A stretch of 64,000 bases of DNA from the NCBI GenBank assembly GCA_045539135.1, contig JAZQET010000061.1, forward strand, positions 1,032 to 65,031. Direction: 5' to 3'. Under the pieces are notes generated by a model. That model had not been told where the DNA came from, searched no databases, and saw only the letters and a list, made by a program, of their open reading frames with translations. The DNA is from Eubacteriales bacterium. GTDB lineage: Bacteria > Bacillota > Clostridia > Oscillospirales > QAKW01. Positions 1 to 64,000 of the stretch are shown in pieces. Position numbers and translations under genes: made by a program. Every line of letters starts with the position of its first letter. Position 1 is the stretch's first letter.

Positions 1-677
1 CGGCCGATGATGCGACCCTTCATTTCATCACTGGGCAGAGCCACGACCGACACGGTGGATTCCACCACATGGTCTGCGGCGCATTTCTGAATGGCGAGAG
101 AAAGCAGATGCTTTGCACGCTCATCCAGATCTTCCTTGAACTTCCCTTCATGCTCGGTGATCCGAAGGGCATATTCATGCTCCAGCTCCGAATCCATCAT
201 ATGAAGCAGTTCTGCTTTTGCGGCCTCTGCGGAATAACCGCTGATCCGCTCCAACACAGCAATCTGGGCTTTTTTGACTTCCTCGACCTCTTGCTGCAGG
301 GTTTCCACCTTCTTTTGCTTTTCCGAAAGAAGTTCTTCCTTGCGGTCGATATTGTCGTACTTTTTGTCCAGCATTTCTTCCCGTTGCTGCAGCCGTTTTT
401 CCTGCCGTGTTACCTCCACACGACGCTCTTTTAAATCTTTTTCCTGCTCGGTGCGCTCTCTGAGCAATTCTTCTTTTGCTTCTAAAAGCGCCTCCTTCTT
501 TTTGGTGTTTGCAGTTTGGATAGCATCGTTGATAATGCGCTTTGCTTCTTCCTTGGCAGAGCCGATCTGCTTTTCACCGGTCTTTTTACGGTATAAAAAG
601 CCGGCAAGGAACATCCCAAAGCCCACGATAACAGCAGCAATCACAACGGCGGCAACAAGAGTCCAAATTCCTACCAT
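1..677 (-). CDS. rny: Ribonuclease Y, N-terminal part (rest of gene lies beyond the left edge)
   Basis: Not in the ORF track because it is truncated. My reverse-strand translation from ATG 677 (GGAGG about 8 nt upstream) reads [49 protein letters not shown], then a coiled coil, then [31 protein letters not shown]. This is a TM anchor, coiled coil and start of a KH domain, the RNase Y architecture. Confidence 0.85.
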
Positions 678-876
678 GGTTTGTTACCTCCGATTATGAA
701 ATTTTTGGCGGGTCCGTAGGGGGACCCTATAATATATTGTGAAAAATATACTAATTTACCACTACATATTATAGGTGTTTTACGACATTCTGTCAAGGGA
801 AAATTGGCAGTTGCAATAATTTATTAATAATGATATACTTTTATATGTATAAGTATCTCTAACGGAGGGCATATTC

Positions 877-1671
877 TTGTTTTCATTTTTATACAGTATG
901 TTCCTTGGCTTTTTTGAGGTTTTCCCTCTCTCTGCCCAAGGAGCGGATACGGTGCTGGGCGCCCTTTTGGGGAAAGCACTTCCGTCGGTGAGCGGCAGTT
1001 GGATCTTCGGTGCCCTTTTGGGCACCCTGCTTGCGTTCCCCAAAATCACAGGAGCCGCCGCCAAAGGCTTCGGTACCCTTACCGCTGGACTCTTTCGTGG
1101 CACCTTGAAGTGGCGGAAAGCCAAAAAAGAACAGATGGCAAGCGTTTATGCCCTTCTTTGCGCCCTGCCTTTAGCGGTGATGCTGTTGGTGCTGCAGGAA
1201 ACGACCATCGGCTCGGGGCTTGGGTTCATCGGTCTGATGTTCCTTGCCTCGGCGGCGCTGCTCTTCATCGGGGACCATACCCTTTCCCAAGAAACCTCTC
1301 TTTTAGAGATGAAGCCCACCCACGTGATCAAAGCCGCCCTCTTTCAGGCGGTGGCGCTCATCCCCGGCCTCTCCCGCACGGGGGTGACCTTGGGAATGAC
1401 CCTGAATATGGGCTTTCGCCGTGAAGATGCCTTTGATTTTGCGGTGGTACTGACCGTTCCCGCCCTTTTGGTGCTTGGACTTTGGAATGTGGGCACCTTT
1501 GCCGCTTTCGGCGCGCTCAATGCCCTTCTTTCCTTTGCAGGGGGCGCGGCAGGCGCCTTTTTGGGCGGAATGCTCTTGAAAGGGTTGTTCAAAAAAGATC
1601 TTCTTAATATCGCTGTTGCCTTGGGCGCCCTTGCAGGCGCGGCAACGGTCATTTTCAGTTTTGTGAGGTAA
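877..1671 (+). CDS. uppP: Undecaprenyl-diphosphatase (BacA/UppP family) polytopic membrane protein
   Basis: 264-aa ORF with a TTG start and GGAGGG upstream. It is multi-TM and carries EVFPLSAQGA and IPGLSRTGVTLG motifs resembling the two UppP signature motifs. Confidence 0.7.
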   Translation: MFSFLYSMFLGFFEVFPLSAQGADTVLGALLGKALPSVSGSWIFGALLGTLLAFPKITGAAAKGFGTLTAGLFRGTLKWRKAKKEQMASVYALLCALPLAVMLLVLQETTIGSGLGFIGLMFLASAALLFIGDHTLSQETSLLEMKPTHVIKAALFQAVALIPGLSRTGVTLGMTLNMGFRREDAFDFAVVLTVPALLVLGLWNVGTFAAFGALNALLSFAGGAAGAFLGGMLLKGLFKKDLLNIAVALGALAGAATVIFSFVR

Positions 1672-1675
1672 AAGA

Positions 1676-4030
1676 ATGCCGAGAAAAAGCAAAAAACAAC
1701 TGCTTGCCGAGCAGCAGGCAGAGAAAAAAGCCAAAAGGGAAGCCTCCCGCCGCAGTATTCAGGCGGTGGTGTTCTTTTCCTTCGCCCTGTTGATGGCTCT
1801 TTACATCTATACACCCATCAATGTGCCCTTAAAAACCTGGTTGATCGGGTTTTTAAGGGGAATGTTCGGTGCCGCCACCTTCCTGTTCCCCGCCTTCTTG
1901 GTGTGGCTGGGCGTGGACGCACTGGATAAGGATAAAAAATACAGCACCGCCGTGAAATGCTGGACAGGCCTGCTCCTTGCCGCGGTGGTCTCTGCCGCAA
2001 GCTTCATTATCTGGTACCCCGGTTCTTATTCCTTTGCGGAATTTTTCGGCAAGGGTCTTGCCGACTTCTGGAGCCAAGGGCAAGCCCTCCAAGGAGGCTT
2101 GGTGGGCGGATTTATCGCCTGCCCCTTAATTATGCTGATGTCCCGCTGGGGCTTTTCCATCCTGATCATCGCCCTGACCCTGATCGGCATCCTCTTCTTC
2201 TTTGACCTGACCCTCTATCAGATGGCCGCCCCCTTCCGTATGCTGGCGGCTTCGGTGAAGGAGCAACGGGAGAGACCTGTTTTGGTGGAGAATGTGGAAG
2301 AAGAAAAGCTTCGCCGCCATTTCGCCGATGTGAAGGCGGATGAAGAGAAAGAGGAAGAGCCTGTGTGGGTGCCTCCCGTGGATGTAACGCCTCCCGAAGA
2401 GATCACCGACATTATGCCGGTGTTTGTGTATGACGATGTGACCGCCGAAGGCAACATCGACCCTGCCGACATCGGCAGTTACGGCGAAAAGCCCAAGCGC
2501 ACCCGCAAGCCTGCGGTGCGCAAGCCTGCCGCTCCCGAAGCACCCTTGGAAGGGGAGCAACTTCATTTGTATAACTTCCCGCCCCTCTCCCTCTTGAAGG
2601 CAGGGCGGCAGTCGGCAGGCGCGGCGCAGGCAGAGCTGCGGGAAAAGGAAGAGATCCTTCTCCAGACCCTCTTGGATTTCGGCATCGAAGCCACTATGAC
2701 CGGCATCGCCGTGGGACCCAATGTTACCCGCTTTGAGCTGGCGCCCAAGGCAGGAATCCGTATCAGCCGTATTGCCGGCCTTTCGGATAACCTTGCCATG
2801 GCCCTTGCCGCCACCCAGATCCGTATCGAAGCCCCCATCCCCGGCAAAGCCGCGGTGGGGATTGAGATCCCCAATAAAACGGTGAGCACCGTCTTTATTC
2901 GGGAGGTTCTTTCTTCCGAAAACTTCCAAGACGGCAAAAGCCCCCTCACCGCCGCCTTGGGCAAGGATATTGCAGGCAACCTGATCACCTTCGATGTTGC
3001 CAAAATGCCCCACCTGCTGGTGGCAGGTACCACCGGCTCCGGTAAATCCGTTTGTATCAATACCATTTTGATGTCCATTCTTTATAAGGCCACCCCCGAG
3101 GAGGTGAAATTGATCCTCGTCGACCCCAAAGCGGTGGAGATGGATGTGTATAACGGCATCCCCCACCTGCTGATCCCCGTGGTCACCAATCCCAAAAAGG
3201 CGGCAGGCACCCTGCAATGGGCCTGCACCGAGATGGATCGCCGCTATGACCTGATGAAAAATACGCAGGTGCGGAATTTGGAGGCCTATAACGATTATTG
3301 CAAGACCCATTCCGATTATCAGCCCATGCCCCGCATTGTGGTGATCATCGACGAGCTGGCAGACCTGATGATGGTCTCCTCCAAGGAAGTGGAGGATTGC
3401 ATCTGCCGTCTGTGCGCCAAAGCGCGTGCCGCAGGGATCCACCTGATCGTTGCCACCCAGCGTCCTTCTGCGGATGTGGTCACCGGTCTGATCAAGGCAA
3501 ACATCCCCTCCCGTATCGCCTTTACCGTGGATAACGCCCTCAACTCCCGTATTATTCTGGATGAAAACGGCGCAGAAAAACTGCTGGGTCGCGGCGATAT
3601 GCTGTATAAACCCATCGGCGCCAATAAGCCCCTGCGGGTGCAGGGCTGCTTTGTGGCAGATGGGGAAGTGGAGGCGGTGGTCTCCTATGTGAAGAATAAT
3701 TCCATGGGCGCCCAATATGACCAATCCACCATCTCCACCATCGAAAACCTTTCCATGCAGGGCAATAAGAGCACCAATGCCTCCGAGGAAAGCGAAAACA
3801 CCGGCTATGATGAACTGCTGGTGCAGGCAGGCGAATGCGTCATCGAGATGGGGATGGCATCCACCTCCATGCTCCAGCGCCGCCTGAAGCTGGGCTACTC
3901 CCGCGCAGGGCGGATCGTGGATCAGCTCCATGAGCTGGGGATCATCGGACCCTTTGAGGGATCGAAACCCAGACAGGTATTGGTCACCATGGACGAGTTC
4001 AGAGAGATCTGCGTCCAACGCGACCTGTAA
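1676..4030 (+). CDS. ftsK: DNA translocase FtsK/SpoIIIE
   Basis: 784 aa with N-terminal TM helices and a Pro/Glu-rich linker. Walker A is LLVAGTTGSGKSV. IVVIIDELADLMM and HLIVATQRPS are present, and the C-terminal gamma winged-helix region reads MLQRRLKLGYSRAGRIVDQLHELGIIG. Confidence 0.95.
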   Translation: MPRKSKKQLLAEQQAEKKAKREASRRSIQAVVFFSFALLMALYIYTPINVPLKTWLIGFLRGMFGAATFLFPAFLVWLGVDALDKDKKYSTAVKCWTGLLLAAVVSAASFIIWYPGSYSFAEFFGKGLADFWSQGQALQGGLVGGFIACPLIMLMSRWGFSILIIALTLIGILFFFDLTLYQMAAPFRMLAASVKEQRERPVLVENVEEEKLRRHFADVKADEEKEEEPVWVPPVDVTPPEEITDIMPVFVYDDVTAEGNIDPADIGSYGEKPKRTRKPAVRKPAAPEAPLEGEQLHLYNFPPLSLLKAGRQSAGAAQAELREKEEILLQTLLDFGIEATMTGIAVGPNVTRFELAPKAGIRISRIAGLSDNLAMALAATQIRIEAPIPGKAAVGIEIPNKTVSTVFIREVLSSENFQDGKSPLTAALGKDIAGNLITFDVAKMPHLLVAGTTGSGKSVCINTILMSILYKATPEEVKLILVDPKAVEMDVYNGIPHLLIPVVTNPKKAAGTLQWACTEMDRRYDLMKNTQVRNLEAYNDYCKTHSDYQPMPRIVVIIDELADLMMVSSKEVEDCICRLCAKARAAGIHLIVATQRPSADVVTGLIKANIPSRIAFTVDNALNSRIILDENGAEKLLGRGDMLYKPIGANKPLRVQGCFVADGEVEAVVSYVKNNSMGAQYDQSTISTIENLSMQGNKSTNASEESENTGYDELLVQAGECVIEMGMASTSMLQRRLKLGYSRAGRIVDQLHELGIIGPFEGSKPRQVLVTMDEFREICVQRDL

Positions 4031-4134
4031 AAACCGCTAAAAAGAGCGCACATTCTGCCGATCCCGCCGCTCGGCGTATCACATACGCCTTCGGGCGTGC
4101 TCAACAAAATCTGCATCTCTTTTAAGCGGTTTTA
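4029..4134. repeat. TIR-bounded intergenic repeat, copy 1 (AAACCGCTNAAA...TTTNAGCGGTTT family)
   Basis: The ends AAAAACCGCTAAAAAG and CTTTTAAGCGGTTTTAG are inverted. The internal hairpin is GGCGTATCACATACGCC. About 75% identical (reverse orientation) to 4204-4315 and to copies at 55661-56013. Confidence 0.7.
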
Positions 4135-4151
4135 GAAAAGAGTATATAGAA

Positions 4152-4181
4152 GAACAGCCTCCCGATTTTGGGAGGCTGTTC
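4152..4181. terminator. Bidirectional rho-independent terminator between convergent ftsK and rsmG
   Basis: GAACAGCCTCCC-GATTTT-GGGAGGCTGTTC, a perfect 12-bp stem with A/T-rich flanks on both sides. Confidence 0.8.
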
Positions 4182-4203
4182 TTATTTCATCTATAAAGAG
4201 TTT

Positions 4204-4315
4204 GAACCCGCTCAAAACGGATGAAGATCGCTGTTTCTTCGTTCGAAGGCGTATGTGATACGCCGAGAAAAGAAAAACAGCGAAGCCTTGCGGTCTTCGC
4301 CGTTTTCAGCGGTTT
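4204..4315. repeat. TIR-bounded intergenic repeat, copy 2 (inverted relative to copy 1)
   Basis: Ends are GAACCCGCTCAAAACGG and CCGTTTTCAGCGGTTT. The internal hairpin GGCGTATGTGATACGCC is shared with copy 1. The right end overlaps the rsmG stop codon. Confidence 0.7.
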
Positions 4316-5033
4316 ACCCTATGGGCTTTTCTTTGATTTGTTTCGGACTTCTCGGATATGCTTTGGGTGTGTCCCCGATTTTCCGAATCACCAAAATCGC
4401 CCGCTTATCTTCCTCTTGGGGCAGGGTATAGTGGTAAACCTTTTCCACCTTGCCGCCCAAGATGCGGATGGCCTTTTGGGCGCGCTCCAATTCTTCGTCG
4501 GCGGTGGCGCCTTTATAGGCAATGAGGGCGCCGCCCACCTTCACCAAGGGCAGGCAATATTCGCAAAGCTTGGAAAGCTCCGCCACCGCGCGGGAAACAG
4601 CGATGTCGTATTGACGGCGCAGGGCAGGATCCCGCCCTGCGTCCTCGGCGCGGGCGTGGTGCGTCTTGATGGCGGAAAGGGACATAGCATCAATGCACCC
4701 GTCCAAAAAGGTCAGCCGCTTTTGAAGGGAATCCAAAAGGGTCATCTTCAGGTCGGGGCGGGCAAGCTTTAAGGGCATAGAGGGAAATCCGCCCCCGCAG
4801 CCCACATCCACCACCGTGGCATTTTCGGGGAAGATGCCCTTGGAAACAGGGTAAATGCTATCCCAATAATGCTTTTTCATCATCTCTTCGGGGTCGGTAA
4901 TGGCGGTAAGGTTCATCACCTGATTGGTTTCCAACAGGCGGAACTCAAAGGTAAGAAGCTGCTCTTCAAAGGCGGGAGGCATAGAAACTCCTTCCTGCTC
5001 CAAAAGGGCACGCAACCGTTTCATTCGTTCCAT
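4314..5033 (-). CDS. rsmG: 16S rRNA (guanine527-N7)-methyltransferase RsmG (GidB)
   Basis: 239 aa with SAM motif VVDVGCGGGFPSMPL, in the conserved position downstream of mnmG. Confidence 0.93.
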   Translation of the reverse strand: MERMKRLRALLEQEGVSMPPAFEEQLLTFEFRLLETNQVMNLTAITDPEEMMKKHYWDSIYPVSKGIFPENATVVDVGCGGGFPSMPLKLARPDLKMTLLDSLQKRLTFLDGCIDAMSLSAIKTHHARAEDAGRDPALRRQYDIAVSRAVAELSKLCEYCLPLVKVGGALIAYKGATADEELERAQKAIRILGGKVEKVYHYTLPQEEDKRAILVIRKIGDTPKAYPRSPKQIKEKPIG

Positions 5034-6922
5034 TATTTCCGCCTCCTTTGCTCCAGTTCCAGCATCAGCACGCTGATATCCGCAGGGCTGACCCCGCTGA
5101 TGCGGCTTGCCTGCCCGATGCTCACGGGACGCACTGCCGCCAATTTTTGCCGCGCCTCCAGCCGAAGTCCTTCCATTTCGGAATAGTTCAGGTCCTCCGG
5201 CAGACGGCGATTTTCCAATTTTTGAAATTCCCGCACCTTGGCAAGCTGTTTCTCAATGTATCCCTCATATTTGATGGAGATCTCCGCCTGCTTGGCTTCC
5301 CGACGGGTCAGGGCGGGGCGGTTGGGATCCACCGGCGCCAGATCGTCGTAGGTCACCTGCGGGCGGGCGATCAGATCGGCAAGGGATGCCCCTGCGGTAA
5401 GGGGTGCGGTGCCGCAAGCCACCAAAATGGCATTGGCGGTCTCATCGTTATGGGAAAGGTGGGTGGTGCGCAGCCGCTGAATTTCCTCTTCAATATGTTG
5501 CTTTTTCTCCAAAAACCGCTGATACCGCTCCTGGGAGATCAGCCCGATCTCATAGCCCATGGGGGTGAGGCGCAGGTCTGCGTTATCCTGCCGCAAAAGC
5601 AGGCGGTATTCACTGCGGCTGGTCATCATCCGATAGGGTTCGGGGGTGCCCTTGGTCACCAGATCGTCAATCAAGGTGCCGATGTAGGAGGAAGCCCGAT
5701 CCAGAATAAAGGGCTCTTTGCCCTGAATCTTGCGGGCGGCATTGATTCCTGCCACCAAGCCTTGGGCGGCGGCCTCCTCATAGCCGGAGGAGCCGTTGAA
5801 CTGCCCTGCACCGTAAAGACCCTTCAGGTTCTTAAATTCCAAGGTGGGCAGAAGGGCTTGGGGATCCACGCAATCGTATTGAATGGCATAGGCCACCCGC
5901 ATAATTTCGGCATTTTCCAACCCGCGGATGGAATGGATAAACTGCCGTTGCACGTGCTCGGGCAGGGAGGAGGAAAGACCCTGCAGATACATCTCCTCCG
6001 TATCCTTGCCGCAGGGCTCCACAAACAGTTGGTGGGCGGTCTTTTCCTTGAACCGCATAATTTTATCTTCAATGCTGGGGCAATAGCGGGGTCCGATGCC
6101 GTGGATCTGCCCGCTGTAGATGGGGGAGAGGTGAATATTCTCCCGAATGATCTCGTGGGTGGTTTCGTTGGTGGCGGTCAGGTAGCAAACCTCGGTGTTT
6201 TCCCCGATCTCCTCGTGTTCAAAAGAGAAGGGAATGATCTCCCGATCCCCCTCCTGCAGGCTCATTTTGGAAAAATCCAAGGAGCGGCGGTTGACCCGCG
6301 CAGGAGTTCCTGTTTTGAAGGTGCGCAAGGGCACACCCAATGCCTTCAGGCAGTCGCTTAACTGATTGGCGGGAAACATTCCGTCGGGTCCGCCGGGGAG
6401 CTGGCTCTTGCCGATGATGATCTCCCCTTTAAGATAGGTGCCGGTGGCAAGGATCACCGCCTTGGCACCGTAGCGGGCGCCCAAGTGGGTCACCACTGCG
6501 GTCACCTGACCCTCTTCCGCTTCGATCTCCACGATCTCTCCTTGGATCAACAGCAGATTTTCCTGCTTTTCCAAGGCGTGCTTCATATATTGGCTGTAGC
6601 CCCGACGGTCCGATTGCACCCGCAGGGAATGCACCGCAGGCCCCTTGCCCAAGTTCAGCATTCTGCTTTGCAGGAAGGTGGCGTCTGCCGCCTTGCCCAT
6701 CTCGCCGCCCAAGGCATCGATCTCGCAGACCAAATGCCCCTTGGCGGTGCCGCCGATGGAGGGGTTGCAGGGCATATTGCCCACCCCGTCCAGACAGATG
6801 GTAAAGACCCCTACCCGACATCCCAGTCGGGCAGCGGCAAGCCCCGCCTCAATGCCGGCATGTCCCGCGCCGATCACGGCAATATCTAAATTTTCAACCT
6901 GATATTTTTCCATTCTTACCAC
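5033..6922 (-). CDS. mnmG: tRNA uridine 5-carboxymethylaminomethyl modification enzyme MnmG (GidA)
   Basis: 629 aa with FAD motif DIAVIGAGHAGIEAG and the GidA signature GPRYCPSIEDKI. An alternative ATG start lies at 6913. Confidence 0.96.
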   Translation of the reverse strand: MVRMEKYQVENLDIAVIGAGHAGIEAGLAAARLGCRVGVFTICLDGVGNMPCNPSIGGTAKGHLVCEIDALGGEMGKAADATFLQSRMLNLGKGPAVHSLRVQSDRRGYSQYMKHALEKQENLLLIQGEIVEIEAEEGQVTAVVTHLGARYGAKAVILATGTYLKGEIIIGKSQLPGGPDGMFPANQLSDCLKALGVPLRTFKTGTPARVNRRSLDFSKMSLQEGDREIIPFSFEHEEIGENTEVCYLTATNETTHEIIRENIHLSPIYSGQIHGIGPRYCPSIEDKIMRFKEKTAHQLFVEPCGKDTEEMYLQGLSSSLPEHVQRQFIHSIRGLENAEIMRVAYAIQYDCVDPQALLPTLEFKNLKGLYGAGQFNGSSGYEEAAAQGLVAGINAARKIQGKEPFILDRASSYIGTLIDDLVTKGTPEPYRMMTSRSEYRLLLRQDNADLRLTPMGYEIGLISQERYQRFLEKKQHIEEEIQRLRTTHLSHNDETANAILVACGTAPLTAGASLADLIARPQVTYDDLAPVDPNRPALTRREAKQAEISIKYEGYIEKQLAKVREFQKLENRRLPEDLNYSEMEGLRLEARQKLAAVRPVSIGQASRISGVSPADISVLMLELEQRRRK

Positions 6923-7003
6923 ACAATCGTTTTGATTTTATACGCCTTAAAAAAGGCGGTTAAGTTGTTTTGTTAAAAGGGAAAAGACGCAAAAATCACC
7001 CGC

Positions 7004-8368
7004 TTACTTTCCTACACAGAACTTGGAAAATATATTATCTATCATTTTTTCCGTTACTGTGTTTCCCGTCACCTCTCCCACCGCGCTTGCGGCTTCGGTA
7101 ATATCCAAAGAGACCACATCGGGGGTAAAGCCCAGCTCCAGCCCTTCAATGGCTTTGGCGATATATTCTTTGCCTGCGGTCAGCCGCCCGATTTGAGAAA
7201 GGGAGGTGAGCACCCCTTCTGCGGCGGTGTCCTCCACCGAGAATTGCTCCCGCACCCATTGATCCAGTTGGGCGCACCCTGCCCCTGTTTGGGCAGAAAG
7301 TTCAACGCAATGTATAAATTTGCTCTTAATATACTCTATGTCTGCTATCATCGGCTGATCTGCCTTGTTAATGATGGCTAAATTCCGTTCGTTGCCGAAG
7401 GCATCAATGATGGCAAGGTCCTCCTCATCCAAGGGTCGGAACCCGTCAAACACCGCAAAGACCACTTGGGCTTCTTGGGCTTTTTTGCGGGCAATGTCAA
7501 TGCCCTGCCGCTCGATGGGGTCGGCGGTGGTGCGCATTCCTGCGGTGTCTGCCAAATGGCATTGAAGCCCGCCCAAGCGACAGCCTTCGGTGACCGTGTC
7601 GCGGGTGGTGCCGGCGATGTCCGAAACAATACTGCGGTCATATCCTAACAGTTGGTTCATCAAGGTACTCTTGCCCACATTGGGCGCGCCCACAATGGCG
7701 ATCTGCAACCCCTCTTTGATCAACTGCCCCTGATGGGCGCCTGCCAAAAGCGCCTCCAAGGCTTCTTGAATGGCTTTCAGCTCTGCCAGCGTGTCCTCTT
7801 CGGGAGCGTCCACCTCTTCGGGGAAATCCACATAGGCCAAAAGGGCGGTGTTCAGCTCCACCAATCGCTCATAAAGAGCGGTGATCTTTTTGGAAAGATG
7901 CCCCTCCATCTGGGAAAGGGCATTTTTTTGCTGGGCACGGGATTGGGCTTCGATCAGGTCGATCACCGCCTGCGCCTTTAAGAGGTCTAATTTTCCGTTC
8001 AAAAAGGCACGCTTGGAAAATTCCCCCGCCTCGGCAGGGCGGCATCCCCCCCGAAGCAACAGCTCCATTACGCTCTGCAACACAAATAACCCGCCGTGAC
8101 AGCAAAGCTCCGCCGTCTCTTCCCCCGTGTAGGAATGAGGGGCGGGGTAATAGGTCACAATCGCTTCATCGTAAACCTCTCCCTTTTCCGCAATGCGGCA
8201 AAGGGTTGCCTTGCGCGGGCATAAGGAAACCGCCTCTCCCTTTTGATTTTGCAAAAGAGGGGAGAGGATCTTTAAGGTTTCGGGACCGCTCACGCGGATG
8301 ATCCCCAGCGCCGCAGTGGCGGGGGCGGTGGCAATGGCACAGATGGTATCGCTCATATTCGACCTCAT
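7004..8368 (-). CDS. mnmE: tRNA modification GTPase MnmE (TrmE)
   Basis: 454 aa with G-domain motifs GAPNVGKSTL and DTAG and the C-terminal FCVGK tetrapeptide typical of MnmE. An alternative ATG start lies at 8353. Confidence 0.96.
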   Translation of the reverse strand: MRSNMSDTICAIATAPATAALGIIRVSGPETLKILSPLLQNQKGEAVSLCPRKATLCRIAEKGEVYDEAIVTYYPAPHSYTGEETAELCCHGGLFVLQSVMELLLRGGCRPAEAGEFSKRAFLNGKLDLLKAQAVIDLIEAQSRAQQKNALSQMEGHLSKKITALYERLVELNTALLAYVDFPEEVDAPEEDTLAELKAIQEALEALLAGAHQGQLIKEGLQIAIVGAPNVGKSTLMNQLLGYDRSIVSDIAGTTRDTVTEGCRLGGLQCHLADTAGMRTTADPIERQGIDIARKKAQEAQVVFAVFDGFRPLDEEDLAIIDAFGNERNLAIINKADQPMIADIEYIKSKFIHCVELSAQTGAGCAQLDQWVREQFSVEDTAAEGVLTSLSQIGRLTAGKEYIAKAIEGLELGFTPDVVSLDITEAASAVGEVTGNTVTEKMIDNIFSKFCVGK

Positions 8369-8437
8369 AAAAAAGAATATTCATTTTATTTTACAACATT
8401 ATCGTAAAACTTGCAAGAACCTTGCAGTAAATATTCT

Positions 8438-8819
8438 TTCACAACAAAATGTTGTGAACATTATTAAACCCACTGCTTTTCCTGTTCCATCTTTTTTCAC
8501 AACAAAATGTTGTGAAGCCTGTAAACCCCATCTACTTTTTAACTTCGGTGTTTGTTTTCACAACAAAATGTTGTGAAACCTGTAAAAGCTCTCCCTCATT
8601 CTCACGGTTGACTTCTTTTCACAACAAAATGTTGTGAACCTTATAAAACCGCCTACTTTTTTCTGCGACACTTGTTTTCACAACAAAATGTTGTGAAGCC
8701 TGTAAACCTCATCTACTTTTTAACTGCGGCATTTGTTTTCACAACAAAATGTTGTGAAGATTATAAACCTCATCTACTTTTTTACTGCGGTGTTTGTTTT
8801 CACAACATTTTGTTGTGAA
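8438..8819. repeat. Array A: 7 copies of the palindrome TTCACAACA-AAA-TGTTGTGAA in a 58-61 bp tandem unit
   Basis: 21-mers start at 8438, 8496, 8557, 8618, 8677, 8738 and 8799 (the last has a TTTT centre). Inter-palindrome segments are related to each other (GCCTGTAAACCYCATCTACTTTTTAACTKCGG..TTTGTT). No credible ORF. Confidence 0.9.
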
Positions 8820-9004
8820 GTGGGATCAAGCAAGAAGGCGCTTGCTCAGGTGTGACAAAAATGTCTGTAGAAAATTTCTTGCTGTTTTTGTGCAAGTTGG
8901 AGAAAAGAAACTTTCTTTCCGAAAACTGTTTACAAGAAGAATATTTCTTGTTATAGTGAAATTATGAAAGGTTGTTCGGTCTTTGGATCAGAAAGGAGAA
9001 AACG

Positions 9005-9697
9005 ATGAAAAAAATCATTCGCACCATGACGCTGACGCTGTGTTTGCTGTTCACCATACTTTCTTTTTCCGCCTGTCAAACAAAGGAACCGATGACAGAA
9101 GACCCCAAGGACACCGCTCCGCCCACTGTTTCTCAAGAACCCACCTTACCGGAGGATGAGGGCGCGCGGGATACAGAAGGGGACCCTCGACTGGAGCGAG
9201 CCTATGATGCCAGACTCTACAGTATTAACAGTTCGTTGCTTCAATACATTCAAGAAAACAACAAAGAGATCGACCTGAACGGTTGGTTGCAGGCAGAAAG
9301 CGAAAAAACCAAGCAATTAAAATACGGCATCTCCGCACCGGAGGAAGTGCCCTCTTTGCTTTCGGTGATCAAGGAATTTCGCATTCCGCGATCGGCCTTT
9401 GAAGCCATCAATGATGATATGATCGCCGGTTATGAAAAAAGAGAAGGCGGGGGACAAGCCCTAATCGCACAACACTGCTACACCAAAGAGGAGATCGATG
9501 CCCTTTATTCCGAGGATCCCTCCCGCATCACCGAGGCTTTTGCTGCGGAATATGCCGTTGTTGCCAACGGAAAAGCCTATGCCCCCAACTTTTATCTCTA
9601 CGCTACGGAAGAAGAATTGAACACCCACGGCATTTCCGCGGCGCAGATCAAGACCCAAAAAGACCGCTTGCTTTCGGATAAAGTTCTTTCCGAATAG
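9005..9697 (+). CDS. Hypothetical lipoprotein
   Basis: MKKIIRTMTLTLCLLFTILSFSAC is a signal peptide plus lipobox. GGAGAA RBS precedes ATG 9005 (the ORF track starts earlier, at 8972). I recognise no family. Confidence 0.7.
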   Translation: MKKIIRTMTLTLCLLFTILSFSACQTKEPMTEDPKDTAPPTVSQEPTLPEDEGARDTEGDPRLERAYDARLYSINSSLLQYIQENNKEIDLNGWLQAESEKTKQLKYGISAPEEVPSLLSVIKEFRIPRSAFEAINDDMIAGYEKREGGGQALIAQHCYTKEEIDALYSEDPSRITEAFAAEYAVVANGKAYAPNFYLYATEEELNTHGISAAQIKTQKDRLLSDKVLSE

Positions 9698-9874
9698 AGT
9701 GAGTTCATTCGAACCGAAACTGCCTTTTGGCAGGCCTCTTCGGCGATTTTCGGCGCGCTTTCAGGCGCCTTGCGCCATGCTCCTAAAGAACACAAAGCAA
9801 TGAATTGCCATGAGGCGTGAATTGGCTCACGCCATGATTTGCACCGTCGGTGCATGAATTGCCTGCAGCATTAT

Positions 9875-9915
9875 AAAAAGGACAGAGAATGTTTGACATT
9901 CTCTGTCCTTTTTTT
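9875..9915. terminator. Bidirectional terminator (lipoprotein gene / jag)
   Basis: AAAAAGGACAGAGAATG-TTTGA-CATTCTCTGTCCTTTTTTT, with an A-tract and a T-tract flanking a 12-bp stem. Confidence 0.8.
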
Positions 9916-9933
9916 GCAATCATATTGCGTTTT

Positions 9934-10737
9934 TTACTTCTTATAACTGACCACGACCCGTCTCTTGGGCTCGGAGCCAACAGAGAAGGTGGTGATATGG
10001 TTCTTGCCGGTGAGGGCGGCGTGGATGATGCGGCGCTCATAGGGGCTCATGGGCTCCATAGTGATGTTTCTCTTATACTTCAGCGCCTTTTCCGCATTGC
10101 GCTCTGCCAAGCTCTGCAGAGTGCGGATCCGCTTTGCGCGGTAGTTTTCGGTATCAATGGTCACCCGCAGCTTATCGCCGCTTTTGCCCTTATTGAGCAC
10201 CAAGCCGCAAAGATACTGAGCAGCGTCCAAGGTCTCGCCCCGTCTGCCGATCAGCACGCCCATTTTGGCACCGCTGACTTCCGCGTAATAATGACCGTCT
10301 TCGCCCAGCTCAACCTTCACTGCGCTGTCTTCCTCGGCACCGATGTGCACCAAAAGACCGCTGATGAATTCGATGATCTTTTTGGAGTTCTCATCATCCA
10401 CAGGGCTCTTCTGAACCTCTTCAAAAAGAGGTGCAGCGGGTTCTTTCTTCTCAACGGGTTCTTTCTTGGGAGATTCCTTTTTTGCCTTTTTAGAGAGTTT
10501 TTCAGGCTCCCAGGCAGGAATCTTCACTTCCTTCTTGGGGGCGGCAGGCTTCTCATCGGGCATTTCCACCTCCACACGGATCTTGGCGGGGGTAGCACCG
10601 ATGCCGAAGATGCCCTTAGAGGGGGTCTCTTCCACCGTATAGATCAAAAGATCTTTATCTTCGCCCAGCTCAGCTGCTGCAGTTTCCACAGCCGCTTCGA
10701 TGGTCTTTCCTTCAAAAAATAATTCTTTGATTGCCAT
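9934..10737 (-). CDS. jag: Jag/KhpB (SpoIIIJ-associated, KH + R3H RNA-binding protein)
   Basis: 267 aa. The Jag_N start is MAIKELFFEGKTIEAAVETAAAELG, followed by a Lys/Glu linker and C-terminal KH/R3H (MSPYERRIIHAAL). Conserved position after yidC. Confidence 0.9.
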   Translation of the reverse strand: MAIKELFFEGKTIEAAVETAAAELGEDKDLLIYTVEETPSKGIFGIGATPAKIRVEVEMPDEKPAAPKKEVKIPAWEPEKLSKKAKKESPKKEPVEKKEPAAPLFEEVQKSPVDDENSKKIIEFISGLLVHIGAEEDSAVKVELGEDGHYYAEVSGAKMGVLIGRRGETLDAAQYLCGLVLNKGKSGDKLRVTIDTENYRAKRIRTLQSLAERNAEKALKYKRNITMEPMSPYERRIIHAALTGKNHITTFSVGSEPKRRVVVSYKK

Positions 10738-10755
10738 AATTTATTTTATTTCCTC

Positions 10756-11718
10756 TTATTTCTTTTTCTTGGAAGCGGCAATGGCGGCTGCTTTTTTGGC
10801 GGCGGCTGCACTGCGCTTTTCTTTCTTGATTTCTTTTTCTCGCTCCATCTTTGCTTCCACTTCTGCCAAGACCTTTTTGGGGTCATACATCTTATGGAGG
10901 ATCAGGGTCTGGGCGATCCCCAAAATGTTACCGATGATCCAGTAGAAGCCCAAAGCACAGTTCAGGCTGTAGCAGAAGAACACGGTGATGATGGGCATCA
11001 TATAGGTCATCATCTTATTGGAGCCCTGCATGGAAGGATCCTGCTGCACCGCATTCAGCTTTTGGGAGATCCAAGAGAGCAGAATACCGGTGATACCCGC
11101 AAAAATGGGGATCAACAGCATCCAAGAGAAGAAATCCTGATTGGGAGTACCGTTCAGGTCGATAATACCCAGAAGATTATTGCCGGGAATGTTAAATTTA
11201 TCGCCTGCCGCCTGCATGATCTGCAATTCATAATTGCTGATGGTATTCACCGAAGCACCGGAAGCGATCTTGTCCATCACCTTTTGAAGGGCATCAGGTA
11301 GATTTTCCAAGGTCAGCGCGATATCATAGATCCGCTGAGCGGTGTTTTTGGTGAACAGTTCTCCGTAATAAACAAAGGTAATGGGATGGCGCACAATGGA
11401 ATACACAATATAGATCAAGGGCAACTGGATCAGCAAGGGCAGGCAGCTGCTCATGGGGTTATAGCCTTCCCGCTGATAGAGGTTTTGCAGTTCCATATTG
11501 TATTTTTCCCGATTATTGCCGTATTTTTTGGCAAGGGCTTCCTGATAGGGGCGCAGACGCACCATATTCAGGGTATTTTTTTGCTGTTTCATCGCCAGGG
11601 GGAAGACCACCAGTCTTGCCACCACTGCATACAGCATCAATGCCAGCGCATAATTGTTGAACAGCTTCATAAAAAACTGCATAATGGCGGCAAAGGGGAC
11701 AATGAGATAATCCCACAT
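10756..11718 (-). CDS. yidC: Membrane protein insertase YidC/SpoIIIJ
   Basis: 320 aa with a 60-kDa-IMP core (NPMSSCLPLLIQLPL) and a basic C-terminal tail. Confidence 0.93.
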   Translation of the reverse strand: MWDYLIVPFAAIMQFFMKLFNNYALALMLYAVVARLVVFPLAMKQQKNTLNMVRLRPYQEALAKKYGNNREKYNMELQNLYQREGYNPMSSCLPLLIQLPLIYIVYSIVRHPITFVYYGELFTKNTAQRIYDIALTLENLPDALQKVMDKIASGASVNTISNYELQIMQAAGDKFNIPGNNLLGIIDLNGTPNQDFFSWMLLIPIFAGITGILLSWISQKLNAVQQDPSMQGSNKMMTYMMPIITVFFCYSLNCALGFYWIIGNILGIAQTLILHKMYDPKKVLAEVEAKMEREKEIKKEKRSAAAAKKAAAIAASKKKK

Positions 11719-11720
11719 AG

Positions 11721-11978
11721 TTATTTTCTCCTTTTATATAATTGCTCCCGTTCCGGAACGGGGTCATACCCACCCTTCGACCAAGGATGACAGCGCAAAA
11801 TGCGCCATAAAGCCAATCCTCCGCCGATCAGGATCCCGAACCGCTCAATGGCGGTGCAGGCATAGGCGGAGCAGGTGGGGTAAAATTTGCATCGGGCAGG
11901 AAAGAGAGGGGAAATCCATTTTTGGTAAGCACGTATGGGCAAGATCCATACCGCCCGTAACCTTTTGCGGATGCTCAC
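11721..11978 (-). CDS. yidD: Membrane protein insertion efficiency factor YidD
   Basis: Contains [32 protein letters not shown], the YidD signature. I place the start at GTG 11978, overlapping the rnpA stop (GTGA). The longer track ORF (to 12080) overlaps rnpA and is unlikely. Confidence 0.8.
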
Positions 11979-12292
11979 GCCGAAAAGGTCTCCCGAAAAA
12001 TTCGTTCTATCTCGGTGCTTTTGCAATGAAGACACCGACTGCGGGCAACAACCACAATATCCATCCCCGCGGGCAGGCACTCAAAGGCTGCCGCCGCCCC
12101 CGCACGGATAATGCGGCGGATGCGGTTGCGGTCGGGGGAATTTCCGATCTTTTTACTGACGGTGATCCCAAGGCGGGTGACCCCCCTTTGGTTTTTGCGC
12201 CAATAAAGGACCATCTTATCGGTCACGCGGGACTTTCCCCTGTGGTAGGCTCTCCTGAAATTTACATTTTCCTTAACACTTTCGATTTTCAT
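11975..12292 (-). CDS. rnpA: Ribonuclease P protein component
   Basis: 105 aa, basic, with the RNR-like motif [17 protein letters not shown]. Conserved rpmH-rnpA-yidD-yidC order. Confidence 0.92.
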
Positions 12293-12357
12293 TCATCTAC
12301 CCGAAGCTCGCTCTTCAAACAAAAAGGGTCACAATATTTGCTTGTGACCCCTCGTTA

Positions 12358-12492
12358 TTAGTGCGATAATCTTTTTCTACCTTTTGCTCTTCTTCTTGCC
12401 AAAACTTTGCGTCCGTTGGCGGTCAGCATTCTTTTTCTGAAGCCGTGAACTTTGCTTCTCTGTCTCTTCTTAGGCTGATAAGTCCGAACCAT
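12358..12492 (-). CDS. rpmH: 50S ribosomal protein L34
   Basis: Too short for the ORF track. Reverse translation gives [44 protein letters not shown] (44 aa), the L34 consensus. Confidence 0.95.
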
Positions 12493-12572
12493 TTTCCGAT
12501 CCTCCTTTTTGATGAATTCCCTTATTGCAAACGGGAATATTTCTCGTAATTATAATTTTTGAGCAAAATACA

Positions 12573-12600
12573 TTATAGTAAAGTAAACATAATTTGTCAA
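12573..12600 (-). promoter_or_regulatory. Near-consensus sigma-A promoter of rpmH
   Basis: The minus strand reads TTGACA (12600-12595), a 16-nt spacer, then TATAAT (12578-12573), about 80 nt upstream of the rpmH ATG. Confidence 0.7.
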
Positions 12601-12611
12601 CAAAAACTTTA

Positions 12612-13994
12612 TTAAAATTCGAGGCTTTTGCGAATAAAGTCGTTCAGCTCCTCGATTTTGACCCGCTTTTGGTCCATGGTATCGCGGAAACGGATGGTTA
12701 CGCAACCGTCCTCTTCACTCTCAAAGTCATAGCAGATGGAGAAGGGAGTACCGATCTCATCCTGACGGCGATAGCGCTTACCGATGGAGCCTGCATCGTC
12801 GAATTCCACATTAAATTCCTTGCAAAGGGGAGCATAAACCTTTTCCATCGCCGCCTGAGACAGCTTTTTGGACAAGGGCAGGATGGCGGCCTTCACAGGT
12901 GCCAAAGCGGGGTGCAGTCTCAACACGGTGCGCACATCGTTCTTCTCTGCATCCAGCACTTCCTCATCATAAGCCTCGCAAAGGAATGCCAGCAACACAC
13001 GGTCGGCACCCAAGGAGGGCTCCACCACATAAGGAATATAGTGCTCATTGGTCTCGGGGTCAAAATACTCCAGACTCTTACCGCTGGCCTCCTGATGGCG
13101 GCCAAGGTCATAATTGGTACGGTCGGCAATGCCCCAAAGCTCGCCCCAACCGAAGGGGAACATAAATTCAATATCGGTGGTTGCTTTGGAATAGAAAGAA
13201 AGCTCTTCCTTCTCATGGTCGCGCATCCGGATGTTTTCTTCCTTCATCCCCAGATCCAAAAGGAACTTCTTGCAGTAATCTTTCCAATAATAGAACCAAT
13301 CCAGATCGGTATCGGGCTTGCAGAAGAATTCACACTCCATCTGCTCGAACTCTCTGGTACGGAACACAAAGTTACCGGGGGTAATTTCATTACGGAAGGA
13401 TTTACCGATCTGGCAAACACCGAAGGGAAGCTTTTTACGGGTGGTTCTTTGAATGTTGGCATAGTTCACGAAGATGCCCTGCGCCGTTTCGGGGCGGAGG
13501 TACACTTCGTTTTTGGCATCCTCGGTCACCCCGATGAAGGTCTTGAACATCAGGTTGAACTTGCGGATGTCGGTAAAGTTCTTACTGCCGCAATCGGGGC
13601 AGGCGATGTCATTCTCTTTGATGTATTCCTGCATCTGCTCGAAGGTCATCCCCTCGGCCTTGCCGCCCACATCCTCGATCAGCTTATCGGCACGGTGACG
13701 GGCGTGGCAATCCTTACAATCCATCAAAGGATCGGAAAAGCCGCCCACATGGCCGCTGGTTACCCAGGTTTCGGGGTTCATAATGATGGCGGAATCCAAC
13801 CCTACATTATAGGGAGACTCCTGCACAAATTTCTTCCACCAGGCTTTTTTTACATTGTTTTTAAACTCCACACCCAAAGGACCGTAATCCCAAGAGTTGG
13901 CAAGTCCGCCGTAGATCTCACTGCCCGCATAAACAAAGCCGCGGTTTTTGCAAAGATTTACGATCTGTTCCATGGTTTTTTCCGTATTTTTCAT
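12612..13994 (-). CDS. glyQS: Glycine--tRNA ligase (alpha2 homodimeric type)
   Basis: 460 aa. Starts [41 protein letters not shown] and contains [21 protein letters not shown], class II aaRS motifs of GlyQS. Confidence 0.96.
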
Positions 13995-14201
13995 AATTGA
14001 ACCCTCCGTTTTTTTCTAAAAATTTATTATATATCCATTCTCCTTTCTTGTCAACCTTAAAAATTATTCATAAATTTAAACTATATTTAAAGTATTACTT
14101 ATAATATATAAAATAATTATTGCATTTATCAACAGGTTATGGTATGATATCTGTGTATAATTTTACTTTTAAGGCAAAAAGAGAAAAGAAAGGGGAAAAT
14201 C
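13995..14201. promoter_or_regulatory. AT-rich dnaA upstream region: candidate oriC half with the dnaA promoter
   Basis: Very AT-rich 207 bp. TTGCAT (14120-14125), 17 nt, then TATGAT (14143-14148). One-mismatch DnaA boxes are TTATCAACA (14126-14134, inside the spacer) and TGTGTATAA (14152-14160). Confidence 0.55.
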
Positions 14202-15566
14202 ATGCAATCATTTAAGGATGTTTGGGATCGGGCGCTGGTCATTTTGCAAAATGAACTGAACAGTATCTCTTATGAGAGCTGGATCAAGCTGCTGATTCCG
14301 ATGAAGATGGAAAACGATGTTGCTTATTTCTGCGTCTCAACTTTATTTCAAAAAAGCATCATCGATAAAAAATATAAGCAGAATATCGAAAAAGCAATCT
14401 CCGACACCATGGGTTTTGATGTTGCCATTAAGGTGATGACCGAGGATGAGGTTCCTCCCCGTTTTCAGGAGATCACCCAAAAGAAAAACGAAGAGTTTAA
14501 CAGCACCATCTCCCTGATCGAAGAAGATCATGTGCGGGCATTCAATGCCAAAAGCAACCTGACCTTTGAAAACTTTGTGGTGGGCAAGGAAAATGAATTT
14601 GCCCATGCGGCAGCCCTTGCCATTGCCAATAATCCGGCCGATGCCTATAACCCGTTTTTCTTATACGGGCACAGCGGTTTGGGAAAAACCCACCTGATCA
14701 ACGCCATCGCCAATAAAATTAAAGAAAATAACCCCGATTGCGTGATCATGTATACCAAGGGCGATGAATTTACCAGCGAGCTGATCGATGCCATTCAGCA
14801 TCAAACCCAGCGGCAGTTTAAGAATAAGTACCGTCAGGCAGACATTCTTTTGATGGATGACGTGCAGTTCTTAAGCGGGAAGCCTTCGGTGCAAGAAGAG
14901 ATGTTCCATACCTTCGATGCCCTGCACGAAAATAATAAACAGATCATCTTGACCTCCGACCGTCCTCCCAAAGAGATGGCTACCTTGGAGGAACGGTTGG
15001 TCTCCCGCTTTTCCAGCGGCCTGATCGCCGATGTGCAGCCCCCCGAATATGAGACCCGCGTTGCCATCATCAAGCGGAAAGCCGCCCTTTATAACCTGAA
15101 GATCCCCGATGAAGTGGTGGAGCTGATCGCCAAAAACATCAAAACCAATGTGCGGGAGCTGGAGGGTACCATCAAAAAGCTCAAAGCTTATCATTCCCTT
15201 TGGGGACAAGCTCCTTCCTTGGCTCTTGCCAAAGATGCTATGGAAGCGGTGATCAAAGAAAACACCAGCACCACGGTTACCCCCGCCTCCATCATCGACC
15301 ATGTGGCAAGATACTTCAATATCTCGGTGGATCAACTTCTTTCCAATAAAAAGACCAATGAGATCGTGTTCCCCCGCCAGATGGCTATGTATATCATTCG
15401 GGAGACCACCAACCTCTCCCTGCCGGAGATCGGAAAGGAGATCGGCGGTAAAAATCATACCACCGTTCTTTATTCCATCCGCAAGCTGGAGGAGACCATG
15501 CGCAGTGATCCCAAGATCAAAAAGATCGCCGCAGAACTTATTGAAAACATCAAAAAATCTTATTAA
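14202..15566 (+). CDS. dnaA: Chromosomal replication initiator protein DnaA
   Basis: 454 aa with AAA+ Walker A GHSGLGKTHL, LLMDDVQF, and the domain IV helix-turn-helix near the C-terminus. Confidence 0.98.
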   Translation: MQSFKDVWDRALVILQNELNSISYESWIKLLIPMKMENDVAYFCVSTLFQKSIIDKKYKQNIEKAISDTMGFDVAIKVMTEDEVPPRFQEITQKKNEEFNSTISLIEEDHVRAFNAKSNLTFENFVVGKENEFAHAAALAIANNPADAYNPFFLYGHSGLGKTHLINAIANKIKENNPDCVIMYTKGDEFTSELIDAIQHQTQRQFKNKYRQADILLMDDVQFLSGKPSVQEEMFHTFDALHENNKQIILTSDRPPKEMATLEERLVSRFSSGLIADVQPPEYETRVAIIKRKAALYNLKIPDEVVELIAKNIKTNVRELEGTIKKLKAYHSLWGQAPSLALAKDAMEAVIKENTSTTVTPASIIDHVARYFNISVDQLLSNKKTNEIVFPRQMAMYIIRETTNLSLPEIGKEIGGKNHTTVLYSIRKLEETMRSDPKIKKIAAELIENIKKSY

Positions 15567-15784
15567 CAGATTTCTTGTTTATAAACAGCAAGTTTTCCAC
15601 AGAATCCACAGGTTTACCTGAGGTTCACATAATACTGTCTATGGTTTGTGTATTGTTTTTCGGAATTTCACATTCTTTGAAACAGGCGCAAAATAAGACC
15701 CTGCCTTGCTTTTCGGGGATCTGAACAGATTTCACAGACCAACAACAACTACTACAATAAAGATAGAACAGAAAGGAATTGCTT
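15567..15784. promoter_or_regulatory. dnaA-dnaN intergenic region: candidate oriC half (DnaA-box-like sites plus a trinucleotide tract)
   Basis: Adjacent TTTTCCACA (15593-15601) and GAATCCACA (15602-15610). ATTTCACA-type sites lie near 15665 and at 15728-15736. These are followed by GACC and AACAACAACTACTACAATAAAG (15741-15762). Confidence 0.5.
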
Positions 15785-16906
15785 ATGAAATTTTCCTGCG
15801 ACAGAACGATTTTAAATGAAATCAGTAACATTGTCCAAAAAGCAGCCAGTCCCAAATCCACCATTCCTGCTCTGGAAGGCATTTTGATCGAGGTTTGGGA
15901 AGGCGGAAAGATCGAGTTTACCGCTTATGACCTTTCTATCTCCATTTCTTATACCCTGCAAGAAGAGAATACCGAAAAGGGAAGAGTGATCCTTTCTTCC
16001 CGCCTGTTCGGCGAAATCATCCGTAAACTGCCTGCCGGTGAAGTAACGGTGGAGACCGATAATAAAACCTATCTCACCACCATTGATTCGGGCAATGCCC
16101 ACTTTACCATCACCGGTATGGACCCCGAAAACTTCCCCGAACTTCCCGATGTGCTGGGGCAAGACGGTGTGGTGCTTACCTATTCCGATTTCAAAACGAT
16201 GGTGCGCCAGACCATCTTTGCGGTCTCGGTCACCGATCTGAAGCCCATCCTGACCGGTGTTCTTTTTGAACTGAATCGGGAGGAGGGTACCGTCAGCGCC
16301 GTGGCGGTGGATAATTTCCGCCTTGCCATTCGGAAGGTTCCCTTTGTGCAGGTCAACGGCAACTTTAATAAAGTAGTCATTCCCTCCAGAGCCCTCAATG
16401 AGCTTTTGAAGATCTTGCCCGACAGTGAGACCGAGACCATTCAGATCTGCAACAGTAAAAACTTTGTTTCCTTCCGTTTCGGAGATGTGCAGATGGTCTC
16501 CCGCCTGCTGGAAGGTGAATTTTTGGATTATAAGGCGGCCTTGCCCAAGGCTTATAAATTCCGCGTGAAGGTCAATGTACGGGAATTTTCCAATGTGATC
16601 GAGCGGGCATCTTTGATGGCCAATGCTACCATTATCAGTCCCATTCGCTGTAACTTTGATTTTGACCGTATCGACATTACCACCGCTTCCAATCTGGGTA
16701 GCTTCGACGATTCCATCAATGTGGATCCCTTCTCCGATAAGATGGTGATCGGCTTCAATTATAAATATATGTTGGCGGCTCTGAACGCCTGCGACGATGA
16801 AGAGGTCTTTATCGAGCTGCAGTCCAATCTGGCACCCATCATTATTAAGCCTATGGAAAAAGAGGATTATCTCTTCTTGGTACTGCCTTTGCGGATGAAG
16901 GAATAA
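15785..16906 (+). CDS. dnaN: DNA polymerase III beta sliding clamp
   Basis: Starts MKFSCDRTILNEISNIVQKAAS, has three-domain length, and follows dnaA. ATG 15785 is preceded by AAAGGAA. Confidence 0.96.
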   Translation: MKFSCDRTILNEISNIVQKAASPKSTIPALEGILIEVWEGGKIEFTAYDLSISISYTLQEENTEKGRVILSSRLFGEIIRKLPAGEVTVETDNKTYLTTIDSGNAHFTITGMDPENFPELPDVLGQDGVVLTYSDFKTMVRQTIFAVSVTDLKPILTGVLFELNREEGTVSAVAVDNFRLAIRKVPFVQVNGNFNKVVIPSRALNELLKILPDSETETIQICNSKNFVSFRFGDVQMVSRLLEGEFLDYKAALPKAYKFRVKVNVREFSNVIERASLMANATIISPIRCNFDFDRIDITTASNLGSFDDSINVDPFSDKMVIGFNYKYMLAALNACDDEEVFIELQSNLAPIIIKPMEKEDYLFLVLPLRMKE

Positions 16907-16911
16907 AAAGA

Positions 16912-17121
16912 ATGAATAAGCTTGTTATTTACGATGAATATATCCGCCTTTGCGATGCCTTGAAATTTGCGGGCATCGCCGAAACGGGCGGTATTGCAAA
17001 GCTGATGATCTTGGACGGAGAAGTGACGGTCAACGGAGAGATTTGCCTGATGAAGGGCAAAAAGCTTTATCCCGAGGATGTGTTTGAGATCGACGGGCAG
17101 GCATTTAAGATCACCCGATGA
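16912..17121 (+). CDS. yaaA: S4-domain RNA-binding protein YaaA
   Basis: 69 aa. IRLCDALKFAGIAETGGIAKLMILDGEVTVNGE is an S4 fold. Conserved dnaN-yaaA-recF position. Confidence 0.85.
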   Translation: MNKLVIYDEYIRLCDALKFAGIAETGGIAKLMILDGEVTVNGEICLMKGKKLYPEDVFEIDGQAFKITR

Positions 17122-18260
17122 AGATCACCTGCCTGAAGCTTGAAAATTTCAGAAACTTTGAAGAAGAGACCTTCTCCTTTGTCGACGGCATTAATATCCT
17201 TGCGGGCAATAACGCGCAAGGAAAGACCAACTGCATCGAAGCCATCTATTTTTGCTCCTGCCTGAAAAGCTATCGCGTGTTAAAAGAGGAGCAGTTGATC
17301 CGCTTCGGGCAGTCGGAGGCTTCCATCACCTTGGATTTTCAGGTGGACGGCAGAGAAGAGCAGATGAAGGTGCTTTTTGCCAACGGTAAACCCAAGGAAT
17401 ACCGCTATAACGGTCTTGCCGTTTCTCGTCTAAGGGATCTTTTGGGGTGCTTTCATTCGGTGATCTTTACTCCCGATCACCTGAATCTGATCAAGGAAGG
17501 ACCCCATAAGCGAAGAACCTTTTTGGATATGGCTCTTTGCTCGCTGGATCTGAAATATACCGACCGCCTGCTGAACTATCAGAAGATCTTAAAAAACCGC
17601 AACGCATTGTTGCGGCAGTGCAAGGAAGATCCCCAAGCGGCGGAAATGCTGTTTGTGTGGGATGAAAAGCTGGCGGAGGAAGGGGCATATATTGCCAAAG
17701 CCCGCCAGCAGTATATTGCCGCCCTTTCGGAGATCGCCAAAGGCTTTTACGGGGAGATCGCCGCAAAGGAAGAAAAACTGAAGCTGATCTACTTAAATCA
17801 GTTTACCAAGGATGCGGTCAGCGAGGAAGAATACCGCCGCCTGATCCTTTCCCGCCTGCAAAAGATGCGGGAAACGGATATTGCCATGGGGCAAACGGTG
17901 AGCGGAGTGCATAAAGACGATATTTTGATTTTGCTTTCGGGCAAAAGTATGAAATATTTTGCTTCCCAAGGGCAGATCCGCTCGGCGGTGTTGGCGATGA
18001 AGCTGGCGGAGGCAGAATGCATCTTCCAAAAAACAGGGACCCAGCCGGTATTGCTTTTAGACGATATTCTTTCGGAACTGGATGCCAAGCGGCAAAAATT
18101 CATCTTCCGGCGGATGGAAGGCAGGCAGACAGTGCTCACCACCTGTGAGCTGGGAAAGATCCGTAAAAAAGGCGATAAAGTGTTCTTTATCAAAGAAGGA
18201 AAGGCGGTAAGGATCCGTGTACCTGCACTTAGGGCAAGAGGTGCTGATCAAGAAGGATGA
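17118..18260 (+). CDS. recF: DNA replication and repair protein RecF
   Basis: 380 aa with Walker A GNNAQGKTNCIEAI, the SMC-like signature SQGQIRSAVLAMKLAE and Walker B LLLDDILSELD. Confidence 0.95.
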   Translation: MKITCLKLENFRNFEEETFSFVDGINILAGNNAQGKTNCIEAIYFCSCLKSYRVLKEEQLIRFGQSEASITLDFQVDGREEQMKVLFANGKPKEYRYNGLAVSRLRDLLGCFHSVIFTPDHLNLIKEGPHKRRTFLDMALCSLDLKYTDRLLNYQKILKNRNALLRQCKEDPQAAEMLFVWDEKLAEEGAYIAKARQQYIAALSEIAKGFYGEIAAKEEKLKLIYLNQFTKDAVSEEEYRRLILSRLQKMRETDIAMGQTVSGVHKDDILILLSGKSMKYFASQGQIRSAVLAMKLAEAECIFQKTGTQPVLLLDDILSELDAKRQKFIFRRMEGRQTVLTTCELGKIRKKGDKVFFIKEGKAVRIRVPALRARGADQEG

Positions 18261-18486
18261 CATCATCGGCATCTTTGATATGGATAAAGCCACCGTCTCC
18301 AAGCGCACCCGAATGTTTCTGGCGCAAAAGGAGAAGGAGCAAAAAATCATTAATGTTGCAACCGATTTACCGAAATCTTTTATCCTTTGCGGAAAAGGAG
18401 AGGAAATTGTTGTATATATCTCGCAGATCTCGGCGCAAACGCTGCTGAAGCGCTGCAATTTCATTCAAAAACTATCTTATATTTAA
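18217..18486 (+). CDS. remB: DUF370 protein (RemB/YaaB-like)
   Basis: 89 aa with GQEVLIKKDDIIGIFDMDKATVSKRTRMFL. Typical small gene between recF and gyrB. Overlaps the recF 3' end by 44 nt. Confidence 0.8.
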   Translation: MYLHLGQEVLIKKDDIIGIFDMDKATVSKRTRMFLAQKEKEQKIINVATDLPKSFILCGKGEEIVVYISQISAQTLLKRCNFIQKLSYI

Positions 18487-18516
18487 GGATAAGTAGGATT
18501 TAGTAGGAGGAAAAAA

Positions 18517-20445
18517 ATGGCTCAGGAAAAAGTAATCAACCAATACGATGAATCTTCCATTCAGGTATTGGAAGGTCTGGAAGCGGTAAGAAAACGCCCC
18601 GGTATGTATATCGGCTCCACCTCTATTCGCGGACTCCACCATCTGGTTTATGAGATCGTGGATAACTCCATTGATGAGGCCTTGGCAGGTTATTGCGATA
18701 CCATCAAAGTTTCCATTTTGCCGAATAATATCATCGAAGTGTCGGATAACGGCCGCGGTATCCCCGTGGGTATCCATCCCAAAATGGGGATCCCCACCGT
18801 GGAGGTGGTGTTTACCATCCTGCACGCGGGCGGTAAATTCGGCGGCGGCGGATATAAGGTCTCCGGCGGTCTCCACGGTGTGGGTGCGTCGGTGGTAAAC
18901 GCGTTGTCCGAATGGCTGGAAGTGGAAGTCAAAGACGGTCGGCATATCTATACCCAACGCTACCAGAGAGGAAAGAGCGATTCCTCTTTGCAGATGGTGG
19001 GCGATACCACCGAAAAGGGCACCAAGGTGCGCTTTTTGGCAGACAGTGAGATCTTCGAGACGCTGGAATATGAATATGATGTACTCTTAAAGAGACTGCG
19101 GGAGCAGGCGTTCCTGAATGCAGGTCTTAAGATCATCTTTGAGGATCTGCGGGAAGAGAGCCCCAAGAGCAAAACCATGTGCTATGAGGGCGGTATTCGG
19201 GAGTTTGTGACCTACCTGAATAAAAATAAAGAGCCTCTCCACGAAGATGTGATCTATGTGAGCGGTATGAAGAACACCTCTATGGCGGAGGTGGCCATGC
19301 AGTATACCACCCGCTATGATGAGACCTTGATCTCCTTTGCCAACGATATCAATACCACCGAAGGCGGTACCCACGAATCGGGCTTTAAGAGCGCTTTGAC
19401 CCGCGTGATCAATAACTATGCGCGGAAATATAACTTCTTAAAGGAAAAGGATGCCAATCTCTCCAGCGAGGATGTGCGGGAAGGTCTTACCGTCATCATC
19501 AGTGTGAAGGTGGAGGAAGCCCAGTTTGAAGGGCAGACCAAAACCAAGCTGGGCAATTCCGAGGTGCAGGGTCTGGTCAGCTCCATCATCAGCGAAAAGC
19601 TGATGGAGTTCTTTGAGGAAAATCCCAAGATCGCAAAAACCATTATCGGGAAGGCGGTCTCCGCCTCCCAAGCAAGAGAGGCGGCAAGAAAGGCAAGAGA
19701 GCACGCCCGCAAGAGCGCCCTTTCTACCTCTATGAGCCTCCCCGGCAAGCTGGCAGACTGCCAGAGCAAGGATAATCAATATACCGAAATTTATATCGTC
19801 GAGGGTGATTCCGCAGGCGGTTCCGCCAAGGAAGGAAGAGACCGCCGTTTTCAGGCGATCCTCTCCCTTTGGGGCAAGACCCTGAATGTGGAAAAATCCC
19901 GTTTGGACCGTGTTTATAATAACGATAAGCTGCAGCCCATCATCGCATCCTTGGGCACCAATATCGGTGCGGATTTTGATATCACCAAGCTGCGCTACGG
20001 GAAAGTCATTATTATGGCGGATGCCGACGTGGACGGTGCCCATATCCGCACCCTCTTGCTCACCTTCTTCTTCCGCTTTATGCGTCCCTTGGTGGAGGGC
20101 GGCTATGTGTATACCGCCGTTCCCCCGCTTTATAAGTTGGTGAAGGGCAAAGAGACCCGCTATGCTTATTCCGATGCGGAGCGGGATCAGATCTCCGCCG
20201 AGATGCGCGGGGAAGACGGAAAGGGTAAAGTGGAGATCAGCCGCAATAAGGGTCTTGGTGAAATGGACCCCTCCGAGCTTTGGGCAACCACCATGGACCC
20301 CGAGACCCGTACCTTAAAGCAGTTTACGTTGGGCGATGCCATCGCCGCCGATGAGACCTTCTCCATCCTGATGGGCGAGAAGGTAGAACCCAGAAAGGCG
20401 TTTATTGAAGATAACGCTCAGTATGTAATGAATCTTGATGTATAA
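18517..20445 (+). CDS. gyrB: DNA gyrase subunit B
   Basis: 642 aa with a GHKL ATPase ([17 protein letters not shown]), a TOPRIM domain ([15 protein letters not shown]) and PLYK. Confidence 0.98.
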
Positions 20446-20459
20446 GGAGGTGCTTCAAA

Positions 20460-22949
20460 ATGGCTAAAAATGAAATTTTCGATACCACAAGCTATGAAAA
20501 TCAGGTCATCGTTCCCGTTGATCTGGAAAAAGAAATGAAGAACTCCTATCTGGACTATGCCATGTCCGTGATCGTGGGTCGTGCTCTGCCCGATGTCCGC
20601 GACGGTCTGAAGCCTGTCCACCGTCGGATTCTTTATGCCATGTATGAGGATAACCTGACCAGCGATAAGCCCTTCCGTAAGGCCGCCACCTGCGTGGGTG
20701 ATGTGCTGGGTCGGTACCATCCCCATGGCGACGCATCCGTTTATGATGCCTTGGTGCGCTTGGCGCAGAGCTTCTCTTTGCGCTATCCCTTGGTAGAGGG
20801 TCACGGGAACTTCGGTTCCATCGACGGGGACCCCGCCGCAGCATACAGATATACCGAGGCAAGAATGTCCAAGATCTCCAATGAGATGCTTCGGGACATT
20901 GAAAAGGATACCATTGATTGGGATCCCAACTTTGATGAGACCCGCAAGGAACCCCATGTGCTTCCTGCCCGCTATCCCAACCTGCTGGTGAACGGTTCTT
21001 CCGGTATCGCCGTTGGTATGGCCACCGATATTCCGCCCCATAACCTGCGGGAAGTGGTAGACGGTGCCATTGCGGTGCTGGAGAACCCCGATATCGAGAT
21101 CGATGAGCTTTGCGAGATCATCAAGGGACCCGATTTCCCCACCGGCGCCATTATTATGGGCAGAACCGGCATCCGTAACGCGTACCGTACCGGTCGCGGC
21201 AAGATCTATGTCCGCGCCCGCGCCGAGATTGAGGAGTGGAAAGACGATCGCTATAAGATCGTGGTGACCGAAATTCCCTATATGGTGCGGAAAGCCGCCC
21301 TGATCGAAAAGATCGCCGATGAGGTCAAGACCGATCGGATCTCCGGCATCTCCGATATCCGCGATGAATCGGATAAGGACGGTCTGCGGTTTGTGGTGGA
21401 ACTGAAAAAGGAAGCCAATCCGCAGGTGATCCTCAATCAGCTTTATAAATACACCGAAATGCAGGCCACCTGCTCGGTGATTATGCTGGCGTTGGTAGAC
21501 GGGGTACCCAAGGTGCTCAATTTGAAGCAGATGCTGGAAGAGTATCTTGCCCACCAAAAGAGCGTCATCCGCCGCCGCACCGCCTTTGAGATCAAAAAGG
21601 CAGAGGCCAGAGCCCATATTTTGGAGGGCTTGGTGAAGGCCATTGACCATATCGACGAAGTCATCAATATCATCCGCGCATCCAAGCATATCACCGACGC
21701 CAAGGAGCAGTTGATGAACCGCTTTGATCTGGATGAGATTCAGGCGCAGGCCATTGTGGAGATGCGCCTTGGTCAGCTGTCCGGTCTGGAGCGTGAAAAG
21801 GTGGAAAACGAGTATAAAGAGATCACCGCCAAGATCGCCGACCTGAAGGATATTCTTGCCAATGAGAGCCGTGTCAACGAGATCATTAAAGAAGATATGT
21901 CCGAGATCGCGCGGAAATACGGCGATGCCCGCAGAACCGAGATCGGTCACGGCGAGGTGGGTCTGGAGGATGAGGATCTGATCCCTGTGGAGGATTGCAT
22001 CTTCACCCTTACCGAGGCAGGCTATATCAAGCGCCAGCTCACCGAAGTGTATAAGGCACAGCACCGCGGCGGTCGCGGCATCACCGGTATGAAGACCAAG
22101 GAGACCGATGTGGTGAAGAGCCTGTTTGCCGCATCGACCCACGATACCATTCTGTTCTTTACCACCTTGGGTCGTGTCTATCGGATGAAGGGCTATGAAG
22201 TTCCCGAAAGCTCACGCGTGGCAAAGGGCACCAATGTGGTGAACCTGCTGCCCCTGCAGAGCGGAGAAAAAGTCAATGCCATGATTCGGGTGGAGGATTT
22301 CGATCAGGAGGGCTACCTTTTGATGGCCACCCGCAACGGTACCGTGAAAAAGACCGCCCTTCGGGATTATTCCAATATCCGCAAGACCGGCGTGATTGCC
22401 ATCCTGCTGGATGAGGGGGATGACCTGATCAGCGTTTGCCTTACCGACGGCGAGGACCATGTGATGATGGCCACCCATGAGGGTAAAGCCATCCGCTTTG
22501 ATGAAGCGGAGGTCCGCACCATGGGCAGAGTTACCCGCGGTGTGCGGGGTATTCGCTTGGCGGATACCGATTATGTGGTGGGTATGTGCTTGGAGCGGGA
22601 AGGCTCCGACCTGCTGACCATTACCGAAAAGGGCTACGGGAAGCGTACCGCACCGGAAGAGTATCGCCTGCAATCCCGCGGCGGTAAGGGTATTTCCAAT
22701 TATAATATTACCGAAAAAACCGGCAAGGTGGCGGCGATCCGTATGGCCGCTGAGGGCGAGGATGTTCTGCTGGTCACCAGCGGCGGCGTGATCATGCGCA
22801 CCAAGGTGGAGGAGATCTCCCGCCTGTCCCGCAGTACCCAAGGGGTGCGCGTGGTGCGGCTGGAGGATGGCATCACCGTCATTGATATGGCAGGCGCCGC
22901 CCGCGAGGAAGAAGTTGCCGTGGATGAAGAGGAGACTGCCGAAGAATGA
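20460..22949 (+). CDS. gyrA: DNA gyrase subunit A
   Basis: 829 aa. The [14 protein letters not shown] region has the active-site Tyr context [12 protein letters not shown]-terminal beta-pinwheel and an acidic tail are present. Confidence 0.98.
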
Positions 22950-24070
22950 AAAACCAACGGTTAAAGCTGTTTGCCCTTCTTTTGGCGGCGGTGCTGTTGA
23001 TCAGCGGCTGTGCCGCCCCGTCGGCAAAGCCGGAAACGCCGCCTACTCCTGTTACCGTGTATGGGGAGACCCCCAACAAATTGGAGGGGAAGGTCTTGCT
23101 GAACGGCGCTCCGCTCTCGGCTCTTTATGAGGCGGAAGGGGTGCTGTATCTGGAGGAGAGCGAGTTTCTGCTGGCAGTAGACGGAGAGACCAAGCCCTCC
23201 TTGGGAAGCGATAATCATACCATCACCGTTACGGTGGGGGAAACTGCGGTCACCTATGAGACCGCCCCCGCCGCAGGCGGTGCCCACGCGGTCTTCGACG
23301 GAAAGCGCTGGTACCTCCCTTGCGAAGATCTTTTGGGGAAGCTGGGCTACCATCTTTTTGAGGATGAAGCCGAAAACTGCCGCTATTTTACCGCCTATCC
23401 CACTGCGGAAACGGTGTATAAAGGGGTGGAGGTTCCTATTTTGATGTACCACGCCGTCAGTAATGAAATGTGGGGCGTGGAGGAACTGTTTGTTTCCCCC
23501 GAGCGGATGGAAGAGCAGCTCCAATACCTCACCGAAAACGGCTATACCCCCATCTGGTTTGAGGATCTGGCGCAGATCGAGACCATCCAAAAGCCGGTGA
23601 TCCTCACCTTCGACGATGGCTATGCCGATAATTGCACCAAGCTGCTGCCCCTGCTGAAGAAATATAATGTGAAGGCTACCGTCTTTCTCATCACCAAAAG
23701 CGTCGGCGCGGAGCATTACCTCACCGAGGCGCAGATGAAAAAGATGCTGGATAGCGGTCTGGTCTCGTTCCAGAGCCATACCGCCACCCATCCCGACCTC
23801 AGCGCCTGCGGCGAAGAAAAACTGCGGGAGGAGATGCTGGAATCCAAGCGGTATATTGCCAAAATGACCGGCAAGGAGCCCTTTGTGCTGTGCTATCCCA
23901 TGGGCAAATGGTCGGAAAAATCCTTGGAGATGACCGCAGAATATTATGAATACGGCATCTTTATGACCGGTAAGACCTTTGTGAGCGGTGAGACCGATCC
24001 TATGCGGGTCTATCGGAAATATGTGGCACGAAGCACCACCCTCAATCAATTCAAAAATATGATCGGATAA
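22946..24070 (+). CDS. Lipoprotein with a polysaccharide deacetylase (NodB) domain
   Basis: Lipobox LLISGC. NodB motifs are [11 protein letters not shown] and SHTATHPDL. The start overlaps the gyrA stop (ATGA). Confidence 0.85.
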
Positions 24071-24117
24071 AAAAGATACGGCGGAGTTCCATTAGGAGCG
24101 CCGCCGCCGTTTTTTTT
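24071..24117. terminator. Bidirectional terminator
   Basis: AAAAAGATACGGCGG...CCGCCGTTTTTTTT, a GC stem flanked by an A-tract and a T-tract between convergent genes. Confidence 0.7.
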
Positions 24118-25435
24118 ATAGATGTTTTTTTGCAAAGGAAACAATGTATTCCGGACGATATAGAGTCAAGTTCATAAATTCGGTTTCTTCCGGCCAAAAA
24201 ATCCCATCGGCGTATCGCTCAATATAAGGATCGATAAAGTCCGAATCATATGCTTGCAAATAGTCGTAAGCATATTCAAAGATCATCACATTGCCTTTAG
24301 AAATCGCCGTTTTACAAATCTGGATCAACAGATCGTCTTTAGGCTGTTCTTTGATTTCGGGGAAAAGGATAACCTTCGGAACATCGTCCTCTACATAGCA
24401 TAAAGCATAATTATAATATAATACGACCTCTAAATCTCCAACATAAAAGCCTCTGGAATTAAACGGACAGATTAAGTCGTCATAATTGAACTTTTTAATA
24501 TTATGTATATCTTCATAACCAATAGAGTATTTGATCTTTTGAGAAACCAATTCTTTTTCCGTATAACAAACACGACGAGTGATTTTTCTTTCATCGATTT
24601 TTTTGGAAAAACCGATACCAATGTATCCTGTAGAAAAAGTGCTGATATTTCCCGCCGAAGAAGCAGGGGCAATCAATAACTTGATAATAAAGAATGCCTG
24701 TAAACAAAGCCAAAGAGCCATTATACGGGCAACCAACGGCATCAGCCATTCTCTTTTGGGAAGTTTTGGAGATGGTTTGTCACCCTTATTATACATATCC
24801 ACCAAAAAGATTCCGCTTCCCAAGAGAACATCCAGCGCTAAATCCATGATTCTGCAATTATAAGTATAGTTTTTTAGGCGAATATCCAAAAATTCGATTT
24901 CAGGCAACAATTTTTTCGCCACGGATGCATATTGCGCATAATCCAAGCCCGCAAACACGGTATAAACCGCGGCACCAAGAATCAGCCAAAGAAGAATGAC
25001 TTTTATTTTTTTACCTTTGAAAAAGTTTTTGGTCAAAATTCCGTAAAACACAAACCAAGAAAGAGCAGTCAGCGCGCCGAACATCAAAGGCGTTGCAGGG
25101 TGGGAAATGGAATTTAATCCAAAACGAAGAAGATCAAAAAACAGTTGAACGATCATTAAAAGAGCAATTTCTTTCACATAAAACCGTTCGGCAAAGGAAA
25201 GACCCGAACCCAAAAAGGTGTTTTTGGTAAAAACGGTGTCTTTTTTTATAAAACAAACGCATAAAAAGAAAAAGTAGAGCAGGTGAAACAGAAGGCTCCA
25301 AACCATCGCCAAAATGGAGGAGACACCGCTCCATTCAAAAATCCGCTTGGGATAACAGTTTCCCAGCCAATATGTGAAGCATAGGAAAAACAGCGTTAGA
25401 ATATTCAGTATAATGATCTCTGTTTTTTTGCGCAC
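24116..25435 (-). CDS. Hypothetical polytopic membrane protein with a C-terminal soluble domain of about 170 aa (low-GC island)
   Basis: 439 aa with about 8 hydrophobic helices followed by a Tyr/Asp/Glu-rich soluble domain. Codon usage and GC are visibly lower than in flanking genes. I recognise no family. Confidence 0.65.
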   Translation of the reverse strand: MRKKTEIIILNILTLFFLCFTYWLGNCYPKRIFEWSGVSSILAMVWSLLFHLLYFFFLCVCFIKKDTVFTKNTFLGSGLSFAERFYVKEIALLMIVQLFFDLLRFGLNSISHPATPLMFGALTALSWFVFYGILTKNFFKGKKIKVILLWLILGAAVYTVFAGLDYAQYASVAKKLLPEIEFLDIRLKNYTYNCRIMDLALDVLLGSGIFLVDMYNKGDKPSPKLPKREWLMPLVARIMALWLCLQAFFIIKLLIAPASSAGNISTFSTGYIGIGFSKKIDERKITRRVCYTEKELVSQKIKYSIGYEDIHNIKKFNYDDLICPFNSRGFYVGDLEVVLYYNYALCYVEDDVPKVILFPEIKEQPKDDLLIQICKTAISKGNVMIFEYAYDYLQAYDSDFIDPYIERYADGIFWPEETEFMNLTLYRPEYIVSFAKKHL

Positions 25436-25479
25436 CTGTTCACCCTCTTTCTAAAAGCCTGCCTATTTTGTATTTTACG

Positions 25480-25692
25480 TTACTTTTGAATTTTCGGTTG
25501 GTTGCTGACTCCTAATAAATAGTCAACGGAAACATTGTAGTGCTTGGAAAGCATGATCAATACTTTGGTAGGGATGTCCCGCTTGCCCAGCTCGTAAGCG
25601 CTGTATGCCTGCTGAGTGCAGTTCAGATATTCGCAGATGTGATATTGGTTAAAGCCATTGCCTTCTCGTAATTCTTTCAATCTTTTATACAT
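25480..25692 (-). CDS. XRE/Cro-C1 family helix-turn-helix transcriptional regulator (70 aa)
   Basis: MYKRLKELREGNGFNQYHICEYLNCTQQAYSAYELGKRDIPTKVLIMLSKHYNVSVDYLLG is a canonical HTH_3. ATG 25692 has GAAGGGA about 10 nt upstream (the track ORF starts at GTG 25701). Confidence 0.88.
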   Translation of the reverse strand: MYKRLKELREGNGFNQYHICEYLNCTQQAYSAYELGKRDIPTKVLIMLSKHYNVSVDYLLGVSNQPKIQK

Positions 25693-25718
25693 GAAAAACA
25701 CATCCCTTCTACCAAAAA

Positions 25719-25747
25719 ATTATATCATCCCCGCCATTTCTTGTAAA
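25719..25747 (-). promoter_or_regulatory. Predicted sigma-A promoter of the XRE gene
   Basis: The minus strand reads TTTACA (25747-25742), 17 nt, then TATAAT (25724-25719). Confidence 0.6.
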
Positions 25748-25799
25748 GCAGAAACCATAGATTTCAACAACTTTTTCTTAAAAACAGAAACGATACGCC

Positions 25800-27008
25800 T
25801 TCACAACATTTTGTTGTGAAGGCGATGAGGATCGTTGTTTTTTGGGGTAGTTTTTGGTCTGCACAACATTTTGTTGTGAAGCTAAAATTACAGGTTTCTA
25901 CAATTTTTCCTTGTATAGCGGAAGCCATTGTTCCTCACAACATTTTGTTGTGAGGAACAATTAAATTGTGCGCCGCACACATCCGGCATACTCTTCAATG
26001 ACACAACAAAATGTTGTGTAGACCAAAATCATTCTGCACTGAACACCCCCACACACTTGCTTACACAACAAAATGTTGTGAAAACAGGAGACGAGGCGGG
26101 TTGTTATTCATTGGATCACAAGACCGCACAACAAAATGTTGTGATGAATAGAAGAGTTTCTTAAAAAAAGAGTAAAAACGGTTTCACAACAAAATGTTGT
26201 GCAAATCGAAAGAGTTCAGCGAAACGGAGGGAAACGGGTTTCACAACAAAATGTTGTGAAAGTGGAGAACGAAGAACTCTACTTCCTATTTTTAAGTTTG
26301 CACAACAAAATGTTGTGTAGCCAAACCGAGTGCTTCTCATAGAGTTTTCATACAAAAAAGAAAAGAAACATTTTCACAACAAAATGTTGTGAAAATGGTA
26401 GGCACAGCAGATTATATTGCATTGGATTATATAGCTCCACAACAAAATGTTGTGAGGATTAAATCGGCGCAGTCTGTAGGGAACACAGTTATTATTCTTC
26501 ACAACAAAATGTTGTGAAGAAAGAGGAAAAGCGTTCCGGTGACACTCTATTATTGTATTTCACAACAAATTGTTGTGAAGCCTTGAGGGTCGTTGTTTTA
26601 TGATGGGCATATGATTTGTCACAACATTTTGTTGTGAAACTTATTGGATATAAGGTTATTTTACGCACTTTGTAAAGTGGTTTTTGCTTCCACAACAAAT
26701 TGTTGTGAAGATCAAAGAAAACTTATTTTAGGAAAGGGTGTATGTGTCGCACAACATTTTGTTGTGGGGCTTATTGAGTGCGAGGTTTTTAGAGTGGTTT
26801 TAGGTTACACAACATTTTGTTGTGAAGATTATGAAACTTGTTCTTTTTTTGCATGGTGTATGTGTTGCACAACATTTTGTTGTGAAGTCATGATGCTCGT
26901 GCTCTTGTAACAAGGCTGATGGTTTTTCACAACATTTTGTTGTGATGGCTATGGAGAATGCCGATTATTCTTTATGGGTTTTGGGGTTTCACAACATTTT
27001 GTTGTGCT
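25800..27008. repeat. Array B: 20 copies of the palindrome CACAACA-WWW-TGTTGTG at 57-74 bp spacing with mostly unique spacers
   Basis: 21-mers start at 25800, 25860, 25934, 26000, 26062, 26125, 26183, 26240, 26299, 26373, 26436, 26498, 26559, 26618, 26689, 26748, 26806, 26866, 26926 and 26988. The 17-bp core is essentially invariant. The A/T centre changes polarity in blocks. Only short spurious ORFs cross it. Confidence 0.92.
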
Positions 27009-28382
27009 GCGGGTTTGGGAGCGGGAGCGGGCGGTGGAGTTGAAGGCGGCGGTTTCGCGGAAGATTTCTTCCGAAAGGGCCAAAATGCCGATCAGGTTGG
27101 GCACCGCCATCAGGGCGGAGAAGAGGTCTGCCAATGCCCAAACGGCGGCGGAGTTTAAAAAGGCGCCCAGCCACAAAAAGGAAAGAAAGGCGGCGCGGAA
27201 GATAGGGCGGCTTTTTTTGGAGCGGGGAAAGAGGTAGCAAAGGCTTTGCTCGCCGTAGTAGCTCCAGCCGATGATGGACGAGAAGCCGAAAAAGAGCAGG
27301 CAGAGCATATAAAGAAAAGAGATCAGCGGGTTGGGCAAGGGTAGGGTGAAAAGAGCGTGGAGGGTGATCTCCGCCCCGTCAAGAGCGGGGGCTTTCCAAA
27401 GATCTGTTACCACCACCCCATAGCCGGTGAGGGTACACATTACCACTGTATCGAGAAAAGGTCCCAGCATAGAGATCAAGCCCTGCCGCACAGGGCTGTC
27501 GGTACGGGCGGCGGCCGCCGCAATGGGATCGCTGCCCATTCCCGCCTCATTGGAAAAGATCCCTCTGCCCAAGCCGTAGCGGATGGCTTTTTGCACCGTG
27601 TAGCCTGCGGCACCCCCGAAGACCGCCTTGGGTGCCACTGCAGAGCGGAGAATTAAGAGGGTAGAGGCGGGAATTTTCTCCACATTCTGTAATATAACCC
27701 ATAAAATCAACAAAGTGTATAGTCCTCCCATCAAGGGAACCAGAAAGGTGGAGACGGAAGCGATCCGCTTGATGCCGCCGCTTAATACCAATCCCACCAA
27801 GAGGGTGATGACCCCGCCTGCAAAAAAAGCCACCCAAAAGGGGGCGGTATGCCGAGGGTCTACCACATCTCCCACCGCCGTTACCATCCCGTTGATCTGG
27901 GAGGTGGTGCCCATACTGATGATACAGCAAAGGACACAGGCGGCGGCAAAGATCTTTGCCAAAAGGGGGCGCTTGAGTCCCTTTTCCAGATAGAGAAAGG
28001 GACCGCCCAAAAAGCCGTTTTTGTCTTTACGGCGGTAGCGCACCGCAAGAAAGGCTTCCGCATATTTGATGGCCATTCCGAAAAAGGCGGAGACGCCCAT
28101 CCAAAAAAGTGCTCCCGGTCCCCCCGCCTGCAGGGCGGTGGCAACACCGATGATGTTGCCCGTGCCCAAGGTGGCGGCAAGAGAGGTGCAAAGAGCGCCC
28201 CAGCCGCTCACCTCCCCTTGGGCGCCTTCCGGCTCCTTGAGGGCGGCAGAAAAGGCGGCTTTTAATTTGGTGAGGGAGATCCATCGGGTGCCGACGGTGC
28301 AATAGACACCGGTGCCCAGCACCAGCGCCAGCATGGCAGGACCCCAAACCAGCCCTGCAAGGGATTCTAAAAACGCAGTCAT
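26949..28382 (-). CDS. Alanine/glycine:cation symporter (AGCS family)
   Basis: 477 aa with LCTSLAATLGTGNIIGVATALQAGGPGALFWM and AIKYAEAFLAVRYR, AGCS signatures. The last ~20 codons run into array B (the tail TTKCCE is the translated palindrome). Confidence 0.88.
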   Translation of the reverse strand: MTAFLESLAGLVWGPAMLALVLGTGVYCTVGTRWISLTKLKAAFSAALKEPEGAQGEVSGWGALCTSLAATLGTGNIIGVATALQAGGPGALFWMGVSAFFGMAIKYAEAFLAVRYRRKDKNGFLGGPFLYLEKGLKRPLLAKIFAAACVLCCIISMGTTSQINGMVTAVGDVVDPRHTAPFWVAFFAGGVITLLVGLVLSGGIKRIASVSTFLVPLMGGLYTLLILWVILQNVEKIPASTLLILRSAVAPKAVFGGAAGYTVQKAIRYGLGRGIFSNEAGMGSDPIAAAAARTDSPVRQGLISMLGPFLDTVVMCTLTGYGVVVTDLWKAPALDGAEITLHALFTLPLPNPLISFLYMLCLLFFGFSSIIGWSYYGEQSLCYLFPRSKKSRPIFRAAFLSFLWLGAFLNSAAVWALADLFSALMAVPNLIGILALSEEIFRETAAFNSTARSRSQTRSTTKCCETPKPIKNNRHSP

Positions 28383-28422
28383 AAAAAAAGAGGAAGTTCA
28401 AAAAAGACTTTTTGAACTTCCT
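28383..28422 (-). terminator. Rho-independent terminator after the SDR gene, abutting the AGCS start codon
   Basis: The minus strand reads AGGAAGTTCAAAAA-GTCT-TTTTTGAACTTCCT followed by CTTTTTTT and then directly the ATG of the AGCS gene. Confidence 0.65.
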
Positions 28423-28458
28423 GCAGCGTGGCAAAAAACACTTTGAACTTCCTAAAAA

Positions 28459-29181
28459 TTAAATGTATAATCCGCCGTTGGGGGAGAGCACCTGCCCTGT
28501 GTAGTGCTCCTGCTCTGCCAAAAAGAGGATAGTTTTGGCAATATCCAAGCCGTTGGCAAGGGTGCCCAAGGGCACCTGCTCTTTTAAGGCCTCCCGATCC
28601 AGATCCTTGAGCATCTTGCTTTCCACAATGCCGGGCGCCACGCAGTTGACGGTGATCTTAGAGGGTGCCAGCTCCTTGGCAAGGGCTTTGGTAAAGCCGA
28701 TCAGCCCTGCCTTTGCCGCCGAATAGGCCACTTCGCAGGAACCGCCGGTCTGCCCCCAGACCGAGGAGATATTGATGACAGACCCTTCCTTTTTGGCGAT
28801 CATGGAAGGGAGGATCAGGCGGGTCAGCGCCATATGGGAGAGCAGGTTGGTGGTGAGCACCTCGGCGATAGACTCGGTGGTCTCTTGGGTGAAGGGCTGA
28901 TAGTGCGCCACCCCGAAATTATTGACCAGCACCTGCGCGCCCCCTAATTTTTCTGCCTCTTGGGCAAGGCGGATGCGATCCTCCTCTTGGGTCAGATCCC
29001 CTTGAAACAGATGCAAGGTACCTTTAAAAGAGGCAAGGTCTTCCTTTAAGTTGCAAGCGGCTTGCTGATTTTGGCAATAGGCAAGAAGCACCTGCCAGCC
29101 TTCCCGCACCGCAAGATAGGCGGTCATACTGCCGATGGTACCGCTGCCGCCTGTGATAATCATGGTTTTCATTTTTTTCAC
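28459..29181 (-). CDS. SDR family oxidoreductase (FabG-like)
   Basis: 240 aa with ITGGSGTIGS (Rossmann fold), NISS and YSAAK (catalytic YxxxK). Confidence 0.88.
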   Translation of the reverse strand: MKKMKTMIITGGSGTIGSMTAYLAVREGWQVLLAYCQNQQAACNLKEDLASFKGTLHLFQGDLTQEEDRIRLAQEAEKLGGAQVLVNNFGVAHYQPFTQETTESIAEVLTTNLLSHMALTRLILPSMIAKKEGSVINISSVWGQTGGSCEVAYSAAKAGLIGFTKALAKELAPSKITVNCVAPGIVESKMLKDLDREALKEQVPLGTLANGLDIAKTILFLAEQEHYTGQVLSPNGGLYI

Positions 29182-29295
29182 ATCCTTATCTATATTCTAT
29201 ATGAAAACTTTTTAGAAGACAAGATTTAATTGCAAATTCTCTTAAAATCGTGTATATTAAGAGTAGACCGTACTTTTACGAAGGAGGTGGTGCGT

Positions 29296-31326
29296 GTGGG
29301 CACACCGATACGGGCATTGGCAGGAGTGGGCGACCGCCGTGCCGCCCTTTTGAAAAAAATCGGCATCTATGAAGCGGAGGATCTTTTGACCCTCTATCCC
29401 CGCCGCTATGAGGATCGCTCCAAGGTGATCCCCATTGATGAAGTGAATATGCATCGGGGAGAGGCGGTAAGCATTATCGCCACCGTGCTGGAGCCTGCGG
29501 AGCAACGGCGGATCTACGGCGGGCGCACCCTGACCCGCGTCACCGTGGGGGACGACAGCGGGGTGATGACCCTTACCTATTTTAATAACCCTTACATTAA
29601 AGAGAAGCTGAAAGAAGGGAAAACCTTTAATTTTTACGGGAAATTGGATCCCAAATCCCTTTTGAATATGATCGCGCCCCAAGCGGAAGAATTAAAAAGG
29701 GGGCAAACCCCTTCCATTCTGCCCATCTATCCTTTAACGGCGGGGCTGAACCAAGGGCAGATGCGCCGCTGGGTCAAGGAAGCCTTTTCGTTATTCAAAG
29801 GAAAAGGGGAGGATCCCCTGCCCCAAAAGCTGCGGGAAAAGTATCAGCTGGAGGAGCTGTGGGAGGCGCTGTTTTCGGTGCACTTCCCCGAAAGTATGGA
29901 GAGCGTTCTGCGGGGCAGACGGCGGCTGATCTTTGAAGAATTGCTTTATTTTCAGTTGGGATTGCGGCTGTATTCCCACCGCCAAAAGGATGAAAACCGC
30001 TATCCCATCGGTTCCTATCGGGCGGATTATGCCGCCCTGCATCCCTTTACCCCCACCGAAAGCCAGAAAAAAGCGGTGGCTGAGATCTTGGCGGATCTGA
30101 ACGGCAAGTATGCCATGAACCGCCTGCTGCAGGGGGATGTGGGCAGCGGGAAGACCTATGTGGCGGGAGAGGCGGCCTATGCGGTCCTTTCCGCCGGCTA
30201 TCAGGCGGCGGTGATGGCACCTACCGAGATCCTTGCCCGTCAGCATTACGCTTATTTTCAACCCCTGATGGAAAAACTGGGGTATCGCACCGCCCTTTTG
30301 GTGGGCTCTATGACCCAAAAAGAGAAAAAAGAGGTCTATGGGGGCTTGGAAGAGGGAACGGTCGATTTTGTGGTGGGTACCCACGCTCTTTTGCAGGGAA
30401 AAGTGCAATTTCAGCACCTTGGTCTGGTGATCGCCGATGAACAGCATCGGTTCGGTGTCCGCCAGCGGGCGACCCTTGCCCAAAAGGGCAAAAAGCCTCA
30501 TATTTTAGTGATGTCTGCCACCCCCATTCCCCGCACTATGGCATTGATGGTGTGGGGGGACTTGGATCTTTCGGTGCTGGAGGGAAGACCTGCAGGACGA
30601 AAGGAGATCCAAACCTTCTTGGTGGACAGCAGTTATTCCGAGCGGTTGCAGACCTTTATGGAGCAGCAGATCGCCGAGGGCGGTCAGGTCTATATGGTCT
30701 GCCCCTTGGTGGAGGAGAATGAAGAGCTGGATCTGCGGAGCGCCGAAGCCCAATTTGAGGCACTGCGGGAGCAATACGGCAAGCAGGCGGATATGATCCA
30801 CGGCAAGATGAAGCCTGCCTTAAAAGATGAGGCTATGGCGCGGTTTGCCGCGGGGGAGACGAAGATCTTGGTGTCCACCACCGTCATCGAAGTGGGCATC
30901 AATGTGCCTGCCGCCACCTTAATGATTTTGCAGAATGCCGAGCGGTTCGGGCTTTCCCAGCTCCATCAGCTGCGGGGGCGGGTAGGAAGAGGCGCCCGCC
31001 AATCCTATTGCATTCTCATCAGCGATCATAAGGGCGAGGCGACCTTGGAGCGGCTGAAGTATTTTTGCTCCACCACCGATGGCTTTGCCATCTCGGAAAA
31101 GGATCTGGAGCTGCGGGGACCCGGTGATTTCTTCGGCTCCATGCAGCACGGTCTGCCGAAAATGCAGATCGCCGATTGCGCCACCGACATCTCCTTGCTC
31201 ACCCTTTCCAATTCCTGCGCCAAGCGGATGCTGGACTTTGATCCCGCGTTGACGGCAGACCATAACCGCTTGATCCGCAAAAAGGTGGAAGAATTGTTCC
31301 AAAAAGAGGATACGGTTTTTAATTGA
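29296..31326 (+). CDS. recG: ATP-dependent DNA helicase RecG
   Basis: Wedge domain plus superfamily 2 helicase: GDVGSGKT, DEQHRFG, QLHQLRGRVGRG. I place the start at GTG 29296, 6 nt after AAGGAGG (the track ORF starts at 29230). Confidence 0.93.
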   Translation: MGTPIRALAGVGDRRAALLKKIGIYEAEDLLTLYPRRYEDRSKVIPIDEVNMHRGEAVSIIATVLEPAEQRRIYGGRTLTRVTVGDDSGVMTLTYFNNPYIKEKLKEGKTFNFYGKLDPKSLLNMIAPQAEELKRGQTPSILPIYPLTAGLNQGQMRRWVKEAFSLFKGKGEDPLPQKLREKYQLEELWEALFSVHFPESMESVLRGRRRLIFEELLYFQLGLRLYSHRQKDENRYPIGSYRADYAALHPFTPTESQKKAVAEILADLNGKYAMNRLLQGDVGSGKTYVAGEAAYAVLSAGYQAAVMAPTEILARQHYAYFQPLMEKLGYRTALLVGSMTQKEKKEVYGGLEEGTVDFVVGTHALLQGKVQFQHLGLVIADEQHRFGVRQRATLAQKGKKPHILVMSATPIPRTMALMVWGDLDLSVLEGRPAGRKEIQTFLVDSSYSERLQTFMEQQIAEGGQVYMVCPLVEENEELDLRSAEAQFEALREQYGKQADMIHGKMKPALKDEAMARFAAGETKILVSTTVIEVGINVPAATLMILQNAERFGLSQLHQLRGRVGRGARQSYCILISDHKGEATLERLKYFCSTTDGFAISEKDLELRGPGDFFGSMQHGLPKMQIADCATDISLLTLSNSCAKRMLDFDPALTADHNRLIRKKVEELFQKEDTVFN

Positions 31327-31399
31327 CAATATTTTCTTGAATTTTTTGTTTCATTTCGCCAAAAATAAAAGCGTAAACCTTAAAAGGAGGTGAAATGAA

Positions 31400-31582
31400 A
31401 TGGATAAGAATGTTAAGAGCAATGCGAAAGCAGGTCTTGATAAGATGAAGTTCGAAGTTGCCCGCGAGATCGGTGTGGATCTGAAGCAGGGTTACAACGG
31501 TGATTTGACTTCCGCTCAGGCAGGTCACATCGGCGGCCAGATGACCAAGAAGTTGGTTGAGAAGGCAGAGCAATCTCTGTAA
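31400..31582 (+). CDS. Small acid-soluble spore protein, alpha/beta type
   Basis: 60 aa. KFEVAREIGVDL and GGQMTKKLVEKAEQ match the alpha/beta SASP signatures. GGAGG lies 9 nt upstream. Confidence 0.9.
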   Translation: MDKNVKSNAKAGLDKMKFEVAREIGVDLKQGYNGDLTSAQAGHIGGQMTKKLVEKAEQSL

Positions 31583-31597
31583 GTCCATTTTGGATAT

Positions 31598-31626
31598 AAA
31601 AAAGGAGCCCATACGGGCTCCTTTTT
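31598..31626. terminator. Bidirectional terminator (SASP gene / pgsA)
   Basis: AAAAAGGAGCCC-ATAC-GGGCTCCTTTTT. Confidence 0.8.
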
Positions 31627-31629
31627 GCT

Positions 31630-32223
31630 TTATTTTCGATAGTCTAAATACTTCCAGTTCTTCACCAGATACTCGGTGCCGGAGATGAGGGTCAAAAGGG
31701 TGGCAAGGAGCATCAGCGCCGAGCCGAAAACGGCGGTGGTTTCGGGCGCGGCACCGCCGAGGAAGGGAACCGACCAAGCAAATTCTGCCTCGCCCAAAAG
31801 GGCAGGCTCCACCATCAAAAGGAGGGTGGCGATCATTTGGGTCACGGTCTTTGCCTTGCCCCACCAGCCTGCGGCGATCACTTTGCCGCCGCTTGCCGCC
31901 ACCAAGCGGATGGAGGTGACCATCAGCTCTCGCGCAATAATGATCACGGTAATGAGGGGGTGGATCAAGCCTTGATACTGAAGAAGCACCAAGGCGGTAA
32001 TGACCAGCATTTTATCCGCCAAGGGGTCCAAAAATTTGCCGAAGTCGGTCACTTGATTGTTTTTTCGTGCCAGATGCCCGTCGATGGCATCGGTGGCAGA
32101 GGCGATGGCGTAAATCGCCGCCGCGATCAGGGGACCCCAAGGGGCATCCACCAGCAAAAAGACCGCCATAAACACAGGGATCATCAGCACCCGCAGAAGG
32201 GTCAGCTTATTGGGTGTATTCAT
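31630..32223 (-). CDS. pgsA: CDP-diacylglycerol--glycerol-3-phosphate 3-phosphatidyltransferase
   Basis: 197 aa with the CDP-alcohol phosphatidyltransferase motif DAIDGHLARKNNQVTDFGKFLDPLADK. Confidence 0.92.
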   Translation of the reverse strand: MNTPNKLTLLRVLMIPVFMAVFLLVDAPWGPLIAAAIYAIASATDAIDGHLARKNNQVTDFGKFLDPLADKMLVITALVLLQYQGLIHPLITVIIIARELMVTSIRLVAASGGKVIAAGWWGKAKTVTQMIATLLLMVEPALLGEAEFAWSVPFLGGAAPETTAVFGSALMLLATLLTLISGTEYLVKNWKYLDYRK

Positions 32224-33545
32224 TCCACCATTCCTCCGATCAGATCATAGTCCATTATTTCTTCGATCTCCACCTGCACCAGATCGCCGGGGGCGACACT
32301 GCTTGCGGCGGTAAAGAAGATCTTGCCGTCGATGTCCGGTGCTTCCCGCACGCTTCTGCCGTACCAGCATTCGCCGAAGCGGTCATAGCCTTCCACCAAA
32401 ACGGTTAAGGTCTTGCCCGGCATGGCGGCTTGCTTTTCTTCCACCACGTCGGTCTGCACCGTTTCGATGATCTCCCGCCGTTTTTCTTTGACCTCATCCT
32501 CGATCTGGTCGGGCATCTCATAGGCGGGGGTGCCTTCCTCTTTGGAATAGCAGAACACCCCTAATTTATCAAATTTCGCTTTGCGTACAAAGCGGCAAAG
32601 GGCATCGAATTCCTCCTCGGTCTCGCCGGGGAAGCCCACGATCAGGGTGGTGCGCAGGGTCACATCGGGTACCCGCGCCCGCAGGTTCTCCAAAAGGGAG
32701 AGCAGCTGCTCTTCGTCGCCCTTGCGGTTCATTCGTTTTAATACACTGCCCACACTGTGCTGAATGGGCATTTCAATATAAGGGATCAGTTTTTCCTCGG
32801 TGGCGAAAAGATCGATCAGTTCTTCGTCGATCTTATCGGGATAGAGATAAAGCAAGCGCAACCAGCAAAGCCCCTCGATCTTGGTCAGTTCCTTGATCAG
32901 GGCGGGGAGGCTGGGCTTGCCGTAAAGATCCGCGCCGTAGTTGGTGGTATCTTGGGCGATGAGGATCAGCTCCTTGGCGCCCTCTGCCACGCAAGCGCGG
33001 GCTTCTTCCAAAATGGTTTCCATCGGCCGACTGCGAAAAGGTCCTCGAATGGCGGGGATACAGCAGTAGGTGCACCGATTGTTGCACCCGTCGGCAATTT
33101 TGATATAGGCGGTATAGGCGGGGGTGGTGCGGAGACGCTCCCCTTCTAATTGGAGGTTTTCGTTGCTGTCGAACCAAGCCACCTTATTGCCGCGGAGCAC
33201 TTCCTCCACCGCATCGGTGATCCGCTGAAAGCTGCCCACGCCCAAAAAGCCGTCCACTTCGGGCAATTCCTCGGCGATCTCCTTTTGGTACCGCTCCGAA
33301 AGGCATCCGGCAACGATGATCTTCTCCACCTTGCCCTCTGCCTTCAGCTGCGCCACCTCAAAGATGGTCTCCAAGGCCTCTGCTTTGGCGCTTTCAATAA
33401 AGCCGCAGGTGTTGATCACCGCCACTTGCGTGTCCTCCAGATCGGAGACCAGCGTGTAGCCTGCATTGCGGCAGGAAGCCATCATTTTTTCTGTATTGAC
33501 GGTGTTTTTCTCACACCCTAAACCGATAAAGCCGATTTTAATCAT
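32220..33545 (-). CDS. rimO: Ribosomal protein S12 methylthiotransferase RimO
   Basis: Starts [14 protein letters not shown] (UPF0004 domain). Radical SAM CNNRCTYCCIP and a C-terminal TRAM domain are present. ATG 33545 overlaps the recX stop. Confidence 0.9.
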   Translation of the reverse strand: MIKIGFIGLGCEKNTVNTEKMMASCRNAGYTLVSDLEDTQVAVINTCGFIESAKAEALETIFEVAQLKAEGKVEKIIVAGCLSERYQKEIAEELPEVDGFLGVGSFQRITDAVEEVLRGNKVAWFDSNENLQLEGERLRTTPAYTAYIKIADGCNNRCTYCCIPAIRGPFRSRPMETILEEARACVAEGAKELILIAQDTTNYGADLYGKPSLPALIKELTKIEGLCWLRLLYLYPDKIDEELIDLFATEEKLIPYIEMPIQHSVGSVLKRMNRKGDEEQLLSLLENLRARVPDVTLRTTLIVGFPGETEEEFDALCRFVRKAKFDKLGVFCYSKEEGTPAYEMPDQIEDEVKEKRREIIETVQTDVVEEKQAAMPGKTLTVLVEGYDRFGECWYGRSVREAPDIDGKIFFTAASSVAPGDLVQVEIEEIMDYDLIGGMVE

Positions 33546-34165
33546 CAAAATCCTCCGCTGCGCGATGCAGACCGTTGCGAATGGTTTCATAGTCAAAGCC
33601 AAGGCGCAAAAGACCTTGGATCACCTTTTGCACCTCTTTGGGATCGGAAAGGTTCCGATTGCGGTATTTGCCCGCAAGGTGGGCAAACACCGATTCTTCA
33701 AAGTCCGTTTCCAGCGCCTCCGTCGCTTCTTGGGCAAGGGGGGCGGGAATGCCCTTTTGGATCATCTCCGTCAGGATCCGCCGCGGACCCCAAAGCTTGC
33801 TTTGGGCATACCGCGCCGCAAGGCGGCGGGCAAGGCGGTCATCGTCGATAAACCCTTGCTCCTCCATTTTGTCGCAGGCCGCATCCGCTACCTGCGGCTC
33901 AATGCCGAAGCGGGTAAGCTTTTCATACAGCCGCTTGCGGGAAAGATCCCCGTAGGCAAGGTACTGATAGGCCTTTTCCTTGGCGGGCACCAACTGCGCC
34001 GCCAAAAGCAGCGCCTCTGCCTCCTCTTCGCCGAAGGGCGCGCCCACATAGAGGTCCTGTTGGGCGGTAAGCTCCAGCGGCAGGGTGGCATAAAATTCCC
34101 CGTCCACAAAAAGGTCCCGATGGTCGGGCTTTTGGGGATTGACCGCAAGGGCGGTAATGAGGGGT

Positions 34166-34191
<26 letters not shown>
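33538..34191 (-). CDS. recX: Recombination regulator RecX
   Basis: About 213 aa of helical repeats, immediately downstream of and overlapping recA. The start is either 34191 or 34179. Confidence 0.85.
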
Positions 34192-35272
<1,081 letters not shown>

Positions 35273-35431
35273 ATCAAACATCCTCCTCTATATAGAGTTC
35301 TTTATATATTTATACAGATTAATTATATAATAGAGATAAAAATAAATCAAGGGGAAGAGAAAACTTTTAGCGCTTCGCGCCCACATTTTGTGCGTCTTGT
35401 GCGTTGCCCCTTACCCTCATTCTATGACCGA

Positions 35432-35712
35432 CCGCACAAATGAATTGTGCGGGAGAAGATAACGTAGCAGAGCACACAAATAGATTGTTCGGCAACAAAT
35501 TCCACAGAGGGAAGCGCACAAATAGATTGTGCGGGAGAAGATTCTGTAGAGGGTGCGCACAAATGAATTGTGCGGGAGACAGAGAAGTGTGGGAGGGCGC
35601 ACAAATAGATTGTGCGGCAGAGGGTATCACGGAAAGGATGCACAGCAGAACGCACAAATGAATTGTGCGGTAGAGGACTTCATAGAGGGGAACGCACAAA
35701 TGAATTGTGCGG
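35432..35712. repeat. Array C: 7 direct copies of the palindrome CCGCACAA-ATRRA-TTGTGCGG in a ~42 bp tandem unit
   Basis: 21-mers start at 35432, 35472, 35514, 35555, 35597, 35650 and 35692 (spacings 40, 42, 41, 42, 53, 42), all in the same orientation. Purine-rich spacers are related to each other (GAGAAGAT..GTAGAGGG). Confidence 0.9.
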
Positions 35713-35778
35713 ATGGGGAGAAAAAGGGTTGTTTTTTGCAGAGAGGTGCGGTAAAATTAGGATAGAGAAAAGGGGGAG

Positions 35779-36087
35779 ATGAAGATGGAGCGTGTTTTCA
35801 GCAAGCGGTTGCGGCAATTAAGGATTGAGAAGGGCGTTTCGGCGAAGCATATGAGCCGAGAGCTTGGGATGACGGAAAACTACATTTACAACATCGAGGC
35901 GGGTTATGCTTATCCCTCTATGACACAGTTCTTTTCCATCTGCACATATCTTGACATTGCGCCGGCGAAGTTTTTAGTATTTGAGCCGGAGACGTCCGCC
36001 AAAGAGGATGAGTTGTTGGAAGCCGTTGACGGTTTTGACAACGAAAGGATACAACAAATAATTGAATATGCCAAAGGCATCCGATAA
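35779..36087 (+). CDS. XRE family helix-turn-helix transcriptional regulator (102 aa)
   Basis: FSKRLRQLRIEKGVSAKHMSRELGMTENYIYNIEAGYAYPSMTQFFSICTYLDIAPAKFL is an HTH_3. Preceded by GGGGGAG, with a possible TTGTTT-17-TAAAAT promoter. Confidence 0.85.
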   Translation: MKMERVFSKRLRQLRIEKGVSAKHMSRELGMTENYIYNIEAGYAYPSMTQFFSICTYLDIAPAKFLVFEPETSAKEDELLEAVDGFDNERIQQIIEYAKGIR

Positions 36088-36112
36088 AAGATCCGCAATG
36101 CGGATCTTTTTT
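36086..36112 (+). terminator. Rho-independent terminator
   Basis: AAAAGATCCGC-AAT-GCGGATCTTTTTT. Confidence 0.8.
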
Positions 36113-36179
36113 CTATTGCAAAAGAGGCGGCGGGGTGTTACAATACGAGGGTCACCTTAAGAAATAACGAGGAAAGAAA

Positions 36180-37568
36180 ATGATGATACGGAAATTGGTA
36201 GGGGATCGCGCCTTTTACAGACGGCTTTTTGCCTTGGCGCTGCCCATTATGGTTCAAAACGGCATAACCAACTTTGTGAATATGCTGGACAATATTATGA
36301 TCGGTCGGGTGGGCACCGTGGAGATGAACGGAGTGGCGGTAGCCAACCAGTTGTTCTTTGTGTTCAATCTGTGCATTTTCGGTGCGGTGTCCGGCGCGGG
36401 GATCTTCAGCGCGCAGTTTTACGGCAAAGGCGATGCCAAGGGCGTGCGGGACACCTTCCGCTTCAAGCTGATCTTTTGCGGTCTGCTGGTGCTTGGCGGC
36501 ATCGGGCTGTTTTTGGGGGCTGGCGAGAGTCTGATCTCCCTGTATCTGCGGGGCGAAGGCAGTGCGGCGGATGCGGCGGCATCCCTTGGCTTCGGCAGAG
36601 GGTATATGAACATTATGCTGATCGGTCTTGTGCCCTACACGCTGGTGCAATGCTACTCCGGCACCCTGCGGGAGTGCGGGCGCCCCATGGTGCCCATGAC
36701 GGCGGGGATCGTGGCGGTTTCAGTGAATTTGGTGTTCAACTACATCCTGATCTTCGGCAAATTCGGCGCCCCCGCCTTGGGGGTCAACGGCGCCGCCGTT
36801 GCCACCGTGCTTTCCCGCTTTGCGGAACTGCTGGTGGTGGCGTTCTGGACCCATTTCCACAAAGAGAAAAATCCCTTCATCATCGGGGCCTATCGCAGTC
36901 TGCGGGTACCCAAAAAGCTGGTGGGTCAGATCCTGGTGAAGGGCTTGCCCCTGATGCTCAACGAAGCCCTTTGGGCGGCGGGGATCGCCACCGTCAATCA
37001 ATGCTATTCGGTGCGGGGTCTGAATGTGGTGGGTGCCCAAAACATTTCCCAAACCTTCTGGAATGTCTTTTCCATCGCGTTTATGGCGGTGGGGGTTGCC
37101 AACGGCATTATTTTGGGGCAGATGCTGGGCGCCAAGGATCAAAAGGGCGCCAAGGATGCCGCCAATAAGCTGATCGCTTTTTCGGTGTTTGTGAGCATTC
37201 TGGTGGGGGCGGTCTACGCCCTTGCCGCAGAGTGGATCCCCCTTGCCTATAACACCACCGACGAAATCCGCCTGCTTGCCACCCGCCTGATGCAGATCAG
37301 CGCCTTGGCAATGCCGCTGGATGCCTTTTCCCATGCCGCCTATTTTACTCTGCGCAGCGGCGGCAAGACCTTTATCACCTTCTTATTCGACAGCGGATTT
37401 GTTTGGGCGGTACATGTGCCCCTTGCCTTCTTTGTGAGCCGCTATACCGCCATGCCCATCCTGTTGCTCTTTGGGTTGGTGCAGTTGACCATCAGTCTGA
37501 AGGTGGTGCTGGGTTGGTACTTTGTGAAAAAGGGAATATGGATTAAAAATATAGTAGAAGAAACTTAA
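36180..37568 (+). CDS. MATE family efflux transporter
   Basis: 462 aa with 12 TM helices. The N-terminal ALPIMVQNGITNFVNMLDNIMIGRVG is typical of MatE. Confidence 0.9.
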   Translation: MMIRKLVGDRAFYRRLFALALPIMVQNGITNFVNMLDNIMIGRVGTVEMNGVAVANQLFFVFNLCIFGAVSGAGIFSAQFYGKGDAKGVRDTFRFKLIFCGLLVLGGIGLFLGAGESLISLYLRGEGSAADAAASLGFGRGYMNIMLIGLVPYTLVQCYSGTLRECGRPMVPMTAGIVAVSVNLVFNYILIFGKFGAPALGVNGAAVATVLSRFAELLVVAFWTHFHKEKNPFIIGAYRSLRVPKKLVGQILVKGLPLMLNEALWAAGIATVNQCYSVRGLNVVGAQNISQTFWNVFSIAFMAVGVANGIILGQMLGAKDQKGAKDAANKLIAFSVFVSILVGAVYALAAEWIPLAYNTTDEIRLLATRLMQISALAMPLDAFSHAAYFTLRSGGKTFITFLFDSGFVWAVHVPLAFFVSRYTAMPILLLFGLVQLTISLKVVLGWYFVKKGIWIKNIVEET

Positions 37569-37571
37569 ATT

Positions 37572-37601
37572 GAAGCACCCTCCTTTCGGAGGGTGCTTTT
37601 G
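37572..37601 (+). terminator. Rho-independent terminator
   Basis: AGCACCCTCC-TTTC-GGAGGGTGCTTTT. Confidence 0.85.
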
Positions 37602-37687
37602 CGATATTCGTGTAAAACACCAGCGAGATAACGTTCGTTGCGCTATGCGAAGACCGCGCGATATACGGCTTCGCCGTGCAAACGGGT

Positions 37688-37716
37688 TTGACAAATCTTT
37701 GAGCCCGTGATAGAAT
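37688..37716 (+). promoter_or_regulatory. Sigma-A promoter driving the cobalamin riboswitch leader
   Basis: TTGACA (37688-37693), 17 nt, then TAGAAT (37711-37716). Confidence 0.7.
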
Positions 37717-37730
37717 ACGGAGCAGAAACA

Positions 37731-38160
37731 CGCTGTCAAACAAGGAAGAGGGGTGTGAATCCCCCGCGATCCCGTCGCCGTGATGGACGATGGAGCAAGG
37801 CGTTTGACCACTGCACCGAGAACGGGTGCGGGAAGGTGCCTTAAGGTAACAAGAGCAATCCGAACCTGCCTCAAAGCGGGATATTTCGGCGCTTTTTACC
37901 CAATTTATTCTTGCAAGGCGTCAAGCCTTGCTGCACCTAAATTGAGCAAAAATCCCTCGAAATCTCCTCGCTTTGAGGTCGAAGATTTTGAAAAGTGCGC
38001 ATTTTTGATCAATCAAGGCGCAAAACGGAGCCAATACTGCCGTATTGGCGAGTATTTTAACGAAGAGTGAACGAAAATCCGCCTTTTCAAAACAGATTCA
38101 GATTGCTCTTGTTACCTTACGCTCCGCTTGAGTCCTCAGCCGAAAGACTTCTTGACAGCG
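37731..38160 (+). promoter_or_regulatory. Cobalamin (B12) riboswitch aptamer, interrupted by a 274-bp MITE
   Basis: The P1 strands are CGCTGTCAA (37731-37739) and TTGACAGCG (38152-38160). Core elements match the btuB-type consensus as I recall it: AGGAAGAGGGGTGTGAATCCCC, GACCACTGCACC..GGGTGCGGGAAGGTGCC, and a B12-box-like AGCCGAAAGACTT (38138-38150). A hairpin plus T-tract follows (about 38160-38215). Downstream genes are a DUF4430 protein and an ECF S component. Confidence 0.75.
37844..38117 (+). mobile_element. MITE copy A (274 bp, ~25-bp imperfect terminal inverted repeats, TA target-site duplication)
   Basis: Ends are AGGTAACAAGAGCAATCCGAAC and the imperfectly inverted GATTCAGATTGCTCTTGTTACCT, flanked by TA (37842-43) and TA (38118-19). 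About 80% identical to the reverse complement of 47990-48263. Confidence 0.85.
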
Positions 38161-38287
38161 GATCGGAAAGACGGTCACGATGAATGACACCGCTCGCTTT
38201 GATCCTTTTCAGGCAGAAAAAGGAAAGAAGGGGCGGCAAAAAAGTTTTTTCAGATCAGTTTCGAATAAAATATAAGGAGAAAAAAGA

Positions 38288-38683
38288 ATGCAAAAAAAGC
38301 AAAAATGGCTCATTGGCATTGGCGCGGCGGTCTTGGTGGTCGTTGCAGCGGTTGCCTTGCTTCTTTGGAAGGGTTTTTCTGCCGACCCCAATGAAGGTAG
38401 CAAAGCAATTACATTTGAGGTGGTGTTAAAGGACGGCTCGTCCACCGAGTTTGACCTTTCCACCGATAAAGAATATTTGGCGGATGCCTTGGTGGAAGAG
38501 GGCTTGGTGGAGTACGCCGCCGACGGGTTTTATACCACCATCAACGGTGTGACCGCCGACTGGAGTGTGGATCAGGGCTGGTGGTGTATTACCAAGGACG
38601 GAGAGATGACTGCGGTGGGAATGAACCAACTGGTCATTGCCGACGGTGATCACTATGAAGCGACCTACACCATCGGTTCTTAA
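38288..38683 (+). CDS. DUF4430 (transcobalamin-like) membrane-anchored protein
   Basis: 131 aa with an N-terminal TM anchor. The domain reads ITFEVVLKDGSSTEFDLSTDKEYLADALVEEGLV...GWWCITKDGEM, as in DUF4430 proteins commonly found behind B12 riboswitches. Confidence 0.75.
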   Translation: MQKKQKWLIGIGAAVLVVVAAVALLLWKGFSADPNEGSKAITFEVVLKDGSSTEFDLSTDKEYLADALVEEGLVEYAADGFYTTINGVTADWSVDQGWWCITKDGEMTAVGMNQLVIADGDHYEATYTIGS

Positions 38684-39182
38684 CCTGCGGGAGCTGGTTG
38701 CCTTGGCGGTGTTTGCCGCCTTGATGGTTGCCTTTCAGGTGGCAATGGCGCCCTTGACCAACATCGAAGTGGTGACCCTCTTGATCATTCTGGCAACGGT
38801 ACGGCTTGGATGGAAGTCCATGCTTTCCGTGGCGGTGTTTGTGGTTTTGGAGGGGTTGATCTACGGGTTTCATATCTGGTGGATCAACTATTGCTATGTC
38901 TGGCCGCTTTTGGTGGTGATGGTGATGGCCTTGCGCCGCTGGAGCCACCCCCTTTTATGGACGGTGGTGGGCGGTCTTTACGGCCTCTTCTTCGGCACCC
39001 TTTGCTCCCTGCCGTATTTTTTGACCGGCGGATGGGGCGCAGGCTTTGGCTATATTATCAGCGGCATCCCTTATGATCTGGCTCATATGATCGGGAATGT
39101 GGTTTTGATCTTCCTGCTCTATCGGCCTTTGGAAAAGGTCCTGCTGCGGGTGTTGCCGGCGCCAACCGCGCCAACGAAATAA
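38655..39182 (+). CDS. ECF transporter substrate-specific (S) component, probable cobalamin type (CbrT-like)
   Basis: About 175 aa with 5-6 TM helices. ATG 38655 overlaps the upstream gene. Function is inferred from riboswitch context only. Confidence 0.65.
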   Translation: MKRPTPSVLNLRELVALAVFAALMVAFQVAMAPLTNIEVVTLLIILATVRLGWKSMLSVAVFVVLEGLIYGFHIWWINYCYVWPLLVVMVMALRRWSHPLLWTVVGGLYGLFFGTLCSLPYFLTGGWGAGFGYIISGIPYDLAHMIGNVVLIFLLYRPLEKVLLRVLPAPTAPTK

Positions 39183-39203
39183 ATTCCTTGGGGGATTTAT
39201 TTC

Positions 39204-39285
39204 ATTTCACATTCTGCCGCAGGCAGAATATTTCACAAGGCGCAAAGCGCCTTATTTCACATTTTGCGTCAGCAAAATATTTCAC
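39204..39285. repeat. Four ATTTCAC heptamers alternating with three unrelated short hairpins (24-26 bp period)
   Basis: ATTTCAC occurs at 39204, 39230, 39254 and 39279. The hairpins are ATTCTGCC-GCA-GGCAGAAT, AAGGCGC-AAA-GCGCCTT and ATTTTGC-GTCA-GCAAAAT. Confidence 0.8.
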
Positions 39286-39324
39286 TAAAAAAGAGGGATC
39301 AGCCGAAAGGCTGATCCCTCTTTT
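39286..39324. terminator. Bidirectional terminator (ECF S component / MFS gene)
   Basis: AAAAAAGAGGGATCAGCC-GAAA-GGCTGATCCCTCTTTT. The MFS stop codon lies inside the stem. Confidence 0.8.
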
Positions 39325-40408
39325 CATTTTGAAGAGAAGTAAATGCAAGGAGCAAAAGCCCCCCGCCGAGGATGCAAAGGGCGGCGGGGAGTCCCAAGGA
39401 GCGGGAAACAAAGCTCCAAAAAAGGGCACCCACGGGCATCGCCCCCACGGTGACCACCGTATAGAGCCCCATCACCGCGGTGACCTCTTCCTTTTGGGCG
39501 GCTTTGGAGAGGGAGAAGACCGCCAGCGCAAAATACCAAAAATCCAAAATGCCGTAGAGCAGGATGCAAGCCCCTTGCAACCAAAGGTTGGGGAGCAAGG
39601 CAAGGGCGATGTTGAGAGCACCCATTCCCCCCACCAAAAGGGCGGCGGGCGGCGATTTTTTGCATTTGGATTTTAGGAAAAAGCCCAAAAGAGCGCCCGC
39701 GCCCAAAAGACCCATGGCAAGACCGTAGGAGCCGCTGCCCAGCCCCGCCTCCTTCACCAGCGCCACAAAGGTCACATTATAATTGGTGGCAAAAAAGGCG
39801 GTGAGAAAGATGCCCGAAAGGGCGGGAAGCCATCGGCGGAGGATCGGCTTTTTCTGCGCCCCCGCAGAGGGGATCTTCAAAAAGCAAAGAAGAGCAATGG
39901 AGGGGAGAAAGGAACAAAAATTCACCAAAAAGGGCACCGTCGCCCCGAATTTGGCATAGAGGAGTCCTCCCAAAATAGGGCCCGCTCCGCGGGCGGTATA
40001 GGTGACCACCGTTAAGAGGGCGGTGCCCTTGGAAAGGTCGCGGCTCAAGCGGCGAGGCAGGCTTTGATAGATGGGGGTCTGAAAGGCACGCACCACCCCC
40101 CAAAAGGCGCCGAAGAGCAGTAAAAAGGGGAAGGTGATCCATCCCTTCAGGGAAGAAAACCAAAGCACCCCCGAAAGGGCGGCAAGGAGCCCTTCGCTTG
40201 CGATCAGCCACCCTTTTTGGGGGCGGCGATCCAGCCACCGCCCGAAGGGATAGGAAAGGACTGCCACCGGCAGGTAGCAGGCGATCATATAAAAAGCGAG
40301 GCTGTAAAGCCCGCCCGCCTCTTCCGCGGTGACCCAAGAGAGCACCAAGGTCTGCACATAGCCGCCGGTCAGGGAGCAGGCTTGGGCGATCAATAAAAGA
40401 ATAAACAA
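39299..40408 (-). CDS. MFS transporter
   Basis: 369 aa, multi-TM, with a motif-A-like FGRWLDRRPQKG. TTG start with no room for a promoter or RBS (it abuts the trmL terminator), so the start or expression is uncertain. Confidence 0.7.
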   Translation of the reverse strand: MFILLLIAQACSLTGGYVQTLVLSWVTAEEAGGLYSLAFYMIACYLPVAVLSYPFGRWLDRRPQKGWLIASEGLLAALSGVLWFSSLKGWITFPFLLLFGAFWGVVRAFQTPIYQSLPRRLSRDLSKGTALLTVVTYTARGAGPILGGLLYAKFGATVPFLVNFCSFLPSIALLCFLKIPSAGAQKKPILRRWLPALSGIFLTAFFATNYNVTFVALVKEAGLGSGSYGLAMGLLGAGALLGFFLKSKCKKSPPAALLVGGMGALNIALALLPNLWLQGACILLYGILDFWYFALAVFSLSKAAQKEEVTAVMGLYTVVTVGAMPVGALFWSFVSRSLGLPAALCILGGGLLLLAFTSLQNEKRDQPFG

Positions 40409-40456
40409 AATGTCACACTACTTTCGGAAAAATCGATTTGGTAGTAGTGTGACATT
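40409..40456 (-). terminator. Long inverted repeat / terminator after trmL
   Basis: AATGTCACACTACT (40409-40422) and AGTAGTGTGACATT (40443-40456) form 14-bp perfect arms. A T-tract follows on the minus strand. Confidence 0.6.
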
Positions 40457-40475
40457 CTTTGGGTTAATCTATGCG

Positions 40476-40976
40476 TTAATCTATGCGTCCCGTCAGTTCT
40501 CCTTCAAATTTTAAGGAGGGGAAATCCTGCTGGCGCAACGCCTCATAGGCGATGATCGCCACCGAATTGGAAAGGTTTAGGCTGCGGGCATCGGGGATCA
40601 TGGGAATGCGGATGCATTCTTCGGGATGCTGCTTCAAGATCCGCTCGGGCAGACCGCGGGTCTCTCTGCCGAAGATGAAGAAAATCTCCTCCTCGGCGGG
40701 GTAGGAAAGATCACTGTAGGTATGCTTGGCCTTGGTGGTGCAAAAATATTTTTTGCCCACCCCTGCGGTGGCCTTTTCAAAGTCCTCATAGGATTTATGC
40801 ACGGTGAGGTTTAAGTATTTCCAATAATCAAGACCCGCTCTTCGCACCGCTTTTTCATCAATGGAGAAGCCCAAGGGCTCCACCAAGTGTAAAGCACATC
40901 CGGTGGCGGCGCAGGTGCGGGAAATATTGCCGGTGTTTTGAGGGATCTCCGGCTCCACAAGCACAATATGGATCAT
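40476..40976 (-). CDS. trmL: tRNA (cytidine/uridine-2'-O)-methyltransferase TrmL (SpoU family)
   Basis: 166 aa. Starts MIHIVLVEPEIPQNTGNISRTCAATG and contains IPMIPDARSLNLSNSVAI, the SpoU/TrmL motifs. Confidence 0.9.
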   Translation of the reverse strand: MIHIVLVEPEIPQNTGNISRTCAATGCALHLVEPLGFSIDEKAVRRAGLDYWKYLNLTVHKSYEDFEKATAGVGKKYFCTTKAKHTYSDLSYPAEEEIFFIFGRETRGLPERILKQHPEECIRIPMIPDARSLNLSNSVAIIAYEALRQQDFPSLKFEGELTGRID

Positions 40977-41090
40977 ATTCTCAGTCCTTTCATTTTCAAC
41001 ATATTACCATAATAGCAAAATTTTTTCAATCATATAATGAAAAGACGGAAAGCCGTCCATAATAGAAGCAGTACTCGCAGGAGGGTTGAT

Positions 41091-43454
41091 ATGATGGAAC
41101 GATTTTCAAAATTGGCCGCCCACGCGCTGGAGCGGAGTCTTTCGGTGGCGGAGGAGCTGGGGCATACCTATTTGGGCAGTGAACATCTGCTTTTGGGGCT
41201 GATCAAGGAAAGCGACGGGGTGGCGGCGCGAATGCTCATCGGAAAAGGCATCACCGCCGATAAGGTGGAAAAGAGTATCCGCAAGCGGATGGGCACGGGA
41301 AGCCCCACCCTGCTTTCCATTCACGATATGACCCCCCGCTTGGAGAGCGTGATCACCAAAGGGGGGAGCATTGCCCATCGCTTCGGGTTTTCGGTGGTGG
41401 GCACCGATCATCTTTTGATGGCCCTTTGCGAGACCCCCGAAGCGGCAGGTTATAAAATTCTTGCCGAAACAGGCTGTGAGCCCCGCAAGCTGGCAAGCAC
41501 CCTGCAGGAGCGGATGGGTCTTTGCGACCTGCCGCTACAAAATGAAAAAACCAAATCCCGCGGGGGAAAGGCACTTTCCAAATATGCGGTGAACCTGACC
41601 AAAGAAGGGCTTTTCGGCACCGCCCACCCGCTGATCGGGCGGGAGCAGGAGTTGGCACAGCTGATGAGCGTTTTGGTGCGGCGGAATAAAAATAACCCCT
41701 GCCTCATCGGTGAGCCGGGGGTAGGGAAGACGGTGATCGTGGAGGGTCTTGCCCGCAATATTATGCTGGGCGAGGTGCCCGCCGCCCTGCGGGACTTTCA
41801 AATTTATATGCTGGATCTCACCGCCCTGATCGCAGGCACCAAATATCGGGGAGAATTTGAGGAACGGTTAAAAGCCTTGCTGGAGGAGGCGGAAAAAGAC
41901 CCCAATCTGGTGCTGTTTATAGATGAAATGCACATTTTGGTGGGGGCAGGCGCCGCCGAGGGTGCCATTGATGCCGCCAATATTTTGAAGCCTGCCTTGG
42001 CACGGGGAAAGATCAAGGTGATCGGCGCCACCACCTTGGAGGAATACCGCCGCTATATTGAAAAGGACGGCGCCTTGGAGCGGCGGTTTGCCCCCATTCA
42101 GGTGGAGGAGCCCTCCGAGGAGCAGACCCTTGCTATTTTGAAGGGCATTCGGGCGGGGCTGGAGGAGCACCATCGGGTGCGCTACCCCGATGAGACCCTT
42201 TCCGCCGCCATTCGCCTATCCTCCCGCTATATGGGGGATCGGTTTTTGCCCGATAAGGCCATCGACCTGCTGGATGAGGCAGGGGCAAAGGCGCAGTTGC
42301 GCGCCTTTGAAGAGGGGGGAAAGTCCAAGCGAAGCCGTATTTTACAGATGCAGGGGGAGCTGGATCGGCTGATGCGCTCCCGCCAATTCACCGCCGCCTT
42401 GGAGATGAAGGAGGAACTGGATCAGCTGCAGACTTTGAGTGAGCGGGAGGAACCCGCCTCTTCGGGAACGGTGACCCCCGCCGCCATCACCGCCTTGGTG
42501 GCGGAAAAAACAGGGATCCCCTTGGGAGAGGGGGAGGAGGCTATGTACCTGAACCTGCCTGCCCGCCTTTCGAGGCAGTTGATCGGGCAGGAGGAGAGCG
42601 TGCAGACCCTATGCTCCGCCCTTTTGCGCAGCCGCACGGGGGTGGCAGACCCCAACCGCCCCGCCTGCTCCTTTTTGTTCTGCGGACCCACAGGGGTGGG
42701 TAAGACCCGTCTTGCAAGGCTTCTTGCCAAAGAGCTGTTCGGCAAGGAGGAGGCGTTGATCAAATATGATATGGGAGAGTATATGGAGCCCCATTCCGTT
42801 TCCCGCCTGATCGGCTCCCCGCCGGGGTATGTGGGCTTTGAGGAGGGGGGAGGTCTGGTGCGCCGTATGCGGAGCCATCCCTATTCCATTGTGGTGTTTG
42901 ATGAGATCGAAAAGGCTCATAAGGATGTAATGCACATCCTCTTGGGGATTCTGGACGAAGGGCGGTTGACCGACGGGCAAGGGCGCACTGCCGATTTTCG
43001 CAATGCGATTATTATTCTCACCTCCAATTTGGGCAGCGGCAGCTTGGGGGAAAGTCCGTTGGGCTTCGGAGAGTCTTCCGCCGACCTGCAAAAGCAGGTG
43101 AAAAAGGCGGTGGAAAAGGCCTTTTTGCCTGAATTCATCAACCGTTTGGATGAAACGGTGGTCTTTCGCCCCTTAGAGCAGGAGGATCTTACCCGCATTG
43201 CAAAGTTAGAGCTTGAGGAGCTGACCCGCCGCTTGGAAGAAAAGGGAATTTCCGTGACCTTCGCCGAAGAAGTGGCGGCAGTGGCGGCGGAGCGGGGCTT
43301 CGATCGGCGCTACGGTGCCCGCGCGGTGCGCCGCTTGGTGGAAAAGGAGATCGGCGGCACCCTTGCGGCGCGGCTGGCGGAAGGGGCTTTGCCCCAAGGG
43401 GAATGGACAGCGGAAATGCTGTTCCCCGATTGTAAAGTTTTCCAAAAGCGTTGA
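41091..43454 (+). CDS. clpC: Clp/Hsp100 AAA+ ATPase, ClpC-like
   Basis: Clp_N repeats (LGHTYLGSEHLLLGL, VVGTDHLLMAL). NBD1 has GEPGVGKT and NBD2 has GPTGVGKT. ATG 41091 follows GGAGGG. Confidence 0.88.
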   Translation: MMERFSKLAAHALERSLSVAEELGHTYLGSEHLLLGLIKESDGVAARMLIGKGITADKVEKSIRKRMGTGSPTLLSIHDMTPRLESVITKGGSIAHRFGFSVVGTDHLLMALCETPEAAGYKILAETGCEPRKLASTLQERMGLCDLPLQNEKTKSRGGKALSKYAVNLTKEGLFGTAHPLIGREQELAQLMSVLVRRNKNNPCLIGEPGVGKTVIVEGLARNIMLGEVPAALRDFQIYMLDLTALIAGTKYRGEFEERLKALLEEAEKDPNLVLFIDEMHILVGAGAAEGAIDAANILKPALARGKIKVIGATTLEEYRRYIEKDGALERRFAPIQVEEPSEEQTLAILKGIRAGLEEHHRVRYPDETLSAAIRLSSRYMGDRFLPDKAIDLLDEAGAKAQLRAFEEGGKSKRSRILQMQGELDRLMRSRQFTAALEMKEELDQLQTLSEREEPASSGTVTPAAITALVAEKTGIPLGEGEEAMYLNLPARLSRQLIGQEESVQTLCSALLRSRTGVADPNRPACSFLFCGPTGVGKTRLARLLAKELFGKEEALIKYDMGEYMEPHSVSRLIGSPPGYVGFEEGGGLVRRMRSHPYSIVVFDEIEKAHKDVMHILLGILDEGRLTDGQGRTADFRNAIIILTSNLGSGSLGESPLGFGESSADLQKQVKKAVEKAFLPEFINRLDETVVFRPLEQEDLTRIAKLELEELTRRLEEKGISVTFAEEVAAVAAERGFDRRYGARAVRRLVEKEIGGTLAARLAEGALPQGEWTAEMLFPDCKVFQKR

Positions 43455-43479
43455 CTTCCTACCCAAAAATAGGTACAAT
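43451..43479 (+). promoter_or_regulatory. Sigma-A promoter for the MFS/GDPD operon
   Basis: TTGACT (43451-43456), 17 nt, then TACAAT (43474-43479). Confidence 0.6.
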
Positions 43480-43513
43480 GAGACCGTGAGTTTACAATAA
43501 AGGAGCTTATAAA

Positions 43514-44776
43514 ATGAAACTGAATTATAAAAGAACCTTTTTGATCGGCCTTGCGTTTATGGCCATCAGCGCCTTTTGGCAGCTTTACGATAACGCGGTG
43601 CCTTTGATGCTGGAAAAGACCTTCCATGTGGGTGCGGATATCAGCGGCTATATTATGGCCGCCGATAATGTGCTGGCGGTGTTCTTACTGCCCATCTTCG
43701 GTGCCTTTTCCGATCGGGTCAATACCCGCTTCGGCAAGCGGAAGCCTTTCATTATCATCGGCTCCTGCTTGGCGGCGCTGATCATGCTTTTGGTGCCGGT
43801 GGCCAATGCCGCAGGCAATCTGGTGTTTTTTGTGGTGGTGTTGGGTCTGTTGCTGATCGTGATGGGTACCTACCGTTCCCCCGCCGTGGCGCTGATGCCC
43901 GATGTGACCCCCAAGCCCCTGCGCAGTAAGGGCAATGCGGTCATCAATCTGATGGGCTCCTTGGGCGGCATTATGACCTACCTGATCGTCTTTATTTTGA
44001 TCAAGGATAAATCCTTGACCAATTATCCTTATGTTTTTGCCATCATTTCCGGCTTTATGGTGACCTGCGCCGTGGTGCTGGGGCTTACCGTGAACGAGAA
44101 AAAACTGGTGGCGGAGATGCCCCCCGAGCCGGACGAGGTGACCGAGGATGGGGAAGAGAAGCCCATGCCCCGCCCTGTGAAGAAGAGCTTGATCTTCTTA
44201 TTGCTCTCCGTTTCTTTGTGGTTTATGGCTTATAATGCGGTGAGCACCGCCTATTCCCGCTATGTGGACCATGTGTGGGATAAAAACCAAGGGGCAGGCG
44301 CTTTTATGATGATCATTGCCATGCTGGTGGCAACCGCCAGCTTCCTGCCTGTGGGTCAGCTTTCCTCCCGCTTGGGGCGCAAAAAGGTGATCTTGGGCGG
44401 GGTGACCCTCCTTGCCGTTGCCTTTGCGCTGGGCTTTGCCTTCCCCCAATACGGGCTTCACGCCTATCTCATTATGGCCATCATCGGCATCGGCTGGGCG
44501 GCCATCAATGTAAACTCCTATCCCATGGTGGTGGAGATGAGCAAGGGAAGCGATGTGGGGAAATACACAGGACTTTATTATACCTTCTCCATGTCTGCCC
44601 AGATCCTCACACCCATTCTGTCGGGCTATCTCTTTAAGTCCTTCGGCTATGAGGCCATGTTCCCCTATGCTCTGGTCTTTTCGGTGCTGGCATTTATCAC
44701 CATGCTGTTTGTGAAGCACGGCGACAATCGCCCCCAAGCAAGAGGCGGCTTGGAAGCCTTTGATGTTGAGGATTGA
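43514..44776 (+). CDS. MFS transporter (GPH/SLC45-like)
   Basis: 420 aa with 12 TM helices and the motif FGAFSDRVNTRFGKRKPF. Confidence 0.85.
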   Translation: MKLNYKRTFLIGLAFMAISAFWQLYDNAVPLMLEKTFHVGADISGYIMAADNVLAVFLLPIFGAFSDRVNTRFGKRKPFIIIGSCLAALIMLLVPVANAAGNLVFFVVVLGLLLIVMGTYRSPAVALMPDVTPKPLRSKGNAVINLMGSLGGIMTYLIVFILIKDKSLTNYPYVFAIISGFMVTCAVVLGLTVNEKKLVAEMPPEPDEVTEDGEEKPMPRPVKKSLIFLLLSVSLWFMAYNAVSTAYSRYVDHVWDKNQGAGAFMMIIAMLVATASFLPVGQLSSRLGRKKVILGGVTLLAVAFALGFAFPQYGLHAYLIMAIIGIGWAAINVNSYPMVVEMSKGSDVGKYTGLYYTFSMSAQILTPILSGYLFKSFGYEAMFPYALVFSVLAFITMLFVKHGDNRPQARGGLEAFDVED

Positions 44777-44778
44777 GT

Positions 44779-45618
44779 ATGACGGTCATTTGGATTTTTT
44801 TGATACTTGCGGCGGCGGTTTTTGCCCTTTGGGTGTTTATGATCGCCCCGCGCCCCTGTAAAAACCCCTTGATCAAGACCCTGCAAAAGGCGCGGTATGC
44901 CCATCGGGGCTTGCACCATATTAAAGCGGGCGTGCCCGAAAACTCCATGCTTGCCTTCGGGCTTGCGGTGAAGGAGGGTTTGGGGATCGAATTGGATGTC
45001 CACCTGTCCAAGGACGGAAAGCTGGTGGTGGAGCACGATGATACCCTCAACCGTACCGCAGGGGATCCCCGCACCATCGAAAGCAGTAATTGGAGCGACC
45101 TGAAGGGCTTGCGTCTGGAGGGTACCCAAGAGACCCTGCCCCTTTTGGAGGATGTGTTCCGCTTGGTGGAGGGCAAGGTGCCCCTGCTCATCGAGATGAA
45201 AACGGTGGGCGGCAACCAAAAGATCTTGGCGGAAGCGGTGGCAAAGGCCCTTGAGACCTATCAAGGTCCCTATTGCGTGGAAAGCTTCGATCCGCGGGTG
45301 CTGTATTTCTTCGGCAAATGCGCCCCCAAGGTCATTCGGGGGCAGTTGGCGGGGAATGTCTGCAAAGAGGCCTCCAATGTGTCGCCCCTCATTAATTTCT
45401 TGCTGAAAAATTTATTGGTGAATGTGATCTCCCGACCGGACTTTGTGGCGTATAACTATCAGGATCGGGAGAACAGATCCTTCCGCCTGTGCCGCTTTTT
45501 GTTCCGCCCGCCTTTGTTTTTTTGGACGGTGAAATCGGTGGAGGGGGAGAACATCTCCGCCGAAGCCAAGGCGGCACCTATTTTTGAAAGGTTGGACGGT
45601 TGGAATGATACGGTTTAA
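44779..45618 (+). CDS. Membrane-anchored glycerophosphodiester phosphodiesterase family protein
   Basis: N-terminal TM helix. HRGLHH..PENSMLAF..GIELDVHLSKDGKLVVEHDDTLNR are GDPD catalytic motifs. ATG 44779 lies 6 nt after GAGGA. Confidence 0.85.
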   Translation: MTVIWIFLILAAAVFALWVFMIAPRPCKNPLIKTLQKARYAHRGLHHIKAGVPENSMLAFGLAVKEGLGIELDVHLSKDGKLVVEHDDTLNRTAGDPRTIESSNWSDLKGLRLEGTQETLPLLEDVFRLVEGKVPLLIEMKTVGGNQKILAEAVAKALETYQGPYCVESFDPRVLYFFGKCAPKVIRGQLAGNVCKEASNVSPLINFLLKNLLVNVISRPDFVAYNYQDRENRSFRLCRFLFRPPLFFWTVKSVEGENISAEAKAAPIFERLDGWNDTV

Positions 45619-46636
45619 TAACGATTATAATCGGGGTGCTCACCCCGCCATCTTAAAGGCGCTGGAAGCCACCAACAGCGAAAGCTACGGCGGCTACGGC
45701 AAGGATATTTGGTGCGAAAAGGCGGCCGCCGCCATCCAAAAGCACCTGAATGCGCCCCATGCGCAGGTTCATTTCTTGGTGGGCGGTACCCAAGCCAACT
45801 TCACCGTGATCGCAGGGGCGCTGAAGCCCTACCAAAGTGTGATCGCCGCCGAGAGCGGGCACATCCATGTCCATGAGACCGGCGCGGTGGAGCATATCGG
45901 GCATAAAATTCAGGCACTTCCCCAAAAGGACGGAAAGATCACCGCCCTGCAGGTGAAAGAGCAGGCAGAGGCCTACCGCCAAAGCGGGATCCAAGAGCAT
46001 ATTACCCAACCGAAGATGGTGTATCTCTCCTATCCCACCGAGTTGGGCACCCTCTATTCCAAAGAGGAGCTGGAGGCCATCTCCGCCGTTTGCAGGGAAT
46101 ATGGGCTGTACTTATTCATCGACGGCGCCCGCTTGGGCTACGGTCTTGGCGCCGATCCCCAAATGACCCTTGCAGATCTTGCCCGCCTTGCGGATGCCTT
46201 TTATATCGGCGGCACCAAGTGCGGATGCCTGTTTGGAGAAGCGGTGGTGCTGTTGAACCTTGCATTGCAGGAGGATTTTCGCAGTAATATCAAGCAAAAC
46301 GGCGGAATGCTGGCAAAGGGCTGGTTGTTGGGTCTGCAGTTTTATACCCTCTTTCGGGACGGGCTGTATTTCGAGATGACCCGCAAAGCGGTGGAGCAGG
46401 CAACGCGGATCCGCACCGCCTTTTTGGCGCAGGGGATCCCTCTTTATGTGGACAGCCCCACCAATCAGCAGTTTGTGATCCTGACCCAAGCCCAGCAGGA
46501 AGCCTTGGCAGAGCGGTTCACCTTTGAATTTGAGGAGGCTCTGCCCGACGGTCGGGCGGCGGTGCGCTTCTGCACCGCGTGGAGCACCGAAGAGGAAGAA
46601 GTGGATGCCCTTCTTGCCGCCATCAAGACCCTTTGA
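45605..46636 (+). CDS. Threonine aldolase / beta-eliminating lyase family PLP enzyme
   Basis: Starts MIRFNNDYNRGAHPAILKALEATN and contains GGTQANFTVI and FYIGGTKCG (PLP lysine context). Confidence 0.75.
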   Translation: MIRFNNDYNRGAHPAILKALEATNSESYGGYGKDIWCEKAAAAIQKHLNAPHAQVHFLVGGTQANFTVIAGALKPYQSVIAAESGHIHVHETGAVEHIGHKIQALPQKDGKITALQVKEQAEAYRQSGIQEHITQPKMVYLSYPTELGTLYSKEELEAISAVCREYGLYLFIDGARLGYGLGADPQMTLADLARLADAFYIGGTKCGCLFGEAVVLLNLALQEDFRSNIKQNGGMLAKGWLLGLQFYTLFRDGLYFEMTRKAVEQATRIRTAFLAQGIPLYVDSPTNQQFVILTQAQQEALAERFTFEFEEALPDGRAAVRFCTAWSTEEEEVDALLAAIKTL

Positions 46637-46651
46637 AAGGAAGTGTGACCC

Positions 46652-47179
46652 TTGAAAAAGATCGAATATACCATGCTGCCTTGGTGGGATGTGTTAAGCG
46701 CGGGGCGGATCGTGCCCGTGCTGGGATTTCTCTTGGTGGCGTGGTGGCTTTTTGCAAGCCTGTTCAGAAAATATAATTCCTCGGTGCGCCGCGGCACCTT
46801 CTCGGTGATCGATCATACCGTGTGGCCGCTGCTGCTGAATACCGTGGTGTATACCGTGCTGTTTTGGTATTGGGCGGCGCCCATCGCCGCAGGGCTTTCT
46901 TATGTCTTTGAAGCCATCATCCGCAATGAGCAAAAGCGTGCCTTCGAAGAGGAGCGGCTGGGTCGCTTCGGGATGAATCGGGAGATCAAGGATCTGCGGG
47001 GCGAGGCTTTTAATGACCTGCCCATCGAGGAGCAGCTTGCCTATCGGGATCAGGTGCAGCCCTACCGCTTCACTTGGTGGAAGCATATGCTCCTTTGCGT
47101 CATCCTGCCGTTTCTTGTTGTTTTATTGTTGGAACGGTTGGGATTCGGTAACTATTTATTTAAGGTGTATTCCTATTAA
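46652..47179 (+). CDS. Hypothetical membrane protein
   Basis: 175 aa with 3-4 TM helices. I recognise no family. TTG start; an alternative ATG lies at 46673. Confidence 0.55.
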   Translation: MKKIEYTMLPWWDVLSAGRIVPVLGFLLVAWWLFASLFRKYNSSVRRGTFSVIDHTVWPLLLNTVVYTVLFWYWAAPIAAGLSYVFEAIIRNEQKRAFEEERLGRFGMNREIKDLRGEAFNDLPIEEQLAYRDQVQPYRFTWWKHMLLCVILPFLVVLLLERLGFGNYLFKVYSY

Positions 47180-47237
47180 ACAACCGAACGAAAAAAGAGG
47201 CATAGATTTCTGTGCCTCTTTATATTTGAAAAAATGG

Positions 47238-47262
47238 GTTTCACAACATTTTGTTGTGAAAC
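47238..47262. repeat. Solo copy of the array A/B palindrome
   Basis: GTTTCACAACATTTTGTTGTGAAAC is a 25-bp palindrome (11-bp arms) in the intergenic space just before a bidirectional terminator. Confidence 0.9.
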
Positions 47263-47276
47263 AAAAGAACCAAAAA

Positions 47277-47311
47277 GAAAAAAGAGATTGCAAAATTGCA
47301 ATCTCTTTTTT
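47277..47311. terminator. Bidirectional terminator
   Basis: AAAAAAGAGATTGCAA-AA-TTGCAATCTCTTTTTT. Confidence 0.8.
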
Positions 47312-47322
47312 ATTCTGTCGTT

Positions 47323-47964
47323 TTAGAATTTGAACGCGTCTTCGAAGGAGTCGATATAATGCTTTCCGGTCTTTTTCAACTCTTCCCAAAGCTCCGGCTT
47401 ATGGTTATCGTAAACGGAAACGGTATCGTAGCCTGCCTTGGTGGCATTGGTCACGGCGGTCAGGTTATCGTCGTAATAGGTGATCTCCTCCACCTTTACT
47501 CCCAGCACATCTGCCACATGGAGGAACAGATCGGGGGAGGATTTGCTCATCTTAAAGTCTTCCACCGACCAAACCTCATCAAACAGGTCATAGACCCCGT
47601 TGTTTTTCAAGCAGGGATCGGTGGCGGGGTGGGGGCTTGCGGTCAGCACAAAGAGCTTGGCGCCGCCTGCCTTCAGGTGCTCCAGATATTCCTTCACAAA
47701 GGGCTTCAGCCGAATTTCGGTGGCATAAACGGGGAAGAGGTTATCCTCCATCTCCTTGACCAAGCCCTCTACCGTGCCTTGGATGCCCAGCTCGTCGATG
47801 TAATACTCGGCGCTTTTGGTGTAACCCAAGGGGGTGAGGATCTCGATCATCTCGGGACCGTAAGAATATCCCCGATCGTCCAGCAATTTCAAAATACCCT
47901 TGGAATAATAGGGCATGGAATTGACCAAGGTGCCGTCCAAATCAAAACCGTAAACTTTGTTCAT
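47323..47964 (-). CDS. HAD-superfamily hydrolase
   Basis: Starts MNKVYGFDLDGTLVNS (DxDGT motif I). The C-terminal region has VYDDN. I place the start at ATG 47964. The longer track ORF (to 48063) runs into the MITE. Confidence 0.85.
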   Translation of the reverse strand: MNKVYGFDLDGTLVNSMPYYSKGILKLLDDRGYSYGPEMIEILTPLGYTKSAEYYIDELGIQGTVEGLVKEMEDNLFPVYATEIRLKPFVKEYLEHLKAGGAKLFVLTASPHPATDPCLKNNGVYDLFDEVWSVEDFKMSKSSPDLFLHVADVLGVKVEEITYYDDNLTAVTNATKAGYDTVSVYDNHKPELWEELKKTGKHYIDSFEDAFKF

Positions 47965-47989
47965 TCTTCTCTTTTCTCCTGTTTTTTTA

Positions 47990-48263
47990 AGGTGACAAAA
48001 GTAATCCGAACCCTGTTCTAAAAAGGCGGATTTCTGCTCACCCTTCGTTAAAATACTCGCCAATGCGGCAGCATTGGCTGCGGTTTATGCCTTGGTTGAA
48101 CAAAAATCCGCTCTTTTTAGAATCTTCGACCCCAAAGCAAGGAGATTTCGAGGGATTTTTGCTCTATCTTTTATGCAGATCGGCTGCCGCCGATCAAATA
48201 AAAATAAGTGAAAAGCACCGAAATGTCCTGCTTTGAGGCAGGTTCGGATTACTCTTGTCACCT
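47990..48263 (-). mobile_element. MITE copy B (274 bp, TA target-site duplication), inverted relative to copy A
   Basis: Ends are AGGTGACAAAAGTAATCCGAAC and GTTCGGATTACTCTTGTCACCT, flanked by TA (47988-89) and TA (48264-65). The right end abuts and overlaps the TAA stop of the Dabb gene. Confidence 0.85.
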
Positions 48264-48559
48264 TATACTTCGTAATCAAAAGAGGCACGGCTTGCCACAT
48301 TGGGGAGCACCAATCCGTTGGCGATGGCCTGATGGGCGGGGTGGGTCTGGTAAGCCTCCAGCGCCTCTTTACTCTCAAAGGCGGAATCCATCATCAGGTC
48401 CCCTGCGGAGCAAGGGAAGCCCTCGGTGAGGATGTGCATCTCCAAAAGACCGTCGATGGTGCCTAAAAGACCCTCCAGCTTTTCTTTGATCTGCGCCTTC
48501 ACTGCGTCTTTTTCGGCAAGGTCCTCTTTTAAGGACCAGATAATCATATGTTTAACCAT
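48263..48559 (-). CDS. Dabb (stress-responsive alpha/beta barrel) domain protein
   Basis: 98 aa. Starts MVKHMIIWSLKEDLAEKDAVKAQIKEKLEGL and contains HPAHQAI, the Dabb family pattern. Confidence 0.8.
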   Translation of the reverse strand: MVKHMIIWSLKEDLAEKDAVKAQIKEKLEGLLGTIDGLLEMHILTEGFPCSAGDLMMDSAFESKEALEAYQTHPAHQAIANGLVLPNVASRASFDYEV

Positions 48560-49166
48560 CTTTTTTTCTCCTGAACATTAGTTTTTGCAACTCTTTTTCG
48601 CTATGCGCGGGCAACAGACCCATTTTGGAAAAGGGCGGAATGACCAGCGCGAAAAAGACCGCCATAATCACCACTTCGATGGGCAAAAGCAGGGTGTTTT
48701 TCACCAAGCTGCCCCCCAGCACAAAGAGATAGCCTTTTCCGTAAAGAATGGAGCTCCAAAGGGCATTCAGCCCCACGTGGCAGAGATAATTGGTACAGAT
48801 CTTTGCCAAGGTCAGCCGCATAAGGGTGATCTTTTGGCGGTAGAAAAACAGACCGTAGATCAAAGAGACCAGCGCCTCTGTCAGCAGATAGCCGGGGAAA
48901 TAGGCATAGCCGGTGTTGGCAATAAAAAAGCATAAGGTATCCACCACCGCGGCGATCAGCACCCCTGTAACGGGACCGTAGACCGCACAACCGAATGCGA
49001 TGATGAAAAAGGTCAGCTTGATCTCCAATCCCATATAGACGGGGATCCGTGCAATGCCGTCCAGCCCCACGGTGATGGCGCAGATCAGCGCGGCAAACAC
49101 CAAGTGGCGGATGTCTTTCAGTTCCATGGCGGAAAGACGCCAATATTCTTTTGAAAAGATCTTCAT
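48552..49166 (-). CDS. folT: Folate-family ECF transporter S component
   Basis: About 204 aa with 5-6 TM helices. The start is MKIFSKEYWRLSAMELKDIRHLVFAALICAI. Preceded by a THF riboswitch. The track ORF N-terminal extension (to 49244) covers the riboswitch. Confidence 0.8.
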   Translation of the reverse strand: MKIFSKEYWRLSAMELKDIRHLVFAALICAITVGLDGIARIPVYMGLEIKLTFFIIAFGCAVYGPVTGVLIAAVVDTLCFFIANTGYAYFPGYLLTEALVSLIYGLFFYRQKITLMRLTLAKICTNYLCHVGLNALWSSILYGKGYLFVLGGSLVKNTLLLPIEVVIMAVFFALVIPPFSKMGLLPAHSEKELQKLMFRRKKDG

Positions 49167-49171
49167 AAAAA

Positions 49172-49272
49172 CCTCCAGCGGGATGCGAGATCTGCACGGC
49201 GGGAACCCCTTCGTTCCAAAGACAACTCCCCGTTCTTCGGACACGTGACCCGCAGGTCTCTACTCCAGAGTA
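49172..49272 (-). promoter_or_regulatory. THF (tetrahydrofolate) riboswitch
   Basis: The minus-strand RNA reads GGAGUAGAGACCUGCGGGUCACGUGUCCGAAGAACGGGGAGUUGUCUUUGGAACGAAGGGGUUCCCGCCGUGCAGAUCUCGCAUCCCGCUGGAGG. It aligns block by block with the E. siraeum THF aptamer as I recall it (GGAGAGUAG..GCG..GGGAUGUCGUC..ACGAAG..CGCGGUG..GCAUCCGCU). The SD GGAGG lies at the 3' end. Confidence 0.75.
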
Positions 49273-49302
49273 ATAGACTTGATTATCTTATCACAGATTT
49301 TG

Positions 49303-49989
49303 TTATTTTTCAAGGATAAATGCGCGCAAAATGTCGATGCTTTGAGCGGCGGCCTTGGCGGCGAAGGTGGGATAGTCCATTTTGGCATCTCCGCCCGCAC
49401 CGTCGGAAAGGGTGCGCAGGACCCCGAAGGGCACGCGGTTGATATAGCAGACCTGCCCGATGGAAGCCCCTTCCATCTCACAGCAATCGGCGGCGAAGGT
49501 CTTGCGGATGGCTTCCTTTTTCTCATCGTCCGCAATGAATTGATCGCCGGAGGCGATCCGCCCCACCCGCACGGGAAGTGCCAATTTTTCGGCGGCGGTC
49601 TTCAGCGCGGCGGTGAGTTTTTCGTCGGCGGGCAGATAAATCTTATTGATCCCCGAAAGAAGACCCTTGGGGTCGCCGATGGGGGAGGTATCCATATCGT
49701 GCTGCACCACATCCTGCGCCAGCACCACATCCAGCACGCGATCCTCAGGGTTCAGTCCCCCTGCCACACCGCAGTTGATAATGCAATCGGGCTTATAATT
49801 TAAGATCATGGTCTGGGCGCAAAGGGCGGCAAAGACCTTGCCGATGCCGCAGGTGGCAACCACCACCGCCTTGCCCTGCCAAAGACCTTGGGTGAAGAGG
49901 ATGCCGCTGACGGTCTCCTCTGTTTTTTCTGTCATTTCCTGCCGAATGGCGGCGGTCTCCGCCTCCATGGCGCCGATCAATCCGATCAT
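49303..49989 (-). CDS. mtnN: 5'-methylthioadenosine/S-adenosylhomocysteine nucleosidase
   Basis: 228 aa. Starts MIGLIGAMEAETAAI and contains CGIGKV, GVAGGL and EMEGASI. Confidence 0.92.
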   Translation of the reverse strand: MIGLIGAMEAETAAIRQEMTEKTEETVSGILFTQGLWQGKAVVVATCGIGKVFAALCAQTMILNYKPDCIINCGVAGGLNPEDRVLDVVLAQDVVQHDMDTSPIGDPKGLLSGINKIYLPADEKLTAALKTAAEKLALPVRVGRIASGDQFIADDEKKEAIRKTFAADCCEMEGASIGQVCYINRVPFGVLRTLSDGAGGDAKMDYPTFAAKAAAQSIDILRAFILEK

Positions 49990-50756
49990 AAGCGATCCTC
50001 CAATGTTTCCAAAATGGGAATGTGATATTTTTGGGCAATGGCAGAGAGTGCCTCCACCTCCTGCGGGTCATAGGTGACCCAAGGGGAATGGGCATCGGTG
50101 CCGATCACACCGAGGTTCCCTTCCTCTGCCGCCAGCTCCCAAAAGAGAGGGCGGGGGTAGATGCGCTTGGTACGCAAGCCTTGACCGTTCAGTTCCAAGG
50201 GGATGTCCATCCGCTTTGTCTCTTGGCAAAGGCGGCGCATCTGCTTGCGATAAACCGACTCGTCGCCCGTAAAATGCACAATATCGGGATGGCAAAGATA
50301 AAGGAATTTCCCTGTGGAAAGCCCCTCCAGCACCTGATCCACATAGCTTGCCAGCCGTTGCTCTTCGCCGAACGGAAGGGTGCAATCGGTATAGGAGCCG
50401 TCCTCATTGATAATAAAATGCTGACCCAAAAGAAGATAGTCCACCCCGCCCGCTTCGTCCATCAGCTCCAACTGTTTGGGAAAGCGCTTGGGATGGTATT
50501 CTGCCTCCAGCCCGCAATGGATGGTTATCTGCTCCTTGAATTGCTCCTTGAGCTGGCGGACGGTTTTGATATATTCCGGCAGTTGGCGGCACCGCATCCG
50601 CACCCCCAAATGATCAAACCGCTCAAAGGGGTTGGGGATATGGTCGGAAAAGCCTAAGATCTTCAATCCGCCTTCCGCCGCGTTTTGCACATATTGCCAT
50701 TCAAAGCCGCGGGCGTGATGACAACGGTAGGTATGGGTATGGTAATTGGCGATCAT
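49986..50756 (-). CDS. PHP-family phosphoesterase (histidinol-phosphatase-like)
   Basis: Starts MIANYHTHTYRCHHA, with later GFSDH and GTDAH. I place the start at ATG 50756. The track ORF extension to 51122 overlaps bioY and is rejected. Confidence 0.85.
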   Translation of the reverse strand: MIANYHTHTYRCHHARGFEWQYVQNAAEGGLKILGFSDHIPNPFERFDHLGVRMRCRQLPEYIKTVRQLKEQFKEQITIHCGLEAEYHPKRFPKQLELMDEAGGVDYLLLGQHFIINEDGSYTDCTLPFGEEQRLASYVDQVLEGLSTGKFLYLCHPDIVHFTGDESVYRKQMRRLCQETKRMDIPLELNGQGLRTKRIYPRPLFWELAAEEGNLGVIGTDAHSPWVTYDPQEVEALSAIAQKYHIPILETLEDRL

Positions 50757-51232
50757 CGAATTCCTTTCAGCCTCTTTCCGAGGCGCGCCCCCAAGGGCGC
50801 CAACAACAGGTCTTTTGCCAAGTAGGGCAAGGAGCCCAAAAGGAAGCTTTGCCAAAGGGTGTTTTGGGAAACAAGGGAAAACTGAACCGTTCCCAAAAGG
50901 TGGCAGACCGCCACCCCCAAAAAGCACCAAGGCAAGGAGCATCCGCAAAGGAATGCCAAGGGCAAAAAGCTCCATAAAAAGCCGCCGGTATAGCCCAGCA
51001 GGTGGGCAAGCCCGCCCTGAAAGCCGAAAAAGACCGGCGCACCCGCCGCGCCCAGCAGCAGCCAAACTCCCACCGCAAGGGGTGCATCCTTTTTGCCCAG
51101 ATACCCGCCCAAAAGCGCGCATCCCCCCACCTGCAAGGTCAGGGGCACACCCCCAAGCGGCAGAGCAAGCTGGGAAAGGAGCGCCATCAGGGCGGCACCC
51201 AAGGCAATGCGGGTCAAGCGTTTTGCGTTCAT
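50753..51232 (-). CDS. bioY: Biotin transporter BioY (ECF S component)
   Basis: 159 aa with 5-6 TM helices and GGVPLTLQ...GGFLWSF, BioY motifs. Adjacent to birA. Confidence 0.88.
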   Translation of the reverse strand: MNAKRLTRIALGAALMALLSQLALPLGGVPLTLQVGGCALLGGYLGKKDAPLAVGVWLLLGAAGAPVFFGFQGGLAHLLGYTGGFLWSFLPLAFLCGCSLPWCFLGVAVCHLLGTVQFSLVSQNTLWQSFLLGSLPYLAKDLLLAPLGARLGKRLKGIR

Positions 51233-52017
51233 CGGTAATCCTCCAAGGTCACTTCCCCCGAGGAAAAGGCGCGCAAAATGCCGTCTCTCTCCAGCAGAAG
51301 AGCCCCTGTTTCATCGATTCCTTCTACCTTCCCGCGGAACTGCTCGTTGCCCCGCACCACCGTTACGGTCTTGCCCGTAAGATAGGCGCGGCGGCGATAT
51401 TCCGCCAAGCAGGCGGGAAAAGAATCTTGGTGATAGCGTTCAAAAAACCGATCCAAAACGGCGGCACCCAAGCGGGGCAAAAGCGCCTTTTCCTGCGGAG
51501 CGTTCAGCGCATCCGCAATGGGAGCAAGGGCACCGAACCCTTGGGCAGGGGCGTAAACATTCAGCCCGATCCCCAAAATGCAATAGGCAAGCCCGCCGTT
51601 GGGGTCGGTGACCCCTTGGGCAAGGATGCCCGCCACTTTTTTATCGCCTTTATAAAGGTCATTGACCCATTTTATTTGCAAAGAAATGCCGGTGCATTGC
51701 TCCACCGCCTCCGCCACCGCCACTGCGGCGGTGAGGGTGATCTCGGCGGCATCGCACCCTTTGGGCGGGCGCAGCAGTACCGAAAAATAAAGCCCTGTTC
51801 CCTTGGGAGAGAAAAAGGGTCTGCCGAAGCGGCCGTAGCCCCCTGTTTGCCCGTGGGCAAACACCGCAGTCCCCTCCCTGGCGCCGCTTTCCGCAAGGGT
51901 GCGAAGCACCTGATTGGTGGAGGCGGTCTCCGAAAGAACGGTAACGGCATAATCCCCCGCGGCAAAGCCGCGAAGTTCTTCGGCGGTATACAATTTATCC
52001 TGCTCTTGTATATTCAT
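51229..52017 (-). CDS. birA: Biotin--[acetyl-CoA-carboxylase] ligase (class I, no HTH)
   Basis: 262 aa with QTGGYGRFGRPFFSPKG (GRGRxGR-type motif) and KWVNDLY. Confidence 0.9.
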   Translation of the reverse strand: MNIQEQDKLYTAEELRGFAAGDYAVTVLSETASTNQVLRTLAESGAREGTAVFAHGQTGGYGRFGRPFFSPKGTGLYFSVLLRPPKGCDAAEITLTAAVAVAEAVEQCTGISLQIKWVNDLYKGDKKVAGILAQGVTDPNGGLAYCILGIGLNVYAPAQGFGALAPIADALNAPQEKALLPRLGAAVLDRFFERYHQDSFPACLAEYRRRAYLTGKTVTVVRGNEQFRGKVEGIDETGALLLERDGILRAFSSGEVTLEDYR

Positions 52018-52050
52018 AGCTCTTATTATAGGGGAAAAGGGTGTGGATTG

Positions 52051-53358
52051 TCAAGAAAGGGGCAAAAGCATAAGCCCCAAAAGGGCGAAAAGCAGGGTGG
52101 GCAGTGCCACCGCGGCACCGTATTTGGTAAACTGCCCGAAGGAAAGGCGGATTCCTTGGGCTTTCAGCAGTTGCATCCACATCATCCCCGCTAAAGCACC
52201 CATGGGGGTGAAAAAGGCACCCAGATTGGAGCCGATCACCGCGCTGTAAAGCGCGGGAGTGGCCGAGGCATCGGTGATCCCTGCGGTGATCTCCGCAAAA
52301 AGCACGCTCATGGGGATGTTGTTCATCAGATTGGCACTGAAAAAAGAGGCAATGCCGTAGGCAGGGATGGCAGGCAAGGGGGCAAGGAGCTCCGTCAGCG
52401 TGGCGGTCACGCCCGTTTCCTTTAATGCCAACACCACCACAAACATAGAAAGCACAAAGGGTGCCATCTCAAAGGGTCCCCGCTTCAAGGTATCGGTCAA
52501 AAGGGAAAGGTTGCGGCGGCGGAAGGCAAGCCACAGCCCCGCCCAGAAAAAGAGACTGCAAAAGGCGCCGAAGGAGATCAGCCACATGGGCAGATCCAGC
52601 GCCGAAGAGAGCACCATCAGCAAAATGCAGGCGCCAAGATGCGCCACCCCCAAAAGCACCATGGGTCGATCCAAACGGGCGGTGGGGATAAAGTCGCGGG
52701 AGAGGGGAGCCTCCAGCTTCCTGCGAAAGAGCAGCCAAAGGGCAAAAAGGGAAGCGAACCCTGCCAAAAGGGTGGGGAGCGCCATGGCTTTCAGGTAGGC
52801 GAAAAAGCCGATCCCCCCGCCGGTGGCAAGGTAGATGTTGGTGGGGTTGCCGATGATCAGGATCATACTCCAAGTGTTGGCGGCCACAAACTCGCAAAAG
52901 AGATAGGGAAGGGGATCCACCCCGGCCCGACGGGTGAAATAGCAAATAAAGGGGGTAAAGGTCAAAATGATAATATCATTGGAGGTAAAGACCGTCAGCA
53001 CCGAGACGGTGGCATAGAGAATAAAAAACAGCGCCTTTTGGGAGCCGCCCGCCTTGCAGAGCAGGGTCTCTGCCAGATAGCGGAAAAAGCCCGCCCGATC
53101 CAAAAAGACCGAAAGAAGGGTCATGGAAAAAAAGAGCACCAAGATCTTCAAAGGATTAACGGCGGTGGGCGCGGTCAGCCCTTGCCATACCTGCTCCAAA
53201 GAAAGAGCACCGCCCGCCACCAGCAGAACGGCACCGAACAGGGGCGGCAGCCAATAGATACTGATCTGCTCCCCGCGGAGATTGATGGAAGGCTTTAAAA
53301 AGACCAGCGCGATCAAAGCGGCGCAGGTCAGGATACTGATGAGTATGGAATAGATCAT
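52051..53358 (-). CDS. ArsB/NhaD-superfamily (CitMHS-like) anion permease
   Basis: 435 aa with about 11-12 TM helices. The N-terminal and C-terminal repeat organisation is typical of the ArsB/NhaD permease fold. Confidence 0.7.
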   Translation of the reverse strand: MIYSILISILTCAALIALVFLKPSINLRGEQISIYWLPPLFGAVLLVAGGALSLEQVWQGLTAPTAVNPLKILVLFFSMTLLSVFLDRAGFFRYLAETLLCKAGGSQKALFFILYATVSVLTVFTSNDIIILTFTPFICYFTRRAGVDPLPYLFCEFVAANTWSMILIIGNPTNIYLATGGGIGFFAYLKAMALPTLLAGFASLFALWLLFRRKLEAPLSRDFIPTARLDRPMVLLGVAHLGACILLMVLSSALDLPMWLISFGAFCSLFFWAGLWLAFRRRNLSLLTDTLKRGPFEMAPFVLSMFVVVLALKETGVTATLTELLAPLPAIPAYGIASFFSANLMNNIPMSVLFAEITAGITDASATPALYSAVIGSNLGAFFTPMGALAGMMWMQLLKAQGIRLSFGQFTKYGAAVALPTLLFALLGLMLLPLS

Positions 53359-53434
53359 TTGAATTCCCCCGTTTCGCGGGATATTTTAACATATTCTATT
53401 GCCATATTCAACCGAAAGTGCTAAAATATTTTCC

Positions 53435-53932
53435 ATGAAAATCATCAGAAGTAATCGAAAAACCATCAGCCTGCGCATCAACCGCCAAGGGGAGGCGGAG
53501 GTGCGGGCGCCTTACCTTTGCCCCCGCGGGGTCATCGACCGTTTTTTGGAGGATCATCGGGAGTGGCTGGAGCGGCAGCTGGCAGATTGGCAACCGCCCA
53601 AGGAGCATTCCGCCCAAGAGCTGGCGGAGCTGCGGCAGCAGGCAAAGGAATACTTCCCTGCGCGGGTGGCGTATTATGCCCAAATCATGGGGGTGCACCC
53701 TGCGGGGGTGAAGATCACCTCCGCCAAGACCCGCTACGGAAGCTGTTCCCCCAAAGGGGGCATCTGCTTCTCCCTTTACTTAATGGAAAAAAGCCCGCGG
53801 GCGCGGGATTATGTGGTGGTCCATGAGCTTGCCCACCTGCGGCGGCGGGATCATTCCAAGGAGTTTTATAAGATCGTGGCGGCAGTGATGCCCGATTATA
53901 AAGAACGGATAAAGGAACTGAAAAAGCAATGA
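53435..53932 (+). CDS. YgjP-like (DUF45/M48-related) metal-dependent hydrolase
   Basis: Starts MKIIRSNRKTISLRINRQGE and contains YVVVHELAHLRRRDHSKEF (HExxH). ATG 53435. Confidence 0.8.
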   Translation: MKIIRSNRKTISLRINRQGEAEVRAPYLCPRGVIDRFLEDHREWLERQLADWQPPKEHSAQELAELRQQAKEYFPARVAYYAQIMGVHPAGVKITSAKTRYGSCSPKGGICFSLYLMEKSPRARDYVVVHELAHLRRRDHSKEFYKIVAAVMPDYKERIKELKKQ

Positions 53933-55653
53933 TCAAAAAGTTCATTCAATACTATAAGCCCCACCAAAAACTCTTTTGGTGGGATATGGTCTTTGCGGTG
54001 CTGGGGGCGGGGATCACCCTGATCCTGCCGCTGATGGTGCGAAAGATCACCGGCGATTTTATTTACCGCCCTGCCGATGAAGCCCTGCGGCTGATCCTGC
54101 TCTATGCGGCGGGGATGCTGGCGCTCATCGCCTTTGAGGCCTATTGCACCTATTTCACCGCCTATTACGGGCACATTATGGGCGCCCGTATGGAATATGA
54201 TATGCGGGACGAGCTGTTTCACCATTATCAGCGGCTCTCCTTTAGTTTCTATGACAACCAAAAGGTGGGCGCCCTGATGAGCCGCATCGGGAACGATCTT
54301 TTCGACATTGCCGAGCTGGCGCACCACGGACCCGAGGATCTTTTTATCTCCGCTATCAAGCTGATCGGCTCCCTTGCCATTATGATGAGCGTCAGCTGGA
54401 AGCTGGGACTGGTGGCCTTGTTCATCCTGCCCTTTATGATCCTTTATGCAGGCTCCTGCAACCTCAAGATGAAAAGCGCCTTCAAGCAAAACCGCATCCG
54501 CACCGCCGAATTCAATGCGGGGGTGGAGGATAACCTTTCCGGCATTCGGGTGGTGAAATCCTTCGCCAATGAAGAGGTGGAGGGCAAAAAGTTCCGCGCA
54601 GTCAACGACGGTCTTTTGGCAAGTAAGAAAAATGCCTATAAAGCCATGGGCACCTTCCATTCGGGGCTGGGGGCATTCACCACCTTTATCACCGTGGCGG
54701 TGCTGGTGGCAGGCGCCATCCTCATCTCCAAAGGGATGCTCACCGTCACCGACCTGATCACCTTTATGCTCTATATCAATAACTTCACCGAGCCGGTGCG
54801 CAAGCTGATCAATTTCACCGAGCAGTTCCAAAACGGTGCCACCGCCTTCGGCCGCTTTCGGGAGATGGTGGAGGTGGAGGTGGAGATCCAAGATCTGCCC
54901 GATGCCCAAGAGGCACCCCGCTTCAAGGGTGCGGTGGAGTTTCAAGAGGTCTCCTTCCACTACCCCGAGCACGAAAAAACCGTCCTCTCCCAAGTCAGCC
55001 TCTCGGTGCAGGCGGGAGAATATGTGGCCTTGGTGGGCGAGTCCGGCGCGGGAAAATCCACCCTTTGCAGCCTGATCCCCCGTTTTTATGAGGTCAGCCG
55101 CGGCGCCATCCTTGTGGACGGCAAAGACATCCGCCGTTATACCCTCAAAAGTCTGCGGGATCAGATCGGCGTGGTGCAGCAGGACGTCTATCTCTTTGCA
55201 GGCACCGTGATGGAAAACATTCGTTACGGTCGCCCCGATGCCACCGACGAAGAGGTGATCGCCGCCGCCAAGCAGGCCAATGCCCATGAGTTCATCCTCT
55301 CCCTGCCCAACGGCTATGAAAGCGACATCGGTCAGCGGGGCATTAAGCTTTCCGGCGGGCAAAAGCAGCGCCTTTCCATCGCCCGCGTTTTCCTGAAAAA
55401 TCCCCCCATCCTCATCTTCGATGAAGCCACCAGCGCACTGGACAACGAAAGTGAGCGGGTGGTGCAAGAAAGCCTTGAAAAGCTTGCCGAAAACCGCACC
55501 ACCTTCGTGATCGCTCACCGCCTTTCCACCATCCGCAACGCAGGCCGCATCTTGGTGCTCACCGAAGATGGGATTGCCGAGCAGGGAACTCATGAAGAGC
55601 TGCTGCAAAAGAACGGAATATACAGTGACCTTTATAACATGCAATTTCGGTGA
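53929..55653 (+). CDS. ABC transporter, fused permease/ATPase (MsbA/multidrug exporter type)
   Basis: 574 aa with 6 TM helices plus an NBD: GESGAGKST, LSGGQKQRLSIAR, ILIFDEATSALD. Confidence 0.93.
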   Translation: MIKKFIQYYKPHQKLFWWDMVFAVLGAGITLILPLMVRKITGDFIYRPADEALRLILLYAAGMLALIAFEAYCTYFTAYYGHIMGARMEYDMRDELFHHYQRLSFSFYDNQKVGALMSRIGNDLFDIAELAHHGPEDLFISAIKLIGSLAIMMSVSWKLGLVALFILPFMILYAGSCNLKMKSAFKQNRIRTAEFNAGVEDNLSGIRVVKSFANEEVEGKKFRAVNDGLLASKKNAYKAMGTFHSGLGAFTTFITVAVLVAGAILISKGMLTVTDLITFMLYINNFTEPVRKLINFTEQFQNGATAFGRFREMVEVEVEIQDLPDAQEAPRFKGAVEFQEVSFHYPEHEKTVLSQVSLSVQAGEYVALVGESGAGKSTLCSLIPRFYEVSRGAILVDGKDIRRYTLKSLRDQIGVVQQDVYLFAGTVMENIRYGRPDATDEEVIAAAKQANAHEFILSLPNGYESDIGQRGIKLSGGQKQRLSIARVFLKNPPILIFDEATSALDNESERVVQESLEKLAENRTTFVIAHRLSTIRNAGRILVLTEDGIAEQGTHEELLQKNGIYSDLYNMQFR

Positions 55654-55660
55654 AACCGGT

Positions 55661-55813
55661 GAAACCGCTGAAATCGGCGCAGACCGACAAGAATAAGGAA
55701 AGCCTCCCTGAAAAGGGGAGGCTTTTTTATGTCTTCGCCGTTTTTTAGTCTCGATGTATCGGCATACATCTTCGCCTAAAGAAACGGCGATCTGCATCCG
55801 ATTTGAGCGGTTT
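55661..55813. repeat. TIR-bounded intergenic repeat, copy 3 (carries a terminator hairpin)
   Basis: The ends GAAACCGCTGAAATCGG and CCGATTTGAGCGGTTT are inverted. The internal terminator is AGCCTCCC-TGAAAA-GGGAGGCTTTTTT (55699-55728). The right half is about 75% identical to the reverse complement of 4204-4315. Confidence 0.75.
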
Positions 55814-55845
55814 GGGGAAGGATGGCGCAGACTGCCAAAGGCAAA

Positions 55846-56013
55846 TCTGATCCGATTTGAGCGGTTTTAGGAAGTATGGCGTAGACCGACAAGAATAAGG
55901 AAAGCCTCCCTGAAAAGGGGAGGCTTTTTTATGTCTTCGCCGTTTTTTAGTCTTGATGTATCGGCATACATCTTCGCCTAAAGAAACGGCGATCTGCATC
56001 CGATTTGAGCGGT
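55846..56013. repeat. Partial tandem re-iterations of copy 3 (202-bp period), including a second identical terminator
   Basis: 55883-56013 repeats 55681-55811 almost base for base. An extra right-end fragment GATCCGATTTGAGCGGTTTT lies at about 55849-55868. Confidence 0.8.
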
Positions 56014-56185
56014 TTTAGTAAAAATTACTAAATTTTCGTTAAAAACAAAACAGAGCGGTCTGCTTTTGGTGGTTTTGACAATGGAATGTTACAGTTGTGT
56101 TACATTTCAACGATTTTATGGACACAAAGGGGCTCTTTATGTTACCATAAAGATGAAGAAATCTTGATGGAAAGGAGCGTTACAA

Positions 56186-57169
56186 ATGAAACGATATCAA
56201 TGGATCGCAGGGCTGGTTTTGTTGCTGTTCTGCCTGACCGCATGCAAAGCGCCCGATGACGGCAATCGGATGGATGCGGCGGGCTTTTCGGATGCCGCCG
56301 CGGGAGATACGGAAGGCGCATTCCTGCCGGAGACGGAGGAGACCGAGGAGATCGAGGAGGACTCTGCACCCATCGAGGAAACGACTCCCGAAGAAGATGT
56401 TTCCTCTTCGGAAGAACCTGTTGCCATAGACGGTGTGGTGCGAATTCGCACATTGCGGAACTATCAAGACCGCTATTTTGAGATTGAAAATGCGTCCGAC
56501 GGTCTTTCTGCCGCGGTACGGGCACAAGCGGTGAACGCTTCCTCTTTAGATCATCCGTCAACGGAATATCTTCCGTTGCTGCGCTTTAACACAGCGGATG
56601 CTTTGGTGCGGTTCATAAATGGGAAAAGCCAAGAGGATATGGTTTCTTTTGAAAAAGAGACCGCCGAGTATGACGAGGCTTTTTTCGAGGAAAACGCATT
56701 GTTTGCCGTCTATTTGTCCTTGCCGGAGAAGTGCGGCCCGCTTCAAGTGCATTATATCAGTGCGACCGTGCCGAACTTTACCATACACATCGGAATTGCC
56801 GAACCCAAAACTTCGGATAACGAAGGGGCAAAAAAGGAGGCTTTTGTGTTGGTGGAGATCCCCAAAACAGCATTAGAGGGATATAACACATTCACGGCAC
56901 TTCGCGACGATCGGGCATTTTCCATGGCAGAGTGGCCGACGCTTTATCGGTTGGGTGTTTCCCGCATCAGCCGCATTGAGGATAAGGTGATCTACATTGT
57001 TCCTCTGACAGACGAAGCTCAAACCGAGCATGGCTTTGAAGCTTTGGATGCTTTTGATTTTCAGGTAGGAGACACCGTTCAGTTGGTTCATACCGGAGCG
57101 GATGAAAGCGGGGATATTCCCAAAGGATACGGCCTTGGGATGAAACGGGCGGAAACGCCGAATACATAA
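56186..57169 (+). CDS. Hypothetical lipoprotein
   Basis: Signal peptide plus lipobox (LLLFCLTAC), then an acidic linker. I recognise no family. Confidence 0.65.
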   Translation: MKRYQWIAGLVLLLFCLTACKAPDDGNRMDAAGFSDAAAGDTEGAFLPETEETEEIEEDSAPIEETTPEEDVSSSEEPVAIDGVVRIRTLRNYQDRYFEIENASDGLSAAVRAQAVNASSLDHPSTEYLPLLRFNTADALVRFINGKSQEDMVSFEKETAEYDEAFFEENALFAVYLSLPEKCGPLQVHYISATVPNFTIHIGIAEPKTSDNEGAKKEAFVLVEIPKTALEGYNTFTALRDDRAFSMAEWPTLYRLGVSRISRIEDKVIYIVPLTDEAQTEHGFEALDAFDFQVGDTVQLVHTGADESGDIPKGYGLGMKRAETPNT

Positions 57170-57173
57170 AAAT

Positions 57174-57202
57174 AAAAAAGCACCCCGATGGGGTGCTTTT
57201 TG
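57174..57202. terminator. Bidirectional terminator
   Basis: AAAAAAGCACCCC-GATG-GGGTGCTTTTT. Confidence 0.85.
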
Positions 57203-57203
57203 T

Positions 57204-57515
57204 TTATTTATCGTTTAACCGTTCGGCGGTGCTGATCAAAATATTTAGGTCTGCCTCGGACATATTGCGGGTCAGGTTATATAATTTTTGTACTAATTGA
57301 GGATTTTCCATCTCATCGTCAAAAAATGCTTTTGGTGTTACATTGAGATATTCACAAATGTAGAGAAACTCACTTAAAGAGGGTGCCGCTCTGCCGGAAG
57401 AAATGCTTTGCATATAACTTTTGCTGTGACCTAAATCCAGACTCATTTTATATTCAGAAACATTCTTTTTTGTCCGAAGAACAGAAATACGATCCCTTAT
57501 AAACTGCAAATCCAT
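57204..57515 (-). CDS. XRE family helix-turn-helix transcriptional regulator (103 aa)
   Basis: IRDRISVLRTKKNVSEYKMSLDLGHSKSYMQSISSGRAAPSLSEFLYICEYLNVTPKAFF is an HTH_3. ATG 57515 lies 6 nt after GAGGTG (the track ORF starts at 57536). Confidence 0.85.
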   Translation of the reverse strand: MDLQFIRDRISVLRTKKNVSEYKMSLDLGHSKSYMQSISSGRAAPSLSEFLYICEYLNVTPKAFFDDEMENPQLVQKLYNLTRNMSEADLNILISTAERLNDK

Positions 57516-57590
57516 CGAATACACCTCACTTTGCATTATTGTATAATAATTTAAGCGGTAATATTCACGATAAAACTACCGATTACAGTT

Positions 57591-57617
57591 GAATTATACC
57601 GCTTATAGCGGTATAAT
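57591..57617. promoter_or_regulatory. 27-bp perfect palindrome, probable operator in a divergent promoter region
   Basis: AATTATACCGCT-TAT-AGCGGTATAATT. Each arm contains a TATAAT-like hexamer. Related half-sites TAAGCGGTAA and ACTACCGATTA lie upstream (57551-57583). Confidence 0.6.
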
Positions 57618-57666
57618 TATGTGAAGGTGCAAAATTTGATTAGTATTTATTGGAGAAGGTGGAACA

Positions 57667-58086
57667 ATGAAAAAACGATGGTTTATTTTCCTTGCGGTGT
57701 TTCTTCATTTCTTGATCACAGGCTGTAGGGAACAGGCGGACGGGGAACTGCTAAAACCGTCTATGGTAACTTGTTGTATTGAGTATGAGTTTACAATGCA
57801 GTCCAACGATCAGGTGGGAGATGAATGGGATACGGCGGTCGTTTGTAACGGAGAAGAAATTCAAAGCGGAGAGACCGTTCGTGCTTATTCCAATAAGACA
57901 GTTATGGTGACGGGAATCGTGACAGAAGAAGATACTGTGCCGGATGGAGGTTCAGGGGTAGTGGTGCTTGCAACGGAAAGCGGAGCGAACGGATCCACGG
58001 AGATCATTGTTCGAGAAAATCGCGGGCGGTATTCCGGCAATGAAGCGGTATGGGTTTTTAAGTGTCGGGTACTGTCGGTGAAATAA
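57667..58086 (+). CDS. Hypothetical small lipoprotein
   Basis: 139 aa with lipobox FLITGC. I recognise no family. Confidence 0.6.
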   Translation: MKKRWFIFLAVFLHFLITGCREQADGELLKPSMVTCCIEYEFTMQSNDQVGDEWDTAVVCNGEEIQSGETVRAYSNKTVMVTGIVTEEDTVPDGGSGVVVLATESGANGSTEIIVRENRGRYSGNEAVWVFKCRVLSVK

Positions 58087-58119
58087 GAACCGCCCTCCAT
58101 CGGAAGGCGGTTCGTTTTG
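58087..58119. terminator. Terminator
   Basis: GAACCGCC-CTCCATCGGAA-GGCGGTTC followed by GTTTT. Confidence 0.65.
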
Positions 58120-58130
58120 TATAAAAGATT

Positions 58131-58961
58131 TTATAATTTCTTCCGATACTCCGAGGGCGAAACCCCTGTTTTTTGGTGGAAGCAGCGGGAGAAATAGAGG
58201 GGGTTTTCAAAGCCCACCGCCGCCGCCACCGCTTTAACGGGCAGTTGCTTCTCCTCCCGCAGCAGTCGCTTTGCCTGACGGATCCGCAGGTTCAGCAGGT
58301 ACTCTTTGGGGGAGACCCCGAACTCCTTTTTAAATAGGGTATACATATAGCCGGTGGACAGGTAAAACAGGTCTGCCACCTGTCGCAGTTGGATGGGTTG
58401 ATCTAAGTTTTCCTCAAAAAAGCGGGCAATACGGTGTGCGTGGTTGCGGGCTGGGGGGATCTCCTCTGCAGAGTGCTCCAGATGCACGGCCATCAGTTGA
58501 AAGAGCGTTGCCTGCAGGAGGCAATTTTCTGCATAGACGTTTGCCGTCTCCTCTGCCGAAATGCAGGCGCGGATCAGGTCCACGCACTGCGCGGTGCCTT
58601 CAAAGGAAAAGACTGCGTTACGGTCGGGAAGCCCGCAGGCCTTCAGCCAATCCGCCGCCTGCTCCCCTCGAAAAGCGATCCAATAGACCTCCGAAATCTC
58701 GGCATCATCAAAGGAGATGCTGGCCGTCTGCAAGGGGGTGACCAAATACCCGCAGCCTGCAGAAAAAGGGCGACCCATATAGGTGCCGGAGCCTTTTGCC
58801 ACATACTGAATGGAATAGGAGGGGCGGGCATAGACAAAGGGCTCTGTCCGCGGCGGATTGCGCTCCATCCCTGCCGCCACCGCATAGATCCCGTTGGGAA
58901 GGGGCAGGGAAGCGATGCGGCGGTATTTGGGGTAGTGAGGGACGGATGAATCGATCAGCAT
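58131..58961 (-). CDS. AraC family transcriptional regulator
   Basis: N-terminal cupin-like sensor plus C-terminal HTH_18 (IQLRQVADLFYLSTGYMYTLFKKEFGVSPKEYLLNLRIRQAKRLL). ATG 58961 lies 9 nt after AGGAG. Confidence 0.9.
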   Translation of the reverse strand: MLIDSSVPHYPKYRRIASLPLPNGIYAVAAGMERNPPRTEPFVYARPSYSIQYVAKGSGTYMGRPFSAGCGYLVTPLQTASISFDDAEISEVYWIAFRGEQAADWLKACGLPDRNAVFSFEGTAQCVDLIRACISAEETANVYAENCLLQATLFQLMAVHLEHSAEEIPPARNHAHRIARFFEENLDQPIQLRQVADLFYLSTGYMYTLFKKEFGVSPKEYLLNLRIRQAKRLLREEKQLPVKAVAAAVGFENPLYFSRCFHQKTGVSPSEYRKKL

Positions 58962-59089
58962 AAAAAGCACCTCCTAATTATTCTGCCTTTATTTTAAGAG
59001 AATTATGGGAAAAAGTCAATTCAAAAAGAGCGATTTATGCATATATTCCATTTTTTTGTGTATGGAATGGCGCTATTAATATTAGTATA

Positions 59090-60274
59090 ATGGACTTAGA
59101 TCAAACAATGGAGGAGGAATGGGGGAAACCGATGGATTGTCCGTTGAAAGGAAAAAATGCCCGCGAGCAAGCCTTATTGGCGCGTGCCTACAGCACCCTG
59201 ATGGGCAACCTTTACCCGAAAGACGGGTATCCTTGGAGCCCCAACCGCTTGTTTTCGCCGGGGCGGCCCCGCTTCCTCGGTGTGTGGAATTGGGACACCG
59301 CCTTTCATTCGGTGGGGGTCTCCCGCTGGGATCTTCCGCTGGCGCGGGAAGGTATTTTAGGGTTCTTGAAGTTTCAGGGGGAGAACGGCATCCTGCCCGA
59401 TGTGATCTTTGAAGACGGCAGGGTGGTGGACACCTATTCCAAGCCGCCGGTCTTTGGCTGGGCGGCGGAGGTGATCTATAAAAAAGAGCCGGATCGGGGC
59501 TTTTTGGAGGAGATCTACCCCAAGCTTGTGAAAAACGAGCGGTGGTGGCGGGAAAATCGGTGGGAGAACGGTCTGTTTTTCTATGATGCCGCCGATCGGA
59601 ACGAGCCCCTTTATGAGCGGCACATTCGCTATGAATCGGGTTGGGATAATTCGGTGCGGTGGGATGCTTCCGTTCGGGATCAATGGCCCATCGACCTGAA
59701 TTGCTTTATGATCCTTTTTTACCGCGCCTTGGGCTTTTTTGCCAAAGAGTTGGGGTTGCCCGCCGTAGAATGGGCGGCGCGGGAGCGGGAGGTGACCGAC
59801 TTGGTCAATGCCCGTTTGTGGAACGGTGCCTATTATGCCGATGCCCGTCGCTCCGACGGTGCGGTTTCCTCGGTGCTGACCCCTGCATCCTTTATGCCCC
59901 TTTTTGCAGGGATCGCCTCCCGCGCGCAGGCGGAAAAGATGGCGGCCCTTGCCGCCGATCCCCAAAAGTTCAACGGGCATATGCCCACGGTGACTTACGA
60001 CGATCCCGCCTATGAGTTGGAGTATTGGCGGGGACCTGTGTGGCTGAATGTGGCATACTTTGCCGCCAAGGGGTTGAAAAACTACGGTTTTTCCGTGGCC
60101 GATACCATCCGTGAGAATATTCTGACAATGGTGGAGGCGGAAAAGCGGGGCATTTTTGAAAACTATGATTCCCGCACCAACCGCGGGTTGGATAAAAAGA
60201 ATCGCATTCAATGTAACAATTTCAGTTGGTCAAGCGTATTTGTTATAGAGTTTATAGTGGGGTGGAATGAATGA
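59090..60274 (+). CDS. (alpha/alpha)6-barrel glycoside hydrolase, GH63/GH37 (trehalase / mannosylglycerate-hydrolase-like)
   Basis: 394 aa with WNWDTAFH, ESGWDNSVRWD and YWRGPVWLNVAYF, motifs typical of clan GH-G enzymes. The start is ambiguous (59090, 59108 or 59132). Confidence 0.65.
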   Translation: MDLDQTMEEEWGKPMDCPLKGKNAREQALLARAYSTLMGNLYPKDGYPWSPNRLFSPGRPRFLGVWNWDTAFHSVGVSRWDLPLAREGILGFLKFQGENGILPDVIFEDGRVVDTYSKPPVFGWAAEVIYKKEPDRGFLEEIYPKLVKNERWWRENRWENGLFFYDAADRNEPLYERHIRYESGWDNSVRWDASVRDQWPIDLNCFMILFYRALGFFAKELGLPAVEWAAREREVTDLVNARLWNGAYYADARRSDGAVSSVLTPASFMPLFAGIASRAQAEKMAALAADPQKFNGHMPTVTYDDPAYELEYWRGPVWLNVAYFAAKGLKNYGFSVADTIRENILTMVEAEKRGIFENYDSRTNRGLDKKNRIQCNNFSWSSVFVIEFIVGWNE

Positions 60275-61656
60275 AAAAGAAACAATGGATCACAGTTTTT
60301 ATGGTGTTGGTGCTTTGCCTGACCATGTTCAGCGGCTGTAAGACCAATCCTCAAGAGGAAGAGTTCGGGGTGGTGGAGACTCCGGTGAACGGTGCAGAGG
60401 GCACGGATAAGGACGAGGAGCCCAAGGACGAGACCGACAAAAAGCCCGCTCAAACCCCCGACGAGGAGGAAAAAGAGCCCGTGAAGGATGAGGAACCTTC
60501 CGCAGGCAACGAACCCGTGAAGGACGAACCTGCCCAAAAGCCCGACGAGGGCACCAAGGATCCTGCAGACAATAACACCAAGGAGCCCGTGGAAGAGACG
60601 CCCGGGGAGGAGTTATTGCCCCCCATCACCAAAGAGGAGAGCGGCACCCCCATTACCTTTTTGATGCAGAACCTGCGGACTGCAGGCAATCAGACGGGGC
60701 TTACCAAAGAGGAGCGGAGCGGCGGAGATCTGAATCTTTATCGCCGCAAATACCGTTTCAAGCAGTTGGTGTTGGAGCACGATCCCGATGTGATTTTGGC
60801 ACAGGAATGTACCAAAGGCTGGCTGGATTTCTTTCAGACCGATGCGTACTTTTCCAAAACCTATTCGGTTTTATGGGTCTGGCGCTCTAAAGACGGCTCG
60901 GTGATGCAAGCAACCCCCATCCTTTATAAAACCAAGAAATATACGTTGGTGGAATCGGGGCATTTTTGGTTTTCCGAAACCCCCAAGACCCCCTCGCCCA
61001 GCTACGGGTATACTATGGCAGACGGAGAGGGACATTTCCGTCCCTGTACCTGGGCCAAATTGAAAGATAAAAGCACCGGCGCGGTGTTTAATGCTTACTC
61101 GATTCATATGGACGCGGGCAATGATATTTGCGGTACCAAGTCTATGAACCAGCTGTTTGAGATCTTTGAGAAGCTGGGGAAAGATGCCTATGCCTTTATC
61201 GGCGGCGACTTTAACTTCGGCTTCCGCGATAAGTATTATGATTTGGCGGTGGATACGGAGTATCAGGTAGACCTTCAGAATATGGCCGCCAATATGAAGG
61301 AAGACGGTCTTTGTGAAATGGGTGGCATTAACGGCTCGCTGCACACCGACTTTGCGGCAGAAGATGATCCCAATACACCCACGGTGGATGAAAGTTATTT
61401 TCACGGAACCTTTCCCGATCCCAATCCCGGCAGAAAGCGGCAGTTGGATCATATTATGGCCAAGCTCCATCCCAATATGGCGGTAGATTATTGGGGCTTT
61501 GATTATACCGATTATGAAGATCCTGCAAACGGAGTGGAGAAAGGATATATCTCCGACCACTACGGCCTTGTTTGCAAGGTGCGGATCAATACCGAGGTGG
61601 ATTATTCCCGCTATCATTATGAGCACAAAGGGGAGCTTGCGGCCGCAGAGCGGTAA
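60271..61656 (+). CDS. Lipoprotein with an endonuclease/exonuclease/phosphatase (EEP) domain, paralog 1
   Basis: Lipobox MFSGC, a ~100-aa Glu/Pro/Lys/Asp-rich linker, then EEP motifs QNLR, DPDVILAQE, SIHMD, GGDFNF, LDHIM and SDHYGLV. Start overlaps the GH stop (ATGA). Confidence 0.85.
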   Translation: MKKKQWITVFMVLVLCLTMFSGCKTNPQEEEFGVVETPVNGAEGTDKDEEPKDETDKKPAQTPDEEEKEPVKDEEPSAGNEPVKDEPAQKPDEGTKDPADNNTKEPVEETPGEELLPPITKEESGTPITFLMQNLRTAGNQTGLTKEERSGGDLNLYRRKYRFKQLVLEHDPDVILAQECTKGWLDFFQTDAYFSKTYSVLWVWRSKDGSVMQATPILYKTKKYTLVESGHFWFSETPKTPSPSYGYTMADGEGHFRPCTWAKLKDKSTGAVFNAYSIHMDAGNDICGTKSMNQLFEIFEKLGKDAYAFIGGDFNFGFRDKYYDLAVDTEYQVDLQNMAANMKEDGLCEMGGINGSLHTDFAAEDDPNTPTVDESYFHGTFPDPNPGRKRQLDHIMAKLHPNMAVDYWGFDYTDYEDPANGVEKGYISDHYGLVCKVRINTEVDYSRYHYEHKGELAAAER

Positions 61657-61746
61657 AAGGACCCTCCGCTAAAAAAAGATTGATTTTAATTAGAGTATTT
61701 GTTATGATAAAAATACCAATAATTTGAATGTCGGAGGGCAAAAACC

Positions 61747-63117
61747 ATGAAATTGAAAAACTGGATCGGTCTTTTGTTGATCCTGATGCTGACGGTGACC
61801 CTGCTGGGCGGCTGTGGAAAAGCACCCGCGGAGGAGGATGCCGTGGCGGATAATTGGATCGGTGTGGAAGAAGACGACAAGAACACCGAGGACGATCAAA
61901 AAGAAGAAAGCAATAAAGAAGACGAGAAAAAGCCCGAAGAGGACAAGAAACCCCAAGAGGGCAACAAAAACGAAGAGGGCACCAACAAAGAGGACGAGAA
62001 AAAGCCCGAAGAAGACAAGAAACCCCAAGAGGGCACCAATAAGGAAGAAAACAAAGAGCCCGAGAAGGAAGAGCAAGGCGGGAGCAATCCCCCCGAAGAA
62101 GGCGGCGATGACGAGGAAAACAACACTCCGGCAGGTCCTTCGGTGATCGGGGATACCAGCGGTGTGCCCATTACCATCTTGGTGCAAAACCTGAAGCACT
62201 CCGGCACCAGCCTCGGTTCCAAGAACGACGGTACCGGTAATAACATCTATAACCGCATCCGCCGCTTCAAGGCCATGGTGGATAAGCATGATCCCGATGT
62301 GATTTTGGGTCAGGAAGCCCGTATCGGCTGGACCGAAGCCTTTAAGAGCGATCTGTTCTGCCAGACCTATGAGATGCTTTTCCGTGAGCGGGGTCCTGCC
62401 GGTGTTCCCGGCGGGGATGAGGGTACTACCCTGCAGTATAAAAAGAGCAAGTTTAAGCTTCTGGACAGCGGCTTTTTCTGGTTGAGCGAGACCCCCAAGG
62501 TTCCCTCGCGCTTCTTTGATGATGAAGGAGACTACGGTCGGATCGTTGCATGGGCAAAGCTGAAGGATAAGACCAGCGGTGTGGAGTTTTATTGCTATTC
62601 CAACCATTTCGGTTTCGGTAAGGAAGGTCCCCTGAAGGCGCAGGAGCAGTTGAATAAAACCTTCGCCGACCTGCCCGAGGGCTCTTATGCCTTTATTGGC
62701 GGCGACTGGAACGTGAAATACCGCGATGACGATTATATGATGATGATGGATTGGGACCGCCTCATCGACTTAAGAGATATGTGTATGAATCTGAAGGCAG
62801 ACGGCTATGCCATTACCTTCGGCGGGATGAACGGAAGCGGTACCGGCGGAAAGTTTGAGCAAAACCTGCCGGATCAGACTCCCGGCAACGAGCACCAGAT
62901 CGACTATCTGATGGCAAAGCCCAACCCCCATATGGCGGTGGACTATTACGGCTTCGATTATACCGCCTATACCTATCCTGCCGATGATATCAAGGAAGGC
63001 TATATCGCCGACCACTACGGTTTGGTGGTGAAGCTGCGGCTGGATACCGATGCGGATTATTCCTCCTATCAATGCGAGCACACCTATGAGGTGAGCGGAG
63101 AGTATTATTGGAGATGA
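61747..63117 (+). CDS. Lipoprotein with an EEP domain, paralog 2
   Basis: Lipobox LLGGC. The linker contains a duplicated NKEDEKKPEEDKKPQEG unit. EEP motifs are QNLK, DPDVILGQE, GGDWNV, IDYLM and ADHYGLV. Confidence 0.85.
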   Translation: MKLKNWIGLLLILMLTVTLLGGCGKAPAEEDAVADNWIGVEEDDKNTEDDQKEESNKEDEKKPEEDKKPQEGNKNEEGTNKEDEKKPEEDKKPQEGTNKEENKEPEKEEQGGSNPPEEGGDDEENNTPAGPSVIGDTSGVPITILVQNLKHSGTSLGSKNDGTGNNIYNRIRRFKAMVDKHDPDVILGQEARIGWTEAFKSDLFCQTYEMLFRERGPAGVPGGDEGTTLQYKKSKFKLLDSGFFWLSETPKVPSRFFDDEGDYGRIVAWAKLKDKTSGVEFYCYSNHFGFGKEGPLKAQEQLNKTFADLPEGSYAFIGGDWNVKYRDDDYMMMMDWDRLIDLRDMCMNLKADGYAITFGGMNGSGTGGKFEQNLPDQTPGNEHQIDYLMAKPNPHMAVDYYGFDYTAYTYPADDIKEGYIADHYGLVVKLRLDTDADYSSYQCEHTYEVSGEYYWR

Positions 63118-63122
63118 CCGCT

Positions 63123-64000
63123 ATGAAACGATGGATCAGCCTCTTACTGATCGGACCGCTGACTTTCGCTTTGCTGGGCGGGTGCGCGAAAGCCCCTGCC
63201 GAAGAGGATGCGGTGTCCGATAGCTGGATCGGTGTGGAAGACAACGATAACCAACCCGATAAAAAGCCGGATGCCGGCAAGACTGAGGAAGATCCCGACA
63301 AGGGCGGCAAACCTGATGTTGCGCCCGATGATGCCGGCAAGACCGAGGAAGACCCCGACACCGGCAAGCCCGATAAAACCCCCGATACCGGAAAACCCGA
63401 TGAAACCCCCGACACCGGAAAGCCGGACGAAGAGCCCGACACCGGCAAGACCGAGGAGGGAACCGACGAACCCACGCCCATCACCAAGGAAGAAAGCGGC
63501 GTTCCGCTTACCATTATGGTGCAGAATCTGCGAACGGCAGGTACTCAAAATGCCAATACCCAAGGGCAGCGCACCGATACACTGGGCAGAACCGGTCAGG
63601 CCAATGAGTTATACAGCCGTGCGCGGCGCTTTCGCGAGAATGTGAAGCGGGTAGATCCCGATGTGATCTTGGGTTGTGAGGGAACCATCGGCTGGATCCA
63701 ATGGTTTCAGAGCAACGATTATTTCAAAAAGAATTACGATCTGGTCTATCACTGGGCAGACGGCGGAAAGGCGCCGGTAGGAAACGACGGAAGTAAACCG
63801 ATCCTTTATAAAAAGGCGCGGTTTACCTTGCTGGATCAAGGTGTTTTTTGGTATTCCGAAACACCGACGCACCCTTCATTTTTCACGTCCGGAGAGGCTA
63901 TGAAAAATTGCACTTGGGCAAAATTGAAGGAGAAAGAGAGCGGCGAGGTGTTTTATGCCTATGCCATCCATATCCGTAATGATGCACATCTGGAGGATAG
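63123..64000 (+). CDS. Lipoprotein with an EEP domain, paralog 3 (3' end beyond the right edge)
   Basis: Not in the ORF track because it is truncated. ATG 63123 gives MKRWISLLLIGPLTFALLGGCAKAPAEEDAVSDSWIGVED, then TPDTGKPDE repeats, then TIMVQNLRTAG and DPDVILGCE. Confidence 0.8.
   Translation, partial: MKRWISLLLIGPLTFALLGGCAKAPAEEDAVSDSWIGVEDNDNQPDKKPDAGKTEEDPDKGGKPDVAPDDAGKTEEDPDTGKPDKTPDTGKPDETPDTGKPDEEPDTGKTEEGTDEPTPITKEESGVPLTIMVQNLRTAGTQNANTQGQRTDTLGRTGQANELYSRARRFRENVKRVDPDVILGCEGTIGWIQWFQSNDYFKKNYDLVYHWADGGKAPVGNDGSKPILYKKARFTLLDQGVFWYSETPTHPSFFTSGEAMKNCTWAKLKEKESGEVFYAYAIHIRNDAHLED

What the first reader, a model, noticed from the sequence alone, without database searches (positions are those of the whole stretch)
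37731..38160. Cobalamin riboswitch aptamer split by a 274-bp MITE insertion
The 5' part of the aptamer occupies 37731-37840: P1 strand CGCTGTCAA, then AGGAAGAGGGGTGTGAATCCCC, then GACCACTGCACC...GGGAAGGTGCC. It is separated from the B12-box-like AGCCGAAAGACTT and the closing P1 strand TTGACAGCG (38138-38160) by the MITE at 37844-38117. Without the element the aptamer would be about 155 nt, a normal size. The insertion falls in the peripheral variable region between the GGGAAGG element and the B12 box. The MITE's ~25-bp imperfect terminal inverted repeats could fold on themselves in the RNA. That might leave the aptamer functional with a giant extra stem, or it might have killed the regulation of the downstream DUF4430 + ECF S-component B12-uptake genes. 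Either outcome would be informative about riboswitch tolerance to mobile-element insertion.
Basis: partly seen in the sequence, partly recalled or inferred. Interest (0 to 1): 0.65.

Follow-up and report, generated by a model that had tools for sequence, protein, structure and literature searches.

The report
B12 riboswitch split by a MITE
In this gut Clostridia strain, the only vitamin-B12 riboswitch has a 274-bp mobile element inserted in its ligand-sensing fold, and other strains carry the identical riboswitch without the element, which gives a natural with/without pair for testing how much insertion a riboswitch tolerates.

Summary
Positions 37731-37843 and 38120-38160 are the two halves of one 154-nt cobalamin aptamer (RF00174). 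They are separated by a 274-bp palindromic MITE (37844-38117) that duplicated a TA.

- **Empty site.** Two metagenome contigs of the same species (L047, L048) carry an aptamer 100% identical to the window minus 37844-38119. They score 58.3 bits, against 49.5 bits for the occupied window, whose Rfam hit wrongly borrows the MITE's 5' end and the untranscribed promoter. Contigs in 8 public runs skip exactly these 276 nt. All 19 congeners tested have an uninterrupted aptamer (56-84 bits).
- **Occupied site.** The left junction is seen independently in two runs, so the insertion is real, recent and rare.
- **Insertion site.** It is a 2-nt bulge between two helices of the long P6 extension.
- **Folding.** The element folds on itself (-115 kcal/mol, z = -10.7). 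Predicted aptamer pair probabilities change by 0.03 or less.
- **Function.** Whether B12 control survives is untested. I put it at about 55:45 for retained, probably weakened, control.
- **Downstream genes.** A DUF4430 protein and a CbrT-like ECF S-component.
- **A second hit.** A congener carries a 31-nt remnant of the same MITE family in another loop of the same aptamer.

The parts
37688..37716 (+). Sigma-70 promoter TTGACA-17-TAGAAT with a TG before the -10 box. The inferred transcription start is near 37723.
   Evidence: 11 of 12 matches. A TATAAT box sits at the same distance from P1 in relatives (alignment).
37731..37843 (+). 5' half of the cobalamin aptamer: P1 5' strand (37731-37738), P3 5' strand (37744-37748), P4 hairpin with the GGUG..AAUCC loop (37750-37765), P5 hairpin (37766-37778), the 5' strands of P6 and its extension, and the complete distal hairpin GCCACUG...GGGAAGG.
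37842..37843 (.). Left copy of the duplicated TA target.
   Evidence: every copy is flanked by TA. (the empty allele has a single TA).
37844..38117 (+). 274-bp non-coding palindromic MITE. Its terminal inverted repeats are 37844-37868 and 38093-38117 (17 perfect base pairs, 25 with 2 mismatches).
38118..38119 (.). Right copy of the duplicated TA target.
38120..38160 (+). 3' half of the aptamer: the 3' strands of the P6 extension (GCUCCG, GUCC, UCA), the B12 box AGCCGAAAGACUU (38138-38150), and the P3 and P1 3' strands (38148-38160).
   Evidence: UGAG(C/U)CCUCAGCCGAAAGACUU is nearly invariant in relatives.
38161..38287 (+). Expression platform, conserved across the genus. A long-range helix encloses two hairpins with invariant ACGAUG and GGCAGA. 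The RBS AAGGAG lies at 38274-38279. It is intact in this strain.
   Evidence: 17 of 19 pairs show compensatory changes. One search found no classic terminator here.
38288..38683 (+). DUF4430-family membrane-anchored protein, 131 aa.
   Evidence: PF14478, 24.1 bits. (PDB 3U7Z, E 2.8e-14).
38655..39182 (+). CbrT-like ECF S-component, 175 aa from the ATG (the ORF opens at TTG 38637).
   Evidence: PDB 6FNP_A, E 1.2e-12. 6FNP is ECF-CbrT (PMC5997447).
37696..37887 (+). Extent of the misleading contiguous RF00174 hit. It is not the real aptamer boundary.
   Evidence: It has many non-canonical pairs in P1/P2, and its 5' strand lies in the promoter.

Best explanation
**What it is (shown).** This is the genome's single cobalamin riboswitch. 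It has a Cbl-I-like architecture: a four-way junction, a long P6 extension and no P2 arm. It sits in front of a two-gene B12-uptake operon encoding a DUF4430 protein and a CbrT-like ECF S-component.

In this strain a 274-bp TA-duplicating MITE has transposed into the aptamer. It landed at the UA of a 2-nt bulge between two helices on the 3' strand of the P6 extension. The event is recent and strain-polymorphic. Conspecific strains carry the same aptamer, base for base, without the element.

**How it most likely works (inferred).**
- The element's RNA folds into its own Y-shaped hairpin, closed by a 19-bp terminal stem.
- This turns the bulge into a three-way junction and brings the two aptamer halves back together.
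- P6-extension, P3 and P1 pairing, the B12 box and the unchanged expression platform can then still form.

**Functional odds.** I put about 55% on B12-responsive control surviving, probably weakened. The 5' half must wait for 276 extra nucleotides and has a slightly more stable non-native fold available while it waits. I put about 45% on control being lost.

The confidence given here is for the structural claim: one aptamer, split by a real, recent MITE insertion.
For: **One aptamer.**
- Empty-site alleles L047 and L048 are identical to the window minus 37844-38119 and score 58.3 bits on RF00174 with the true B12 box.
- All 19 congeners have uninterrupted hits of 56-84 bits.
- The consensus structure has 22 of 41 pairs with compensatory changes, and the excised window sequence carries all 56 invariant columns.

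**Real and recent.**
- Contigs in 8 runs skip exactly 276 nt.
- Contigs in X26 and X27 span the occupied left junction.
- There are 0 differences in the 154-nt aptamer between the alleles.

**It is a MITE.**
- 13 places in the window's own genome and 27 of 30 genus genomes.
- TA at both ends of every copy, and inverted termini.

**Promoter position.** The promoter at 37688-37716 puts the transcription start just before P1.

**Folding.**
- The element alone folds at -115.1 kcal/mol, z = -10.67.
- The MFE of the full leader keeps every aptamer helix, and helix pair probabilities change by 0.03 or less with versus without the element.

**Tolerance of the site and of the element.**
- Congeners vary in length at the same internal loop; L025 and L024 have extra bases there.
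- G007 carries a 31-nt MITE-terminus remnant in the distal loop of the same aptamer and still scores 58.6 bits.
- Several copies of the element lie in the same orientation directly before an RBS and start codon, so read-through transcription of it seems tolerated.
Against: - There is no expression or ligand-binding data. The only RNA run found (X25) has thin cover of the genes and none on the leader.
- The folding evidence is equilibrium thermodynamics only. The isolated 5' half prefers a non-native fold by 2.3 kcal/mol, in which P5 is lost (probability 0.01). The insertion lengthens the time available for that trap.
- In Cbl-I riboswitches the P7-P11 extension helps form the adenosyl pocket, and small peripheral changes can alter ligand selectivity (PMC7367189).
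- The element carries a conserved hairpin followed by a weak T-run at 38030-38059, which could terminate some transcripts.
- The occupied allele is rare: it is found in this assembly plus X26/X27, against at least 12 samples with an uninterrupted aptamer. It has not spread.
- The right junction was not found in any other run.
Confidence: 0.9

Rival explanations
1. The insertion has killed the switch. The aptamer no longer folds or binds B12 in the time available, so the operon is either expressed constitutively (the default ligand-free state of an OFF switch) or reduced by premature termination or cleavage inside the element.
For: - The 5' half has a more stable alternative fold (-39.0 against -36.7 kcal/mol) that removes P5, and 276 extra nucleotides of time in which to reach it.
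- The P6 extension matters for adenosylcobalamin recognition in Cbl-I switches (PMC7367189).
- There is a terminator-like hairpin inside the element.
- The first 44 nt of the MITE mimic a 3' half well enough for Infernal to choose them, so they could act as a decoy.
- The occupied allele is rare.
Against: - Predicted equilibrium pairing of every aptamer helix is unchanged.
- The insertion is at a bulge whose length varies among congeners.
- The expression platform and both genes are intact.
- The element is tolerated in other 5' leaders in the same orientation.
Confidence: 0.45
2. The contiguous Rfam hit at 37696-37887 is the real, complete aptamer, and the element merely abuts or overlaps its 3' end.
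For: The hit covers the full model (1-189) at 49.5 bits, above the gathering score of 31.5.
Against: - Its P1 5' strand lies in the promoter spacer and -10 box, upstream of the inferred transcription start.
- Many P1/P2 pairs are non-canonical.
- Its 3' half is repeat sequence found at 13 places in the genome.
- The empty alleles and 19 congeners use AGCCGAAAGACUU and the perfect 9-bp CGCUGUCAA/UUGACAGCG P1, and they score higher.
Confidence: 0.02
3. The insertion is an assembly artefact in which a repeat was spliced into the contig.
For: - The genome is a 105-contig metagenome-assembled genome, and several contigs break inside this repeat.
- Most public samples show the empty site.
- The right junction was not seen elsewhere.
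Against: - Contigs from X26 (37798-37948) and X27 (37823-37960) cross the left junction.
- The junctions show an exact TA duplication.
- Flank and element share only 5 nt (CCTTA), which is too short to mislead an assembler.
Confidence: 0.03

Closest known systems
Cobalamin riboswitch, Rfam RF00174, Cbl-I architecture (e.g. T. tengcongensis, PDB 4GMA)
   Same: - It has the conserved core motifs: GGUG..AAUCC in L4, GCCACUG, GGGAAGG and the B12 box AGCCnnnAGAC.
- It has the P3-P6 junction and a long P6 extension.
- It sits upstream of B12-uptake genes.
   Different: - The aptamer is interrupted by a 274-nt mobile element in the P6 extension.
- There is no P2 arm; the Rfam model forces a P1/P2 onto promoter DNA throughout this genus.
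- The expression platform is a multi-branch structure with no obvious terminator.
BOX element between the two T-box riboswitches of the pneumococcal trp leader (Croucher et al. 2011, PMC3049150)
   Same: A small non-autonomous repeat element lies inside a riboswitch-controlled leader and is co-transcribed as a separately folding module. RNA-seq suggested that regulation still works.
   Different: In that case the repeat lies between two complete aptamers. Here it lies inside a single aptamer, between strands that must pair.
TA-targeting bacterial MITEs, such as IS630/Tc1-mariner-derived elements and Neisseria Correia elements
   Same: - It is short and non-coding, with terminal inverted repeats and a TA duplication.
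- It has many intergenic copies, often in 5' leaders, and forms a long RNA hairpin.
   Different: No cognate transposase was found in this genome (no DDE_3 hit). Family assignment is therefore open.
ECF-CbrT vitamin B12 transporter of Lactobacillus delbrueckii (PDB 6FNP, PMC5997447)
   Same: The second gene aligns with the 182-aa membrane subunit over residues 10-160 (E 1.2e-12).
   Different: Here it is paired with a DUF4430 protein. The ECF module genes were not looked for.

Membership tests
Cobalamin riboswitch (RF00174) | Covariance-model score above the gathering threshold (31.5 bits) | tested here: met
   The occupied window scores 49.5 bits. The natural empty allele with identical aptamer sequence scores 58.3 bits.
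Cobalamin riboswitch (RF00174) | Conserved core motifs, including the B12 box | tested here: met
   GGUGUGAAUCC, GACCACUG, GGGAAGG and AGCCGAAAGACUU are all present. All 56 invariant columns of the genus alignment are kept.
Cobalamin riboswitch (RF00174) | P1 and P3-P6 pairing supported by covariation | tested here: met
   22 of 41 consensus pairs show compensatory changes across 20 sequences. Within the species, GGAGC/GCUCC corresponds to GGAA/UUCC and AAGGC/GCCUU to CAGG/CCUG in variant alleles.
Cobalamin riboswitch (RF00174) | Binds a cobalamin and switches gene expression | not testable with these tools
   No binding or expression data are available. RNA run X25 is uninformative.
MITE | Terminal inverted repeats | tested here: met
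   17 perfect base pairs, 25 with 2 mismatches. With the flanking TA, the RNA stem is 19 bp.
MITE | Target-site duplication, shown by comparing occupied and empty sites | tested here: met
   The empty allele reads GCCTTACGC and the occupied allele reads GCCTTA[element]TACGC. TA flanks every copy.
MITE | Multiple dispersed copies and insertion polymorphism | tested here: met
   13 places in the window's own genome and 27 of 30 genus genomes. This site is polymorphic.
MITE | Derived from, and mobilised by, an autonomous IS with matching ends | tested here: inconclusive
   All inverted-terminus pairs in the genome are about 275 bp or 59 bp apart. There is no DDE_3 (IS630-type) transposase in this 89%-complete genome.
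ECF-type B12 uptake (CbrT) | S-component homologous to CbrT | tested here: met
   PDB 6FNP_A, E 1.2e-12, query residues 10-160 aligned to residues 8-166 of the chain.
ECF-type B12 uptake (CbrT) | EcfA/A'/T energising module present in the genome | not tested
   Not searched.

The most novel reading that the evidence does not exclude
The MITE-bearing aptamer is a working B12 sensor. A Cbl-I riboswitch would then tolerate a 274-nt autonomous hairpin domain growing out of its P6 extension.

MITE insertion followed by internal deletion, as in the 31-nt terminus-derived remnant in the distal loop of the same aptamer in congener G007, would then be a natural route by which the peripheral stems of riboswitches lengthen and diversify.
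Probability: 0.4. Interest if true: 0.62.

Novelty: new member of a known kind. Interest (0 to 1): 0.48.

Why it matters
Riboswitch aptamers are usually treated as compact, contiguous folds that act while they are being transcribed. Here nature supplies two alleles of one switch that are identical except for a 276-nt insertion inside the aptamer. A relative also keeps a small remnant of the same element in another loop.

Cloning the two leaders in front of a reporter, or probing the two RNAs with adenosylcobalamin, would directly measure two things:
- how much extra sequence a peripheral arm tolerates;
- how much co-transcriptional timing matters.

The result is also a practical warning. The standard Rfam hit in the occupied allele looks complete, but it is built partly from transposon and promoter sequence.

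Tried and rejected
- **Empty-junction pattern scan.** An exact 24-nt pattern of the empty junction found nothing in JGI metagenome contigs. The empty site was then found through read laying and through proteins of the same 90% cluster.
- **Exact look-ups.** Both start variants of the CbrT-like protein found no contig. The exact DUF4430 protein gave only an 817-nt contig cut inside the aptamer.
- **Restricted cmscan.** Limiting cmscan to the transcribed part (37722-38215) did not make Infernal bridge the element. It again took the MITE's 5' end as a false 3' half (48.3 bits). The tools cannot score a custom excised sequence, so natural empty alleles were used instead.
- **RNA evidence.** One metatranscriptome (X25) gave three short contigs on the genes and none on the leader.
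- **Right junction.** No other run holds it.
- **Parent transposase.** No DDE_3 hit in the window's own genome.
- **Promoter inside the element.** None was found by the consensus scan.
- **General link between this MITE and riboswitches.** Rejected. 20 other MITE-bearing loci gave no riboswitch, only one adjacent SRP RNA.
- **Literature.** Five full-text searches found no report of a MITE or IS inside a riboswitch aptamer.

Full report
**1. Observation.**
CGCTGTCAA at 37731-37739 is followed by the GGUG..AAUCC hairpin, a short GCGAUCCCGUCGC hairpin, GACCACUG and GGGAAGG, up to 37843. A 274-bp element follows at 37844-38117. After it come CGCTCCGCTTGAGTCCTCAGCCGAAAGACTT and TTGACAGCG, ending at 38160. 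Joining 37731-37843 to 38120-38160 gives 154 nt.

**2. The element is a MITE.**
- BLAST finds 13 places in the window's own 1.79-Mb, 105-contig genome. About six are full length at 82-94% identity, and three sit at contig ends.
- All copies begin TA|AGGTRACAAGAG and end CTTGTYACCT|TA.
- The family is present in 27 of 30 genomes of the genus, often with more than 20 matches per genome.
- The RNA or DNA strand folds into a Y-shaped hairpin closed by the termini, at -115.1 kcal/mol. Shuffles average -63.9 kcal/mol, giving z = -10.67.
- No IS630-type DDE_3 transposase and no long element with these ends was found in this genome. The autonomous parent is therefore unknown.

**3. The flanks are one aptamer; the empty site exists.**
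- **(a) Congeners.** Nineteen same-genus loci (L015-L033) found with the joined flanks all give an uninterrupted, full-length RF00174 hit of 56.5-84.5 bits. They carry a nearly invariant UGAGCCnUCAGCCGAAAGACUU that equals window 38128-38150. RNAalifold on these plus the excised window sequence gives 41 pairs, 22 of them with compensatory changes.
- **(b) Public runs, same species.** Contigs in eight public runs (X1, X2, X3, X6, X7, X8, X32, X33) skip exactly 276 nt from 37838 to 38115, with 5 nt that fit either side. X4 and X13 carry uninterrupted variants of the arm.
- **(c) Conspecific contigs.** Proteins of the same 90% cluster as the DUF4430 product led to contigs L047, L048, L050, L052 and L053. 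L047 and L048 show MatE, a 378-nt leader and DUF4430 in the same order as the window. Their aptamer is identical to the window minus 37844-38119, with GCCTTACGC at the junction. RF00174 scores them at 58.3 bits.
- **(d) Variant alleles.** L034, L050 and L053 replace GGAGC/GCUCC with GGAA/UUCC and AAGGC/GCCUU with CAGG/CCUG. These are compensatory changes in exactly the two helices that flank the insertion point.

**4. Why the database hit is misleading.**
In the occupied window cmscan reports a complete aptamer at 37696-37887. When restricted to 37722-38215 it still chooses the same 3' end. That alignment takes MITE bases 37844-37887 as the B12 box and P1 3' strand. It takes 37704-37716 as the P1 5' strand. 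Those 5' bases lie inside a near-consensus promoter, TTGACA-17-TAGAAT at 37688-37716, and so upstream of the likely start. Relatives have a TATAAT box at the same distance from P1. This genus' switch has no P2 arm, and the model's P1/P2 is forced onto upstream DNA in all of them.

**5. The insertion is real, recent and rare.**
- Contigs from X26 (37798-37948) and X27 (37823-37960) cross the left junction, with three differences inside the element. The occupied allele is therefore not an artefact of this assembly.
- No other run holds the right junction.
- The aptamer shows zero substitutions between the occupied and empty alleles, and the rest of the leader shows two. The event is therefore young.
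- At least 12 samples show an uninterrupted aptamer, against this assembly plus X26/X27.

**6. Where the insertion lies.**
The target UA is the last pair and first bulged base between the helix AAGGC/GCCUU and the helix UGGAGC/GCUCCG, on the 3' strand of the long arm that extends P6. In the Rfam consensus this is the internal loop after the 8-bp distal helix. Congeners vary in length at this loop; L025 and L024 carry extra bases there. According to PMC7367189, cobalamin switches have a P3-P6 four-way junction and an L5-L13 kissing loop. Cbl-I switches also have a long P7-P11 extension of P6 that helps shape the adenosyl pocket, and small peripheral changes can shift ligand selectivity. The site is therefore peripheral, but not necessarily innocuous.

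**7. Predicted consequences (inference).**
- At equilibrium the insertion is neutral. The MFE of the 430-nt aptamer and of the whole leader keeps every aptamer helix and folds the element as a separate domain. Mean pair probabilities of all eleven helices change by 0.03 or less.
- Kinetically there is a cost. The isolated 5' half prefers a non-native fold by 2.3 kcal/mol (-39.0 against -36.7). In that fold P5 is lost (probability 0.01). In prefix folding the native fold becomes the MFE only once 38136-38160 has been made.
- The element also has a conserved 8-bp hairpin followed by a weak T-run at 38030-38059.
- Against strong polarity, the same element lies in the same orientation immediately before an RBS and start codon at several other loci. 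These include a second copy in this window and the orthologous leader of congener G007. No promoter-like site lies inside it.
- The expression platform (38161-38287) is unchanged and conserved, with 17 of 19 covarying pairs. Its mode of action, termination or RBS access, could not be settled.
- My odds are about 55% for retained but probably weakened B12 control and about 45% for lost control. Within the latter, I think constitutive expression is more likely than silencing.

**8. Context.**
- RF00174 hits the genome only once, so this is its only recognised B12-controlled locus.
- The first gene matches DUF4430 (24.1 bits against a 23.8 cut-off) and PDB 3U7Z (E 2.8e-14).
- The second gene matches the 182-aa membrane chain of 6FNP (E 1.2e-12), which is ECF-CbrT, the B12 ECF transporter (PMC5997447).

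**9. A second hit in the same aptamer.**
In congener G007 (L026) the orthologous leader has a full MITE at L026 1650-1921, between the expression platform and the RBS. It also has a 31-nt insert, TAGGGTAACAAGAGTCTATTTTTGTTGTCCC, in the terminal loop of the distal P6-extension hairpin. Its closest relative L016 lacks this insert. The first 14 nt of the insert equal the MITE terminus. TAGGGTRACAAGAG occurs at 8 places in G007, against 0 for the reversed control. The whole insert is unique. That aptamer still scores 58.6 bits. This looks like a decayed insertion kept as a stem extension. Twenty other MITE-bearing loci show no riboswitch, so there is no general targeting of riboswitches.

**10. 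Novelty.**
Both components are of known kinds. Five full-text searches found no case of a MITE or IS inside an aptamer. The nearest is a BOX element between two T boxes in the pneumococcal trp leader, where regulation seemed to persist (PMC3049150). I class this finding as a new member of known kinds, with an unusual and experimentally useful arrangement.

Noticed in passing
L026 1450-1480 and 1650-1921 (congener G007, contig C14): The orthologous B12 leader of another species carries two MITE-derived sequences. One is a full MITE between the expression platform and the RBS. The other is a unique 31-nt insert in the distal loop of the aptamer's P6 extension, beginning with the MITE terminus TAGGGTAACAAGAG. 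The aptamer still scores 58.6 bits.
   Followed up: partly
window 47988-48265 (- strand): This is a second MITE copy (82% identical), about 900 nt downstream of the THF riboswitch (49174-49269, -) on the same strand. The TA plus the element's first A forms the TAA stop of ORF 48263-48559. The other end abuts the RBS and ATG (47963) of the next gene, so the element lies inside an apparent operon.
   Followed up: partly
own genome C9:13705-13983, C92:54840-55068, C2:39724-39782, C61:49019-49296; L026: At five or more loci the element's 'right' end lies directly before an RBS and start codon, always in the same orientation. C2:39724-39782 is a 59-bp mini version made of the two termini. This suggests a positional and orientation bias of this MITE family for 5' leaders.
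   Followed up: no
window 37602-37672: There is a 64-69-nt presence/absence polymorphism between the MatE terminator and the riboswitch promoter, bounded by direct repeats GCGATAT. It is present in the window, L050, L052, L053 and X2, and absent in L047, L048, X1 and X3.
   Followed up: no
window 38161-38287 and alignment A2: The expression platform is conserved across the genus as a long-range helix enclosing two hairpins with invariant ACGAUG and GGCAGA loop motifs (17 of 19 pairs covary). The scan found no classic intrinsic terminator. The regulatory mechanism and the L13 kissing-loop partner are unresolved.
   Followed up: partly
window 39199-39287 (- strand): There is an Rfam Gut-1 RNA hit (52.8 bits, gathering score 50) in the convergent 3' region after the CbrT-like gene.
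   Followed up: no
L042 1338-1438: In congener G006 a MITE copy lies about 60 nt from the small SRP RNA gene (RF00169, 65.4 bits).
   Followed up: no
window 37696-37730 and all L015-L033 hits: Throughout this genus the RF00174 model aligns its P1/P2 positions to promoter DNA with many non-canonical pairs. The covariation-supported P1 starts only about 8 nt after the inferred transcription start, and there is no P2 arm.
   Followed up: partly
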